This document shows positions 1 through 10,773 of a stretch of 10,773 nt of DNA, in pieces. A program made the position numbers and the translations under genes. The stretch comes from a virus (Duplodnaviria; Heunggongvirae; Uroviricota; Caudoviricetes). How positions within the stretch are numbered: the stretch's first letter is position 1; the number at the start of each line of letters is the position of its first letter. The stretch lies in IMG/VR virus record IMGVR_UViG_2681813269_000008; one strand, given 5' to 3'. The notes beneath the pieces are model-generated. The model was not told where the DNA came from. It made no database searches and saw nothing but the letters and a program-made list of their open reading frames with translations.

Positions 1-253
1 GTCTGGCGACAGTGGCAAGGTCTTTATTCAGGAGGGCTTTGCATTCTGCTTCGGTATACGTTTTACCGAGCATGATGTCTTTTCCGGTGTGTCCGTGACA
101 TACAGTCCATACACCAATGATATCTTTGTATGGTATGTAGCTGACACCTTCCAGACCATCGTTACCACCTGGGCCAGTGATTAACACAGATGCTATAGCA
201 ACAGCCCCACCACCAATAGCAGCTGCAACAGCCTTGCGTAATGATGGCGACAT
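1..253 (-). CDS. SAR endolysin (phage 21 R-like lysozyme), N-terminal part only; gene continues beyond the window start
   Basis: Minus-strand translation from the ATG at 253-251 is open to position 1: [84 protein letters not shown]. The Gly/Ala-rich weakly hydrophobic N-terminus is a typical signal-anchor-release domain, followed by a lysozyme-like segment. The start overlaps the holin stop (TAATG). Not in the supplied track because it is truncated. Confidence 0.8.
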
Positions 254-468
254 TATTCACCTCTCGCAGCCTTACGCTTGTCTTCTCTTATTTTGAAATA
301 CAGATTTGTCAGATAAGTCAGAAGCCCCAGAAGCAGACTTCCCAGCACACCAATCGCAGCCCACTGTGATGGACTGACCTGATCCAACCACTGCAAAAAC
401 CAGTAGCCGGCACTGCCGGCGGAGGTGCCGTAGGCAATGCCTGTTGATATTTTTTCCATCTGATACAT
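253..468 (-). CDS. Class II pinholin (phage 21 S21-like) with dual-start motif
   Basis: 71-aa [74 protein letters not shown]. It has two predicted transmembrane segments and a charged C-terminus, and closely resembles S21 as I recall it. Met1 and Met4 give the antiholin/holin dual start. It sits directly upstream of the SAR endolysin. Confidence 0.85.
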
Positions 469-502
469 ATCCCGCCCCCCGACAGACCTGTGCTATCGGA
501 AA

Positions 503-534
503 GAAAAAAGGCCATCAGCAAAACTCTGATGGCC
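503..534 (-). terminator. Predicted rho-independent terminator (minus strand) just upstream of the holin gene
   Basis: Perfect 9-bp stem GGCCATCAG (510-518) / CTGATGGCC (526-534) with a 7-nt loop. On the minus strand the hairpin is followed by a U-run (complement of GAAAAAA at 503-509). Confidence 0.5.
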
Positions 535-579
535 TGAATCACCTTTACCAATATTGTATGAAAAAACACGCACGACTAA

Positions 580-608
580 TTGACAATAATTTTCATTTCC
601 ATTAAAAA
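580..608 (+). promoter_or_regulatory. Candidate sigma70 promoter on the plus strand (TTGACA, 17-nt spacer, TAAAAA)
   Basis: Consensus -35 TTGACA at 580-585, a 17-nt spacer, and a weak -10 TAAAAA at 603-608 in an AT-rich context. It points toward the terminator hairpin at 644-710. Prediction only. Confidence 0.25.
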
Positions 609-643
609 AGATCGCGTAGCATTCTTAATTCATGAGGAACTTT

Positions 644-710
644 ACCCGCCAGCAATCTGAGTAGCGAAAGCTGTTCATCCCCAATGTTTTTGCTGGCGGG
701 TCCTTTTTTC
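644..710 (+). terminator. Long-stem hairpin plus T-run; intrinsic terminator and/or 3' end of a candidate small RNA (plus strand)
   Basis: Perfect 11-bp arms CCCGCCAGCAA (645-655) / TTGCTGGCGGG (690-700) enclose a 34-nt loop with a possible internal GAAA tetraloop stem, followed by TTTTTT (704-709). A second weaker hairpin and T-run lies at about 722-757. Confidence 0.45.
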
Positions 711-1148
711 TACGGTCCTCCTCCCCGGAGGGGGGCATTTCATTATTTTTCTAATCGTTACTGGTGAGAAGGCGGAAGAAAAAGCCAGTTCTTCGCCCCT
801 AAATAACAGCATGATTCCAGTCCATGCAAAATCTGATTTCCAGCTCACACATACCGAGCGCTGTACAAAAAACCGCCAGCCAAGGCAGTTAAGAGTGTGT
901 TCCCGGGGTTTGCTTAGAATATTTTGTAAGTTGTCCGAAGAGATATTTACAACACCAGAATGATGAATCATCAGTCCCCTGCCAGAGGTTCACTACGTAA
1001 CCTGACCGACAATGCACCATTCTGGTGCTGAAAAAAGAGCACTGGAACTGCAACAAAACAACATCACAGAACAGGAGATGGTAAGGAGTCAGACATTCCC
1101 ACACAATATTGTGTCAGTGCAAATAACAACCTTCGTCTCAAATCTCGC

Positions 1149-1223
<75 letters not shown>

Positions 1224-1226
1224 ATA

Positions 1227-1302
<76 letters not shown>

Positions 1303-1304
1303 GC

Positions 1305-1381
1305 TGGCCCACCACCGAGGACTCGAACCTCGCACCGTCAACTTAGAAGGTTGATGCTCTATCCGGATGAGCTAGTGGTGG
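1305..1381 (-). tRNA. tRNA-Arg (anticodon TCT)
   Basis: Minus-strand CCACCACTAGCTCATCCGGATAGAGCATCAACCTTCTAAGTTGACGGTGCGAGGTTCGAGTCCTCGGTGGTGGGCCA. Acceptor stem CCACCAC/GTGGTGG, anticodon stem TCAAC/GTTGA, loop CTTCTAA, encoded CCA. Confidence 0.88.
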
Positions 1382-1382
1382 T

Positions 1383-1459
1383 TGGTGGCCCTTGCTGGAC
1401 TTGAACCAGCGACCTGGCGATTATGAGTCGCTCGCTCTGACCAACTGAGCTAAAGGGCC
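1383..1459 (-). tRNA. tRNA with CAT anticodon, most likely tRNA-Ile2 (lysidine-modified), ileX/ileZ-like
   Basis: Minus-strand GGCCCTTTAGCTCAGTTGGTCAGAGCGAGCGACTCATAATCGCCAGGTCGCTGGTTCAAGTCCAGCAAGGGCCACCA. Anticodon loop CTCATAA. The body resembles E. coli tRNA-Ile2 rather than initiator or elongator tRNA-Met, as I recall them. Confidence 0.85.
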
Positions 1460-1547
1460 GGAGGCAGAATAATAACCATATGTCATCACATCTGCAAACT
1501 CATCTGACCACCAGCACGTTTAACGTCCTGTGCCGTTTTTCAGGTAT

Positions 1548-1573
1548 AAAAAAACCCGCTCATCGGCGGGTTT
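1548..1573 (-). terminator. Predicted rho-independent terminator (minus strand) downstream of the ORF6N-like gene
   Basis: Stem CCCGC (1555-1559) / GCGGG (1566-1570) with a 6-nt loop. On the minus strand it is followed by a 7-U run (complement of the A-run at 1548-1554). Confidence 0.6.
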
Positions 1574-1648
1574 AAGCTGTGTGGCGTAGTAACCACTCTT
1601 AACAGGATATTCAACTTTTTACGATCGTAAAGTTTTCGGAAAAAATTT

Positions 1649-2218
1649 TTAAAACCGCATCAACCGCTCCACCAGTTGCTCTTTACGGGCAACGATCCAC
1701 CCGTGTTGCTCCAGATAAAATTTAAACCGTTCCAGAGTACATACCATCGCATCGGCGGGTACCTTTTCCGTGAACTCAACCTGACCGTGTTTATCGAAGT
1801 GGCTCAGTAATGCGCATCCATCATTTTCGATAGATGTGTTTTGTGCCGCTGGTGGCTGTTTCTGGTTGAAATAACAGTCTTCCAGTTTTTCGAACACTTC
1901 CCACGCCTGATCGGTTTCGAGCATTTTGGCGTGACGGGCTGCGCCACGTTCTGTCCAGAGGATGAGGGAGCGAACGTTACGGGCAATTTTCACAGAAACT
2001 CTTAAAGAGTTTTCGTTCTTCAACTCTCGTAACGCATCACCTTCTATCAGGAAAAAATGTTTACCTTCTATAAACCGTTCTTTGTTTCGATTGAAATTGT
2101 TTGTCAAACGCTGGCGCTCTGTTCCGTACAAATCAGCCAGCAGCTCTGTTGTCATGACAGGAAGATGGTTATGCGTAAGTGACGGGAGTTTTTCAATAGA
2201 CGTGCGATTCATAGACAT
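1649..2218 (-). CDS. ORF6N/KilA-N-like phage DNA-binding (antirepressor-like) protein; start uncertain
   Basis: The open frame runs 1649-2410 (253 aa). The conserved region starts near MSMNRTSIEKLPSLTHNHLPVMTTELLADLYGTERQRLTNNFNRNKERFIEGKHFFLIEGDALRELK...WTERGAARHAKMLETDQAWEVFEKL, which resembles the ORF6N domain by recall. An AAAGGA Shine-Dalgarno sits before the ATG pair at 2218/2212. The 64-codon upstream extension has no protein-like character. Confidence 0.6.
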   Translation of the reverse strand: MSMNRTSIEKLPSLTHNHLPVMTTELLADLYGTERQRLTNNFNRNKERFIEGKHFFLIEGDALRELKNENSLRVSVKIARNVRSLILWTERGAARHAKMLETDQAWEVFEKLEDCYFNQKQPPAAQNTSIENDGCALLSHFDKHGQVEFTEKVPADAMVCTLERFKFYLEQHGWIVARKEQLVERLMRF

Positions 2219-2573
2219 GTCCTTTCGAATATTTTGATTTACCCCTTTTGAGAGGGTGACCGGGCGCTCAAAACCGTCGAAAGTCGGCGGGCGTATTTCC
2301 ATTGCTGGTATTGTATTAGCCGCACACCCGGTCATAAACCAAGAATTCTGGACACAAAAAAACCACATGGCTATCGGGTGTGGATACCGCTTTCGAGGTG
2401 TTTTGAGCACCGCGGGGAAATGTAAACTGCAAACCTGAAACTGTCAACACCGTCAGGTTCCAATCATCGGGTGGTGAGACGCACAGGGTTGGAACTACCG
2501 GGAAACCGACCGGCGAGCTTTTCAGCTCCCCCATGCGCCCCACCATAATTCAGATGTGCGCGTGCATACGACA

Positions 2574-2597
2574 ATAAAAAACACGCTCGCGGCGTGT
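2574..2597 (-). terminator. tR'-like intrinsic terminator downstream of the late promoter (minus strand)
   Basis: Minus-strand ACACGC-CGCGA-GCGTGT hairpin (6-bp stem) followed by TTTTTTAT. It lies about 55-80 nt downstream of the predicted PR' start, as in lambdoid late leaders. Confidence 0.55.
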
Positions 2598-2658
2598 GTC
2601 TGTCGCGGTCTCTATCCGGGGTTCCAATCCCGACGCCAGATTTTGCTGGCGCGTGAGG

Positions 2659-2688
2659 AATATAGCCCCGGACAATGTGTCTGGTCAA
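2659..2688 (-). promoter_or_regulatory. PR'-like late promoter immediately downstream of Q
   Basis: Minus-strand TTGACC (-35, plus 2683-2688), 18-nt spacer, TATATT (-10, plus 2659-2664). It begins 5 bp after the Q stop codon, the canonical lambdoid position for PR'. Confidence 0.55.
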
Positions 2689-2692
2689 GCAC

Positions 2693-3079
2693 CTACATAA
2701 TTCGTTCTACGTATCTGTCCATCTCCAGCCGGATATCAAGCATCATCAACATGCCATCAATAACCCCTTCCGCTTTCTGCAGGCGCTTGCCAATACAGGT
2801 ATCCGAACACCCATGTTTCCGTGCCAGACTCATAAAAGTCATTCCACCTACGTAATAATCCACCAGCAAATCGTGCAAATCCTGATTTTTCTTGTTCAAC
2901 CGGGCCATACAGCCACAAATTATCATTGCATCATCATCAGAACACTGAGGGCGTGATTTCACTTTCGACGGAATTAACCCTTTAAAACCAGCAGCGATCG
3001 ACGCCCAGGATACATCTTCATGAGTGTTTGCAGCCCAAGCCCCCCACCGTTCCATAACCTGCTGAATATCACGCGCCAT
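2693..3079 (-). CDS. Late antiterminator Q (phage antitermination Q family, QuuD/phage 82-like)
   Basis: [121 protein letters not shown] closely resembles QuuD-type Q proteins as I recall them. The track ORF extends to 3100, but the ATG at 3079 has a good AGGTGA Shine-Dalgarno and overlaps the rusA stop. Confidence 0.85.
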
Positions 3080-3440
3080 CGTTATCACCTGTGATTTCAT
3101 AAATCTTCACGCCCAGTCGCCCACCAGGAACGAGCTGACCGCGCACAATATTGATTTCATCAAACTGCTCGTCGTCTATGAGTAGTCCGGCATGCGTCAG
3201 CGCATCCAGTGGTGCTTTCAGGATATTGTCCAGGTCACGACGGCGCTTATCCGGTGGCTCTGCAATAATCTTTATCGCCAGCCTTCCGGACAGGTTTAAT
3301 TTCAGCCGCTGCTGGCGAACAATTAGCGTCACATCACGGCGATAACGCTCACCAACTTTTGATACAAAATATGTGCTGCCACGACGTCGCCAGTAAGTAT
3401 TCACCGTCGGCGGATAAGGTAAAATAAACTCATGGCGCAT
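3069..3440 (-). CDS. rusA: Holliday junction resolvase RusA
   Basis: 123 aa: [21 protein letters not shown]...[31 protein letters not shown]...[11 protein letters not shown]. This matches the RusA hallmark motifs (PPS/TxN, DxRRRDLDN, D/E acidic cluster). The start overlaps the upstream stop (TGATG). Confidence 0.9.
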
Positions 3441-3697
3441 CAGCGCAGCACCTCCTGCACCATTTTTTCAAACTTTCCAACTTTGGTTTCCAGCTCTGCC
3501 ACACAATCAACGAGCTCATCCACCGCTTTTTGTGCGCGATGTTTCGCCTGCATCAGTTCCCTGAGCGCTGGCACCATATCCCGACGAATGGCATCTTTTG
3601 TTACACCTGTTTTTTCCAGTTGTTCCGCCTGTCGCAACATTTCCTGCGCGTGTTTACGCAATTGTTCAGAGGTAAAAGTCATTGTCTGGTTGTTCAA
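3440..3697 (-). CDS. Small hypothetical phage protein, predicted coiled-coil, unknown function
   Basis: 85-codon frame between the helicase and rusA. The 5'-most start is TTG, overlapping the helicase stop; an internal ATG lies at 3682. Charged, heptad-like sequence (EQLRKHAQEMLRQAEQLEK...). No family recognised. Confidence 0.5.
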   Translation of the reverse strand: MNNQTMTFTSEQLRKHAQEMLRQAEQLEKTGVTKDAIRRDMVPALRELMQAKHRAQKAVDELVDCVAELETKVGKFEKMVQEVLR

Positions 3698-5085
3698 AAG
3701 AAACGCTCCATCTTACTGCTGTCGGTACGTGTATTGCTGTATCTGCGCGGCTGGGGCTGCCGCATTGGGGTGGAAAGAACCTGTGCGCTTTCCTGGTCCA
3801 CAGGCAGAAAATGTCCGTTATAAAAACGCCGGTAAATCGTCCCCAGAGAACCGTTACGTTGTTTCGTGATATTAATTTCTGCTATGCCTGTAGCCTGTGT
3901 ATCCGGGTTGTACACTTCATCCCTGTAAAGCATCAGAATGATGTCTGCATCCGCCTCTATTTCTCCGGAATTTTTCAGGTCTGAGTTCATGGGACGTTTA
4001 TTGGGTCTGGACTCCACACCGCGGGAGAGCTGGCTCAGCGCAATCAACGGAAAACCACCGGATTTTGCCAGGCCTTTAAGCCCCTTTGAGATTTCACCCA
4101 CGGCAAGGTCATGACGCCCCGTGGTTCGGGTTTTTATCAGCCCGAGATAATCAACCACCACCAGCGCCGTTTCCGGATGTTTAATCAGATGGTGTTTCGT
4201 TGTTGCGCATATCTCATCAATGGTCAGGTTCGCCTGGTCCACCATCCAGATATTGCGCCCGGTCATCCGCCCCACCCCTTGTGAGAAACGCGCCCAGTCT
4301 TCATCTTCAAAGTGAGCCACAGATTTCAGGCGTGATACTGGCATCCCTCCAGCCGCAGACACCATACGTTCACCAATCTGGATGTTCGCCATCTCCATGG
4401 TGAACAGAAGCACACCATGCCCCTGCTCAGTCACCTTGTCGATGATGTCCAGCGCAAGTTCGGTTTTCCCCATCGAAGGACGGGCGGCAATGAATACCAG
4501 GTCTCCGGGCTCCATACCGCCTGTTTTTGCGTCCAGTTCATCAATACCGGTCATCAACGTCCTGGATTTCTCCAGCCCCTGATTCCGGCATTCAACACGC
4601 TCAACCACTTCCGGAAGCACATCATCAATATGTACCGGCTGAATGACGCCCTTTCCTGTCGACAGTGTGACCATCATGTTCTGCGCATCCTTCAGGGCAT
4701 CTTCAGCTGCTTCACAGGTATGCGCATCACGTAATTTCTGCAGCGCCTCATTCAGTGTTTTTTCTGCATCGCGCAGTGCGGCATTGCGCCGCAACGCTGC
4801 AACATAGTGCTCCAGTGAAGACTTCACCCAGGTTTTACGCCCGGTATCAGTAATCACCGGGGCAAGTTCCGGCATCTCATTACACAACAGCACGGGGTCA
4901 ATCACTCCTGAAACACGGGCCTGTCTGCAGATGCCTGTGTAGATATCCCGATACGCTCGTACAGAAAAAATGTCCGCCGGTAGTGTGATCAGAATATCCA
5001 TCACTTCATGATCTGCCCCACGCAGAAAGAATGCGCCAATGACAGCGCCTTCCAGGTCATCATTACGCCAGACTGGTGTTGTCAT
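3694..5085 (-). CDS. Phage replicative DNA helicase, DnaB family
   Basis: DnaB N-terminal-like region ([13 protein letters not shown]...) and RecA-like C-terminal domain with Walker [10 protein letters not shown], Walker B VVVDYLGL and [20 protein letters not shown]. The ATG at 5085 has a GAGGTG Shine-Dalgarno 9 nt upstream. The track ORF reaching 5145 begins at a GTG inside IS-derived sequence and is an artefactual extension. Confidence 0.9.
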
Positions 5086-5140
5086 GCAGCCACACCTCTG
5101 ATACAAGAACGGTAGCTGGGCCAGTTGAACGACAACCAGT

Positions 5141-5255
5141 ATCACTTAACCCATTACTGGCTTGCTGCCGTAGATATTCCCGTGGCGAGCGATAACCCAG
5201 TGCACTATGCGGATGCCATTCGTTATAATGCTCGAACGCCTCTGCAAGGTTCTTT
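5141..5255 (-). mobile_element. IS2-like internal fragment (3' end of the transposase gene) lacking the terminal inverted repeat
   Basis: The minus strand encodes ...[38 protein letters not shown], matching the C-terminus of the IS2 transposase as I recall it. The same sequence recurs at 10675-10773, where it is preceded by the 32-bp IS2-like terminus that is absent here. Confidence 0.6.
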
Positions 5256-5522
5256 AAAGCCGAAGCTGTCAGAACGGTTCTTGAAAATCAACTTTCGATC
5301 AGTGAAGGCGCTTCCCGATTATCTCTTCCTGAAGGCACTTTAGGACAATGGGTTACCGCCGCCAGAAAAGGGCTCGGTACTCCTGGTTCCCGCACGGTGG
5401 CTGAACTGGAATCTGAAATTCTGCAACTGCGTAAGGCGTTAAATGAAGCTCGCCTTGAGCGAGATATATTAAAAAAAGCAACAGCGTATTTTGCACAGGA
5501 GTCGCTGAAAAATACGCGTTAA
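5256..5522 (+). pseudogene. IS3-family orfA, N-terminally truncated (no start codon)
   Basis: Frame reads ...[89 protein letters not shown], a helix-turn-helix plus leucine-zipper OrfA. An in-frame TAA lies just upstream and there is no ATG. Confidence 0.7.
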
Positions 5523-5557
5523 TCGAACAATGGCGACAACAATTTCCCATTGAAGCG

Positions 5558-6376
5558 ATGTGTCAGGTATTTGGTGTATCCAGGAGCGGTTATTACAACT
5601 GGGTACAGCATGAACCCTCAGACAGAAAACAAAGTGATGAGCGGCTAAAACTGGAGATTAAGGTGGCACATATCCGCACTCGCGAAACATATGGAACCCG
5701 GCGGCTCCAGACGGAGCTGGCAGAGAATGGCATCATCGTTGGTCGTGACCGACTGGCACGTCTTCGTAAGGAGCTAAGGCTACGCTGTAAGCAGAAACGC
5801 AAGTTCAGAGCGACTACGAACTCGAACCACAATCTGCCAGTTGCGCCAAATCTGCTGAACCAGACGTTCGCTCCTACAGCACCAAATCAGGTCTGGGTGG
5901 CGGACCTGACGTATGTTGCCACACAGGAGGGATGGTTGTACCTCGCTGGCATCAAAGATGTTTATACGTGCGAAATTGTCGGCTACGCCATGGGAGAGCG
6001 CATGACAAAAGAGCTGACAGGTAAAGCCCTGTTTATGGCGCTCAGGAGCCAGCGCCCACCTGCCGGGCTAATCCACCACTCTGATCGAGGTTCACAGTAC
6101 TGCGCATACGATTACCGGGTCATACAGGAGCAGTCTGGTCTGAAAACATCAATGTCGCGTAAAGGTAACTGTTACGACAACGCTCCGATGGAAAGCTTCT
6201 GGGGAACGCTGAAAAATGAGAGCCTGAGCCACTATCGTTTTAATAACCGGGATGAAGCCATCTCAGTAATACGGGAATACATTGAGATTTTCTACAATCG
6301 TCAGCGTCGTCACTCTCGTCTGGGGAATATCTCCCCGGCAGCCTTCAGGGAAAAATATCATCAGATGGCTGCTTAA
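5558..6376 (+). CDS. IS3-family transposase OrfB (DDE integrase catalytic domain)
   Basis: 272 aa with the DDE triad context WVADLTY, HHSDRGSQY and CYDNAPMESFWGTLK. The frame is open from the slippery site at 5471, consistent with an OrfAB frameshift fusion. Because orfA is truncated, a functional fusion is unlikely. Confidence 0.85.
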   Translation: MCQVFGVSRSGYYNWVQHEPSDRKQSDERLKLEIKVAHIRTRETYGTRRLQTELAENGIIVGRDRLARLRKELRLRCKQKRKFRATTNSNHNLPVAPNLLNQTFAPTAPNQVWVADLTYVATQEGWLYLAGIKDVYTCEIVGYAMGERMTKELTGKALFMALRSQRPPAGLIHHSDRGSQYCAYDYRVIQEQSGLKTSMSRKGNCYDNAPMESFWGTLKNESLSHYRFNNRDEAISVIREYIEIFYNRQRRHSRLGNISPAAFREKYHQMAA

Positions 6377-6469
6377 AAAAAGAACAAATGGTAGTGTCCG
6401 CTATTGCCAGTACACCTCACACTCTATCCAACAAACCACCCACAGTTAATCGGAATAAAAGCAGAGTGC

Positions 6470-6595
6470 TTATGAATGATCGCACGCCCGAAGGTTAGTA
6501 TTTCTGCACAGCAATTTTGCAAAAAAAGGCGATCATTCATAACTTAAACGTCTTTCAGTCACTCCGGGATTTCCCATCATCGCAGACTGAAAGAC
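6470..6595. repeat. Two adjacent perfect inverted repeats (14-bp arms and 11-bp arms) in the copy-2 flank
   Basis: TTATGAATGATCGC (6470-6483) pairs with GCGATCATTCATAA (6529-6542) across a 45-nt spacer. GTCTTTCAGTC (6550-6560) pairs with GACTGAAAGAC (6585-6595) across a 24-nt spacer. The second ends 6 bp from the tRNA-Gly 3' end. Confidence 0.6.
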
Positions 6596-6601
6596 TCTGA
6601 C

Positions 6602-6676
<75 letters not shown>

Positions 6677-6679
6677 ATA

Positions 6680-6755
<76 letters not shown>

Positions 6756-6757
6756 GC

Positions 6758-6834
6758 TGGCCCACCACCGAGGACTCGAACCTCGCACCGTCAACTTAGA
6801 AGGTTGATGCTCTATCCGGATGAGCTAGTGGTGG
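6758..6834 (-). tRNA. tRNA-Arg (anticodon TCT), copy 2
   Basis: Identical to 1305-1381 (offset 5453). Confidence 0.88.
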
Positions 6835-6835
6835 T

Positions 6836-6912
6836 TGGTGGCCCTTGCTGGACTTGAACCAGCGACCTGGCGATTATGAGTCGCTCGCTCTGACCAACTG
6901 AGCTAAAGGGCC
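6836..6912 (-). tRNA. tRNA-Ile2-like (anticodon CAT), copy 2
   Basis: Identical to 1383-1459 (offset 5453). Confidence 0.85.
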
Positions 6913-7000
6913 GGAGGCAGAATAATAACCATATGTCATCACATCTGCAAACTCATCTGACCACCAGCACGTTTAACGTCCTGTGCCGTTTTTCAGGTAT

Positions 7001-7026
7001 AAAAAAACCCGCTCATCGGCGGGTTT
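7001..7026 (-). terminator. Predicted rho-independent terminator, copy 2
   Basis: Identical to 1548-1573 (offset 5453). Confidence 0.6.
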
Positions 7027-7101
7027 AAGCTGTGTGGCGTAGTAACCACTCTTAACAGGATATTCAACTTTTTACGATCGTAAAGTTTTCGGAAAAAATT
7101 T

Positions 7102-7671
7102 TTAAAACCGCATCAACCGCTCCACCAGTTGCTCTTTACGGGCAACGATCCACCCGTGTTGCTCCAGATAAAATTTAAACCGTTCCAGAGTACATACCAT
7201 CGCATCGGCGGGTACCTTTTCCGTGAACTCAACCTGACCGTGTTTATCGAAGTGGCTCAGTAATGCGCATCCATCATTTTCGATAGATGTGTTTTGTGCC
7301 GCTGGTGGCTGTTTCTGGTTGAAATAACAGTCTTCCAGTTTTTCGAACACTTCCCACGCCTGATCGGTTTCGAGCATTTTGGCGTGACGGGCTGCGCCAC
7401 GTTCTGTCCAGAGGATGAGGGAGCGAACGTTACGGGCAATTTTCACAGAAACTCTTAAAGAGTTTTCGTTCTTCAACTCTCGTAACGCATCACCTTCTAT
7501 CAGGAAAAAATGTTTACCTTCTATAAACCGTTCTTTGTTTCGATTGAAATTGTTTGTCAAACGCTGGCGCTCTGTTCCGTACAAATCAGCCAGCAGCTCT
7601 GTTGTCATGACAGGAAGATGGTTATGCGTAAGTGACGGGAGTTTTTCAATAGACGTGCGATTCATAGACAT
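7102..7671 (-). CDS. ORF6N/KilA-N-like phage DNA-binding (antirepressor-like) protein, copy 2
   Basis: Identical to 1649-2218; the track ORF 7102-7863 is the same extended frame. Confidence 0.6.
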   Translation of the reverse strand: MSMNRTSIEKLPSLTHNHLPVMTTELLADLYGTERQRLTNNFNRNKERFIEGKHFFLIEGDALRELKNENSLRVSVKIARNVRSLILWTERGAARHAKMLETDQAWEVFEKLEDCYFNQKQPPAAQNTSIENDGCALLSHFDKHGQVEFTEKVPADAMVCTLERFKFYLEQHGWIVARKEQLVERLMRF

Positions 7672-8026
7672 GTCCTTTCGAATATTTTGATTTACCCCTT
7701 TTGAGAGGGTGACCGGGCGCTCAAAACCGTCGAAAGTCGGCGGGCGTATTTCCATTGCTGGTATTGTATTAGCCGCACACCCGGTCATAAACCAAGAATT
7801 CTGGACACAAAAAAACCACATGGCTATCGGGTGTGGATACCGCTTTCGAGGTGTTTTGAGCACCGCGGGGAAATGTAAACTGCAAACCTGAAACTGTCAA
7901 CACCGTCAGGTTCCAATCATCGGGTGGTGAGACGCACAGGGTTGGAACTACCGGGAAACCGACCGGCGAGCTTTTCAGCTCCCCCATGCGCCCCACCATA
8001 ATTCAGATGTGCGCGTGCATACGACA

Positions 8027-8050
8027 ATAAAAAACACGCTCGCGGCGTGT
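8027..8050 (-). terminator. tR'-like intrinsic terminator, copy 2
   Basis: Identical to 2574-2597 (offset 5453). Confidence 0.55.
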
Positions 8051-8111
8051 GTCTGTCGCGGTCTCTATCCGGGGTTCCAATCCCGACGCCAGATTTTGCT
8101 GGCGCGTGAGG

Positions 8112-8141
8112 AATATAGCCCCGGACAATGTGTCTGGTCAA
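8112..8141 (-). promoter_or_regulatory. PR'-like late promoter, copy 2
   Basis: Identical to 2659-2688 (offset 5453). Confidence 0.55.
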
Positions 8142-8145
8142 GCAC

Positions 8146-8532
8146 CTACATAATTCGTTCTACGTATCTGTCCATCTCCAGCCGGATATCAAGCATCATC
8201 AACATGCCATCAATAACCCCTTCCGCTTTCTGCAGGCGCTTGCCAATACAGGTATCCGAACACCCATGTTTCCGTGCCAGACTCATAAAAGTCATTCCAC
8301 CTACGTAATAATCCACCAGCAAATCGTGCAAATCCTGATTTTTCTTGTTCAACCGGGCCATACAGCCACAAATTATCATTGCATCATCATCAGAACACTG
8401 AGGGCGTGATTTCACTTTCGACGGAATTAACCCTTTAAAACCAGCAGCGATCGACGCCCAGGATACATCTTCATGAGTGTTTGCAGCCCAAGCCCCCCAC
8501 CGTTCCATAACCTGCTGAATATCACGCGCCAT
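8146..8532 (-). CDS. Late antiterminator Q, copy 2
   Basis: Identical to 2693-3079; track ORF 8146-8553. Confidence 0.85.
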
Positions 8533-8893
8533 CGTTATCACCTGTGATTTCATAAATCTTCACGCCCAGTCGCCCACCAGGAACGAGCTGACCGCGCACA
8601 ATATTGATTTCATCAAACTGCTCGTCGTCTATGAGTAGTCCGGCATGCGTCAGCGCATCCAGTGGTGCTTTCAGGATATTGTCCAGGTCACGACGGCGCT
8701 TATCCGGTGGCTCTGCAATAATCTTTATCGCCAGCCTTCCGGACAGGTTTAATTTCAGCCGCTGCTGGCGAACAATTAGCGTCACATCACGGCGATAACG
8801 CTCACCAACTTTTGATACAAAATATGTGCTGCCACGACGTCGCCAGTAAGTATTCACCGTCGGCGGATAAGGTAAAATAAACTCATGGCGCAT
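8522..8893 (-). CDS. rusA: Holliday junction resolvase RusA, copy 2
   Basis: Identical to 3069-3440. Confidence 0.9.
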
Positions 8894-9150
8894 CAGCGCA
8901 GCACCTCCTGCACCATTTTTTCAAACTTTCCAACTTTGGTTTCCAGCTCTGCCACACAATCAACGAGCTCATCCACCGCTTTTTGTGCGCGATGTTTCGC
9001 CTGCATCAGTTCCCTGAGCGCTGGCACCATATCCCGACGAATGGCATCTTTTGTTACACCTGTTTTTTCCAGTTGTTCCGCCTGTCGCAACATTTCCTGC
9101 GCGTGTTTACGCAATTGTTCAGAGGTAAAAGTCATTGTCTGGTTGTTCAA
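8893..9150 (-). CDS. Small hypothetical coiled-coil phage protein, copy 2
   Basis: Identical to 3440-3697. Confidence 0.5.
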   Translation of the reverse strand: MNNQTMTFTSEQLRKHAQEMLRQAEQLEKTGVTKDAIRRDMVPALRELMQAKHRAQKAVDELVDCVAELETKVGKFEKMVQEVLR

Positions 9151-10538
9151 AAGAAACGCTCCATCTTACTGCTGTCGGTACGTGTATTGCTGTATCTGCG
9201 CGGCTGGGGCTGCCGCATTGGGGTGGAAAGAACCTGTGCGCTTTCCTGGTCCACAGGCAGAAAATGTCCGTTATAAAAACGCCGGTAAATCGTCCCCAGA
9301 GAACCGTTACGTTGTTTCGTGATATTAATTTCTGCTATGCCTGTAGCCTGTGTATCCGGGTTGTACACTTCATCCCTGTAAAGCATCAGAATGATGTCTG
9401 CATCCGCCTCTATTTCTCCGGAATTTTTCAGGTCTGAGTTCATGGGACGTTTATTGGGTCTGGACTCCACACCGCGGGAGAGCTGGCTCAGCGCAATCAA
9501 CGGAAAACCACCGGATTTTGCCAGGCCTTTAAGCCCCTTTGAGATTTCACCCACGGCAAGGTCATGACGCCCCGTGGTTCGGGTTTTTATCAGCCCGAGA
9601 TAATCAACCACCACCAGCGCCGTTTCCGGATGTTTAATCAGATGGTGTTTCGTTGTTGCGCATATCTCATCAATGGTCAGGTTCGCCTGGTCCACCATCC
9701 AGATATTGCGCCCGGTCATCCGCCCCACCCCTTGTGAGAAACGCGCCCAGTCTTCATCTTCAAAGTGAGCCACAGATTTCAGGCGTGATACTGGCATCCC
9801 TCCAGCCGCAGACACCATACGTTCACCAATCTGGATGTTCGCCATCTCCATGGTGAACAGAAGCACACCATGCCCCTGCTCAGTCACCTTGTCGATGATG
9901 TCCAGCGCAAGTTCGGTTTTCCCCATCGAAGGACGGGCGGCAATGAATACCAGGTCTCCGGGCTCCATACCGCCTGTTTTTGCGTCCAGTTCATCAATAC
10001 CGGTCATCAACGTCCTGGATTTCTCCAGCCCCTGATTCCGGCATTCAACACGCTCAACCACTTCCGGAAGCACATCATCAATATGTACCGGCTGAATGAC
10101 GCCCTTTCCTGTCGACAGTGTGACCATCATGTTCTGCGCATCCTTCAGGGCATCTTCAGCTGCTTCACAGGTATGCGCATCACGTAATTTCTGCAGCGCC
10201 TCATTCAGTGTTTTTTCTGCATCGCGCAGTGCGGCATTGCGCCGCAACGCTGCAACATAGTGCTCCAGTGAAGACTTCACCCAGGTTTTACGCCCGGTAT
10301 CAGTAATCACCGGGGCAAGTTCCGGCATCTCATTACACAACAGCACGGGGTCAATCACTCCTGAAACACGGGCCTGTCTGCAGATGCCTGTGTAGATATC
10401 CCGATACGCTCGTACAGAAAAAATGTCCGCCGGTAGTGTGATCAGAATATCCATCACTTCATGATCTGCCCCACGCAGAAAGAATGCGCCAATGACAGCG
10501 CCTTCCAGGTCATCATTACGCCAGACTGGTGTTGTCAT
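9147..10538 (-). CDS. Phage replicative DNA helicase, DnaB family, copy 2
   Basis: Identical to 3694-5085. The 510-aa track ORF (to 10679) is an artefactual in-frame extension across 49 bp of flank and the IS2-like terminus. Confidence 0.9.
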   Translation of the reverse strand: MTTPVWRNDDLEGAVIGAFFLRGADHEVMDILITLPADIFSVRAYRDIYTGICRQARVSGVIDPVLLCNEMPELAPVITDTGRKTWVKSSLEHYVAALRRNAALRDAEKTLNEALQKLRDAHTCEAAEDALKDAQNMMVTLSTGKGVIQPVHIDDVLPEVVERVECRNQGLEKSRTLMTGIDELDAKTGGMEPGDLVFIAARPSMGKTELALDIIDKVTEQGHGVLLFTMEMANIQIGERMVSAAGGMPVSRLKSVAHFEDEDWARFSQGVGRMTGRNIWMVDQANLTIDEICATTKHHLIKHPETALVVVDYLGLIKTRTTGRHDLAVGEISKGLKGLAKSGGFPLIALSQLSRGVESRPNKRPMNSDLKNSGEIEADADIILMLYRDEVYNPDTQATGIAEINITKQRNGSLGTIYRRFYNGHFLPVDQESAQVLSTPMRQPQPRRYSNTRTDSSKMERFF

Positions 10539-10642
10539 GCAGCCACACCTCTGATACAAGAACGGTAGCTGGGCCAGTTGAACGACAACCAGTTGCGCCC
10601 CCCGTCTGTGATCCTGTCGGCAATGCGGGGGCTGATGAACGC
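10535..10642 (-). pseudogene. 3' remnant of the gene upstream of the helicase (probable replication initiator or helicase loader), cut by the IS2-like insertion
   Basis: Minus-strand frame ...[35 protein letters not shown] ends in a TGA that overlaps the helicase ATG (ATGA coupling). The frame is open right up to the IS2-like terminus at 10643. No family assignment is possible from 35 codons. Confidence 0.35.
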
Positions 10643-10773
10643 TGGATTTGCCCCTATATTTCCAGACACCTGTTATCACTTAACCCATTACTGGCTTGCT
10701 GCCGTAGATATTCCCGTGGCGAGCGATAACCCAGTGCACTATGCGGATGCCATTCGTTATAATGCTCGAACGC
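10643..10773 (-). mobile_element. IS2-like element, right terminus and 3' end of the transposase gene; runs off the window end
   Basis: TGGATTTGCCCCTATATTTCCAGACACCTGTTATCACTTAACCCATTAC... matches the reverse complement of the IS2 right inverted repeat as I recall it, with about one mismatch. The minus strand encodes the transposase C-terminus ...[10 protein letters not shown]. Confidence 0.6.

Follow-up and report, generated by a model that had tools for sequence, protein, structure and literature searches.

A probable phage 21-type pinholin and SAR-endolysin gene pair in a lambdoid prophage remnant

Introduction

Lysis by phage 21 depends on a pinholin, S21, and a signal-anchor-release (SAR) endolysin, R21, and the pathway has been described in several studies (PMC9636201, PMC13056207, PMC9239132, bioRxiv 10.1101/2021.04.20.440580). 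Pinholins make heptameric holes of nanometre scale and are triggered upon depolarisation (PMC9636201, PMC9239132), and GxxxG-type motifs have also been mentioned (PMC13056207). The S21 gene gives a long form, S21-71, whose antiholin character has been ascribed to the extra basic residue of its N-terminal extension (PMC13056207, PMC9636201). The N-terminal charge has been shown to time the flipping of the first transmembrane domain (TMD1), and the three-residue extension by itself makes the cytoplasmic anchor longer (bioRxiv 10.1101/2021.04.20.440580). For the endolysin, the E-X8-D-X5-T motif and the criteria for a SAR domain have been defined, the definitive test of a SAR endolysin being its release from the membrane by the pinholin (PMC9239132). 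In the complete phage 21 genome (OL657228), the cassette is annotated as antiholin, class II holin, SAR endolysin, i-spanin and o-spanin, the holin gene carrying the labels 'antiholin (S21-71)' and 'holin class II, pinholin (S21-68)'.

Here we analysed one stretch of DNA, referred to as the window, which comprises 10,773 nucleotides of a Caudoviricetes record in IMG/VR (IMGVR_UViG_2681813269_000008). A first-pass annotation had placed a pinholin and SAR-endolysin pair with a dual-start holin in positions 1-468, and we compared this locus with phage 21, DLP12, the Stx phages, phage 434 and lambda.

Results

The S gene product belongs to the phage 21 holin family

The S gene occupies positions 253..468 on the minus strand (71 codons), and its product matched the Pfam family PF04971, 'Bacteriophage P21 holin S', with E=1.5e-35 (score 121 bits; family cut-off 26). 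It was also assigned to holin families in PHROG; in NCBIfam neither the holin nor the spanins matched a specific model. A tblastn search with the holin against GenBank phages returned 436 records, the phage 21 genome among them, and direct alignment of window S with S21-71 showed 65 of 71 residues to be identical (92%), the changes from S21 being K2Y, S3Q, D5E, V46L, F49L and R64K. The resemblance to the phage 21 pinholin pointed out by the first-pass annotation was thus borne out, and homology search did not move the protein out of the P21 holin S family into another class.

Topology was read from Kyte-Doolittle hydropathy, which showed two hydrophobic segments at residues 7-28 (TMD1) and 36-57 (TMD2). 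TMD1 is identical to that of S21, consists of Gly, Ala, Ser or Thr at 55% of its residues and has a mean hydropathy of 0.52, so that it appears to be a weakly hydrophobic, SAR-like (releasable) helix. TMD2 has a mean hydropathy of 1.47 and retains G40, S44 and G48, in an arrangement (G40xxxS44xxxG48) that we take to be the helix-packing motif of TMD2 in pinholins. These three residues are invariant across six aligned S alleles, and positions 46, 47 and 49 vary between alleles of isolated phages. The C-terminal tail carries a net charge of +3, and the form initiated at Met4 has three residues ahead of TMD1. By family membership, two transmembrane domains, a short N-terminus and a basic C-tail, the predicted protein is a class II holin (pinholin) of the S21 type.

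Two in-frame start codons precede TMD1, and the extension between them is uncharged

In-frame ATG codons are present at S codons 1 and 4, the second of which (459..457) would yield a form of 68 amino acids. A Shine-Dalgarno (SD)-like G-run (GGGGGGCGGG; 471..480, minus strand) lies 3-12 nt upstream of the first ATG; the best duplex with the anti-SD sequence (-9.4 kcal/mol) falls at -13..-6 from this ATG, the same position as that of the annotated GGAGG in phage 21. Since Met1 and Met4 are both present and the SD is placed as in phage 21, initiation at both codons is plausible, and the long product is probably made. However, the N-terminal extension of window S is Met-Tyr-Gln in place of the Met-Lys-Ser of S21-71, and the net charge over residues 1-6 is 0 in both forms of window S, compared to +1 (long) and 0 (short) for S21. 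The positively charged extension that marks an antiholin of the S21-71 type is therefore absent, and without this additional Lys it is doubtful that the long form works as an antiholin. In essence, the dual start proposed from the sequence MYQM stands as a sequence feature, with Met1 and Met4 in frame behind a phage 21-like SD, but the basic residue of the antiholin is missing and we do not class the long form among antiholins.

Among the 78 closest holin relatives in IMG/VR, the N-terminus is MKSMDK in 67 and MYQMEK in 11; MYQMEK is also found in S of Stx1 phage AU6. In phage 434 (locus L104, 1453-1680, minus strand), ATA replaces Met1 (…IHQMEK…) and the curated annotation lists a 68-codon pinholin only, with no antiholin, making this a natural single-start allele with the same N-terminal type as window S. 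In L093, a prophage of E. coli, the body of the holin is that of window S but the N-terminus is MKSMD, the two proteins differing at residues 2, 3 and 5 only; this indicates that the first five codons of S recombine as a unit linked to the upstream spacer.

A start-selecting RNA hairpin over the SD and start region has been reported for lambda and phage 21. No conserved hairpin of this kind was detected over the SD/start region of S, where the minimum free energy folds were no better than those of shuffled sequences (z = -1.4 for the window and -0.9 for phage 21) and the two folds were not alike.

The R gene encodes an R21-type endolysin that is cut by the window edge

The stop codon of S (TAA, 255..253) and the start codon of the next open reading frame, R (ATG, 253..251), overlap by exactly one base (TAATG, minus strand), as in phage 21 and as the first-pass annotation had stated. 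R lies at 2..253 on the minus strand and is open to base 2 of the window, so that only its 5' half, 84 of 165 codons, is inside. The description of positions 1-468 as a holin and lysozyme pair is therefore right in that both genes are present, with two corrections: they lie on the minus strand, and the second half of the endolysin falls outside the window. The 84-residue fragment matched PF00959 in Pfam (E=2e-13), and in NCBIfam only below-threshold matches to lysozyme families were obtained. The full 165-codon gene is present in loci of assembled genomes that are 100% identical to window 1-5140 (L003, L004, L007 and L010), and the full-length protein was taken from L003, which is 100% identical to the window flank. 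This protein gave full-length matches to the PDB entries 4ZPU (DLP12 RrrD; E=1.6e-109) and 3HDE/3HDF (lysozyme; E=1.2e-108). Its identity to R21, which carries the label 'SAR endolysin glycosyl hydrolase' in phage 21, is 96%, and the similarity to DLP12 RrrD is slightly greater; the substitutions from R21 (P2S, I18V, S29G, V46I, K68E, M98T and I159V) are conservative.

Hydropathy and composition place the SAR domain at residues 8-27 (173..232, minus strand), where Gly, Ala, Ser and Thr make up 65% of residues, the mean Kyte-Doolittle value is 1.97 and R6-K7 precede the segment. This agrees with the Gly/Ala-rich SAR N-terminus that had been noted for the lysozyme. The domain has one change relative to R21 (V18 for I18) and contains no Cys. 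A SAR domain without Cys indicates refolding control of the R21 type, as opposed to the disulfide isomerisation of P1 Lyz. The catalytic triad E35-X8-D44-X5-T50 is present within the window (104..151, minus strand; E35 at 151..149, D44 at 124..122 and T50 at 106..104) and is invariant with respect to R21. R is thus predicted to be a GH24 lysozyme with an N-terminal SAR anchor of the R21 type.

Spanin genes follow R in identical loci, and the holin is found with other lysozymes elsewhere

In the loci that are 100% identical to window 1-5140, R is followed, left of the window, by an intact overlapping Rz gene with embedded Rz1. Rz has 154 aa, is 88% identical to the phage 21 i-spanin and matches the PHROG 'Rz-like spanin' (E=8.5e-81); Rz1 has 60 aa, is 92% identical to its phage 21 counterpart and carries the lipobox VVGC. 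The order S-R-Rz is kept in 20/20 related loci inspected. Because the identical relatives have R, Rz and Rz1 intact, the same is expected of the present genome. In E. coli RefSeq entries the cassette is annotated as 'class II holin family protein', 'lysozyme RrrD' and 'lysis protein'; it is an already known cassette of the phage 21/DLP12 type.

Other genomes carry the same or nearly the same 71-aa holin followed by a DUF1327/hypothetical gene and a 177-aa lysozyme (L002 and L005, 10001-11606; L093, 4443-5890), and no overlapping 165-aa R21-type endolysin comes after the holin in these loci. The occurrence of the same holin with a different downstream lysozyme indicates that holin and endolysin recombine independently.

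The region upstream of S resembles an ordinary lambdoid late region

On the minus strand, S and R are preceded, in this order, by a dnaB-like helicase gene, an 85-aa open reading frame, RusA, Q, a promoter-like site, Rfam elements, an ORF6N antirepressor gene, four tRNAs and a spacer, a layout that reads as that of an ordinary lambdoid late region. The antiterminator gene Q (2693..3100, minus strand; PF06530, E=2.7e-52) is followed by a promoter-like site at 2688..2659 (minus strand; TTGACC-18-TATATT, 10/12 matches). Because its position parallels phage 21, this site is presumed to be the late promoter pR' driving S-R.

Rfam matches above the gathering score were seen between Q and the ORF6N gene in both copies of a duplicated module (2250-2665 and 7703-8118, minus strand), those of copy 1 being isrK (2576-2652), c4-a1b1 (2613-2665), C4 antisense RNA (2467-2550) and sRNA-Xcc1 (2250-2333), all on the minus strand. 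By its arrangement the cluster looks like an antisense-controlled antirepressor module, similar to P1 immI or Gifsy-1 isrK-anrP, inside the late operon. isrK runs from directly behind the promoter-like site to a terminator-like hairpin (2597-2581), and since it is bounded by these two elements it may be a short pR' leader transcript.

The tRNA array (1149..1459, minus strand; ARAGORN and Rfam) has the anticodons CAT, TCT, TGT and TCC and separates the Q module from S, a placement shared with other lambdoid late regions. ARAGORN called the CAT tRNA Met, but RefSeq lists it as tRNA-Ile in an E. coli prophage of 99% identity. The tRNAs are followed by a 680-bp spacer (469-1148, minus strand) that leads up to S and in which no open reading frame was found among those tested. 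A terminator scan located an intrinsic-terminator-like hairpin ~30 nt upstream of S (499..535, minus strand), with a 10-bp stem and a T-run, a fold of -18.5 kcal/mol and z = -2.9; in phage 434 a terminator is annotated at the corresponding position. The terminator-like hairpins of the spacer comprise this one (535-509) and others at 890-871 and 827-809. A spacer of this 680-bp type goes together with an MYQM N-terminus in S, and MKSM-type prophages have a spacer of ~290 bp.

The late module is duplicated, and only copy 1 leads into the lysis genes

The DnaB-RusA-Q-antirepressor-tRNA module is present as a direct duplication, positions 1148-5140 (copy 1) and 6601-10593 (copy 2, minus strand) being 100% identical over 3993 bp. 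The tRNA array is doubled with it (1149-1459 and 6602-6912, minus strand), which gives eight prophage tRNA genes in 10.8 kb. In agreement with the earlier statement that the second of two copies has no lysis genes, only copy 1 leads into S and R; leftward of copy 2, 181 bp past its tRNA-Gly are followed by a truncated IS600 that cuts the copy. Any Q-modified transcription from copy 2 would arrive at S only by way of the IS and copy 1.

The junction between the copies (5140..6600, 1460 bp) is made of three pieces. A 116-bp IS2 end fragment (5140-5255) is joined to dnaB, with an 80-bp deletion at the join relative to reference loci; next come an IS600 without its first ~97 bp (5253-6419; orfB at 5558-6376 on the plus strand) and a 181-bp spacer (6420-6600) that elsewhere joins tRNA-Gly to an MKSM-type S gene. 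The break in this spacer falls about 110 bp short of the expected start of the MKSM-type S. None of the three novel junctions occurred in 111 fetched loci, and an exact scan of genome contigs gave 0 matches to the IS600/181-bp junction. Exact matches to three proteins (the holin, DnaB and the IS600 orfA product truncated to 41 aa) all came from loci with a single copy or from unrelated IS600 sites. As the duplication is found in none of 20 related loci, it represents either a strain-specific rearrangement or an assembly artefact.

The related loci are IS-bounded prophage remnants

In the 20 related loci the element spans about 10 kb, with IS2 directly upstream of dnaB and IS elements after a truncated portal gene, and no repressor, N, immunity, head or tail genes were found in any of them. 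In one locus (L008) IS600 lies within the ORF6N gene and an IS4-type element breaks the RusA/Q region, and in another (L009) IS600 lies within dnaB. IS activity is eroding the remnant, independently in different strains.

Discussion

Overall, these results support the reading, to which we assign a probability of about 0.9, that the lysis cassette of a lambdoid prophage remnant begins in window 1-468 (minus strand), as a natural S21/R21 allele with a lysis pathway of the phage 21 type. By homology to phage 21, the steps would most likely be as follows. A Q-dependent late promoter ~2.2 kb upstream would presumably drive S-R, reading through the tRNA array and several terminators. R would be exported by Sec and tethered inactive to the inner membrane by its SAR helix, while S would build up in the inner membrane as inactive dimers. 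At a set time TMD1 of S would exit the bilayer and TMD2 would assemble into small heptameric pinholes, by which the membrane would be depolarised and the proton-motive force would collapse. Depolarisation would then release the SAR endolysin, which would refold to its active form and degrade the murein, and the Rz/Rz1 spanins, encoded just outside the window, would finally disrupt the outer membrane. As the MYQ extension carries no positive charge, the phage 21 model may hold here without its antiholin step.

The first-pass annotation had called copy 1 potentially lysis-competent, which seems fair for the genes themselves, as S, R, Rz and Rz1 are intact in the loci identical to the flank, but the element that holds them is an IS-bounded remnant. 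The chances appear evenly balanced that the cassette persists as a silent relic or, in the manner of DLP12 essD-rrrD-rzpD, as a domesticated module, with intact genes in a defective prophage that has lost its lytic programme, so that competence is nominal only. The ~10-kb IS-bounded form lacking repressor, N, head and tail genes in all 20 related loci, the insertions of IS600 or IS4-type elements in Q, ORF6N or dnaB of some strains and the IS-associated rearrangement in the window itself are all consistent with such decay, and Q in the remnant may never be expressed. Against it, S, R, Rz and Rz1 are full length and 88-96% identical to phage 21, and both copies retain an intact Q with the promoter-like site behind it; with these elements in place, forced expression of Q would plausibly still cause lysis. 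A canonical system of the lambda type, with a class I holin making large holes and a cytoplasmic endolysin, was rejected and has practically no chance of being right. It shares only the lambdoid gene order with the locus; the holin has two rather than three hydrophobic segments and matches the P21 holin family rather than the lambda S family, and the endolysin has an N-terminal hydrophobic anchor, which soluble endolysins lack.

Within the phage 21-type reading, the function of the longer S product has to be weighed separately. That window S is a true antiholin/holin pair as in phage 21, with the Met1 product inhibiting the Met4 product, strikes us as somewhat improbable. The positions of Met1 and Met4 and of the G-run at -13..-6 are those of phage 21, the MYQM form recurs in 11/78 close relatives and in Stx phages, and an extension of three residues is by itself enough to lengthen the cytoplasmic anchor (bioRxiv 10.1101/2021.04.20.440580). 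However, the literature credits the basic residue, and here Tyr-Gln leaves both forms at net charge 0; phage 434, of the same N-terminal type, has ATA for Met1 and is annotated as a pinholin only; and the folds over the start region gave no sign of a conserved RNA structure for start selection (z = -1.4, -0.9). We tentatively, and with less than even confidence, suggest that in the MYQM-class holins of the window and the Stx phages the uncharged Met1 product is not an antiholin and timing is set otherwise than by a charge-retarded TMD1, or that the first start codon persists as a neutral remainder, a view suggested by phage 434, which has lost Met1.

A cassette with 100% identity is present in many sequenced genomes, and the significance of the locus lies mainly in its correct annotation; the point of some value is the absence of Lys from the long form of S. 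Because a common MYQM allele lacks this residue, a dual start should not be equated automatically with an antiholin in annotation. The pair formed by window S and its L093 counterpart, which differ only at residues 2, 3 and 5, would let the 'extra positive charge' model be tested cleanly on natural alleles.

Compared to the known systems, the locus is closest to phage 21. Window S is like S21 (OL657228) in its 71 codons, the positions of Met1 and Met4, the position of the SD and the TAATG coupling to R; TMD1 is identical, and the loop, the glycine-zipper residues of TMD2 and the basic C-tail are conserved. In contrast, Lys2 of S21 is lost, and with it the extra positive charge of the antiholin form, and the spacer after the tRNAs is 680 bp in the window but about 120 bp, of different sequence, in phage 21. 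R shares with R21 (3HDE, 3HDF) and DLP12 RrrD (4ZPU) the length of 165 aa, a SAR domain without Cys and the E35/D44/T50 triad, and differs less from RrrD than from R21. These comparisons with S21, R21 and the PDB entries favour the pinholin/SAR-endolysin strategy over that of lambda S/R, as had been proposed at the outset. The S proteins of 933W/Stx phages and of phage 434 are of the same family (81-85% identity to window S), and the N-terminal type is common to window S, Stx1 phage AU6 (MYQMEK) and phage 434 (MEK), whereas TMD1 of the 933W/Stx and 434 alleles has diverged (ITTGVSYTTSAVGTG) from that of window S. The Stx phages further differ in having a SAR endolysin of 177 aa that is not start/stop coupled to S, unlike R of the window. 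Window S is a mosaic in which the first five codons are of the 933W type and the body is of the phage 21 type. With lambda S105/S107, window S shares the logic of a dual start and the position in a Q-dependent late operon, but lambda belongs to a holin class with three TMDs that makes holes of micron scale and acts with a cytoplasmic R endolysin, and its proteins are not homologous to those of the window.

Follow-up and report, generated by a model that had tools for sequence, protein, structure and literature searches.

Small RNAs carried by prophages, among them AsxR, AgvB and the Pas RNAs, link virulence genes borne by phages with the regulation of the host, and the existing catalogue of prophage sRNAs rests on few strains and on similarity at the level of BLAST. 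PasA (85 nt) and PasC (79 nt) of EPEC E2348/69 are antisense RNAs encoded between a late-region gene and a holin gene; Northern blotting, their dependence on Hfq and RIL-seq all confirmed them (PMC8550237, Table S6). EHEC prophages have likewise been described as carrying 'convergent sRNAs' at their moron site (PMC4104026). PasA runs from 743499 to 743415 on the minus strand, with the holin gene at 743713 on the plus strand, while PasC is also on the minus strand and follows an esterase gene on the plus strand.

The DNA considered here (hereafter the window) is a stretch of 10,773 nucleotides from a Caudoviricetes genome, IMG/VR record IMGVR_UViG_2681813269_000008. In this window a putative antisense unit at 580-709 on the plus strand lies just upstream of a holin gene that reads from 468 to 253 on the minus strand. 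The statement in an initial annotation of the sequence that prophage small RNAs are known from this kind of location was borne out by PasA and PasC, which have the same position and orientation.

Setting and coding potential of the interval

The interval between positions 469 and 1147 is bounded on one side by an S21-type (class II) holin gene (253-468, minus strand; Pfam PF04971, E = 1.5e-35), which is labelled 'class II holin family protein' in an E. coli copy 100% identical to the window. On the other side are four tRNA genes identified by ARAGORN and Rfam (tRNA-Gly, -Thr, -Arg and -Met(CAT); 1149-1459, minus strand), 5' of which a promoter scan indicated a promoter-like site, TTTGCA-18-TATTAT, at 1498-1469 on the same strand. 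The holin gene is the first lysis gene, and the interval precedes it in the sense of the late operon. Placement of this interval at the classic moron or toxin position, as originally proposed, agreed with the finding that window positions 381-597 recur in the Stx1d prophage of strain RM8082, where stx1 is directly upstream of the shared part. The interval itself is mosaic, its modules meeting abruptly near 485, 597, 849 and 943, and the block at 598-849 was absent from 50,697 isolated phage genome records. The nmpC promoter region 5' of essD in DLP12 of strain K-12 was considered as a homologue and rejected, since only the holin gene and an unrelated terminator matched.

No credible protein-coding frame was found in 469-1147, in agreement with the initial annotation. 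Only short ORFs were present, the longest being of 98 aa (675-971) and 71 aa (889-1104), both on the minus strand. No ORF of the interval matched Pfam or PHROG, nor did the ORFs annotated over homologous DNA in GF47 (63 aa) and TUM1881 (96 aa). Among the four lineages compared over block 500-849, the 80 variable sites were distributed over codon positions as 26/27/27, that is, with no 3-nt periodicity, and many indels were not multiples of three (1, 2 and 4 nt were seen). ORFs of the interval spanned the mosaic junctions and were not retained between lineages. A 10-codon ORF on the plus strand (632-664), intact in four lineages, was examined as a candidate and rejected; no Shine-Dalgarno sequence precedes it, and most of its changes were non-synonymous. 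The concern, raised at the outset, that the interval might be decayed coding sequence was followed up by homology search, and no such sequence was found.

The remainder of the interval, treated initially as empty, was found to hold the trailer and terminator of the tRNA operon (866-1148), considered below, and a sense-strand intrinsic terminator at 500-535 on the minus strand. The latter was identified by a scan (10 pairs, 6 of them G-C) as a stem at 535-509 with a U-rich tail, TTTTTTCTTTC, that extends to about 498. This terminator is situated 32-67 nt 5' of the holin start codon, folds with -17.3 kcal/mol (z = -3.2) and is kept in 5/5 aligned lineages; it would shield the holin gene from read-through not modified by Q. 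Altogether, 8 terminator-like sites were noted in 240-1700, compared with 1.8 ± 1.4 expected. An Rfam scan of the interval, which had been suggested as a check, gave nothing at gathering score, nor at E up to 10 in 380-1200. This blank is uninformative for a PasA/PasC-like unit because Rfam holds no PasA or PasC model.

The antisense unit and its relatives

The plus-strand promoter-like sequence reported initially at 580-608, with TTGACA and a weak -10, was present as described. Direct reading gives a sigma-70-type arrangement of -35 TTGACA (580-585), a 17-bp spacer and -10 TAAAAA (603-608). The -35 hexamer is a perfect consensus and was invariant across all aligned lineages, and the A-run at the 3' edge of the -10 differed in length by 1 nt among lineages. 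Since this -10 has no T at -7, a consensus scan called no promoter in the window lineage; at the same site in the GF47 lineage, it called TTGACA-18-AAAAAT with 10/12 matches. Immediately 5' of the promoter, a spacer at 536-579 (plus strand) that includes an A-tract at 561-566 was nearly invariant in the lineage alignment (TGAATCACCTTTACCA..TGTATGAA), the Stx1d prophage included, and is a possible UP element.

Downstream of the promoter, folding indicated a terminator hairpin at 644-709 on the plus strand. The perfect 11-bp stem, 34-nt loop and T6 run of the initial annotation (644-710) were recovered, with pairing of 645-655 to 690-700, except that the full outer stem comprises 12 bp, A644-A655 being paired with U690-U701. 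The hairpin is 58 nt long, its loop occupies 656-689, and it is followed by CC and then by U6 at 704-709. This CC spacer is a feature of the window lineage, other lineages having UUCUUUUUU. A hairpin and then a U-run, with CC between them, thus occur on the transcribed strand in the manner of an intrinsic terminator, although the 34-nt loop exceeds the range of a simple terminator scan. The minimum free energy of 640-712 was -28.8 kcal/mol (z = -5.8), and 0/200 shuffles folded as well; the minus-strand fold of the outer stem was equally good (-27.4 kcal/mol, z = -5.0). Conserved motifs GTAG and GTTCATCCC are present in the hairpin loop. The loop had also been described as structured, and in the window an inner helix of 658-665 with 670-677 (GAAA loop, two G.U pairs) does form, on the plus strand only, but this helix was rejected as a family trait, since neither L279 nor T2 retains it.

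With the start placed from the -10 and the end from the hairpin and U-run, the predicted small RNA, designated type W, would extend from 614 to 709 on the plus strand (about 95 nt). Its layout is that of a single-stranded, variable 5' segment (about 30 nt) followed by the terminator hairpin and U6. The initial proposal was supported in part: all that was computed fits a short terminated antisense transcript of the 90-100 nt suggested, while the -10 is poor in the window lineage. A second hairpin and T-run, proposed at about 722-757, were also present on the plus strand. Scanning and folding placed the stem at 715-736, however, and its T5 run (752-756) begins 15 nt past the stem (z = -1.7). The stability of this hairpin was -15.5 kcal/mol in the window as opposed to -4.8 to -11.1 kcal/mol in other lineages, and it is a weak terminator at best and a possible back-up. 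Minor read-through to about 757 would lengthen the RNA to about 145 nt.

Conservation of the hairpin, one of the checks first suggested, was evident from counts of variable sites (5/59 in 643-701 compared with 75/291 in the rest of the block). The hairpin is thus the most conserved part of the block whereas the 5' part is variable (10/30 sites in the type-W unit), this 5' 'seed' part being conserved no better than background. Within the window type, 18/20 pairs were invariant; of the two changes, one breaks a plus-strand pair and the other is G.U-compatible. Covariation of the stem, another of these checks, was therefore visible as compensatory changes across unit types but not in the closest relatives, where the stem hardly varies. 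In the iss-plasmid copy, a G to A change in the stem gives a G.U wobble on the minus strand and an A.C mismatch on the plus strand; a stem change in the L055 variant gives G.U on the plus strand and A.C on the minus strand. The hairpin sequence found no match in a full-text literature search.

Two unnamed units, T2 and T3, were noted at the same phage locus, between nanS-p and a DUF1378 gene. T3 was located, by position and not by pattern, in Sakai Sp5 (NC_002695.2, 1272087-1272209, minus strand), where 134 bp separate the nanS-p remnant from the DUF1378 gene. It is also present in the Stx2 phages 933W and Min27 and, altogether, in 292 phage records, 933W among them. T2 lies at the PasC position and was retrieved using a pattern from the window's own stem. 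The promoter module TTGACAATAA-N10-CATTAAAAA is identical and in the same orientation in the window and T3 (Sakai Sp5, 933W), the two sharing the same -10, and the T3 terminator consists of a CCGCCAGC/GCTGGCGG stem and U7. T2 has the same outer stem as the window, the loop motifs TC and GTAG-N8-GTTCATCCC and the preceding TTTTACC. T2 and T3 differ from the window in that the bodies between promoter and terminator are unrelated; both units abut the DUF1378 start codon with no sense terminator between. Neither is annotated or described in the literature examined. Table S2 of Tree et al. lists no Hfq-CRAC peak at the Sp5 T3 site, and a paper on the regions flanking NanS-p makes no mention of an RNA at that site.

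In at least four unit types that otherwise differ, the same promoter and terminator modules occur together in one orientation, separated by about 60-80 nt. All of these types have the stem core GCCAGC/GCTGGC, compensatory pairs were seen at positions -3 (C-G/A-U/G-C), -1 (C-G/A-U) and +1 (A-U/G-C), and T6-T8 follows the stem on the antisense strand in every type.

Relationships between the units were also sought by profile searches. A profile of PasA/PasC, T2 and T3 that included no window-type sequences gave an end-to-end match at 578-701 on the plus strand (E = 3.5e-7), part of this score being circular because T2 was picked with the window's stem pattern; iss-plasmid and GF47 copies were matched at the same place. 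Profiles free of this bias gave colinear matches at the right site; the one built from PasA/PasC and T3 matched the window with E = 0.49 and the GF47 copy with E = 0.059, and T3 alone gave E = 0.01 to 0.47. A profile of PasA/PasC and T2 found T3 with E = 7e-4. Covariance model R1, representing the window type, retrieved its own family together with marginal T2 matches (E = 0.02-0.05), and nothing was found reciprocally with this model and an nhmmer profile of PasA/PasC only. No blastn match was obtained between PasA or PasC and the unit, and observed local alignment scores were reached by 87/1000 shuffles for PasA and 8/1000 for PasC. Direct similarity to PasA and PasC is not significant.

The type-W unit was present in 1428 of 5426 complete E. 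coli genomes, roughly a quarter, and at 639 places on plasmids, often beside iss on plasmids of the ColV type. Carriers of the block include E. coli CFSAN029787, ST131 strains such as EC958, APEC or NMEC with ColV plasmids such as APEC O1 or S88, and Shigella flexneri. The hairpin of ColV plasmids and GF47 lies downstream of iss on the same strand. Copies adjoining iss may simply hitch-hike with this gene.

The structured trailer of the tRNA operon

RNAs other than tRNA are known from tRNA operons, including the 3'ETS-leuZ sponge of E. coli, a tRNA-operon spacer RNA, and the stable 'species 1/2' RNAs encoded with the tRNA cluster of phage T4. In the window, the minus strand of 866-1148 holds the terminator of the tRNA operon and, ahead of it, a trailer that is structured and conserved. 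RNAalifold analysis of 15 diverse trailer homologues gave a structure of 46 pairs and -44.3 kcal/mol at 946-1121 (minus strand), made up of a long hairpin with imperfect pairing (1034 to 946) and of a closing helix in which 1121-1111 pairs with 1048-1038. In the alignment, 96.7% of cells were paired compared with 30-52% when partners were slid, and compensatory change was noted in ten pairs compared with 4.2 ± 1.2 in shuffles (0/500). There were 112 G.U cells, and pairing on the plus strand would reach only 81.4%. A plus-strand structure for 938-1125 was accordingly rejected (only 15 pairs and -8 kcal/mol), the minus strand being the structured one. A sense-strand terminator follows the trailer in all homologues; that of the window, identified by scanning and folding at 866-888 on the minus strand (stem 888-873, U6 872-867), converges with the antisense unit.

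The inverted repeat at 954-1027, which has a spacing of 74 nt and was tested as 946-1034, was not supported as a pseudo-tRNA, there being no consistent ARAGORN call, default or relaxed, among 21 homologues. The Rfam tRNA model gave nothing in 850-1148 at E up to 10, and the trailer RNA had no match in Rfam. As with 3'ETS-leuZ and the T4 species 1/2 RNAs, the trailer belongs to the transcript of a tRNA cluster, extends to the operon terminator and is conserved and structured without being a tRNA, but its hairpin of about 33 bp resembles an RNase III substrate more than a short spacer. The trailer RNA, for which there is genuine support from covariation, is a candidate RNA family in its own right.

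Alternative explanations and comparison with known prophage RNAs

The balance of the evidence leans, by a modest amount, toward the plus strand of 580-709 being a small-RNA gene of the PasA/PasC kind, that is, a gene-less 'moron' between the tRNA operon and the S21 holin gene, and the type-W unit is probably an undescribed relative of PasA and PasC. Support for a small RNA comes from the layout, which is the same as that of the validated PasA and PasC sRNAs, and from the recurrence of promoter and terminator modules in other unit types with compensatory stem changes. Transcription from the putative sigma-70 promoter (TTGACA, 17 bp, TAAAAA) would start near 614-616, run antisense to the Q-dependent late transcript and end at the 58-nt hairpin and U6; the product would be an RNA of about 95 nt, of which the first 30 nt or so are variable. 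This RNA would be made in lysogens, is predicted to associate with Hfq and may act in trans on host or phage RNAs, in the sRNA or anti-sRNA roles reported for PasA, PasC and AsxR. Being fully complementary to the leader of the late transcript (150-240 nt 5' of the holin start), it could in addition reduce expression of the lysis genes in cis. A more tentative proposal, possible though doubtful, is that the gap contains a convergent pair of RNA genes. One would be the type-W allele of a modular locus that also includes PasA, PasC, T2 and T3, with modules shuffled at the lysis-cassette entrance of lambdoid phages, and the other the widespread trailer RNA of about 280 nt, which may serve in processing or stability or act as a sponge-type regulator. 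As a result of such shuffling, each phage would carry a different regulatory 'payload', and the type-W allele, having moved with iss to ColV virulence plasmids and an ST131 island, could belong to an ExPEC virulence regulon.

The weak -10 and unconserved 5' part would also fit a relic or insulator, the promoter-like hexamers and hairpin(s) being moron-boundary leftovers and any short RNA functionless, with at most a role in stopping stray antisense transcription (e.g., from bor/iss-type genes oriented against the lysis cassette) before the tRNA and Q region. Consistent with this are the sharp junctions of the mosaic, the density of terminators on both strands (8-9 compared with 1.3-1.8 expected), the location of the hairpin downstream of iss on the same strand in ColV plasmids and GF47, and the fact that no Hfq peak was reported for the related Sp5 T3 unit. 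We nevertheless regard this explanation as unlikely, given that the modules are kept together in the same orientation in at least four unit types, two of which are abundant Hfq-dependent sRNAs, that the loop motifs GTAG..GTTCATCCC are conserved yet unneeded for a terminator, and that the window's prophage type has no plus-strand gene past the lysis cassette that needs such a terminator.

It is quite improbable that the hairpin at 644-701 acts instead in the late transcript, for example by stabilising the lysis-mRNA leader or providing it with an RNase III site, with the plus-strand promoter and U-run coincidental. The equally good fold of the outer stem on the minus strand, the G to A change of the iss plasmids (G.U on this strand, A.C on the other) and the selection on sense-strand structure shown by the trailer RNA within the same interval are in keeping with such a role, whereas the U-run follows the stem on the plus strand only in every type, the inner helix forms only on that strand, the L055 change is G.U there and A.C on the minus strand, and a conserved TTGACA-N17-TAAAAA is present on the plus strand at the right distance. 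Decayed or unrecognised coding sequence, suggested by the RefSeq 'hypothetical proteins' over homologous DNA (63 aa in GF47, 96 aa in TUM1881), by the 98- and 71-aa ORFs of the minus strand and by the intact 10-codon ORF, is largely refuted and scarcely credible in view of the lack of Pfam/PHROG matches and 3-nt periodicity, the frame-breaking indels, the failure of ORFs to be kept and, for the 10-codon ORF, the lack of a Shine-Dalgarno sequence and the mostly non-synonymous changes.

As a small-RNA gene, type W would add to the PasA/PasC locus a type beyond the reach of BLAST. Promoter and terminator modules at this locus are reused with different bodies, and two further types, one of them in 933W/Sp5, are unannotated. 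Since the type-W unit occurs in about a quarter of complete E. coli genomes and on hundreds of ColV-type plasmids, its candidacy as a regulator in ExPEC, APEC and Shigella can be tested cheaply.

Compared with PasA and PasC (EHEC homologues EcOnc51/52), the window unit is likewise intergenic, just 5' of a prophage holin gene and antisense to the late operon, with a -35 of TTGACA, a 17-bp spacer and an A-rich, poor -10. In each case the predicted or known RNA is about 80-95 nt long and variable in its 5' part, with a conserved 3' end formed by a GCCAGC/GCTGGC-based stem-loop and then poly-U. The PasA locus further resembles the window in having a sense-strand terminator between unit and holin gene and a second downstream terminator, which at the PasA locus gives a longer minor form. 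Differences were noted in the terminator loop (34 nt in the window, 17 nt in PasA and 14 nt in PasC), in the upstream neighbour (the tRNA operon as opposed to the nanS-p esterase gene of Pas loci) and in plasmid carriage, which is frequent for the window unit (639 places) and accounts for 12 of 4,600 matches of the Pas genes. The link between PasA/PasC and the window unit runs via the intermediate types T2 and T3, and by the definition of Zhu et al., under which members of the PasA/PasC family are recognized by a blastn match, the window unit falls outside this family. PasB was rejected as a counterpart, being located among phage structural genes and almost never on plasmids, and other prophage sRNA loci of E2348/69 (PP6 and PP10 candidates) had no similarity to the unit.

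AsxR and AgvB (Tree et al. 2014; RF02703 and RF02702) were not matched by cmscan in the whole window at gathering score or in 380-1200 at E up to 10; as a positive control, AsxR was found in Sp5, where the STnc100/AsxR pair was seen. AsxR and AgvB are 51-60 nt long (about 42 nt of conserved 3' sequence preceded by 14-18 nt that vary) as opposed to about 95 nt for the window unit, and are located between a moron CDS and the next ORF whereas the window unit is beside the holin gene. The sense partner is the tRNA-operon trailer in the window and STnc100 in the case of AsxR. In common with the window unit, AsxR and AgvB are encoded 3' of PR' and run against the late transcript, are convergent with an RNA of the sense strand that ends in a terminator of its own, and combine a conserved 3' hairpin with a variable 5' end.

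Prophage setting and content of the interval

The window represents the late region of a lambdoid prophage transcribed from the minus strand, on which genes for DnaB and RusA come first, followed by Q (2693-3100, PF06530), a P1-c4/IsrK-like RNA module (2250-2665), an ORF6N antirepressor-like gene, four tRNA genes (1459-1149) and, beyond the interval at 469-1147, an S21-type holin (468-253) and lysozyme. The segment from tRNA genes to DnaB was present in two copies with an IS600-type element (orfB at 5558-6376, plus strand) between them, and the native holin junction was retained in the first copy only. This direct duplication of about 4.1 kb (1143-5239 and 6596-10773, with 5240-6595 between) comprised the tRNAs, ORF6N gene, RNA module, Q, RusA and DnaB (483 aa in the first copy, 510 aa in the second). 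The RNA module (second copy 7703-8118, minus strand) matched Rfam families isrK, C4 antisense RNA, c4-a1b1 and sRNA-Xcc1; this P1-c4/Gifsy-1 IsrK-type module is located immediately downstream of Q, ahead of the ORF6N gene, and occupies the site where PR' would be expected. The tRNA at 1383-1459 (minus strand) was called tRNA-Met (CAT) by ARAGORN, and a lysidine-type ileX/ileZ-like tRNA, as in Stx phages, is suggested by the RefSeq label of tRNA-Ile on the corresponding gene of the tRNA cluster in a related prophage. The terminator after the ORF6N gene (1552-1573, minus strand) is another mobile terminator module; together with about 80 nt around it, it is shared at 88% with sequence upstream of essD in prophage DLP12 of K-12 (L007 3696-3777).

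The interval is not coding, in agreement with the initial annotation. ORFs of 98, 71, 61, 53, 50 and 37 aa had no Pfam or PHROG match, nor had two RefSeq 'hypothetical proteins' encoded on homologous DNA elsewhere; in an alignment of the 500-849 block from four lineages, 80 variable sites were split 26/27/27 over the three phases, and indels of 1, 2 and 4 nt were frequent. A copy 100% identical to the interval, without RefSeq annotation, was found in E. coli CFSAN029787 and one about 99% identical in Shigella flexneri. Other relatives revealed a mosaic of modules. The first (381-597) was shared with an Stx1d prophage that carries stx1 directly upstream, which bears out the proposal that the interval occupies the classic toxin position. 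The second (500-849, 85-88% identity) was shared with a prophage of the GF47 type and with an Rz'-iss phage remnant, which occurs on plasmids of the ColV type and in an island of ST131 adjoining pap and iuc; the block was present in 1428 of the 5426 complete genomes, 639 of its places being on plasmids, and no isolated phage genome among 50,697 records carried the 598-849 block. The third (864-1132, about 70% identity) was found in many lambdoid prophages, always just after phage tRNA-Gly.

Anatomy and conservation of the plus-strand unit

All features of the promoter-hairpin-terminator unit proposed on the plus strand were present, with small shifts in coordinates. A TTGACA (580-585) is separated by 17 bp from TAAAAA (603-608), a weak -10, and the main hairpin (-28.8 kcal/mol, z = -5.8) has a stem of 12 bp (644-655 with 690-701) rather than 11 bp, enclosing the 34-nt loop and followed by CC and then T6 at 704-709. 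A second hairpin was also present, at 715-736, with its T-run starting 15 nt after the stem; it is weak and unevenly retained among lineages. The consensus promoter scan made no call at 580-608 because the -10 lacks T at -7; at the matching site of a sister lineage, the same scan called a promoter (10/12).

Conservation among relatives was concentrated in the hairpin region, where 5 of 59 sites varied as opposed to 75 of 291 in the rest of the 500-849 block. The -35 and -10 carried no substitutions, and the 30 nt between predicted start and hairpin were the most variable part (10 sites). A ten-codon ORF (MRNFTRQQSE*) at 632-664 (plus strand), within the predicted sRNA, was intact in four lineages; it lacks a Shine-Dalgarno sequence, its substitutions are mostly non-synonymous, and its retention probably follows from conservation of the hairpin.

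Copies of the window-type unit adjoined iss, the serum-resistance gene homologous to bor, and Rz/Rz1 fragments on ColV-type plasmids (pEC9682-1, L002 4318-5344), and were found in an island of an ST131 chromosome with pap and iuc genes on either side (L003 4747-5348). In these copies, holin and lysozyme are deleted between Rz and the unit.

Minus-strand terminator and tRNA-operon trailer

A strong sense terminator (535-509 plus U-run, minus strand), 32-67 nt before the holin start, was kept in all lineages. Given the known behaviour of Q-modified polymerase, this element would most plausibly shield the lysis genes from transcription that Q has not modified.

The less expected item, compared with the plus-strand unit, was a structured tRNA-operon trailer (866-1148, core 946-1121, minus strand), conserved from the end of tRNA-Gly down to 866 and closed by an intrinsic terminator (stem 888-873, U6 872-867). 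The fold predicted by RNAalifold from 15 diverse homologues (-44.3 kcal/mol) consists of a long imperfect hairpin of about 33 bp (1034-946) and a closing helix (1121-1111 with 1048-1038). Cells were paired in 96.7% of cases compared with 30-52% in slid controls, and compensatory changes were noted in 10 pairs compared with 4.2 +/- 1.2 in shuffles (0/500). Since 112 cells are G.U, the proportion paired on the plus strand would be only 81.4%. The trailer had no Rfam match; copies were present in 233 complete genomes of E. coli and over 100 contigs of IMG/VR, invariably following phage tRNA-Gly. It is not tRNA-like, as neither a consistent ARAGORN call among homologues nor an Rfam tRNA match was obtained. 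With a promoter-like site from the promoter scan at 1498-1469 (minus strand), the tRNAs, trailer and terminator form a self-contained unit converging on the putative antisense sRNA gene.

Proposed relationship to PasA and PasC

PasA (85 nt) and PasC (79 nt) of EPEC have been validated on Northern blots, by their dependence on Hfq and in RIL-seq data (Pearl Mizrahi et al., PMC8550237). According to the published coordinates, both lie in the gap from the nanS-p esterase to the holin and are read against the late operon. Direct similarity between either RNA and the window unit was not significant, and a search with a covariance model built on the window type gave no match in the PasA/C loci. The window unit and PasA/PasC appear to be linked by two further types of unannotated antisense promoter-body-terminator unit. 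The first, T2 (L283 8058-8190, plus strand), recovered by a pattern search for the window's stem, lies between a nanS-p-like esterase and a DUF1378 gene, which is the PasC position. Its outer stem, the TTTTACC ahead of the stem and the loop motifs TC and GTAG-N8-GTTCATCCC are found in the window as well, and its -10 and start region (GTAGAAAATGT, as compared with GTCAGAAAATGT) is shared with PasA/C. The other, T3, was found by position alone in the equivalent gap of Stx2 prophage Sp5 of strain Sakai (L305, NC_002695.2, 6088-6210, minus strand), between nanS-p and the DUF1378 gene, and occurs in 292 phage records including 933W. T3 has the window's promoter module TTGACAATAA-N10-CATTAAAAA (19/19 specified bases identical) and a terminator, CCGCCAGCG..CGCTGGCGG plus U7, close to that of PasC.

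A profile HMM of PasA/C, T2 and T3, from which window-type sequences were left out, matched window 578-701 (plus strand) end to end (E = 3.5e-7, 26 bits, a value subject to selection bias from the inclusion of T2), and also matched the corresponding sites in GF47 and the iss plasmid. Profiles free of this bias gave E values of 0.01-0.5, each match being colinear and lying at the expected site and strand, and a profile of PasA/C and T2 matched T3 (E = 7e-4). Close relatives of the window type are too similar in sequence for covariation of the main stem (18 of 20 pairs invariant, one G.U-compatible change and one A.C break). Covariation was evident across unit types, with three Watson-Crick pairs at position -3 (C-G, A-U and G-C), C-G or A-U at -1 and A-U or G-C at +1; T6-T8 followed the stem on the antisense strand in every type. 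An inner GAAA helix was rejected as a family feature, being absent from T2 and from a fifth window-type lineage.

These comparisons suggest that 580-709 is most probably a genuine transcription unit and an undescribed allele of the PasA/PasC locus, with promoter and terminator as conserved modules and an exchangeable body. Counting against such a unit are the poor -10 and the lack of a listed Hfq-CRAC peak at the Sp5 T3 site (Tree et al., PMC4104026); in addition, the numerous copies linked to iss may be hitch-hikers. The small-RNA interpretation of the initial annotation is partly supported, the comparative evidence for it being strong. By analogy, the RNA would likely be an sRNA or anti-sRNA that is made in the lysogen, depends on Hfq and acts in trans; it may also have an effect in cis on the leader of the late transcript, being complementary to it throughout.

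Pas sRNAs are divergent at the 5' end and conserved at the 3' end, which carries a stem-loop and poly-U, and an order of esterase, PasA, holin and lysozyme has been described (Zhu et al., bioRxiv 2026). The arrangement at the PasA locus, where the holin is followed by a sense terminator, an antisense promoter with TTGACA, the sRNA, its terminator and a second one, recurs in the window. Convergent sRNA pairs are known at the moron site downstream of PR' (Tree et al., PMC4104026), and this 'convergent pair' layout of EHEC prophages is matched in the window by the tRNA-trailer unit and the putative antisense sRNA gene.

Follow-up and report, generated by a model that had tools for sequence, protein, structure and literature searches.

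Antirepressors flip temperate phages from lysogeny to the lytic state and can cross-induce their neighbors, including Stx phages. In the immI region of phages P1 and P7 (a1b1-c4-a2b2-icd/ant; Citron and Schuster 1990, as far as it is summarized in PMC12197685), the antirepressor gene shares its transcript with a structured RNA of ∼80 nt, and this C4 RNA pairs around the ribosome-binding site (RBS) and stops ant translation (PMC12197685). In the isrK-orf45-anrP system of Gifsy-1 (Salmonella; Hershko-Shalev et al. 2016, PMC4825925), experiments established that the short RNA activates, by a route that involves an upstream ORF and translational coupling. When AnrP is expressed, transcripts of the antQ operon increase and Gifsy-1 is induced, and the antirepressor action of AnrP is shown only indirectly, by these two effects (PMC4825925). 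A different RNA, sRNA-Xcc1 (RF02221), is integron encoded in Xanthomonas campestris, where the accessible portion of the literature describes it as trans-acting, controlled by HrpG/HrpX, and located upstream of symE in integron cassettes. As for a link to ORF6N genes, the same portion of the literature notes only that sRNA-Xcc1 adjoins such a gene in APSE phages, and we found no paper ascribing to sRNA-Xcc1 an RNA-switch mechanism of the kind considered here.

We analyzed a stretch of 10,773 nt from a Caudoviricetes record (IMGVR_UViG_2681813269_000008), referred to as the window. Judging from comparative analysis of its sequence, it probably holds an ORF6N antirepressor cassette that is gated by a C4/IsrK-like RNA switch built on an sRNA-Xcc1-family RNA.

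The ORF6N gene and its start

The frame at 1649 to 2410 (minus strand, as for all features below) is open for 253 codons from a GTG start, as had been originally predicted. An ORF6N domain had been expected in it, and a Pfam profile search for ORF6N (PF10543) gave a match above the gathering score (73.7 to 74.4 bits, cut-off 27.8; E 1.5e-20) that covers only residues 79 to 163 of the 253-codon frame. These correspond to residues 15 to 99 of the 189-aa translation from ATG 2218 and to residues 13 to 97 of the 187-aa protein from ATG 2212, the two start codons (codons 65 and 67) offered in the original prediction. The Shine-Dalgarno (SD) sequence AAGGA at 2224-2220 leaves a spacing of 1 nt to ATG 2218 and of 7 nt to ATG 2212; the latter is conserved, and the former is not. 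That the true start is a downstream one is borne out by homolog lengths (184 to 188 aa for the majority), the PGAP call of 187 aa for the Escherichia coli EC12 homolog, the extent of the PHROG 2379 anti-repressor profile (E 4.4e-85, profile positions 3 to 187 of 187), and in-frame stops in related loci. These comparisons confirm ATG 2212 as the real start of an AnrP-like ORF6N-domain gene at 1649..2212, encoding 187 aa plus a stop.

The remainder of the open frame, its 5′ extension (2213..2410), was originally suspected to be untranslated, and this view holds up well. We counted in-frame stops between the start of the RNA described below and the ATG in 36 related loci. The extension is broken in 33 of them, including E. 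coli EC12 (87% DNA identity), and is open past the RNA in the other 3; in the three closest relatives, stops lie 12, 6, and 30 nt upstream of the ATG. An open extension of 64 codons is a ∼5% event in random sequence and is thus within chance. Because of the in-frame stops in related loci, and because the region is taken up by RNA elements, we conclude from the alignments that the extension is a noncoding control region, open by chance, occupying ∼200 bases upstream of the gene.

The function proposed for the protein, that of an antirepressor, is supported by the PHROG annotation and by full-length identities of 60% and 58% to two Salmonella ORF6N proteins that stand behind isrK/C4 modules. The module of the 60% protein (L002 707) agrees in its coordinates with the numbering published for mutants of Gifsy-1 isrK-orf45-anrP. 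We infer that it is the AnrP counterpart, on the basis of position and numbering rather than a sequence match to SL2578.

A block of the window, 1148-5140, is present twice, with 100% identity to 6601-10593, so that all features recur at +5453. The second copies of the 253-codon frame, the ORF6N gene, and the Xcc1-type RNA lie at 7102-7863, 7102-7665, and 7703-7786, respectively.

RNA elements upstream of the gene

Upstream of the cassette is a Q antiterminator gene (2693..3100; Pfam Phage_antitermQ, E 2.7e-52; PHROG 79), the equivalent of Gifsy-1 antQ. Directly after Q comes a promoter-like sequence (TTGACC-18-TATATT, 2659..2688), a putative PR′/PisrK equivalent whose -10 ends 7 nt before the start of the Rfam isrK match at 2652. 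The predicted IsrK-type short RNA (2576..2665; isrK, 77.5 bits, cut-off 50) carries the a1/b1 target loops of C4 RNA (c4-a1b1, 50.1 bits, cut-off 46.7) and ends at tR′ (stem 2597-2581). The tR′ of the original prediction is the terminator of the IsrK homolog and is followed by a C4-type RNA, both of which had been missed. This antisense RNA (2465..2552), equivalent to orf45/STnc1160 of Gifsy-1, matches Rfam C4 at 2550-2467 (71 bits, cut-off 45) and our own model R2 (94.7 bits), and it begins AUG GUG GGG CGC AUG. Both the IsrK loop UUGGAAC and positions 2461-2454 are complementary to its joint, GUUCCAA. At the latter positions, comparison with 20 C4-type loci identifies a b2-like target box (ATTGGAAC, 2454..2461). 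The continuation that usually follows a b2 box, namely an a2 box, SD, and gene, is replaced from ∼2447 by a second module, and a megablast comparison puts the breakpoint of the mosaic at query positions 263 to 290. The IsrK/C4 module (2665-2465) thereby stands as an orphan just upstream of the ORF6N cassette.

The second module opens with P2, a sigma-70 promoter-like site (TTGACA-17-TACATT, 2419..2447) found in the upstream promoter search that the original prediction had suggested. Of 34 distinct related loci, 33 have the same arrangement at the same distance, with P2 and the terminator that follows it kept at fixed spacing; the distance from the -10 to the T run is 54 to 69 nt in nearly all loci. 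Transcription from P2 would yield a terminated decoy RNA of ∼57 nt (2356..2413), predicted from its boxes, its terminator, and their conserved spacing. It has a J-box, GCTCAAAAC, at 2408-2400 within a hairpin loop, an H2-box, TCGAAAG, at 2396-2390, and a terminator with a stem at 2383-2379/2367-2363 and T7 at 2362-2356. By eye, the terminator stems vary among loci yet stay complementary; in single-sequence thermodynamics, the decoy does not fold better than its shuffles. A LexA box over P2 (CTGA-N8-ACAG, ∼2453-2438, by eye) was rejected, as E. coli EC12 has no such box and a part of the sequence falls within the conserved C4 leader.

Downstream of the decoy is an sRNA-Xcc1-family structured RNA (2250..2333), which matches RF02221 over model positions 1 to 87 of 87 (77.4 bits, gathering 53; E 1.8e-14) and our model R1 at 83.6 bits. 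It is built of a closing stem (2333-2325/2266-2258), two hairpins, and a 3′ tail, ACC, and its recognition segments are the hairpin-2 loop CUUUCGA and the joint GUUUUGAGC. With a structure taken from Rfam and a covariance model, we find that 87.4% of cells are paired across 35 distinct RNAs, with double changes in 18 of 22 pairs (0 of 500 shuffles); when partners are slid as a control, pairing falls to 34 to 56%. A single-sequence fold of the RNA alone gives weak thermodynamic support (z -1.5). RNAalifold on a MAFFT alignment of Xcc1-type RNAs returned a weak, mis-registered consensus, because the closing stem is offset by one alignment column from one sub-type to another, and it was not used. 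An RCC tail after the closing stem is conserved in 31 of 33 RNAs. Hairpin 1 has a conserved internal loop, AAUACAAYA, for which a search for a target by eye gave only a weak 6-bp match with a G-U pair. The original prediction took this 5′ region as a mere untranslated leader; untranslated it is, but it is packed with the Xcc1-family RNA, the decoy, and their target boxes.

The RNA is tightly linked to the gene. We examined 80 ORF6N loci, each from a different species. An Xcc1-type RNA is present in 35 of them, always on the same strand and ending 40 to 53 nt (in one case, 28 nt) before the ATG, with no Xcc1-type match elsewhere in 612 kb. At 19 further loci, IsrK plus C4 occupies the same place. 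Among 17 ORF6N loci with neither RNA, an Rfam search gave only one sar and one distant IsrK/C4.

Both exposed segments of the Xcc1-type RNA are complementary to the two decoy boxes and to two boxes downstream. The downstream J-box (CTCAAAA, 2246..2252), the loop of CCCU-CUCAAAA-GGGG, is complementary to the joint, and the downstream H2-box (2220..2228; TCGAAAG at 2228-2222) overlaps the SD; in most related loci, the hairpin-2 box ends 7 to 11 nt before the ATG. We compared the longest Watson-Crick run in cognate and noncognate pairings among 27 specificities from genomes, with a permutation test that ignores phylogeny. For the hairpin-2 loop and its own downstream leader, the run was 7.07 for cognate versus 4.35 for noncognate pairings, and in 24 of 27 no noncognate pairing did better than the cognate; the loop scored 6.85 versus 4.95 against upstream sequence, and the joint scored 6.37 versus 4.40 downstream and 7.11 versus 4.96 upstream (p ≤ 5e-5 in all four comparisons). 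The effect sizes were the same among 56 viral-contig specificities from a protein-blind IMG/VR scan (p ≤ 5e-5, phylogeny again ignored), and bona fide C4/IsrK modules, the positive control, gave an equally strong signal. The window and E. coli EC12 illustrate this within nearly identical leaders: the loop changes from TTC to ACT, and the SD box and the upstream box both change from GAA to AGT. In a few loci (L007, L015, and L017), the upstream hairpin-2 box is weak or missing.

Behind the gene lies a strong intrinsic terminator (1545..1573; stem 1573-1552 plus a T run; ΔG, -18.3 kcal/mol; z, -3.3), which confirms the claim that the gene has a terminator of its own. A Trp_leader match at 1546-1619 (24.9 bits, cut-off 41) is merely this terminator. 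Next comes a tRNA cluster, Met(CAT)-Arg(TCT)-Thr(TGT)-Gly(TCC) (1149..1459); Plastid-ycf2 matches stem from tRNAs taken in the wrong orientation, and sR58 and mir-3132 matches are noise. At the sequence level, then, the ORF6N gene is flanked by its own promoter and its own terminator, as a moron-like element is. The idea of a semi-autonomous unit gains support from the conserved promoter-like site and from phage Nil2, in which the cassette lies elsewhere, in the nin region. By these features, the ORF6N gene and its upstream control region are a self-contained cassette. P2 is labelled “promoter by homology” in Nil2, and ORF23 and ORF57 of that phage are examples of spurious extensions or small ORFs over such RNAs. 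The same cassette is present in Stx phages as antB.

A putative RNA switch and its alternatives

Read along the minus strand, the cassette consists of the promoter (2447-2419), the decoy, the Xcc1-family RNA, the second box pair, the gene, and the terminator. We propose that the antisense RNA would be of the processed type, cut from a precursor, and that its hairpin-2 loop and 3′ joint (GUUUUGAGC) would base-pair with the boxes downstream and block access to the RBS, such that no antirepressor would be translated in the lysogen. As free decoy RNA or in cis, the boxes upstream would compete for both segments and relieve the block, and the antirepressor, once made, would inactivate the prophage repressor and promote induction. 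One point against this mechanism is that the upstream-ORF and translational-coupling arrangement of Gifsy-1 is absent from the window. In addition, the minimum-free-energy fold of the full leader leaves the SD mostly free, so the default could be ON, rather than OFF, in a read-through transcript.

In that fold, the upstream boxes form a long helix in cis with the recognition segments of the RNA, resembling “structure A” of the Gifsy-1 isrK-orf45 transcript (PMC4825925). This raises the possibility that the leader is a purely cis-acting switch, in which alternative intramolecular pairings set SD accessibility or termination and there is neither a free RNA nor a trans decoy. This differs from the mechanism we favor solely in cis versus trans action, and we regard it as unlikely. 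A conserved terminator stands between the boxes and the RNA, so most transcripts should be released as a separate short RNA, and the closing stem and RCC tail resemble those of processed C4 and CI RNAs. C4 and CI RNAs are RNase P substrates. Moreover, the short IsrK RNA of Gifsy-1 works in trans, and a processed species of ∼80 nt is known there (PMC4825925). At the other extreme, the Xcc1-like RNA could be an independent trans-acting sRNA that targets host or other phage mRNAs, with the ORF6N gene having an ordinary leader. The cassette does have its own promoter, sRNA-Xcc1 of Xanthomonas is called a trans-acting sRNA in the title of its report (Chen et al. 2011), and Xylella homologs occur in extracellular vesicles and have predicted trans targets (PMC12189769). 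However, in 36 genome loci and ∼70 viral contigs, the RNA shares its strand with the downstream gene and keeps a fixed distance from it, and from locus to locus its two variable segments change in step with the SD region downstream and with the flanking boxes, which is not expected of a neighbor with unrelated targets. This makes an independent sRNA quite improbable, more so than the cis switch. Some added trans action, e.g., on ant genes of co-resident prophages, is compatible with the gated cassette that we consider the best explanation.

A further alternative is that the real gene is the 253-codon frame or a 217-codon version from ATG 2302, with the N-terminal extension part of the protein; the frame is open throughout. 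The original prediction held that homologs with the N-terminal 64 residues would speak against it, and such homologs seem to exist: some Salmonella entries of 211 to 241 aa share ∼30 extension residues at high identity. However, this is only apparent, as these entries begin at an ATG equivalent to window position 2302, within hairpin 1 of the RNA and with no SD, and we read them as annotation artifacts. GTG 2410 likewise has no SD, the conservation of the extension residues is accounted for by the RNA and its boxes, and the PHROG profile and the majority of homologs begin at the equivalent of ATG 2212. The extension has no domain match above threshold, and a DUF3667 match on the first 64 residues was dismissed as sub-threshold (E 0.02 to 0.13). 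Together with the stops in related loci, this leaves a coding extension with hardly any probability.

It is tempting to generalize from the gated cassette. In a wider reading, sRNA-Xcc1 would be a second C4-type “immunity” RNA class, a portable three-part switch before at least six antirepressor-type families (ORF6N, KilA-N, Bro-N, P22_AR_N, AntA, and Rha) in Proteobacteria and phages and probably before integron-borne symE toxin genes. Its loops and boxes would make up an orthogonal heteroimmunity code, and the orphan IsrK/C4 module would act in trans on the ant genes of other prophages or as the first tier of a two-tier relay. We put this forward tentatively, as something that may well prove too broad; if true, there would be dozens of mutually orthogonal specificities between co-resident prophages. 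Until now, sRNA-Xcc1 has been seen as a trans-acting sRNA with links to virulence in Xanthomonas and Xylella. If it is instead a gatekeeper, hundreds of Rfam annotations would gain a testable function, and virulence-sRNA interpretations would need revisiting. Annotation pipelines could drop spurious N-terminal extensions and small ORFs over such RNAs, co-immunity and cross-induction in polylysogens could be predicted from loop/box pairs, and the pairs themselves would be a natural set of orthogonal RNA regulators.

Comparison with described systems

Gifsy-1 isrK-orf45-anrP (PMC4825925) shares with the window the order of Q, promoter, IsrK, terminator, C4-type RNA, and ORF6N gene. The succession of Q, IsrK with its terminator, and a C4-like orf45 region was found in full, and orf45/STnc1160 and the C4-type RNA of the window both have two in-frame AUGs 12 nt apart. 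In contrast to Gifsy-1, the IsrK/C4 module of the window has lost its own a2 box, SD, and gene, and a second module precedes the antirepressor gene. The orf45-type frame (2546..2316) ends inside the Xcc1-type RNA, 104 nt before ATG 2212, and since it stops short of the start codon, AUGA translational coupling of the Gifsy-1 type is impossible. No isrJ homolog was found downstream of the gene, either in the window or in L002.

Antisense RNAs of other phages offer further comparisons. In P22, sar occludes the ant RBS, and at one ORF6N locus (L057), a sar-family RNA takes the same position before the gene. However, P22 sar comes from the opposite strand, as a true cis-antisense RNA, whereas the Xcc1-type RNA is upstream on the same strand. 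The CA RNA of phage N15 is a processed antisense RNA flanked by complementary sequences that controls anti-immunity or replication genes. The CI RNA of P4, with seqA/seqC, is likewise a processed antisense RNA between complementary flanks and controls anti-immunity or replication genes (PMC4825925, discussion). Compared by description, the P4 and N15 RNAs act mainly by premature transcription termination, whereas the overlap of the downstream box with the SD in the window speaks for control at the level of translation.

The RNA of the window is a full-length member of the sRNA-Xcc1 family. In contrast to sRNA-Xcc1 as described in Xanthomonas, here and in more than 100 phage and prophage loci, the RNA is the leader of an antirepressor-type gene and covaries with its SD. 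As far as the summarized account of P1/P7 immI goes, the recognition segments there too are a hairpin loop and a joint by the closing stem, the target pairs are upstream and downstream, with the downstream pair at the RBS, and the heteroimmunity of P1 versus P7 rests on coordinated substitutions, as between the window and E. coli EC12. There are also clear differences. By its score, the RNA at 2333-2250 belongs to RF02221, a family without a listed clan, and falls outside Rfam C4 (RF01695/CL00128), so it is C4-like in its presumed working but is not filed as C4. Its hairpin 1 has the AAUACAAYA loop, which C4 lacks; its upstream targets have their own terminator, like IsrK; and its downstream target is the antirepressor SD itself, with no icd-like leader ORF. 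Altogether, as far as sequence comparison goes, the design is of the P1/P7 immI and Gifsy-1 type and is new in using a different RNA family.

Translation start and the open 5' extension

The frame at 1649-2410 (-) is open for 253 codons, as the original prediction had it, and begins with GTG. Pfam finds the expected ORF6N domain at residues 79-163 only (E 1.5e-20), and nothing significant in the first 64 residues of the frame. Four Rfam matches in the region exceed the gathering score, all on the gene's strand: isrK at 2652-2576 (77.5 bits), c4-a1b1 at 2665-2613 (50.1 bits), C4 antisense RNA at 2550-2467 (71 bits), and sRNA-Xcc1 at 2333-2250 (77.4 bits). The last of these, the Xcc1-type RNA, falls within the supposed 5' extension.

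Codons 65 and 67 of the frame are ATGs, at 2218 and 2212. The Shine-Dalgarno (SD) sequence AAGGA at 2224-2220 is 7 nt from ATG 2212, but only 1 nt from ATG 2218. ATG 2212 is kept in the nearest relatives, whereas ATG 2218 is not (it is ATA in EC12, the closest E. coli locus, with 87% DNA identity). The best 120 database homologues are mostly 184-188 aa long; a Shigella sonnei homologue with 99% identity has 187 aa, PGAP calls the EC12 protein at 187 aa, and positions 3-187 of the PHROG 2379 anti-repressor profile (187 positions) align to residues 2-187. In 36 related loci we also traced the frame back from the start to its first stop codon, which is inside the RNA in 15, farther upstream than the RNA in only 3, and in the interval from RNA to ATG in the remaining 18. 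This stop precedes the ATG by 12 nt in EC12, 6 nt in Entomohabitans, and 30 nt in Yersinia. Homologue lengths, the PGAP call, PHROG 2379, ATG 2212 conservation, and in-frame stops thus agree with the earlier proposal of a downstream start and an untranslated extension. Because the start is conserved, homologues are short, and relatives carry in-frame stops, the window's open extension is non-coding and a chance feature of its lineage.

Some Salmonella database entries of 211-241 aa start at the equivalent of ATG 2302 or farther upstream. ATG 2302 has no SD and sits within a hairpin of the Xcc1-type RNA, and the N-terminal "MGICPPTFDGFERPV..." of these proteins (P0001, P0006, P0007, P0009, P0012, P0013, and P0016) is the Xcc1-type RNA translated. 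This N-terminal extension is spurious.

The Xcc1-type RNA and its target boxes

A protein-pattern scan of species-representative genomes yielded 80 ORF6N loci from distinct species, which we searched with a covariance model of the Xcc1-type RNA. All 38 matches (35 of the 80 loci, EC12, and the window twice) are on the gene's strand and immediately 5' of an ORF6N gene, with no match elsewhere in 612 kb; the closing stem is 40-53 nt from the ATG in 35 of 36 cases. The structure is well supported, with 87% of cells paired and compensatory double changes in 18 of 22 pairs; none of 500 shuffles attained the observed values, and sliding the partners collapsed the signal. A C4-type RNA model placed IsrK and C4 at the same position in 19 further ORF6N loci, P22 sar RNA occupies the leader position in one, and the remaining loci of the 80 have nothing detectable there. 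The sar case is in Pectobacterium brasiliense (L057, 3881-3952 (-); Rfam 47 bits, cut-off 43), where a P22-type antisense RNA lies opposite the ORF6N start region, which brings the kinds of RNA control for this protein family to three. Elements of the hok/sok type (Rfam sok) occur near antirepressor modules in Salmonella (L002, 1376-1526) and Photorhabdus (L009, 2140-2286) prophages, and hokD is annotated near the EC12 locus.

An internal loop of the Xcc1-type RNA, AAUACAAYA / GGRAAUA, is invariant. Two other stretches differ by locus: the loop of hairpin 2, and the single-stranded joint that connects hairpin 2 to the closing stem. C4-type RNAs hold their recognition sequences at these same two positions. 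The window's hairpin-2 loop, CUUUCGA, has complements in TCGAAAG at 2228-2222, overlapping the SD, and in a second TCGAAAG at 2396-2390; those of its joint, GUUUUGAGC, are CTCAAAA at 2252-2246 and GCTCAAAAC at 2408-2400. Box positions are constant across loci; in most, 7-11 nt separate the end of the SD-proximal box from the ATG. We compared the longest Watson-Crick run in cognate versus non-cognate combinations of 27 distinct specificities. Cognate values exceeded non-cognate for loop versus downstream leader (7.07 and 4.35; cognate best or tied in 24 of 27), loop versus upstream region (6.85 and 4.95), joint versus downstream leader (6.37 and 4.40), and joint versus upstream region (7.11 and 4.96), with permutation p<=5e-5 in all four. 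The same test on C4/IsrK-type modules, whose design is experimentally characterised, gave equal effect sizes. At the level of sequence, locus-specific complementarity of the Xcc1-type RNA to both box pairs is shown. The clearest single case of coordinated change is the window versus EC12, where in near-identical leaders the loop changes from TTC to ACT and both the SD box and the upstream box from GAA to AGT. Entomohabitans teleogrylli (L007) carries two tandem Xcc1-type RNA and ORF6N units (3634-3726 and 4204-4298) of differing specificity; in the first, the upstream hairpin-2 box is mismatched to its own RNA.

An independent, protein-blind DNA-pattern scan of IMG/VR with the conserved hairpin-1 core as query recovered at least 80 loci, and the covariance model confirmed at least 86 Xcc1-type RNAs in the IMG/VR loci. 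Among the matches listed, an ORF of 60 aa or more starts within ~220 nt of the matched core in 71, and the typical distance from the RNA to the ATG is 40-55 nt. The downstream ORFs among those listed represent six families of the antirepressor type: Bro-N or P22_AR_N with P22_AR_C (21), KilA-N (15), AntA (12), ORF6N (8), and Rha (8). The cognate test was reproduced on at least 56 IMG/VR specificities (loop versus downstream, 6.86 and 4.34, p<=5e-5). Given these families and covarying boxes, the Xcc1-type RNA is a general leader of antirepressor-type genes, not of ORF6N genes specifically.

The cassette and its surroundings

A search for the gene's own promoter found a promoter-like site, TTGACA-17-TACATT, at 2447-2419 (-), between the C4-type and Xcc1-type RNAs. 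A TTGAC(N)-16/18-(-10) promoter lies 5' of the upstream boxes in 33 of 34 distinct loci, and in nearly all of these a T run ends 54-69 nt from the -10. From promoter to T run, this region holds a hairpin with the joint-box in its loop, the loop-box, and a terminator hairpin, a predicted decoy RNA that resembles IsrK in having target loops followed by a terminator. In the window it would be ~57 nt long (about 2413-2356), and GTG 2410, which opens the 253-codon frame, is located in the stem of its first hairpin. The decoy terminator stems vary by locus yet stay complementary by eye, and their loops share a conserved CCCGNNAG motif in all three sub-types (e.g., window 2378-2368 and the equivalents in related genomes). 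We sought partners for this motif and for the AAUACAAYA / GGRAAUA loop and found none for either. The strong terminator predicted 3' of the gene is present, with a stem at 1573-1552 and a T run (dG -18.3 kcal/mol, z -3.3). The semi-autonomous unit of the original prediction can be shown from sequence as a cassette of promoter, decoy, antisense RNA, boxes and SD, gene, and terminator.

Read on the minus strand, the window is part of a lambdoid prophage, with genes for a DnaB-type helicase (3694-5145 (-)), RusA (3069-3440 (-)), and the Q antiterminator (2693-3100 (-)), then four tRNAs (1459-1149 (-)) between the ORF6N gene and a phage-21-type holin gene (253-468 (-)). The ~680 bp between tRNA-Gly and the holin gene (469-1148 (-)) hold no convincing ORF: a 98-aa ORF at 675-971 has no Pfam match, and the stretch is without annotation in E. 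coli prophages 99% identical to it. In Stx phages, this is the position of stx. A 3993-bp block at 1148-5140, with helicase, RusA, Q, IsrK, C4, Xcc1-type RNA, ORF6N gene, and tRNAs, recurs at 6601-10593 with 100% identity, so all cassette features are present twice. An IS3-type element (~5240-6450; orfB 5558-6376) lies between the copies, and the helicase frame of the second copy is 81 nt longer at its 5' end. The duplication is either a very recent IS-associated tandem event or an assembly artefact.

Directly after Q, a promoter-like site at 2688-2659 has its predicted start at the first IsrK position, and the terminator that ends the IsrK homologue is tR' (2597-2581). The IsrK/C4 module has been cut short: its b2 box ATTGGAAC (2461-2454) is followed by "ctgacggtg" and then, from ~2447, by the -35 of the Xcc1-type module, whereas other C4-type loci continue past b2 into an a2 box, SD, and gene. 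Megablast gives the same mosaic breakpoint at the border between the two modules. The orphan module (2465-2665 (-)) keeps the a1/b1 loops, C4 RNA, and b2 box, and might regulate read-through or act in trans to silence the ant genes that other prophages carry.

Proposed control and comparison with known systems

By analogy with C4 and IsrK, the Xcc1-type RNA would occlude the SD and keep the antirepressor off; the upstream boxes, as a released short RNA or in cis, would sequester the RNA and relieve the block; and, late in infection, Q-modified polymerase from PR' would pass all three terminators. In the MFE structure of the whole leader, the upstream boxes are paired with the RNA in cis and the SD is mostly free; the RNA may act in cis or in trans, and the default state could be on or off. 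Processing by RNase P is suggested by one feature, the conserved RCC tail.

In Gifsy-1, the order is antQ, isrK, orf45, anrP, and the short form of IsrK works in trans, on the read-through transcript, where it turns on translation of orf45 and anrP; AnrP increases antQ-operon transcription and leads to prophage induction (PMC4825925). The orf45 region is conserved in nucleotide but not amino-acid sequence, and yields STnc1160, a processed species of ~80 nt (PMC4825925). C4 blocks ant translation at the ribosome-binding site (PMC12197685), and in C4-type loci the C4 hairpin-2 loop likewise pairs with the SD of the ORF6N gene. The Salmonella locus L002 has two isrK/C4/ORF6N modules. In the first, the coordinates of the two AUGs match those of the published mutants exactly, and codon 45 adjoins the ATG of a 186-aa ORF6N gene, which we take, from those coordinates and its position, as the AnrP counterpart; its protein is 60% identical to that of the window. 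The second module follows a Q-like gene and encodes an ORF6N protein 58% identical to the window protein.

Phage Nil2 and Stx phages have both modules in the nin region, each with its own ant gene (antA, antB), and therefore the cassette is mobile between genome positions. In the Nil2 record (AJ413274), the regions concerned are 2488-2760 and 3527-3770. The annotated "ORF23" and "ORF57" coincide with the stretch matching the window's IsrK and C4-type RNAs, and are mis-annotated RNAs. A "promoter by homology" is marked before the second module, and where the record has a putative retrotransposon that disrupts ant, between antA and antB, the sequence is the counterpart of the module of promoter, decoy, and Xcc1-type RNA.

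The literature mentions in passing that sRNA-Xcc1 precedes an ORF6N gene in two APSE phages, and also notes it in front of symE in integron cassettes of Xanthomonas, "suggesting a divergent regulatory mechanism." Our literature search, of incomplete coverage, found no paper tying sRNA-Xcc1 to C4-type control or to antirepressors. Taken alone, the ORF6N gene is ordinary and belongs to a known antirepressor family. Given the absence of that literature link, we rate the locus as a probable novel variation on C4/IsrK-type antisense control of an antirepressor, one that would use a different RNA family and a decoy of its own.

Follow-up and report, generated by a model that had tools for sequence, protein, structure and literature searches.

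The window analysed here, a stretch of 10,773 nt from a virus of the Caudoviricetes (IMG/VR record IMGVR_UViG_2681813269_000008), carries on its minus strand a gene for an antiterminator Q of 135 amino acids (3100 to 2693) that belongs to the Q21/Q933W family and matches Pfam PF06530 over the full domain (176 bits). Its stop codon, TAG (2695-2693), is followed after 4 nt by a promoter on the same strand (2688 to 2659), composed of a -35 element TTGACC (2688-2683), a spacer of 18 nt and a -10 element TATATT (2664-2659), which in a promoter scan agrees with the consensus at 10 of 12 positions. The -10 element ends 6 nt ahead of the predicted RNA start, a G at 2652, and at +56 to +78 from this start lies an intrinsic terminator that comprises the hairpin ACACGCCGCGAGCGTGT (2597-2581), with a GC-rich stem of 6 bp, and a run of six Ts (2580-2575). 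The entire unit recurs base for base at 8141-8027 (minus strand; offset +5453; RNA 8105 to 8029). An earlier note on this DNA had described the near-consensus promoter directly after the Q stop, the hairpin and T-run downstream of it on the same strand, and the presence of the unit in both copies, and all of these observations hold. Consensus scans alone perform at chance level in this region, with three promoter-like sites against 2.3 expected and two terminator-like sites against 1.6; the unit is taken to be real not on account of these scans but because of a covariance-model match to isrK, the conservation of the -35 element and spacer, and a homologue in the Salmonella prophage Gifsy-1 that has been mapped experimentally.

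The sequence between promoter and terminator matches the Rfam family isrK (RF01394) from model position 1 to 77 (2652 to 2576, minus strand) with 77.5 bits against a cut-off of 50 and E = 1.2e-15 in both copies, and the short RNA that had been predicted at 2575-2652 coincides with this match. All the Rfam matches on which we rely below (isrK, c4-a1b1, C4 and sRNA-Xcc1) lie on the minus strand and score above the curated cut-offs. IsrK of Salmonella has been mapped as an RNA of 77 nt (Padalon-Brauch 2008, PMC2330248); the RNA of the window is identical to Gifsy-1 IsrK at 67 of 77 positions, and the two isrK promoters align. Folding recovers the three hairpins of the family, including hairpin 1 (2652-2633), in which three pairs show compensatory changes among homologues, and hairpin 2 (2632-2617), which presents the loop 7-mer b1 TTGGAAC (2627-2621). 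Neither the fold energy of the single sequence (z = -1.25) nor the unrestricted duplex energies of IsrK (z about -1.5) are remarkable, and they are not counted as support. Several unrelated types of terminator occur among isrK homologues, and the terminator hairpin aligns out of register. Two ORFs that begin with TTG, one of 74 and one of 41 codons, overlap the stretch (2464 to 2688 and 2550 to 2675, minus strand), which raises the question of whether it encodes a small protein rather than an RNA. We reject a coding role, whose probability is next to nil, given that variation among homologues is compensatory in the stems, that their loops bear indels of 1 and 3 nt, that the region closes with an intrinsic terminator and that its homologue is a mapped non-coding RNA (PMC2330248).

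The isrK match overlaps a second Rfam element, 'a1, b1 targets of C4 antisense RNA' (c4-a1b1, RF03163; 2665 to 2613, minus strand; 50.1 bits against 46.7), and is followed by a C4-type antisense RNA, the equivalent of STnc1160 (RF01695; 2550 to 2467, minus strand; 71 bits against 45), so that isrK, c4-a1b1 and C4 stand in the expected order. The C4 loop b' GTTCCAA (2495-2489) is complementary both to b1 and to b2 TTGGAAC (2463-2457), which repeats the 7-mer of the IsrK loop in the sense orientation just past C4. Embedded in this region is an orf45-like leader ORF of 76 codons (2546 to 2316, minus strand) with AUGs at +107 (2546) and +119 (2534), the same spots as in Gifsy-1; the published orf45 mutations A107 and 119-121 (Table 1 of PMC4825925) match the AUG positions of the window. 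The leader ORF ends within a structured leader that resembles sRNA-Xcc1 (RF02221; 2333 to 2250, minus strand; 77.4 bits against 53; second copy at 7703-7786). Beyond it begins, with ATG at 2218 or 2212, an ORF6N antirepressor-like gene that extends to 1649 (minus strand; Pfam PF10543, E = 9e-21), the counterpart of AnrP, whose ORF6N domain is the same as that of Gifsy-1 STM2616/AnrP. The sRNA-Xcc1-like element ends about 35 nt ahead of the start of this gene; an Xcc1 element is paired with an ORF6N-type gene in phage P13803 too, and the pairing has been reported for APSE phages.

When IMG/VR was scanned with a sequence pattern, 120 loci were recovered, among which the promoter-IsrK-C4 region takes 82 distinct forms and the IsrK RNA 55. 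The -35 sequence TTGACN is kept in all 82 regions and a spacer of 17-18 nt in 81; a perfect antisense copy of the b1 7-mer, b', is present within C4 in 81 of the 82, and a perfect sense copy, b2, just past C4 in 79. The loops fall into 13 specificity classes, and complementarity is perfect in every comparison within a class (13/13) and in none across classes (0/156). In unrelated genomes, 70 chance matches to the pattern served as a negative control, and none of them has the triple of b1, b' and b2. Judged from the sequences, this three-way covariation is the logic of c4 in phages P1 and P7, whereby specificity would be carried by the loops, and it agrees with helix b-I as described for Gifsy-1. 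At loci of the AGGAAC class (L003 4047-4270 and others) b1, b' and b2 carry single-base insertions in concert; in this class the b' and b2 sites lie within the orf45-like frame, which means that the peptide sequence is not conserved. The pattern appears to fit a leader ORF whose translation matters and whose product does not.

The unit also occurs outside the viral collection. A degenerate pattern search of genome contigs gave 76 hits, with about 120 chance matches expected by estimate, and six of the hits carry the b1/b'/b2 triple; these come from E. coli, Shigella flexneri, Salmonella enterica, Yersinia pestis, Y. similis and Pectobacterium odoriferum. The exact 41-nt pattern of the C4/Xcc1 junction has no match in species-representative genomes, the best match to window positions 2440-2700 among complete E. 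coli genomes is 95.8%, and identical DNA is present in the IMG/VR contigs L016, L073, L034 and L096.

Taken together, 2688 to 2575 and 8141 to 8027 very probably constitute an isrK gene (we put the probability at about 0.88), with a putative sigma-70 promoter, a predicted three-hairpin RNA of 77 nt and an intrinsic terminator, which would head a cassette for the control of an antirepressor. The element is a member of a curated and experimentally studied family and of an already known kind; beyond annotation it is a routine member, and public contigs contain identical copies of it.

The earlier note had assigned the same unit to PR'-tR', i.e. to the late promoter and its terminator, which in the lysogen would yield a short leader RNA of the 6S/StxS type until Q antiterminates; on such a reading Q would load onto the unit and transcription would proceed into the late genes. 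The position of the unit 4 nt past the Q stop and of a terminator about 75 nt downstream would suit this proposal, as would the late genes (a holin of the S21 type, 468 to 253) that come after it on the same strand; moreover, a gene of antiterminator type is directly upstream at 61 of 116 loci (22 PF06530, 15 PF06323, 23 DUF1133 and one PF03589). The promoter-RNA-terminator unit and its predicted ends stand, but the assignment to the late-leader system does not, and an identity with 6S or StxS is contradicted by the full-length isrK match and by the lack of homology between 2574-2688 and the PR'-tR' region of Stx phages. This lack of homology is found despite a Q that is about 80% identical to that of Stx phages at the amino acid level: the DNA homology to Stx-phage Q stops a few codons ahead of the stop codon, and the post-Q DNA of phages BP-4795 and Stx2a_WGPS9 gives no alignment to 2574-2688.

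In the Stx phages the post-Q sequence consists of TTTACG, 16 nt, TATCAT and then ...AAGAGTGGTTAC...AACCCGCCGATGCGCGGGTTTTTTT..., and a homologue of this PR' sequence is intact elsewhere in the window, at 1631 to 1543 (85% identity, E = 1.6e-20). This PR'-like promoter and leader (1631 to 1546, minus strand) has a -35 element TTTACG (1631-1626), a -10 element TATCCT (1609-1604), a start near 1597 and a hairpin (1573-1552) that was flagged by the terminator scan, with a T-run to 1546; an identical second copy is located at 7084 to 6999 (minus strand). It covers the promoter and the first hairpin only, without the 74-nt 3' part of StxS. A weak Rfam hit to Trp_leader (1546-1619) sits on the PR'-like hairpin and looks spurious. 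In Stx phages, PR' transcription starts at a mapped site 258 nt ahead of tR' (PMC7547250); counted back by this distance from the second terminator of BP-4795, the site falls, by arithmetic, 7 nt past the TATCAT hexamer, at the position that aligns with the start in the window (the Sakai coordinates of PMC7547250 are offset from NC_002695.2). The longest string shared by the isrK and PR'-like promoter regions is 4 nt, which likewise speaks against the isrK promoter as a late promoter.

The PR'-like element follows the antirepressor stop codon and precedes tRNA-Met and the lysis genes, about 1 kb downstream of the isrK unit. Among loci with a Q of the same family, it abuts Q in 10 where Q is not followed by IsrK; only where IsrK does follow Q is it displaced, by 775-1056 nt in 19 of 22 such loci. 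A cassette (about 2692 to 1640) has been inserted between Q and PR' and has replaced the last codons of Q, which form its left edge. By sequence, 1631 to 1546 and 7084 to 6999 are likely to be the true late promoter and leader, and the late-leader idea appears to fit these positions instead of the isrK unit.

The genes directly upstream of the promoter-IsrK-C4 unit are varied, with NinE at 33 loci, a DUF1133 protein at 23, a PF06530 Q at 22, a Q of the PF06323 (Q82) type at 15, a lambda-type Q (PF03589) at one, a Lar-like gene at two and others at the remainder; in phage Stx2 II the unit is part of the nin region, where it precedes Ant and is located upstream of Q. The occurrence of the same promoter and RNA behind NinE and behind unrelated Q families is incompatible with a Q-specific binding element, and the roughly 1.05-kb segment that comprises isrK, C4 with the embedded leader ORF and the ORF6N antirepressor gene is therefore a mobile cassette rather than a Q-specific late promoter. 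The next gene after the unit is the antirepressor and not a late gene, and in Gifsy-1 the promoter has been shown to drive isrK-orf45-anrP (PMC4825925). A role of the isrK unit as PR'-tR' is consequently very improbable, while Q-modified or early read-through polymerase may pass the isrK terminator as well. For annotation this removes a trap: in many Enterobacterales prophages a promoter-terminator unit that follows Q is not the late promoter but opens an antirepressor cassette of the IsrK/C4 type, beyond which the late promoter is to be found. A short RNA at 2652 to 2576 would accordingly count as an RNA that controls induction and has a defined specificity loop, not as a by-product of antitermination.

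The closest studied relative is the Gifsy-1 locus (NC_010392), where Q (35026 to 34349) is followed by isrK (34316 to 34240), C4 (34214 to 34131), the ORF6N gene anrP (34076 to 33513) and isrJ (33480 to 33406), and then by tRNA-Arg and the lysis genes. The window shares with it a 77-nt three-hairpin RNA with an identical terminator hairpin and its own promoter directly past Q, next a C4/STnc1160 RNA with a complementary loop, and then an ORF6N antirepressor, a short leader RNA, tRNA and lysis genes. It differs in the specificity loop (GGAAC as opposed to GGCGT), in the family of the upstream Q (PF06530 as opposed to PF06323), in the leader ORF, which has 76 codons instead of 45 and stops short of the antirepressor start, in the inserted sRNA-Xcc1-like leader and in the presence of the locus in two copies. 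Expression, association with Hfq and trans-activation of antirepressor translation are documented for Gifsy-1 only (PMC4825925, PMC2330248). There, isrK-orf45-anrP is transcribed from the isrK promoter, some transcripts extend beyond the IsrK terminator, and free IsrK activates in trans the translation of a long RNA that is otherwise silent (Hershko-Shalev 2016, PMC4825925). Three other phage systems bear comparison with the locus.

The c4 antisense RNA, encoded in immI of phages P1 and P7, was reportedly described by Citron and Schuster in 1990. As is predicted for C4 of the window, c4 (RF01695 and RF03163; Rfam clan CL00128) is an antisense RNA that arises by processing of an antirepressor operon's leader, with target-like sequences upstream (a1/b1) and downstream (a2/b2) and with loops that define specificity classes. 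Unlike in P1 and P7, the upstream target-like element of the window is split from C4 by an intrinsic terminator, which would result in a free RNA of 77 nt, and the outcome that has been tested in Gifsy-1 is activation by this free upstream RNA. Inspection by eye also reveals a possible pairing of IsrK positions 16-24 with the 3' flank of b'. The 6S RNA of lambda and StxS resemble the RNA of the window as short, lysogen-made RNAs (expression in the window is a prediction) that have a promoter next to Q and an intrinsic terminator (PMC7547250); they have no sequence relation to 2574-2688, and the homologue of the StxS region is at 1631 to 1546. The CI RNA of satellite phage P4, with seqA and seqC, has been named as a structural analogue (PMC4825925): the likeness is one of structure, in that a leader RNA is processed from a transcript that bears complementary repeats on either side of it, whereas CI brings about premature termination of replication-gene transcription.

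By analogy with Gifsy-1, transcription, read-through and trans-activation would also be expected in the host of this phage. Transcripts that start at 2652 would mostly stop at 2576 and give rise to free IsrK, while a fraction would continue past the terminator into C4 and the leader ORF. On the long RNA the C4 loop would pair with the IsrK hairpin-2 region and keep the leader ORF untranslated; the minimum free energy fold of the first 213 nt has this pairing, like 'structure A' of the Gifsy-1 study (PMC4825925). Free IsrK could then compete in trans for b' of C4, which would open the leader ORF, permit synthesis of the antirepressor and push the prophage towards induction.

We can only infer that the antirepressor of the window is still coupled to IsrK and C4, because the junction ahead of the gene has been replaced by the sRNA-Xcc1-like leader, which is absent from the versions in Gifsy-1 and E. 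coli C311. In E. coli C311 the leader ORF abuts the ORF6N gene. Stop-start coupling of the Gifsy-1 type may not operate in the window, because a gap of about 100 nt between the leader ORF stop (2316) and the antirepressor start, the Xcc1-like element, a run of seven Ts (2362-2356, minus strand) and a promoter-like site intervene. This site (2447-2419, minus strand; TTGACA, 17 nt, TACATT; 10 of 12 consensus positions) stands exactly at the recombination junction after C4, and its TTGACA is two bases off the family consensus GGTGAT; either the site or the T-run, which lies between C4 and the antirepressor gene, could alter the feed of transcripts into the antirepressor.

The isrK-C4 pair might accordingly be an uncoupled remnant, whose RNAs are made without control of the ORF6N gene in cis and act in trans only or not at all. 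Homology to the canonical arrangement of E. coli C311 and Gifsy-1 ends at 2438, the segment 2411 to 2229 shares 89% identity with the Xcc1 leader of phage P13803, where the element comes after another gene, and the distance from the leader ORF to the antirepressor, with the T-run and the promoter-like site in between, would favour such a state. Set against this, the promoter, IsrK, b', b2 and both AUGs are all intact, no strong terminator is predicted from C4 to the antirepressor gene, and the arrangement is identical in the independent contigs L016, L073, L034 and L096, which suggests that it is maintained. We consider a remnant rather unlikely. Less probable still is that the pair has been cut loose from its own antirepressor gene and serves mainly as a trans-acting specificity pair of the GGAAC class on co-resident prophages of the same class; were this the case, the pair would impose or lift control of the antirepressor in those prophages, and the perfect duplication would double its dose.

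The duplication that holds both isrK copies is a perfect direct repeat of 3993 bp (1148-5140 and 6601-10593), which extends from the tRNAs through a DnaB-like helicase gene and reflects either a real duplication or an effect of assembly. The segment between the repeats (5141-6600) holds an ORF for an IS3-family transposase (5558-6376, plus strand). The 5' ends of the two helicase genes differ (5131-5239 and 10665-10773 are 97% identical, with a length difference of 81 nt), and the products have 483 and 510 amino acids, respectively. Single-copy versions of the repeat occur in contigs L073 and L016, and the IS junction is common to one contig (L096).

Four tRNA genes, for Met-CAT, Arg-TCT, Thr-TGT and Gly-TCC, occupy 1149-1459 and 6602-6912 (minus strand); as in Stx phages, they separate the PR'-like leader from the lysis genes. 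The phage-21-type holin gene S (468 to 253, minus strand; Pfam PF04971) is preceded by an ORF of 98 codons (675-971, minus strand) for which there is no Pfam match. In Gifsy-1 (L007) the equivalent position after the cassette is filled by IsrJ (33480-33406, minus strand). The Klebsiella phage ST11-VIM1phi8.1 (L205), which has no IsrK cassette, contains an isrJ match (1533-1611, plus strand; 57 bits against a cut-off of 37) that starts 16 nt past the stop codon of a Q of the Q82 family and lies ahead of tRNA and lysis genes; from this arrangement, IsrJ looks to be the PR' leader RNA of Q82-type phages.

Follow-up and report, generated by a model that had tools for sequence, protein, structure and literature searches.

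Probable IS2-mediated truncation of a DnaC-like helicase loader gene in a duplicated lambdoid prophage remnant of Shigella sonnei type

Results

Organisation of the duplicated segment

The window (the whole 10,773-nt stretch of DNA that was analysed) very probably represents a decayed lambdoid prophage of the S. sonnei type in which IS2 cut the helicase loader gene, the upstream part of the replication module was lost, the segment that remained was duplicated, and one of the two copies was trimmed. Self-comparison of the window revealed two 3993-bp copies in direct repeat (copy 1, 1148-5140; copy 2, 6601-10593), which are 100% identical. Their genes, all encoded by the minus strand, comprise four tRNA genes, the genes for ORF6N, Q and RusA, an 85-aa ORF, and the gene for a 463-aa DnaB-like helicase. 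The helicase genes are located at 3694-5085 in copy 1 and at 9147-10538 in copy 2 (both minus strand); the rest of copy 1 (1148-3697, minus strand) comprises the tRNA cluster (Gly, Thr, Arg and Ile(CAU)), ORF6N, the Q antiterminator, RusA and the 85-aa ORF, and the rest of copy 2 (6601-9150, minus strand) has an identical gene set. A P21-type holin gene and a 688-bp spacer lie to the left of copy 1, and the region is the early-right/nin/late-promoter part of a lambdoid prophage.

The four phage-borne tRNA genes (1149-1459 and 6602-6912) are located downstream of Q, with the ORF6N gene on one side and the holin gene on the other, as is the case in Stx-converting phages. They correspond to Gly-UCC, Thr-UGU, Arg-UCU and one CAU tRNA, the last of which was called Met by ARAGORN but is Ile in the RefSeq annotation of related prophages. 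The left boundary of the duplication is the exact 3' end of tRNA-Gly, and its right boundary is the junction of an 80-bp deletion described below. The holin-to-tRNA spacers of the two copies are unrelated, with the mosaic breakpoint exactly at the tRNA-Gly end: spacer A (460-1147, 688 bp) is 100% identical in prophages of the human E. coli strains CFSAN029787, RMDEC364 and VL46, and shows 99-100% identity to five further human E. coli prophages; spacer B (6420-6600) matches VL40-type prophages. A weak tblastn match to the phiP27 L16 'transcriptional regulator' (36% over 81 aa; window 2431-2664, minus strand) was detected between Q and ORF6N, overlapping a 74-aa ORF of odd composition; it may be due to chance, or may reflect a conserved non-coding late-promoter/terminator region.

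The helicase is intact and identical in both copies. It matches PHROG 19 (E 3.6e-115) and, at residues 177-422 and over the full length of the domain, PF03796 (DnaB_C RecA-like domain; E 7.8e-73), and it scored 22.3 bits against the DnaB N-terminal domain (PF00772), for which the cut-off is 23. Compared with L19 of phiP27, the protein is 97% identical, gap-free and over its full length, and an identical protein is present in many assemblies (thousands). The Shine-Dalgarno sequence AGAGGT is located 8 nt upstream of the ATG, within the remnant of the preceding gene.

The gene upstream of the helicase as a DnaC-like loader

The preliminary description of this DNA had proposed that only the last 35 codons of the gene upstream of the helicase survive in copy 2, and fewer in copy 1. 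Translation agreed exactly with the former: copy 2 keeps the last 35 codons and a TGA stop (10535-10642, minus strand). The comparison between copies likewise agreed with the latter, as copy 1 (5082-5140, minus strand) keeps the last 18 codons (5085-5138) and the stop (5082-5084), with the identity to copy 2 stopping at 5140. In both copies the stop of the remnant overlaps the start of the helicase as ATGA (5082-5085; 10535-10538).

The intact form of this gene, whose identification in related phages had been suggested, was found by tblastn of the remnant. The 35-aa remnant matches the C-terminus of an 'ATP-binding protein' of E. coli VL40 (residues 258-292 of the 292-aa WP_000988184.1; 34/35, 97%; E 3e-16) and residues 218-252 of phiP27 L18 (32/35, 91%; E 2e-15), the latter annotated as 'DnaC-like helicase loader'; by itself it also matches PHROG 50, 'DnaC-like helicase loader' (E 5e-6). 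The resemblance is far beyond chance. The DNA identity to phiP27 (94%) spans the helicase and ends precisely at 10642, where the Stx-phage homology ends too.

The intact homologues match PF01695 and PHROG 50, and include an AAA+ domain of the IstB_IS21/DnaA type (residues 140-256) with the Walker A motif GSCGTGKN. The residues kept in the window (258-292 in copy 2, 275-292 in copy 1) are located beyond the IstB_IS21 match and do not include the Walker A motif. There was no AAA+ ATPase core with Walker A and B motifs in the window; the remnant is a gene fragment, not a member protein. On the basis of homology, the lost gene is assigned as a DnaC/IstB-like AAA+ helicase loader. With nothing left but the tail past the IstB_IS21 match, and with Walker A missing, the remnant can have kept no loader activity and would be without function.

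In the intact relatives, phiP27 and VL40, the next gene upstream of the loader encodes an initiator (PHROG 270), which in phiP27 (L17) carries an HTH_36 domain. The native order of the module, as deduced from these relatives, is initiator, loader and helicase, of which the window retains the helicase alone. No homologue of the phiP27 L17 or VL40 initiator was detected in the window by tblastn, and nothing of the loader ATPase domain, the initiator or the early promoter region is left within it. The earlier proposal that the helicase has lost a coupled partner, presumably an initiator or a loader, gained support in both respects: the partner shows PHROG 50/PF01695 loader homology, and the initiator (PHROG 270) is gone as well.

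IS2 junctions and the 80-bp deletion

IS2-like sequence was present beyond both remnants, as previously described. The remnant of copy 2 directly adjoins the right end of an IS2 variant at 10643, with the sequence TGGATTTGCCCCTATATTTCCAGACA...; this end (10643-10773, minus strand) has an intact terminal inverted repeat and encodes the C-terminus of the OrfB transposase, is co-directional with the helicase and runs off the window. Beyond the remnant of copy 1 there is an internal 115-bp piece of IS2 (5141-5255, minus strand) without the terminal 31 bp. Compared with copy 2, 80 bp are missing from copy 1 (49 bp of the remnant and the 31 bp of the IS2 tip), with a 1-bp overlap.

The 115-bp piece matches the IS2 next to the S. 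sonnei helicase at 100% identity, whereas a different IS2 from that genome shows 94.8% identity to it. Because the IS2 piece in copy 1 is the variant found in copy 2, the copy 1 junction is derived from a junction of the copy 2 type, and the sequence comparison argues for one IS2 event, then duplication, then a small deletion in copy 1. The earlier statement that the partner gene was destroyed in both copies holds as far as the gene is truncated in both, but it would be one inherited IS2 event plus the 80-bp deletion of copy 1, and not two events, that produced the two remnants.

Over 10643-10773, the IS2 sequence shows 100% identity to the terminal part of a 1330-bp element that is complete in S. 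sonnei; that element in turn is 99.9% identical to elements annotated as 'IS3 family transposase'. Copies carried by ~290-kb plasmids from human E. coli strains likewise share 99.9% identity with the variant. The IS2 alleles of Shigella and EIEC were reported to form a distinct subpopulation, and the invasion plasmid pINV was proposed as their source (PMC7373316); read together with that work, the ~290-kb plasmid matches suggest that the IS2 described here may be a pINV-type variant.

Shigella sonnei loci beyond IS2

Positions 1-5140 and 6601-10773 of the window are 100% identical to a cryptic prophage remnant of S. sonnei, including the junction between the loader remnant and IS2. Ten loci with the exact helicase were examined, among them that of HE616528.1 (~3.06-3.08 Mb), identified as S. 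sonnei 53G in PMC5447701, and each of them has a single copy. This S. sonnei single copy corresponds to window 1-5140, followed by the 35-codon remnant and by the complete 1330-bp IS2. The window itself ends inside IS2, and the region past 10773 was deduced from the S. sonnei genomes holding one copy.

No loader N-terminus or initiator was detected by tblastn within 10 kb beyond IS2 in the nine S. sonnei chromosomes with the identical junction. Beyond IS2 these carry a truncated 459-aa AIDA-like ORF, followed by a gene with a DUF5508 domain and several copies of IS1. The IS2 flanks in one S. sonnei locus (L003; 8460-8581 and 9890-9900) are GTTGC on one side versus GCGTT on the other, without a 5-bp target duplication, and these differing flanks point to rearrangement after the insertion of IS2. 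In S. sonnei, the two genes brought together by IS2 are truncated and unrelated to each other, which is the outcome expected of IS-mediated deletion or inter-IS recombination. At its other end, the S. sonnei remnant is interrupted within the portal gene by an IS4-family element, and the whole S. sonnei element is a cryptic fragment.

IS600, spacer B and the junctions between the copies

The internal IS2 piece is followed by an IS600 (5256-6419, plus strand, antisense to the helicase genes) without the first ~100 nt, which include the left inverted repeat and the start of orfA. The part that starts at ~nt 100 and extends to the right end shares 99.7% identity with the annotated IS600, and the element is not complete. 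Next to it lies spacer B (6420-6600, 181 bp), the holin-to-tRNA spacer of a related lambdoid prophage, which starts with CAC; this is the 3-bp target repeat of an IS600 insertion that is intact in both the IMG/VR contig L016 and E. coli FDAARGOS_943. The same IS600 site with the CAC repeat (window 6417-6422; L016 ~8520-8530) was observed in E. coli FDAARGOS_943 (L028 8965-10290) as well as in five contigs of IMG/VR, and this recurring site between holin and tRNA genes marks an ancestral insertion common to the related prophage family. The junction at 5255/5256 is a blunt illegitimate join of internal IS2 to internal IS600 (~nt 100), neither side of which is a transposition end.

Exact-pattern scans gave no match to the copy 1 junction (5140/5141) in the genome, viral and metagenome contig collections, to the copy 2 junction in the genome contigs, or to the IS2/IS600 junction (5255/5256) in the viral or metagenome contigs; a megablast search of complete E. 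coli genomes with 5060-5330 gave no record that spanned the junctions. Protein look-ups of the junction-spanning ORFs (72, 483, 38 and 36 aa) returned no record, and that of the 41-aa truncated IS600 orfA returned unrelated IS600 sites only, from other Shigella-type chromosomes. In a plasmid match (H50), IS600 and IS2 pieces are close to each other in a different arrangement. The IMG/VR contig L013, considered as a second truncated-IS600 junction, was discarded, as N at the join corresponds to a scaffold gap. The collections searched contained neither the two-copy arrangement nor the junctions that separate the copies, and the arrangement has no independent support. The order IS600, spacer B, copy and IS2 is independently present in the IMG/VR contigs L014 and L015, and the order holin, spacer A and copy is present in S. 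sonnei.

Transcription and translational coupling of the helicase genes

The scan for sigma-70-like promoters upstream of both helicases revealed none, including between IS2 and the helicase of copy 2; the sole match (6688-6661) was inside a tRNA gene. The C-terminus of the IS2 transposase is encoded on the strand of helicase copy 2, and since both are co-directional, any transcript would most likely arise by read-through from the weak IS2 promoter; this helicase would be transcribable only in this way. The dependence on read-through anticipated in the preliminary description is geometrically possible for copy 2, given the position of the OrfB C-terminus on the helicase strand. Copy 1 lacks an IS2 end, and no IS upstream of it is co-directional, the adjacent IS600 being antisense; its helicase would be reachable only by minus-strand read-through from further upstream, for instance from the Q/late region of copy 2 across the tRNAs and the antisense IS600.

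The right ends of IS2 can supply an outward -35 for fusion promoters (PMC9330008; PMC3299598). A hybrid promoter of this kind was considered; inspection by eye of the flank (GCGTTCAT) revealed no good -10 at a spacing of 16-18 bp from the assumed position of the -35, and a weak IS2 hybrid promoter under the threshold of the scan is possible. A 44-codon hybrid ORF (10535-10669, minus strand) starts with a GTG at 10669 in the IS2 terminal repeat, continues through the remnant and ends at the ATGA overlap, and could in principle preserve translational coupling if transcribed.

Discussion

The data are consistent with a history in which IS2 would have interrupted the early-right operon (initiator, loader, helicase) within the loader gene, of which 35 C-terminal codons were spared. 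Deletion or rearrangement associated with IS2 would then have removed the loader ATPase domain and the initiator, together with the presumed origin, the immunity region and the early promoter; an IS2-mediated inversion could have carried the missing 5' part of the operon to another place in the chromosome. The segment that remained, with the tRNA cluster at one end and the IS2 junction at the other, would have been duplicated later, and the 80-bp deletion in copy 1 would then have taken the IS2 tip and 17 more codons, with the leftover IS2 joined to the 5'-truncated IS600. From what is known of DnaC-family loaders and lambdoid replication, an element in which the initiator, the origin and the loader are missing cannot start its own replication, and the prophage described here would be unable to do so.

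The preliminary description had itself named a simple IS2 insertion as an alternative. In that case the remainder of the loader gene would lie, with the initiator, intact just past IS2, and the module would be interrupted rather than orphaned. The window stops within IS2 and leaves the far side out of view, which would accommodate such an arrangement; the S. sonnei chromosomes, however, did not support it, as tblastn of the 10 kb past IS2 was negative for the loader N-terminus and for the initiator in all nine, the truncated 459-aa AIDA-like ORF occupies that side, and the flanks are unequal (GTTGC vs GCGTT), making this explanation very improbable. Two independent insertions of IS2, at different sites of the loader gene in the two copies, might be imagined from the unequal lengths of the remnants (35 vs 18 codons), but can hardly be credited: the copy 1 junction is not a transposition end, since the terminal 31 bp of IS2 are absent; the IS2 piece is 100% identical to the copy 2 variant and 94.8% identical to another IS2, in copies that are themselves 100% identical over 3993 bp; and a single 80-bp deletion with a 1-bp overlap explains the entire difference. 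We also regard it as unlikely that misassembly of an IS-rich genome created the two-copy arrangement, or at any rate the region of the copy 1 junction (5140-5256), and that only one truncated module is real. The absence of the internal junctions from the genome, viral and metagenome contigs and the complete E. coli genomes searched, the single copy in all the S. sonnei chromosomes examined, and the presence of two blunt or near-blunt illegitimate junctions inside 115 bp argue for an artefact; the occurrence of IS600, spacer B, copy 2 and IS2 in L014 and L015, and of holin, spacer A and copy in S. sonnei, indicates that both flanks are real configurations, and illegitimate deletions next to IS elements are common in Shigella. 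The two-copy form may be a recent real structure or an assembly artefact, and the conclusion about the loader stands either way. Recombination between the 4-kb repeats could have turned the two-copy form into the single-copy form of S. sonnei, or the change could have gone the opposite way; a perfect 4-kb duplication with unusual junctions is relevant chiefly to assembly quality and to recent structural variation.

It could also be argued that the retention and duplication of the orphan helicase reflect a present role for the host or for another mobile element, through loading by the host DnaC or in support of a satellite: the ORF is intact and 97% identical to that of phiP27, the Shine-Dalgarno sequence is retained, and the protein is identical in thousands of assemblies. 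We consider this highly unlikely. S. sonnei is a young clonal lineage, and since the chromosomes examined carry essentially identical copies of the locus, the identity across assemblies says nothing about selection; moreover, the promoter scan was negative, and the genes neighbouring the remnant are equally intact. There is likewise only a very slight chance that the duplicated helicase is expressed and used, for example by Q-antiterminated late transcription from copy 2 into copy 1, with loading by the host DnaC or by the loader of another element; if this were true, it would be a domesticated prophage helicase and not debris. Under the preferred history of IS2 truncation and decay, the helicase should be annotated as part of a cryptic, replication-incompetent prophage remnant, and the 35- and 18-codon stretches belong in the annotation as pseudogene fragments of a DnaC-like loader.

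The closest system with an intact loader considered here is the Stx2e phage phiP27 (NC_003356), in which L17 (initiator), L18 (DnaC-like loader) and L19 (helicase) are present. The window shares with it the helicase (97% protein and 94% DNA identity), the last 35 codons of L18, the overlapping stop and start codons and the downstream 85-aa ORF; it differs from it in the absence of L18 residues 1-217 and of L17, with IS2 in their place, and, past the 85-aa ORF, in having RusA, a different Q, ORF6N and the cluster of four tRNA genes. Compared with the single-copy loci of the S. sonnei 53G type, the window has a second copy and, between the two, the IS2 fragment, the truncated IS600 and spacer B.

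The expansion of IS1, IS2, IS4, IS600 and IS911, together with gene loss, has been described for Shigella (Hawkey et al. 2020; PMC7373316), and the window, with an IS2-truncated gene and IS600 nearby, is no different in kind from the IS-mediated pseudogenisation and genome reduction reported there. The locus is a case of ordinary, already-described IS-driven prophage decay; it adds one more example driven by IS2 and IS600 in Shigella-type genomes, and matters little past its correct annotation. The prophage of E. coli FDAARGOS_943 (NZ_CP065615.1) resembles the window in its gene order, in the IS600 within the holin-tRNA spacer and in an N-terminally truncated loader; it differs in that ISSso6 (IS110-like) is found by the truncation instead of IS2, 190 codons are left, and the Q/nin region is another one. 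The loader gene of this prophage (L028 13110-15028) was truncated independently, with ISSso6 alongside.

Follow-up and report, generated by a model that had tools for sequence, protein, structure and literature searches.

At positions 5255/5256 of the window analyzed here, a 10,773-nt stretch of DNA from a Caudoviricetes record in IMG/VR (IMGVR_UViG_2681813269_000008), a 5'-truncated IS3-family element directly abuts a fragment of IS2. The question raised by this arrangement is how two incomplete insertion sequences came to be joined to one another. The first-pass annotation of the window had described the pair correctly: the truncated element proved to be nt 101-1264 of IS600, with 2 mismatches in 1164 nt, and its neighbor is identical at 115 of 115 positions to the IS2 beside dnaB in S. 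sonnei 53G. It had further proposed that one element had inserted into or deleted the other, and that the locus is a hotspot for insertion.

To identify the truncated element, positions 5100-6500 were compared with complete E. coli genomes by megablast, which returned thousands of matches. Those of at least 80% were found in more than 1,600 E. coli genomes and are annotated as [quoted passage not shown]; the name IS600 used here rests on these RefSeq-annotated copies. Two full-length copies in unrelated contexts (L001 and L002), with 3-bp target duplications, served as the reference for the element ends, and the points at which they diverge on either side define IS600 as a 1264-bp element reading TGAGGTAGCC...CACCTCA. 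Comparison with the annotated copies showed that the interval 5256-6419 (plus strand) is a copy of IS600 (IS3 family) minus its first 100 nt, with a nucleotide identity of 99.8% over nt 101-1264, above the >95% used to assign two copies to the same IS. The left limit of the first-pass annotation was therefore exact, whereas its right limit, 6414, falls 5 bases short of the end of IS600 at 6419, since an IS-free relative (L003, EIEC CFSAN029787) resumes 100% identity to the window at exactly 6420. Only the right one of the two terminal inverted repeats (5'-TG...CA-3') was detected, at 6394-6419 on the plus strand and ending ...CACCTCA, its ends being set by the same two contexts and by the IS-free relative. 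The missing 100 nt comprise the left inverted repeat (nt 1-26), the leader/promoter region, the ribosome-binding site (RBS), the ATG, and codons 1-12 of orfA, in agreement with the earlier statement that the left repeat and the orfA start are lacking. Because the left repeat is gone, the remnant is a fragment of IS600 rather than a complete element, and with one inverted repeat, and with orfA/orfAB deprived of promoter, RBS, and start codon, it cannot transpose by itself. It shares with IS600 of Shigella and EIEC (1264 bp) the orfA/orfB layout, the A7 run, the DDE orfB, the right repeat, and the habit of making 3-bp duplications, but differs in the loss of nt 1-100, which leaves a non-autonomous fragment. 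The remnant is a dead and biologically inert copy of a well-known Shigella insertion sequence. One of its differences from L001 and L002 is a T-to-C change at window position 6135 (IS600 nt 980), which gives F306S in OrfAB; at least one E. coli IS600 copy (L016) also carries C at nt 980, so the change is a polymorphism rather than damage.

What the remnant retains is a coding cassette of the type described in the first-pass annotation, with the leucine-zipper end of orfA, the A7 run, an overlap open from 5459, and a full DDE orfB. The orfA portion (5256-5522, plus strand) covers codons 13-100 and the stop codon, matches HTH_Tnp_1 with E=1.7e-14 over profile positions 12-75 of 75, and keeps the helix-turn-helix and leucine-zipper regions with a C-terminus of heptad leucines. 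Downstream, orfB (5558-6376, plus strand; 272 aa) has its own ATG in the frame open from 5459 and a DDE domain in Pfam, where it matches the rve integrase core with E=8.7e-26 as well as HTH_21, rve_2, and rve_3. We read the motifs VADLTY, HSDRGSQY, and APMESF by eye in its translation as the putative DDE residues. The two frames lie in the 0 and -1 phases and are connected by an A-rich slippery site, TTA AAA AAA G, with the A7 run at 5471-5477 (plus strand); this is the layout of the IS3 family and predicts -1 programmed frameshifting. A conceptual -1 shift on the A7 of a full IS600 copy yields 385 aa, the length of the product annotated in RefSeq. A fold of 5465-5575 was no better than its shuffles (z = -0.99) when a frameshift-stimulating structure was sought downstream of the site, and an Rfam scan gave no match within the IS region.

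Given an intact orfB frame, slippery site, and DDE domain, and only one amino-acid difference (F306S) from the reference copies, it could be argued that the remnant is a functional, expressed gene, its product being a shortened OrfAB or OrfB alone that acts in trans on IS600 or has a regulatory role. We regard this as very unlikely. The orfA portion has neither start codon nor RBS, and the sole in-frame start left to it is an internal GTG at 5397; look-up of the 41-aa product predicted from this GTG returned only unrelated IS600 copies in other assemblies. The first-pass annotation had suggested that orfB might be expressed by read-through transcription, but a promoter scan of 4900-6700 found no sigma-70-like site on the plus strand upstream of orfB, and the genes upstream all run on the opposite strand, such that the preceding 4 kb is antisense to phage genes. 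IS3-family transposases act mainly in cis, and OrfB alone is not known to have any activity. The intactness of orfB would in any case be accounted for by the recency of the remnant alone.

The right flank of the remnant reveals where its ancestor had inserted. In an IMG/VR contig (L040), a full-length IS600 occupies exactly the same site, in the arrangement GGAAAGCAC - IS600 - CACTCTATCC, with CAC on both sides. Of the target duplication that the first-pass annotation suggested looking for near the right end, the window has the right-hand CAC at 6420-6422 as its only copy, the left CAC having been lost with the left end of IS600. The comparison with L040 shows that the ancestor of the remnant arrived by normal transposition, with duplication of CAC, in the phage spacer downstream of tRNA-Gly. 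The stretch from the IS600 site to tRNA-Gly (6420-6600) is a 181-bp spacer that is 100% identical to EIEC prophages and is the natural spacer beside the same tRNA block in other prophages, which we call B-type; it is missing from the single-copy locus of S. sonnei 53G and from the other S. sonnei loci fetched. Another IMG/VR contig (L037, IMGVR_UViG_2671180430_000009) appeared to carry the same IS600 cut at nt 127 against the alternative, A-type spacer. This case was rejected as the product of scaffold gaps, as the contig has single-N joins at 3687 and 4113 and its apparent IS600 and IS911 junctions are separate pieces joined together. In at least two other S. sonnei genomes (L027 and L036), a separate full-length IS600 interrupts the dnaB-type helicase gene at the equivalent of window positions 4853-4856 in the opposite orientation, which indicates independent IS600 activity at the locus.

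On the other side of the junction, positions 5141-5255 (minus strand) are an internal fragment of IS2 (IS3 family; 1331 bp), corresponding to nt 33-147 counted from the IS2 end facing dnaB, or about nt 1185-1299 in standard numbering, and encoding, on the minus strand, the final ~38 codons of IS2 OrfB. The 115 nt are identical to IS2 over their length, but they lack both the terminal 32 nt and all of the element past nt 147, such that an IS2 terminus is found at neither edge. A second stretch of IS2 lies at the far end of the window (10643-10773, minus strand), where the first 131 nt of the element are present with an intact terminus; all phage matches stop at 10642, the window ends within this IS2, and the element is full length in 53G. 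The fragment is identical to it at 99 of 99 positions (10675-10773), as compared with 94.8% identity to another S. sonnei IS2 copy 11 kb away. The bases around the junction make the nature of the join clear. IS2 reads ...GGTTCTTT/GCTG and IS600 reads ...GAGTTC/AAAGCC, while the window reads GGTTCTTT/AAAGCC. The join thus lies exactly at 5255/5256 and connects IS2 nt 147 to IS600 nt 101 bluntly with zero shared bases, bearing out the earlier description of an abrupt left junction. A deletion of the IS-excision (IEE) type was also considered and dropped. Such deletions are known to start at IS termini, and the breakpoint here is 100 nt inside IS600.

That the two fragments touch, in Shigella with its 229-348 IS insertions per reference chromosome and five IS families, IS600 and IS2 included, that have expanded in every species (PMC7373316), made it reasonable to propose that one had inserted into the other, an adjacent deletion then removing the inner ends. 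The flanks contradict this explanation, in either direction, and we consider it barely credible. Since no IS terminus is present on either side of 5255/5256, neither element inserted into the other there. Moreover, IS600 is followed on its right by phage spacer rather than by IS2, and the same site in phage DNA holds a full copy flanked by CAC, while the other side of the IS2 fragment is the upstream region of dnaB, where the intact IS2 also sits. These flanks indicate that IS2 and IS600 each entered a target of its own, about 4 kb from that of the other.

The explanation for their contact was instead suggested by the structure of the window as a whole. Positions 1148-5140 and 6601-10593 (both minus strand) are direct repeats of 3,993 bp that are 100% identical to one another, each containing genes for tRNA-Gly, tRNA-Thr, tRNA-Arg, and tRNA-Met(CAU), an ORF6N protein, a Q antiterminator, RusA, an 85-aa ORF, and a DnaB-type helicase. 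The 1,460 bp between them consists of the IS2 fragment (115 bp), the IS600 remnant (1164 bp), and the 181-bp spacer, and this stretch is the seam between the two repeat copies. The phage repeats are spaced 5,453 bp apart and the IS2 pieces 5,534 bp apart. Within each copy, between Q and the ORF6N gene (2250-2665 and 7703-8118, minus strand), Rfam matches above the gathering score were obtained for C4 antisense RNA, its a1/b1 targets, isrK, and sRNA-Xcc1. These look like a P1/P7-like c4-antirepressor immunity module doubled through the repeat. The IS2 at 10643 severs an upstream gene for a DnaC-like loader (at 10594-10643), of which ~100 nt of the 3' end are left by comparison with L003; because this gene is cut off, the locus is a prophage remnant devoid of its replication-initiation and immunity region.

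Relatives of the window carry the block once. Positions 1-5140 and 6601-10773 both match a single stretch of S. sonnei 53G at 100% identity. The block is present there a single time, and the 53G-type locus equals the left flank of the window, one repeat, and the right flank (49 bp and the intact IS2 terminus at 10643). A base-by-base comparison with the window covered 17 S. sonnei-type loci (from 53G, L005, L006, and L014, from three further assemblies, and from IMG/VR contigs), and every one had this single-copy allele; ~20 loci recovered by protein look-up have the same gene order with one copy per assembly. Copy 2 also exists elsewhere with both of its flanks: two contigs (L038 and L039) carry an uninterrupted IS600 - 181 bp - repeat - 49 bp - IS2 arrangement that contains no Ns and is 100% identical to window positions 6309-10709 and 5891-10773, respectively. 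Searches for the seam elsewhere detected the IS2/IS600 junction (5255/5256) in none of the E. coli complete genomes, GTDB representatives, JGI metagenomes, or IMG/VR records, and the junction between dnaB and IS2 (5140/5141) in no IMG/VR record. Both junctions were absent from all 70 fetched loci, and look-up of a 72-aa chimeric ORF specific to the seam found none on record. Among the sequences searched, the apparent duplication is known from this window alone.

Two further differences between the copies bear on how the structure arose. Beside copy 2, 81 bp (10594-10674) separate the repeat from the part of IS2 shared with the seam; they comprise 49 bp of phage DNA plus IS2 nt 1-32 and are deleted beside copy 1. 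This deletion accounts for the difference between the 5,534-bp and 5,453-bp spacings, and its endpoints lie within an imperfect repeat (GACAACCAGTT / GACACCTGTT). The phage DNA just upstream of the IS2 insertion (5113-5140 and 10566-10593) resembles the left end of IS2, with an exact 10-mer, GACAACCAGT (0.02 expected per window), and the flanking matches TAG.CTGG.CC..TGAA, and the deletion beside copy 1 ends exactly at this IS2-like sequence. The likeness could reflect the choice of an inverted repeat-like target by IS2, or it could be due to chance, a rough post hoc estimate giving p ~0.02. The second difference lies in the left flank, next to the tRNA genes; these form a 412-bp block at 1148-1559, identical to 6601-7012. 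Among the loci compared (L038-L041, L046, L050, and L061), each type of left flank (A or B) was found around the block together with each type of right module (this Q or a different Q'), which makes four arrangements, two of them in one IMG genome (L039 and L050). As judged from these arrangements, the tRNA cluster is demonstrably a point at which modules have been exchanged between prophages.

Taken together, we favor the explanation, with a probability of roughly 60%, that a tandem duplication of the prophage block arose through illegitimate recombination of IS2 with IS600 and that the 81-bp deletion occurred later. The parent segment would have been IS600 - 181 bp - tRNAs...dnaB - 49 bp - IS2. 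In a single homology-free joining event, IS2 nt 147 on one sister copy would have been connected to IS600 nt 101 on the other, producing a head-to-tail duplication with a 5,534-bp unit; the truncation point of IS600 would then simply be one side of the joint, and the partial IS2 and partial IS600 of the seam would be the duplicated edges of full elements flanking the unit. A later deletion of 81 bp between the short imperfect repeats would have brought the spacing to the present 5,453 bp, and an exchange within the 412-bp tRNA block would have placed an A-type flank with a holin gene to the left of copy 1. A template-switch route starting from a 53G-type locus would give the same product. Conversely, recombination between the 3,993-bp repeats would yield exactly the single-copy locus of 53G, and the change may have run from single copy to duplication or in the reverse direction.

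Several observations are consistent with a duplication. Identical copies lie head to tail where relatives have a single-copy allele, as in a tandem duplication, and the seam IS2 has the same allele, orientation, and position relative to dnaB as the IS2 flanking copy 2. One novel joint is enough if the parent had the IS600 - 181 bp - repeat - 49 bp - IS2 structure, which exists in L038 and L039, although the left flank of copy 1 differs from it: a simple tandem duplication predicts that copy 1, too, is preceded by IS600 and the 181-bp spacer, and an A-type spacer and holin are found there instead, so one additional exchange must be assumed. Tandem duplications formed by RecA-independent (illegitimate or template-switch) events similarly have head-to-tail copies and one joint with zero or few shared bases, may carry a further small deletion where a short repeat lies beside the joint, and are reversible by recombination between the repeats; unlike them, the window needs the additional tRNA-block exchange for the left flank of copy 1. 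With one illegitimate-recombination breakpoint between perfect 3,993-bp repeats as the better explanation of the IS scraps, the earlier suggestion of an insertion hotspot becomes needless.

The unexpected flank of copy 1 would be explained directly if the window were a deletion scar. In that case, tandem lambdoid prophages would have lost the DNA from IS2 nt 148 to IS600 nt 100, and their early regions would later have been homogenized by gene conversion. The two copies do have different natural left flanks (A-type at 1-1147 and B-type at 6420-6600), each of which directly adjoins the tRNA block in genomes other than this one, and prophage modules are exchanged at this block. We nevertheless think this history unlikely, because related prophages differ by 4-25% over the region while the copies are 100% identical over 3,993 bp and have the identical IS2 allele beside both in the same position and orientation. 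A conversion tract of >4.1 kb that included the IS2 insertion would be needed, and none of the genomes seen carries the intervening DNA. An assembly artefact must also be weighed, in which the source contains the block only once and mis-assembly across IS and tRNA repeats produced the second copy, the seam, or both. The seam junctions are unique to the window among the collections searched, the compared S. sonnei loci are single copy, as are those found by look-up in each assembly, and the 412-bp tRNA repeat common to two loci could mislead assemblers. On the other hand, a blunt join of IS2 to IS600 and the loss of 81 bp at an imperfect repeat are not things that assemblers invent, as the bases must come from reads, and copy 2 with both its flanks was independently confirmed by L038 and L039. 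An artefact is, in our view, improbable.

For the biology of insertion sequences as such, the locus has little consequence, as IS600 and IS2 are textbook elements that are commonly found truncated in Shigella. For annotation purposes, 5256-6419 is best called a 5'-truncated IS600 pseudogene. The main interest of the IS600/IS2 fusion is that it forms the seam joining a 4-kb prophage segment to an identical copy of itself. Its stacked IS scars mark a structural variant in which, compared with S. sonnei 53G, a prophage block has undergone a 5.45-kb duplication; any interpretation of this variant, or its use for typing, should wait until it has been checked against reads.

An example of the amplification of an IS600-associated prophage segment is already known from stx. 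Homologous recombination between full IS600 copies is reportedly the route that McDonough and Butterton proposed for this amplification in 1999. In PMC7819885, S. dysenteriae Sd1617 is described as carrying a truncated IS600 orfA adjoining a defective prophage, and stx as undergoing tandem amplification of an IS600-associated prophage segment (citing McDonough & Butterton 1999). The window resembles the stx case in being a defective lambdoid Shigella prophage segment with IS600 that is present in one or more tandem copies and can collapse by recombination; it differs in that its seam is a homology-free IS2/IS600 fusion and in that its unit carries tRNAs, Q, and dnaB but no stx. It is conceivable, though we would give it only slender odds, that the 5.45-kb block is a real, recurrent, and reversible amplification unit of S. 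sonnei and that the GACAACCAGT sequence, with its likeness to the IS2 left end, guided the insertion of IS2 as well as the 81-bp deletion. If the block is such a unit, the dose of four tRNAs, the c4/isrK-type antisense RNA module, the ORF6N antirepressor-like gene, Q, RusA, and the DnaB helicase would be doubled, in a manner similar to the IS600-associated stx amplification of S. dysenteriae 1, except that it would proceed via a homology-free fusion of IS2 and IS600.

What the first reader, a model, noticed from the sequence alone, without database searches (positions are those of the whole stretch)
6415..6600. Inverted-repeat-rich 186-bp spacer between the IS3-family end and copy-2 tRNA-Gly
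The spacer contains two perfect inverted repeats, 14-bp arms with a 45-nt spacer (6470-6542) and 11-bp arms with a 24-nt spacer (6550-6595). The second ends 6 bp from the tRNA-Gly 3' end. Perfect arms of this length are unlikely by chance. They could be a processing or termination structure for the tRNA transcript, a recombinase binding site, or the relic of a small inverted-repeat-bounded element.
Basis: seen in the sequence. Interest (0 to 1): 0.45.

Follow-up and report, generated by a model that had tools for sequence, protein, structure and literature searches.

The report
Truncated prophage tRNA-trailer structured RNA
The hairpin-rich spacer is the front three-quarters, cut off by an IS600 insertion, of a conserved and apparently undescribed non-coding RNA that follows a phage glycine tRNA and precedes the cell-lysis genes in many E. 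coli-type prophages; its first hairpin looks like a kink-turn.

Summary
Both perfect inverted repeats are where stated, and 0 of 5000 shuffles reach 14 bp. RNA folding adds a third hairpin at 6420-6468. The true spacer is 6420-6601, because the IS600 end is at 6419.

All three hairpins belong to one conserved unit of about 215-230 nt, read on the minus strand, the sense strand of the tRNAs and the late operon. Intact copies read: tRNA-Gly(UCC), 3-8 nt linker, HP-A, HP-B, HP-C, intrinsic terminator, holin. Here IS600 has removed the terminator and the lysis genes.

Evidence for an RNA-level element:
- 44 distinct homologs keep 98.8% of pairs, against 39-47% when partners are slid.
- 11 pairs change on both sides.
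- There are 354 G.U cells against 13 A.C cells.
- No reading frame is conserved.

HP-A has a kink-turn layout, and its tandem G.A/A.G nucleotides are invariant in 43 of 43 variants found without constraining them. HP-A follows about 65% of sampled phage tRNA-Gly(UCC) genes across five enterobacterial genera.

The spacer occurs in 517 of 5426 complete E. coli genomes, about one copy each, and is never annotated. It has no Rfam family. It is not PasA, PasC, PasD or STnc100.

Function is inferred: a tRNA 3' trailer that ends non-antiterminated transcription before the holin, and possibly a stable regulatory RNA.

The parts
6602..6676 (-). tRNA-Gly(UCC), last gene of the Met(CAT)-Arg(UCU)-Thr(UGU)-Gly(UCC) cluster. 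The element begins 6 nt after its 3' end.
   Evidence: ARAGORN; Rfam tRNA. In 86 distinct contexts HP-A is usually 3-8 nt after a tRNA-Gly(UCC).
6596..6601 (-). Six-nt purine-rich linker (GUCAGA) between the tRNA CCA end and HP-A. It is the presumed site of 3' endonucleolytic tRNA processing (inferred).
   Evidence: Sequence. The linker varies among homologs, e.g. GUUAGA, GUUUAA, GAAAAA, AACAAU.
6550..6595 (-). An 11-bp outer stem (6585-6595 / 6550-6560) encloses a kink-turn-like internal loop. The loop reads: C6582-G6562 (-1b:-1n); bulge G6581 A6580 U6579; G6578.A6563; A6577.G6564; U6576.G6565. It is capped by a 3-bp stem (6573-6575 / 6566-6568) and the loop AAAU.
   Evidence: Covariance model R1 scores 73.7 bits on the minus strand and finds no other copy in the window.
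6470..6542 (-). A long hairpin whose 45-nt 'loop' contains a conserved inner helix (UUUUUGCA/UGCAGAAA) and a small CC-UUCG-GG hairpin.
   Evidence: Helices 3-5; 5 pairs of the outer helix change on both sides.
6420..6469 (-). Its outer 8-bp helix has lost its closing G-C pair to the IS600 junction, leaving G6469 without a partner.
   Evidence: Helix 6 has 3 pairs changed on both sides. The junction is seen.
6428..6441 (-). GGGUGGUUUGUUGG, a GU-rich 14-mer in the upper part of HP-C. It is nearly invariant across both clades, and the inner helix proposed for it shows no double-sided covariation. It is a candidate single-stranded seed or binding site (inferred).
   Evidence: Invariant columns; helix 7 statistics.
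6394..6419 (+). Right terminal inverted repeat of IS600. This is the insertion that cut the element off from its terminator and from the holin gene.
   Evidence: Exact match to TGAGGTGTACTGGCAATAGCGGACAC on the minus strand. RefSeq annotates the IS in L139 as an 'IS3-like element IS600 family transposase'. orfB at 5558-6376 carries rve domains.
6922..6951 (-). Weak sigma-70-like site (TTTGCA-18-TATTAT) about 10 nt upstream of the first tRNA. It is a possible own promoter for the tRNA-plus-trailer unit (weak, inferred).
   Evidence: same site in L002, but the number of matches is no higher than in shuffles.
7005..7026 (-). Intrinsic terminator upstream of the tRNA cluster, closing the preceding ORF6N/antirepressor unit.

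Best explanation
WHAT IT IS (well supported). The spacer is an IS600-truncated copy of a conserved, non-coding, structured RNA module of about 215-230 nt. It is carried by lambdoid prophages in the late-operon leader, immediately 3' of a phage tRNA-Gly(UCC) and immediately 5' of the lysis cassette. It is read on the window's minus strand. It consists of HP-A (a hairpin with a kink-turn-type internal loop), HP-B, HP-C and, in intact copies, an intrinsic terminator 60-90 nt before the holin start codon. In this window IS600 sits exactly at the 3' foot of HP-C, so the terminator and the lysis genes are gone and the 182 nt that remain are a relic.

HOW IT PROBABLY WORKS (inferred, about 45-50% for this version).
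1. The module is the 3' trailer of the tRNA transcription unit.
2. RNAP that is not Q-modified, whether it starts at a tRNA promoter or leaks through upstream terminators, stops at the module's terminator. This keeps the holin silent in the lysogen. Q-modified RNAP reads through.
3. Endonucleolytic 3' maturation of tRNA-Gly in the short linker releases an RNA whose very 5' end is the stable HP-A hairpin.
4. Depending on whether termination occurred, that product is either a discrete trailer RNA of about 220 nt or the 5' end of the lysis mRNA. In either case the three hairpins protect it from 5'-end-dependent decay and from exonucleases.
5. The kink-turn and the invariant GU-rich stretch suggest an additional protein-binding or base-pairing role.
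For: CONTEXT. Intact homologs read tRNA cluster, element, terminator, holin/lysozyme/Rz in E. coli CFSAN029787, the Stx2f phage phi467 and phage PhiR47_1. The same order holds across 86 distinct contexts, with several holin families and several Q families.

STRUCTURE. RNAalifold on 44 distinct sequences returns the same three hairpins, with 11 pairs changed on both sides. 98.8% of cells are paired, against 39-47% for slid partners. The covariation score is 0.211, against 0.04-0.09.

STRAND. There are 354 G.U cells against 13 A.C cells. 98.8% of cells pair on the tRNA-sense strand, against 85.7% on the other strand.

HP-A ACROSS GENERA. 98.6% of cells are paired and 4 pairs change on both sides.

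KINK-TURN. The search pattern left the loop free. In 43 of 43 distinct sequences G1b, A2b, G2n and A1n are invariant. L3 varies (U/A/G). The 3b.3n pair varies (U.G, A.G, U.U). The -1b:-1n pair is C:G in 40 of 43. These match the published definition and folding rules (PMC8191799).

NOT CODING. No frame is open across the family, substitutions show no 3-periodicity, and 1-2-nt indels occur.

DISTRIBUTION. The spacer is in 517 of 5426 complete E. coli genomes. The median is 1 copy and the maximum 3. All copies are chromosomal, near full length and unannotated. About 65% of the first 120 IMG/VR tRNA-Gly(UCC) 3' ends are followed by HP-A. HP-A is present in Escherichia, Shigella, Serratia, Rahnella and Ewingella.

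TRUNCATION. The window aligns to the intact copies up to ...GGAUAGAGUG and then runs into the IS600 inverted repeat. The same junction exists in L033 and two other viral contigs.
Against: No expression, processing or half-life data were available, so every functional step is inference.

Most double-sided changes separate just two clades, the E. coli type and the HK639 type. They therefore represent few independent events.

Much of the sample was retrieved with patterns that fix parts of HP-A, which inflates apparent conservation. The stem-only and tRNA-anchored scans reduce this bias but do not remove it.

The promoter-like site upstream of the tRNAs is weak and no more frequent than in shuffles. 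If the tRNAs are made only from Q-modified transcripts, a terminator there would have little effect.

In the window's closest relative (L002) the terminator stem is degenerate (GCCCGCUUUUGCG-U7) and the scan does not call it.

Some phages have lost HP-A but keep HP-B (L154). Others have HP-A without a tRNA (L077). The modules are therefore separable, and no single function is obligatory.

The kink-turn is inferred from sequence rules only.
Confidence: 0.6

Rival explanations
1. Trans-acting small RNA of the tRNA 3'-external-transcribed-spacer type. After excision from the tRNA precursor, the terminator-ended RNA of about 220 nt accumulates in lysogens. It then base-pairs with host or phage mRNAs or sRNAs as a regulator or sponge, through the invariant GU-rich stretch and/or the conserved HP-B apex. 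The terminator U-tail would serve as an Hfq or ProQ handle. This overlaps with the best explanation rather than excluding it.
For: The unit is discrete: it starts at a tRNA 3' end and ends at an intrinsic terminator. The GGGUGGUUUGUUGG stretch is nearly invariant, while the helix drawn for it shows only one-sided changes. The same slot downstream of Q/pR' is known to hold Hfq-bound sRNAs (Tree et al. 2014, PMC4104026; PasA-D, PMC8550237 and the 2026 Zhu/Storz preprint). STnc100 lies directly next to the element in HK639.
Against: There are no expression or Hfq-binding data for this RNA. No complementary site turned up in the flanking phage DNA of L002 or L003 beyond chance. The RNA is long and almost fully base-paired, unlike typical seed-bearing sRNAs. 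The terminator is degenerate in some copies.
Confidence: 0.25
2. Protein-recruiting RNA handle. The HP-A kink-turn is bound by a phage or host protein, and this binding couples tRNA processing or late-mRNA fate to lysis control.
For: The kink-turn nucleotides are strictly invariant, while the neighbouring stems and the apical loop vary. The hairpin architecture, a k-turn with a short capped NC helix, resembles known protein-binding k-turn hairpins such as the U4 5' stem-loop and box C/D (PMC2952850 listed; the resemblance itself is from my own knowledge). HP-A is retained across five genera while HP-B and HP-C are replaced.
Against: To my knowledge no L7Ae-family k-turn binder is known in Enterobacteriaceae. 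No candidate protein was identified here. K-turns with 3n = G fold in Mg2+ alone and may simply be architectural.
Confidence: 0.1
3. DNA-level element. The palindromes are binding sites for a recombinase or regulator, or the ends of a decayed miniature inverted-repeat element.
For: The arms are perfect in this copy. The spacer lies next to an IS and a tRNA gene, both common recombination targets.
Against: G.U against A.C asymmetry (354 against 13) shows selection on one RNA strand. Stems change by compensatory substitutions while loop sequences are conserved. The element is single-copy per prophage, never dispersed and never on plasmids in E. coli. There are no target-site duplications and no transposase association other than the secondary IS600 insertion.
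Confidence: 0.03
4. Chance palindromes, or part of a protein-coding gene. Some phage records annotate a hypothetical protein over the region.
For: H21 and H22 list a 'hypothetical protein' under the match. Short ORFs of 58-59 aa can be drawn in some copies.
Against: 0 of 5000 shuffles reach 14 bp. No frame is conserved, there is no codon periodicity, and frame-breaking indels occur.
Confidence: 0.02

Closest known systems
3' external transcribed spacer RNAs of tRNA operons (e.g. 3'ETS-leuZ of glyW-cysT-leuZ in E. coli; from my own knowledge, Lalaouna et al. 2015)
   Same: It lies directly after the last tRNA of a polycistronic tRNA unit and ends at the unit's intrinsic terminator. It would be released by the normal 3' processing of the tRNA.
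   Different: It is about four times longer, with three large hairpins and a kink-turn. It is phage-borne and sits in front of a lysis cassette. No sponge or Hfq activity has been shown.
sRNA/terminator modules in the pR'-to-lysis 'moron' slot of lambdoid prophages (STnc100 RF02076, PasD/EcOnc13, PasA/PasC, StxS)
   Same: It occupies the same genomic niche between Q and the holin. It is non-coding, terminator-bounded, and swaps in and out between related phages.
   Different: It shows no sequence or model similarity: Rfam is negative and BLAST gives E >= 0.1. PasA and PasC are on the opposite strand. This module is tied to a tRNA-Gly 3' end.
Kink-turn motifs (H. marismortui Kt-7, box C/D, U4 5' stem-loop)
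   Same: It has a 3-nt bulge followed by tandem G.A/A.G, with -1b:-1n = C:G and 3n = G. The variant C-GAA-GAA/GGA-G is, from my memory of Kt-7, the same core. The motif sits in a capped hairpin, as in U4 and C/D k-loops.
   Different: The context, 3' of a bacterial phage tRNA, has not been described. There is no known binding protein in these hosts, and no 3D or folding data.
Stable RNAs encoded with the phage T4 tRNA cluster (species 1 and 2 / rnaC, rnaD; from my own knowledge)
   Same: They are structured RNAs of unknown function, co-transcribed with and processed from a phage tRNA cluster.
   Different: The phage group is unrelated (virulent T-even). No sequence relationship was tested or is expected.

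Membership tests
Kink-turn (k-turn) RNA motif | Duplex interrupted by a three-nucleotide bulge, followed on its 3' side by tandem G:A and A:G pairs (PMC8191799) | tested here: met
   HP-A reads: C-helix ...G.U, C-G; bulge G-A-W; then G.A, A.G. With the loop unconstrained, G1b, A2b, G2n and A1n are invariant in 43 of 43 distinct sequences, and L3 is variable. Window coordinates are given under parts.
Kink-turn (k-turn) RNA motif | Sequence rules for folding: -1b:-1n usually C:G; 3n = G folds well in Mg2+; 3b:3n not Watson-Crick | tested here: met
   -1b:-1n is C:G in 40 of 43 and U.G in 3. 3n is G in 41 of 43. 3b:3n is U.G, A.G or U.U. One U-A case (L005) would be predicted to fold poorly.
Kink-turn (k-turn) RNA motif | Tightly kinked 3D geometry (about 50 degrees) and/or L7Ae-family protein binding | not testable with these tools
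   Needs FRET, gel mobility assays, crystallography or binding assays.
Intrinsic (Rho-independent) terminator | GC-rich hairpin with a short loop, immediately followed by a U-tract | tested here: not met
   None of the three hairpins in 6420-6601 is called and none has a U-tail. A true terminator (GCCCGCUUUUGCGGGU-UUUU) lies after HP-C in intact copies but is missing from the window.
Any Rfam 15 family (including STnc100, isrK, C4, IpeX-like sRNAs) | Covariance-model match at or near the gathering score | tested here: not met
   No hit in 6420-6601 at E <= 1. No hit on the intact element in L002 at E <= 10 other than chance matches of 13 bits. In L077 the STnc100 hit abuts HP-A, but HP-A is only forced onto the model's 3' hairpin.
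PasA/PasC prophage sRNAs | Sequence homology to E2348/69 pasA or pasC; antisense to the late operon; own terminator hairpin with the seed overlapping it | tested here: not met
   The pasA and pasC loci were fetched. BLAST with word size 7 gives nothing better than 14 nt, E = 0.12. The present element is on the sense strand.
tRNA 3'ETS-derived RNA | Starts at the processed 3' side of the last tRNA and ends at the operon terminator | tested here: met
   The geometry holds in intact copies. In the window the terminator is lost.
tRNA 3'ETS-derived RNA | Released by RNase E; accumulates; binds Hfq and partner sRNAs | not testable with these tools
   No transcriptomic or interaction data were accessible for a strain carrying the element.
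Miniature inverted-repeat element / REP-type repeat | Terminal inverted repeats bounding the unit, target-site duplication, many dispersed copies per genome | tested here: not met
   561 places in 517 genomes, with a median of 1 and a maximum of 3, always in the same prophage slot. The inverted repeats are internal hairpins, not termini.
Prophage 'moron' (autonomous promoter-gene-terminator insert in the late operon) | Own promoter upstream and own terminator downstream | tested here: inconclusive
   The terminator is present in intact copies. The upstream promoter-like site recurs in L002, but it matches only 9 of 12 positions and such sites are as frequent in shuffles.

The most novel reading that the evidence does not exclude
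HP-A is a genuine kink-turn that recruits a so-far-unknown phage or host protein to the RNA immediately 3' of phage tRNA-Gly(UCC). This would make the module a new class of phage riboregulator that links tRNA excision to the stability or translation of the lysis mRNA, and hence to lysis timing, or that acts in trans on host RNAs. It would be the first functional k-turn RNP described in enterobacterial phage biology.
Probability: 0.12. Interest if true: 0.7.

Novelty: new member of a known kind. Interest (0 to 1): 0.42.

Why it matters
About one in ten complete E. coli genomes carries this unannotated RNA, as do several temperate phages. These include an Stx2f-converting phage, in which the element lies between stx2f plus the tRNAs and the holin gene. 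The element sits at the point where late transcription enters the lysis genes.

If it sets read-through, mRNA stability or a trans-regulatory output, it bears on three questions:
- how prophages keep the holin silent;
- how phage-borne tRNAs are expressed and matured;
- how toxin release is timed.

It would also add a clean bacterial example of a sequence-predictable kink-turn. For this particular window, the practical message is that the spacer is a dead, IS600-truncated relic. It should be annotated as such, not as a recombination site.

Tried and rejected
1. Rfam scans of the window, of eight related loci and of the intact element gave no family for the spacer.

2. The PasA, PasC and PasD lead from the 2026 preprint and the RIL-seq paper was rejected. 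The niche is the same, but the sequence differs, and for PasA and PasC so does the strand.

3. STnc100 is adjacent in HK639 and fused upstream of HP-A in L077, but it is not homologous to HP-A.

4. A promoter inside the conserved HP-B loop, on either strand, was checked. Hexamers are poor, are not conserved in the HK639 clade, and are not called by the scan (by eye).

5. A riboswitch-like alternative pairing between HP-B's CGGGC and the terminator was considered. The complementarity is absent in the HK639-type terminator, so I dropped it (by eye).

6. A cis target for the GU-rich 14-mer in flanking phage DNA was sought. Only the self-match and chance-level hits appeared.

7. Coding potential was rejected.

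8. Literal sequence searches of the paper library and a search for HK639 literature found nothing relevant. Searches for kink-turn plus prophage, and for 3'ETS plus prophage, found no description of this element.

9. I first called the ORF at 7102-7863 the Q gene. Pfam shows it is an ORF6N-domain protein, and Q is at 8146-8553.

Full report
OBSERVATION. The two perfect inverted repeats are real and at the stated coordinates: 6470-6483 / 6529-6542 (14 bp, 45 nt apart) and 6550-6560 / 6585-6595 (11 bp, 24 nt apart). The second repeat ends 6 nt from the 3' end of tRNA-Gly(UCC), which lies at 6602-6676 on the minus strand. In 5000 dinucleotide-preserving shuffles of 6420-6601, none has a perfect repeat of 14 bp or more and 7 have one of 11 bp or more. 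There are two corrections. The IS ends at 6419, not 6414, because its terminal inverted repeat is 6394-6419; the spacer is therefore 6420-6601. Folding the minus strand also shows a third hairpin at 6420-6468. The three-hairpin fold has MFE -61.4 kcal/mol and z = -4.1.

SURROUNDINGS. The window holds two copies of a 5.45-kb prophage segment. Each copy reads on the minus strand as follows:
- a DnaB-like helicase;
- RusA;
- the Q antiterminator (8146-8553);
- a C4/IsrK-type antisense-RNA region;
- an ORF6N-domain protein (7102-7863);
- an intrinsic terminator (7026-7005);
- four tRNAs: Met(CAT), Arg(UCU), Thr(UGU), Gly(UCC).

The duplication stops at 6596/1143, so the spacer is not part of it. 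In copy 1, tRNA-Gly is followed by an unrelated stretch of about 680 bp and then a P21-type holin (253-468) and a lysozyme. In copy 2 the spacer runs into IS600. About 84 bp of IS600's own left end is missing.

WHAT THE SPACER IS. The 179 bp from 6420 to 6598 occur at 95-100% identity in 517 of 5426 complete E. coli genomes. The median is one copy per genome and the maximum three. All copies are chromosomal and none is annotated. The sequence also occurs in temperate phages phi467 (Stx2f), PhiR47_1, vB_EcoS-689R5 and vB_EcoM-606R7, and at 79% identity in HK639. In the IS-free copies the order is tRNA cluster, this sequence, an intrinsic terminator, a Shine-Dalgarno sequence, then holin, lysozyme and Rz. 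The window aligns to these copies up to ...GGAUAGAGUG and then switches to the IS600 inverted repeat. The C that would close HP-C, the terminator and the lysis genes are all missing. The identical IS600 junction is present in three IMG/VR contigs such as L033.

RNA-LEVEL CONSERVATION. A pattern scan for the HP-A loop gave more than 120 viral loci and hits in Escherichia, Shigella, Serratia, Rahnella and Ewingella genomes. I aligned 44 distinct three-hairpin sequences (A2) and found the following:
- RNAalifold recovers HP-A, HP-B and HP-C, with 11 pairs changed on both sides.
- 98.8% of cells are standard pairs, against 39-47% when the 3' partners are slid by 1-3 columns.
- The covariation score is 0.211, against 0.04-0.09 for slid partners.
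- 354 cells are G.U and 13 are A.C. The structure is therefore read on the tRNA / late-operon sense strand: 98.8% paired there, against 85.7% on the other strand.
- No reading frame is conserved. Median stop-free runs are 23-33 of about 60 codons, variable columns fall 33/31/27 over the three phases, and 1-2-nt indels are common.

There is a caveat. Most double changes separate two clades, the E. coli type and the HK639 type, so the number of independent events is small.

HP-A IS A KINK-TURN-TYPE HAIRPIN. On the minus strand, HP-A in the window has this layout:
- an 11-bp stem;
- a bulged U (6584);
- G6583.U6561;
- C6582-G6562 (-1b:-1n);
- a three-nucleotide bulge, G6581 A6580 U6579;
- G6578.A6563 and A6577.G6564, the tandem sheared pairs;
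- U6576.G6565 (3b.3n);
- three G-C pairs;
- a 3-4-nt apical loop.

This is the definition of a standard k-turn, and -1b:-1n = C:G with 3n = G are the features that favour folding in Mg2+ (PMC8191799). To avoid circularity I rescanned viral contigs with a pattern that fixes only the stems. In 43 distinct sequences the four G/A positions are invariant, L3 is U, A or G, 3b is U or A, and 3n is G in 41 and U in 2. The variant C-GAA-GAA / GGA-G matches, from my memory, the Haloarcula Kt-7 core. Across genera the HP-A stems are 98.6% paired, with 4 pairs changed on both sides. A covariance model of HP-A scores 73.7 bits at 6547-6598 on the minus strand and finds no other copy in the window. It recovers three divergent copies and one distant relative (L167) among loci chosen only for their tRNA-Gly. 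The only Rfam echo is a 13-bit chance match to a C/D-box snoRNA, which picks up the C-box-like AUGAUG.

ASSOCIATION WITH tRNA-Gly AND WITH LYSIS GENES. I anchored a scan on the tRNA-Gly(UCC) 3' end alone. About 78 of the first 120 viral hits, roughly 65%, are followed by HP-A. Another 13 carry the copy-1-type trailer. In 86 distinct contexts HP-A usually starts 3-8 nt after tRNA-Gly. An intrinsic terminator follows at +130 to +200, and the next ORF is a holin of one of several families. HP-B and HP-C are replaced by other long hairpins in the Serratia and Rahnella types. One phage has lost HP-A but keeps HP-B (L154). A few copies have HP-A without a tRNA, preceded by an STnc100-like core (L077). 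The unit is therefore modular.

MECHANISM. What is shown: a conserved, sense-strand, non-coding structured RNA unit bounded by a tRNA 3' end and a terminator, sitting just before the holin. What is inferred from general knowledge of E. coli tRNA maturation and of Q antitermination:
- The unit is the 3' trailer of the tRNA transcription unit.
- Its terminator stops RNAP that is not Q-modified before the holin, while Q-modified RNAP reads through.
- Cleavage in the short linker during tRNA 3' maturation leaves an RNA that begins with HP-A.
- That structured 5' end would protect either a discrete trailer RNA of about 220 nt or the lysis mRNA.

The invariant k-turn and the nearly invariant GGGUGGUUUGUUGG (6428-6441) hint at protein binding or base pairing. 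I found no local complementary target. An own promoter for the tRNAs is only weakly suggested. In this window the element is a truncated relic.

COMPARISON WITH WHAT IS KNOWN. The niche is known. The region downstream of Q and pR' accepts 'moron' inserts and holds Hfq-bound sRNAs (PMC4104026). PasA and PasC lie directly upstream of the holin, and PasD and STnc100 lie downstream of Q. This element is none of these: Rfam is negative, BLAST gives E >= 0.1, and PasA and PasC are on the opposite strand. Functionally the nearest analogues are tRNA 3'ETS RNAs and the stable RNAs of the T4 tRNA cluster; both comparisons rest on my own knowledge. Sequence-literal and keyword searches of the paper library found no description of the element. 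RefSeq leaves it unannotated.

VERDICT. The spacer is an IS600-truncated member of an apparently undescribed structured-RNA family in a known niche. I rate it as a new member of a known kind, of moderate interest (0.42). The main open point is function, and the kink-turn is the most unusual feature.

Noticed in passing
window 7703-8118 and 2250-2665 (minus strand): Rfam hits above gathering score lie between the Q gene and an ORF6N-domain (antirepressor-like) ORF: c4-a1b1, isrK, C4 antisense RNA and sRNA-Xcc1. The last of these sits inside the 5' part of the ORF. The arrangement looks like a P1/P7 immI-type or Gifsy-1 IsrK/AnrP-type antisense-RNA/antirepressor module placed downstream of Q.
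   Followed up: partly
window 1143-5239 vs 6596-10773: A 5.45-kb direct duplication covers the prophage segment from the helicase gene to tRNA-Gly. The DnaB-like helicase ORFs differ by an 81-bp in-frame indel near the N-terminus (483 aa against 510 aa). The two copies have different sequences downstream of tRNA-Gly.
   Followed up: partly
window 469-1148 (minus strand): The copy-1 tRNA-Gly-to-holin intergenic region (about 680 bp) is unrelated to the spacer. It belongs to another recurrent family of phage tRNA-Gly trailers: 13 of the tRNA-anchored viral hits have it, and several other trailer types share a GCACUGRC...GUGGG motif near the tRNA end.
   Followed up: no
window ~5240-6419: The IS600 copy lacks about 84 bp of its left end, including the left inverted repeat. 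It is joined at about 5239/5240 to the sequence upstream of the copy-1 helicase gene (5131-5239 = 10665-10773). This suggests an IS-associated deletion or rearrangement. The identical IS600/HP-C junction occurs in three IMG/VR contigs (e.g. L033).
   Followed up: partly
L004 (phage HK639) 2706-3260: In HK639 the tRNA-Gly upstream of the element has a degenerate 5' half and is not called by ARAGORN. An STnc100 copy (52.6 bits) follows directly after the element's terminator, so at least two terminator-bounded RNA modules sit in series before the lysis genes.
   Followed up: partly
L077 2876-3086 and 2888-2933: In some Serratia/Rahnella-type phage contigs HP-A has no tRNA upstream. It is instead fused directly behind an STnc100-like core (44 bits, just under gathering score).
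   Followed up: partly
L167 6121-6171: A distant HP-A-like hairpin (24 bits) keeps the C-GAA-GAA / GGA-G kink-turn core but has different stems. It lies after a further tRNA downstream of tRNA-Gly.
   Followed up: no
L001 (Stx2f phage phi467) 5890-7113: The element lies between the stx2f operon plus tRNA-Thr/Gly and the holin S gene. Late transcripts carrying the toxin genes must therefore pass through it to reach the lysis genes.
   Followed up: partly
phage records ON470583.1 and ON470580.1 (hits H21, H22): A 'hypothetical protein' is annotated across the element. Given the lack of a conserved frame, this is probably a spurious gene call.
   Followed up: no
window 6661-6688 (minus strand): A 10/12 sigma-70-like match (TCGGCA-16-TATAAT) lies inside the tRNA-Thr/tRNA-Gly genes and recurs in all homologs simply because it is tRNA sequence. 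It is almost certainly a consensus artefact.
   Followed up: no

Follow-up and report, generated by a model that had tools for sequence, protein, structure and literature searches.

A segment of 3993 bp stands twice, in the same orientation, in the window (the whole stretch of 10,773 nucleotides that was analysed), and its left copy has lost 81 bp that, in the right copy, lead from the end of the segment into the right end of an IS2 element. We explain this difference as a genuine deletion in the left copy, without function, in a locus whose ancestral order was helicase gene, the last 35 codons of a DnaC-like gene and the IS2 right end, and we put the probability of this explanation as a whole at about 80%. 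The scar is an ordinary decay product in the IS-rich genome of an enterobacterium, within a defective prophage. As a strain-specific structural variant of such a prophage, it documents one more route of decay in IS-rich Shigella-type genomes.

The repeated segment and its 81-bp gap

The window opens with flank A (1-1147, minus strand), which comparison with Shigella-type reference loci identifies as DNA from the lysis side of phi1, the resident prophage remnant; it holds a holin gene (253-468; Pfam PF04971) and adjoins a tRNA cluster in standard Shigella-type genomes. Copy 1 of the repeat follows (1148-5140, minus strand), recognised by self-BLAST, with its Pfam labels taken from the identical genes of the reference loci. 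All of its genes lie on the minus strand: four tRNA genes, Gly, Thr, Arg and Met(CAT), at 1149-1459, ORF6N at 1649-2212, a Q antiterminator at 2693-3079, RusA at 3069-3440, an 85-aa ORF at 3440-3697, a DnaB-type helicase of 463 aa at 3694-5085, and the last 18 codons (56 nt) of a DnaC-like gene at 5085-5140, nucleotide 5085 being common to this remnant and the helicase start. The whole stretch from 1 to 5140 is 100% identical to, and collinear with, the loci L003, L005, L006, L009, L010 and L012. Copy 2 (6601-10593, minus strand, 3993 bp) carries the genes of copy 1 shifted by 5453 bp, which places its helicase gene at 9147-10538 on the minus strand.

Self-BLAST of the window aligned 1148-5140 with 6601-10593 at 100% identity over 3993 bp, with an offset of 5453, and direct reading of the sequence showed that 10675-10773 equals 5141-5239 at 99 of 99 positions, with an offset of 5534. 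The two offsets differ by 81, and when both copies were aligned by MAFFT with a reference chromosome, a single, clean gap of 81 columns appeared in copy 1. The bases missing from copy 1 are 10594-10674 or, equivalently, 10593-10673, an ambiguity that arises because T5140 matches both T10593 and T10674. This T is the sole base common to the two end points, so that the microhomology at the deletion scar J1 (5140/5141), where the DnaC-like remnant is joined to IS2 nucleotide 33, amounts to 1 nt; around the end points, the neighbouring 11 nt agree at 6 positions. The missing stretch is made of 49 bp of the 3' region of the DnaC-like gene (10594-10642) and, from the right inverted repeat (IRR) of IS2, its outer 32 bp (10643-10674). 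Each of these two parts occurs once in the window even when up to 3 mismatches are allowed, which means that copy 1 does not carry the 81 bp at a different offset. The gap is a deterministic result of the alignment and not a chance pattern. A preliminary description of this DNA had reported the absence of the same 81 bp from copy 1 and a single T of microhomology at 5140/5141, and had named a pairwise alignment of the copies as the way to check them; both observations hold, the alignment having returned one 81-bp gap.

Ancestral order and origin of the pieces

In copy 2 the helicase start overlaps the stop of the gene upstream of it as ATGA, and from the helicase ATG to position 10642 there are 105 nt, which are the last 35 codons of a gene for a DnaC/IstB-like loader. 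An ATP-binding (IstB/DnaC-like) protein of 292 aa from an E. coli prophage has a C-terminus identical to the 35-aa remnant at 34 of 35 residues, and in E. coli prophages the 49 bp at 10594-10642 go on as DnaC-like coding DNA; the matches to E. coli and to phage relatives end exactly at 10642. These 49 bp had been presented as unique phage DNA; they are indeed phage DNA, but not anonymous, belonging as they do to this gene remnant.

The right end of an IS2 isoform that runs off the window (10643-10773, plus strand) has its outermost base at position 10643, as seen by comparison with the reverse complement of the annotated right end of K-12 IS2A, with which it agrees at 124 of 131 positions; the earlier attribution of 10643-10674 to an IS2 terminus is thereby borne out. 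The right inverted repeat of IS2 is 41 bp long, and in step I of IS2 transposition it alone acts as the donor end (PMC3299598). In the window the 41-bp IRR, which starts with 5'-TGGATTTGCC, lies at 10643-10683, matches that of K-12 IS2A at 40 of 41 positions and has its outermost base at the junction with host DNA. The deletion takes nucleotides 1-32 of the 41, and the inner 9 bp (nucleotides 33-41) are kept in copy 1. The preliminary description was thus right that the tip of IS2 is among the lost 81 bp, but not that the whole terminal repeat is gone, 32 of its 41 bp having been removed.

The window itself holds just 131 bp of the right-hand IS2 copy. In L005, a reference chromosome identical to the window, the full element measures 1331 bp and aligns without gaps to IS2A at 97.6% identity, and orfA and orfB of the reference-locus IS2 carry HTH_Tnp_1 and rve domains. 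The L005 element (8566-9896) is flanked by AACGC at its IRR end and by GCAAC at its left (IRL) end, and hence lacks a 5-bp target duplication. The DNA that follows past the element bears no relation to the DnaC-like gene, and the absent duplication fits with this DNA not being the rest of that gene. As judged from these flanks, the segment-adjacent IS2 marks an older rearrangement or deletion and not a simple insertion. The 5-bp target duplication for which the preliminary description suggested looking at the other IS2 end is therefore absent from the reference genomes, where AACGC faces GCAAC.

The piece of IS2 left in copy 1 is a fragment of 115 bp (5141-5255, plus strand) that corresponds to nucleotides 33-147 from the right (IRR) end and is 100% identical to the segment-adjacent IS2 of the reference loci. 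Its identity is complete with 17 copies, namely all 16 segment-adjacent copies fetched and one copy on an E. coli chicken plasmid (L013). Twelve IS2 copies from other places, among them K-12 IS2A and additional copies from these same chromosomes, show 7 mismatches over 131 positions. Because of this isoform match, the copy-1 piece derives from the neighbouring IS2, which supports a loss from a once-complete arrangement of segment, 49 bp and IS2. Compared with the IS2 of E. coli K-12 and Shigella, which belongs to the IS3 family, the element in the window is alike in its first base, in 40 of 41 bases of the IRR and in 124 of 131 positions overall. It differs in the 7 positions of the first 131 bp that set the segment isoform apart from other copies, in the reduction of the copy-1 piece to a 115-bp internal fragment without ends, and in the lack of a 5-bp target duplication in the reference loci. 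The segment-adjacent IS2 (10643-10773 here, 20986-21116 in L003) is an isoform distinct both from K-12 IS2A and from the IS2 copies elsewhere in the same chromosomes.

Beyond nucleotide 147 the copy-1 fragment is replaced by IS600, and it is left without intact inverted repeats and without the transposase genes. That it cannot transpose, as had been proposed, is trivially so in a piece of 115 bp cut on both sides, at J1 and at the joint with IS600 (J2). No promoter or terminator was found by scans around the two junctions, and for this reason we do not argue for the loss of an outward promoter derived from IS2.

The reference loci were obtained by exact-protein look-ups, and HE616528.1, which we take to be Shigella sonnei 53G, was among the chromosomes returned. 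Look-ups with the helicase, ORF6N and holin proteins gave single-copy arrangements only. In ten chromosomes the segment is present in a single copy, and the identity is 99.7-100% to window 1-5140 and 99.98-100% to 6601-10773, both values being 100% in six of the ten (L003, L005, L006, L009, L010 and L012). The order at this single-copy locus is lysis genes, tRNA cluster, segment, 49 bp and full IS2. The phage/IS2 junction was absent from complete E. coli genomes. Among the 77 loci fetched, the intact junction between the 49 bp and IS2 was present in 27, which are of the Shigella type, and J1 in none; because of this distribution we consider copy 2 to be the older form and copy 1 the deleted one. 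Read from these sequences, copy 2 represents the ancestral state and copy 1 carries the deletion. The claim that IS2 was in place before the duplication is well supported, as all 27 loci have this junction intact and in single copy.

The joint between the copies and the second prophage type

Between the two copies lies an IS600 without its first 100 bp, a stretch that comprises the left inverted repeat and the beginning of orfA (5256-6419, plus strand, by comparison with the annotated IS600 of L001). Of IS600, an IS3-family element of 1264 bp with TGAGGTAG... ends and a 3-bp target duplication, the window holds nucleotides 101-1264 at 99.7% identity to the L001 element, for which RefSeq gives the label 'IS3-like element IS600 family transposase'. 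Its left end is gone, its orfB is intact at 5558-6376 and its right end is intact at 6419. At J2 (5255/5256), 115 bp from J1, IS2 nucleotide 147 is joined to IS600 nucleotide 101 without microhomology. A 3-nt microhomology, TTT, was considered for this joint and rejected, since all 42 IS600 copies fetched have TTC there, reading GAGTTC|AAAGCC at the J2 point. J2 is the true novel joint of the duplication.

The 181 bp that follow the IS600 (6420-6600) come from a second prophage type, phi2. By their identity to E. coli genomes they are its native spacer between holin and tRNA genes, with a genuine IS600 insertion site at the left edge: many E. coli genomes that carry this other prophage type have them at 100% identity, directly adjoining tRNA-Gly. 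The IMG/VR contig L029 has a full IS600 at exactly this left-edge site, with a 3-bp target duplication CAC, and in E. coli VL40 the site is uninterrupted. The junction J3 of the 6420-6600 piece was found in five IMG/VR contigs.

With the repeated segment, phi2 shares only the 412-bp tRNA cluster (1148-1559 in copy 1), after which it diverges. On its left the repeat is bounded exactly by this cluster (1148-1559 and 6601-7012; Gly-TCC, Thr-TGT, Arg-TCT and Met/Ile-CAT). When its flanks are combined, flank A or IS600 with the 181 bp on the left and the repeated segment or a different Q region on the right, all four combinations exist in public contigs, and the reciprocal pair of flanks is held by one genome (L028 and L039). 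The four combinations and the reciprocal pair thus identify the tRNA cluster as a point of homologous exchange between prophage types, and it acts as a recombination joint between them. The copy-2 arrangement (IS600, 181 bp, segment, 49 bp and IS2) exists alone in L027 and L028.

The duplication is not a simple tandem one, as the left flanks of the two copies differ (1-1147 as against IS600 and 6420-6600) and the joint contains two illegitimate junctions together with phi2 DNA. Through J2, the window connects a standard copy with a recombinant copy of this kind. Known IS-flanked tandem duplications that arise by unequal crossing-over are alike in having two direct copies, here of 4 kb, with IS material between them, but differ in that the joint here consists of two truncated, unrelated IS pieces joined illegitimately, next to left flanks that are unlike. 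No phi2 was found within 10 kb of the resident prophage in the reference chromosomes. A placement of phi2 just past the IS4/IS600 beside the resident prophage was also considered and found no support, since L079 and L080 enter chromosomal genes there. A plasmid, H46, with an IS2 close to an IS600 was considered as well, but its arrangement is different.

Two further observations concern these elements. Tandem prophage remnants able to undergo unequal exchange occur in relatives: in L049 (2819-12762), two related lambdoid remnants lie in the same orientation about 4 kb apart, with IS600 between them. The tRNA gene at 1383-1459 and 6836-6912 is called Met (CAT) by ARAGORN, and its E. coli prophage homologue is tRNA-Ile in RefSeq; it is probably a lysidine-modified Ile2 tRNA.

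Formation of the scar

The sequences establish the deletion, its exact ends, the ancestral order and where each piece came from, and the anatomy of the junctions suggests how the joining may have taken place. The ancestral locus led from the helicase gene through the last 35 codons of the DnaC-like gene to the IS2 right end, as copy 2 does. Homologous exchange within the 412-bp tRNA cluster would have linked IS600 and its 181-bp flank to the repeated segment. A 5.45-kb duplication would have arisen, with the novel joint J2 fusing IS2 nucleotide 147 to nucleotide 101 of the IS600 of the second lambdoid prophage type; candidate routes to this joint are unequal exchange through the tRNA cluster after which the interval collapsed, a fragment that circularised and then integrated, or serial template switching. 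In the left copy, breakage and rejoining would have removed 49 bp of phage DNA and the outer 32 of the 41 bp of the IRR, with a dead IS2 fragment of 115 bp as the outcome. The rejoining itself may have been illegitimate end joining or a replication strand switch on the single T. Slipped-strand deletion between short direct repeats would require a repeat of several bp and only 1 nt (T) is shared; one shared base is too little for classical slipped mispairing, and the junction looks like end joining or a strand switch.

The junctions, judged from their sequence, resemble those of alternative end joining in E. coli. Chayot et al. 2010 are said to have described this process as RecA-independent, with 0-5 nt of microhomology after limited resection. 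Short deletions that cross into the end of an IS with tiny junction homology are also seen with IS629 and IEE and in the loss of ISApl1 from Tn6330 (bioRxiv 10.1101/2023.06.07.543989); those cases differ in removing about the whole IS with homologies of 2-4 bp, as against 32 bp of IS and 49 bp of flank here, with 1 nt shared.

The explanation that we prefer, an ancestral copy 2 and a loss from copy 1, meets difficulties. The two prophage regions are not adjacent in the reference genomes, and J1 and J2 were found in no collection searched, so that the structure receives no independent support. Exact patterns for J1 and J2 had no match in GTDB species representatives, JGI metagenomes or IMG/VR, and neither junction is present in the 77 fetched loci. 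With the junction region as BLAST query, none of 5,426 complete E. coli genomes had a place that covered both sides, and the junction-spanning ORFs (72, 39, 55, 36, 38, 33, 35 and 483 aa) are absent from a collection of 15 billion proteins. An intermediate in which J2 is accompanied by an intact IRR, from which the order of duplication and deletion could be read, was likewise not found in the collections searched. It is plausible that the deletion came after the duplication, and we lean slightly towards this over its having been part of the same event.

The alternative in which J1 and J2 were made together in one complex event, through a series of template switches or through end joining with the 115 bp of IS2 caught as filler, would dispense with a duplicated intermediate carrying an intact orphan IRR. 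The two junctions lie so close together, both have 0-1 nt of microhomology, and neither has been found alone in any collection; nothing direct speaks against such an event. The absence of intermediates is weak evidence, however, because the variant itself was found nowhere else, and we hold a single event to be a real possibility, although not the one that we would choose.

A second alternative keeps the deletion in the left copy but assigns its cause to transposase. The orphan IRR would have been nicked at its tip by the transposase of the intact IS2 about 5.5 kb away, and the break would have been resected on both sides and rejoined; or copy-out replication primed from the flank would have switched strands. 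The deletion does span the exact cleavage site, reaching 49 bp outward and 32 bp inward, in a repeat that serves as the exclusive donor end in step I (PMC3299598), and microhomology deletions into IS ends have been described for elements of the copy-out-paste-in kind (bioRxiv 10.1101/2023.06.07.543989). A random 81-bp deletion in dispensable DNA might nevertheless span the tip by chance, and the remainder of the right-hand IS2 is outside the window. A nick made by transposase, or a copy-out strand switch, is something that we infer, and we think it rather unlikely to lie behind the scar; if it were shown, the scar would be a small example from nature of the way in which orphan IS ends are put out of action. 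Similarly doubtful is the broader proposal that the scar is the trace of an orphan IS2 donor end having been disarmed, in which the lone IRR and the IRL of the downstream intact IS2 would have bracketed a mobilisable unit of about 6.8 kb until the tip was cleaved, end-joined and erased, or that J1 and J2 are together the footprint of one multi-step template switch that linked two prophages.

The structure of the window is known from one source only, and the duplication and its odd joints might be an artefact of assembly or consensus, absent from the organism. In favour of this are the uniqueness of the structure among everything searched, the difficulty of assembling an exact repeat of 4 kb, and the existence of public contigs of the region that are clearly stitched, with N at their joins (L026 and L034). 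The window, in contrast, is without N, and mis-joins in an assembly graph require shared k-mers, of which there is no sign at J1, with 1 base shared, or at J2, with 0; nor would an artefact excise exactly 81 bp inside unique sequence. Since the window has no N and the joints share no k-mers, we rate an artefact as unlikely, and indeed very improbable. The last alternative, that copy 1 is ancestral and that the 81 bp were inserted into copy 2, has nothing in its favour beyond the bare indel and is refuted by the contiguity of the 49 bp with coding DNA in E. coli prophages and of the 32 bp with IS2 in K-12, as well as by the long form in 27 loci.

The two stitched IMG/VR contigs deserve mention in their own right. 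In L026 (at 3687 and 4113) and in L034, a single N stands exactly at the odd joints, between pieces that overlap, which marks them as stitched scaffolds and their joints as not biological. L026 had been taken as a candidate for a second illegitimate joint between flank A and IS600 and was discarded on account of the N at its joints.

Further IS events strike the helicase gene in other chromosomes of the same lineage, so that this locus has been struck repeatedly. An IS600 cuts the helicase of L077 (2861-5519) into pieces of 92 and 387 aa; L073 has a reverse-strand IS600 (2685-3841) upstream and is without a helicase gene call; and in L068 no gene is called from the IS2, which ends at 2745, to position 5516.
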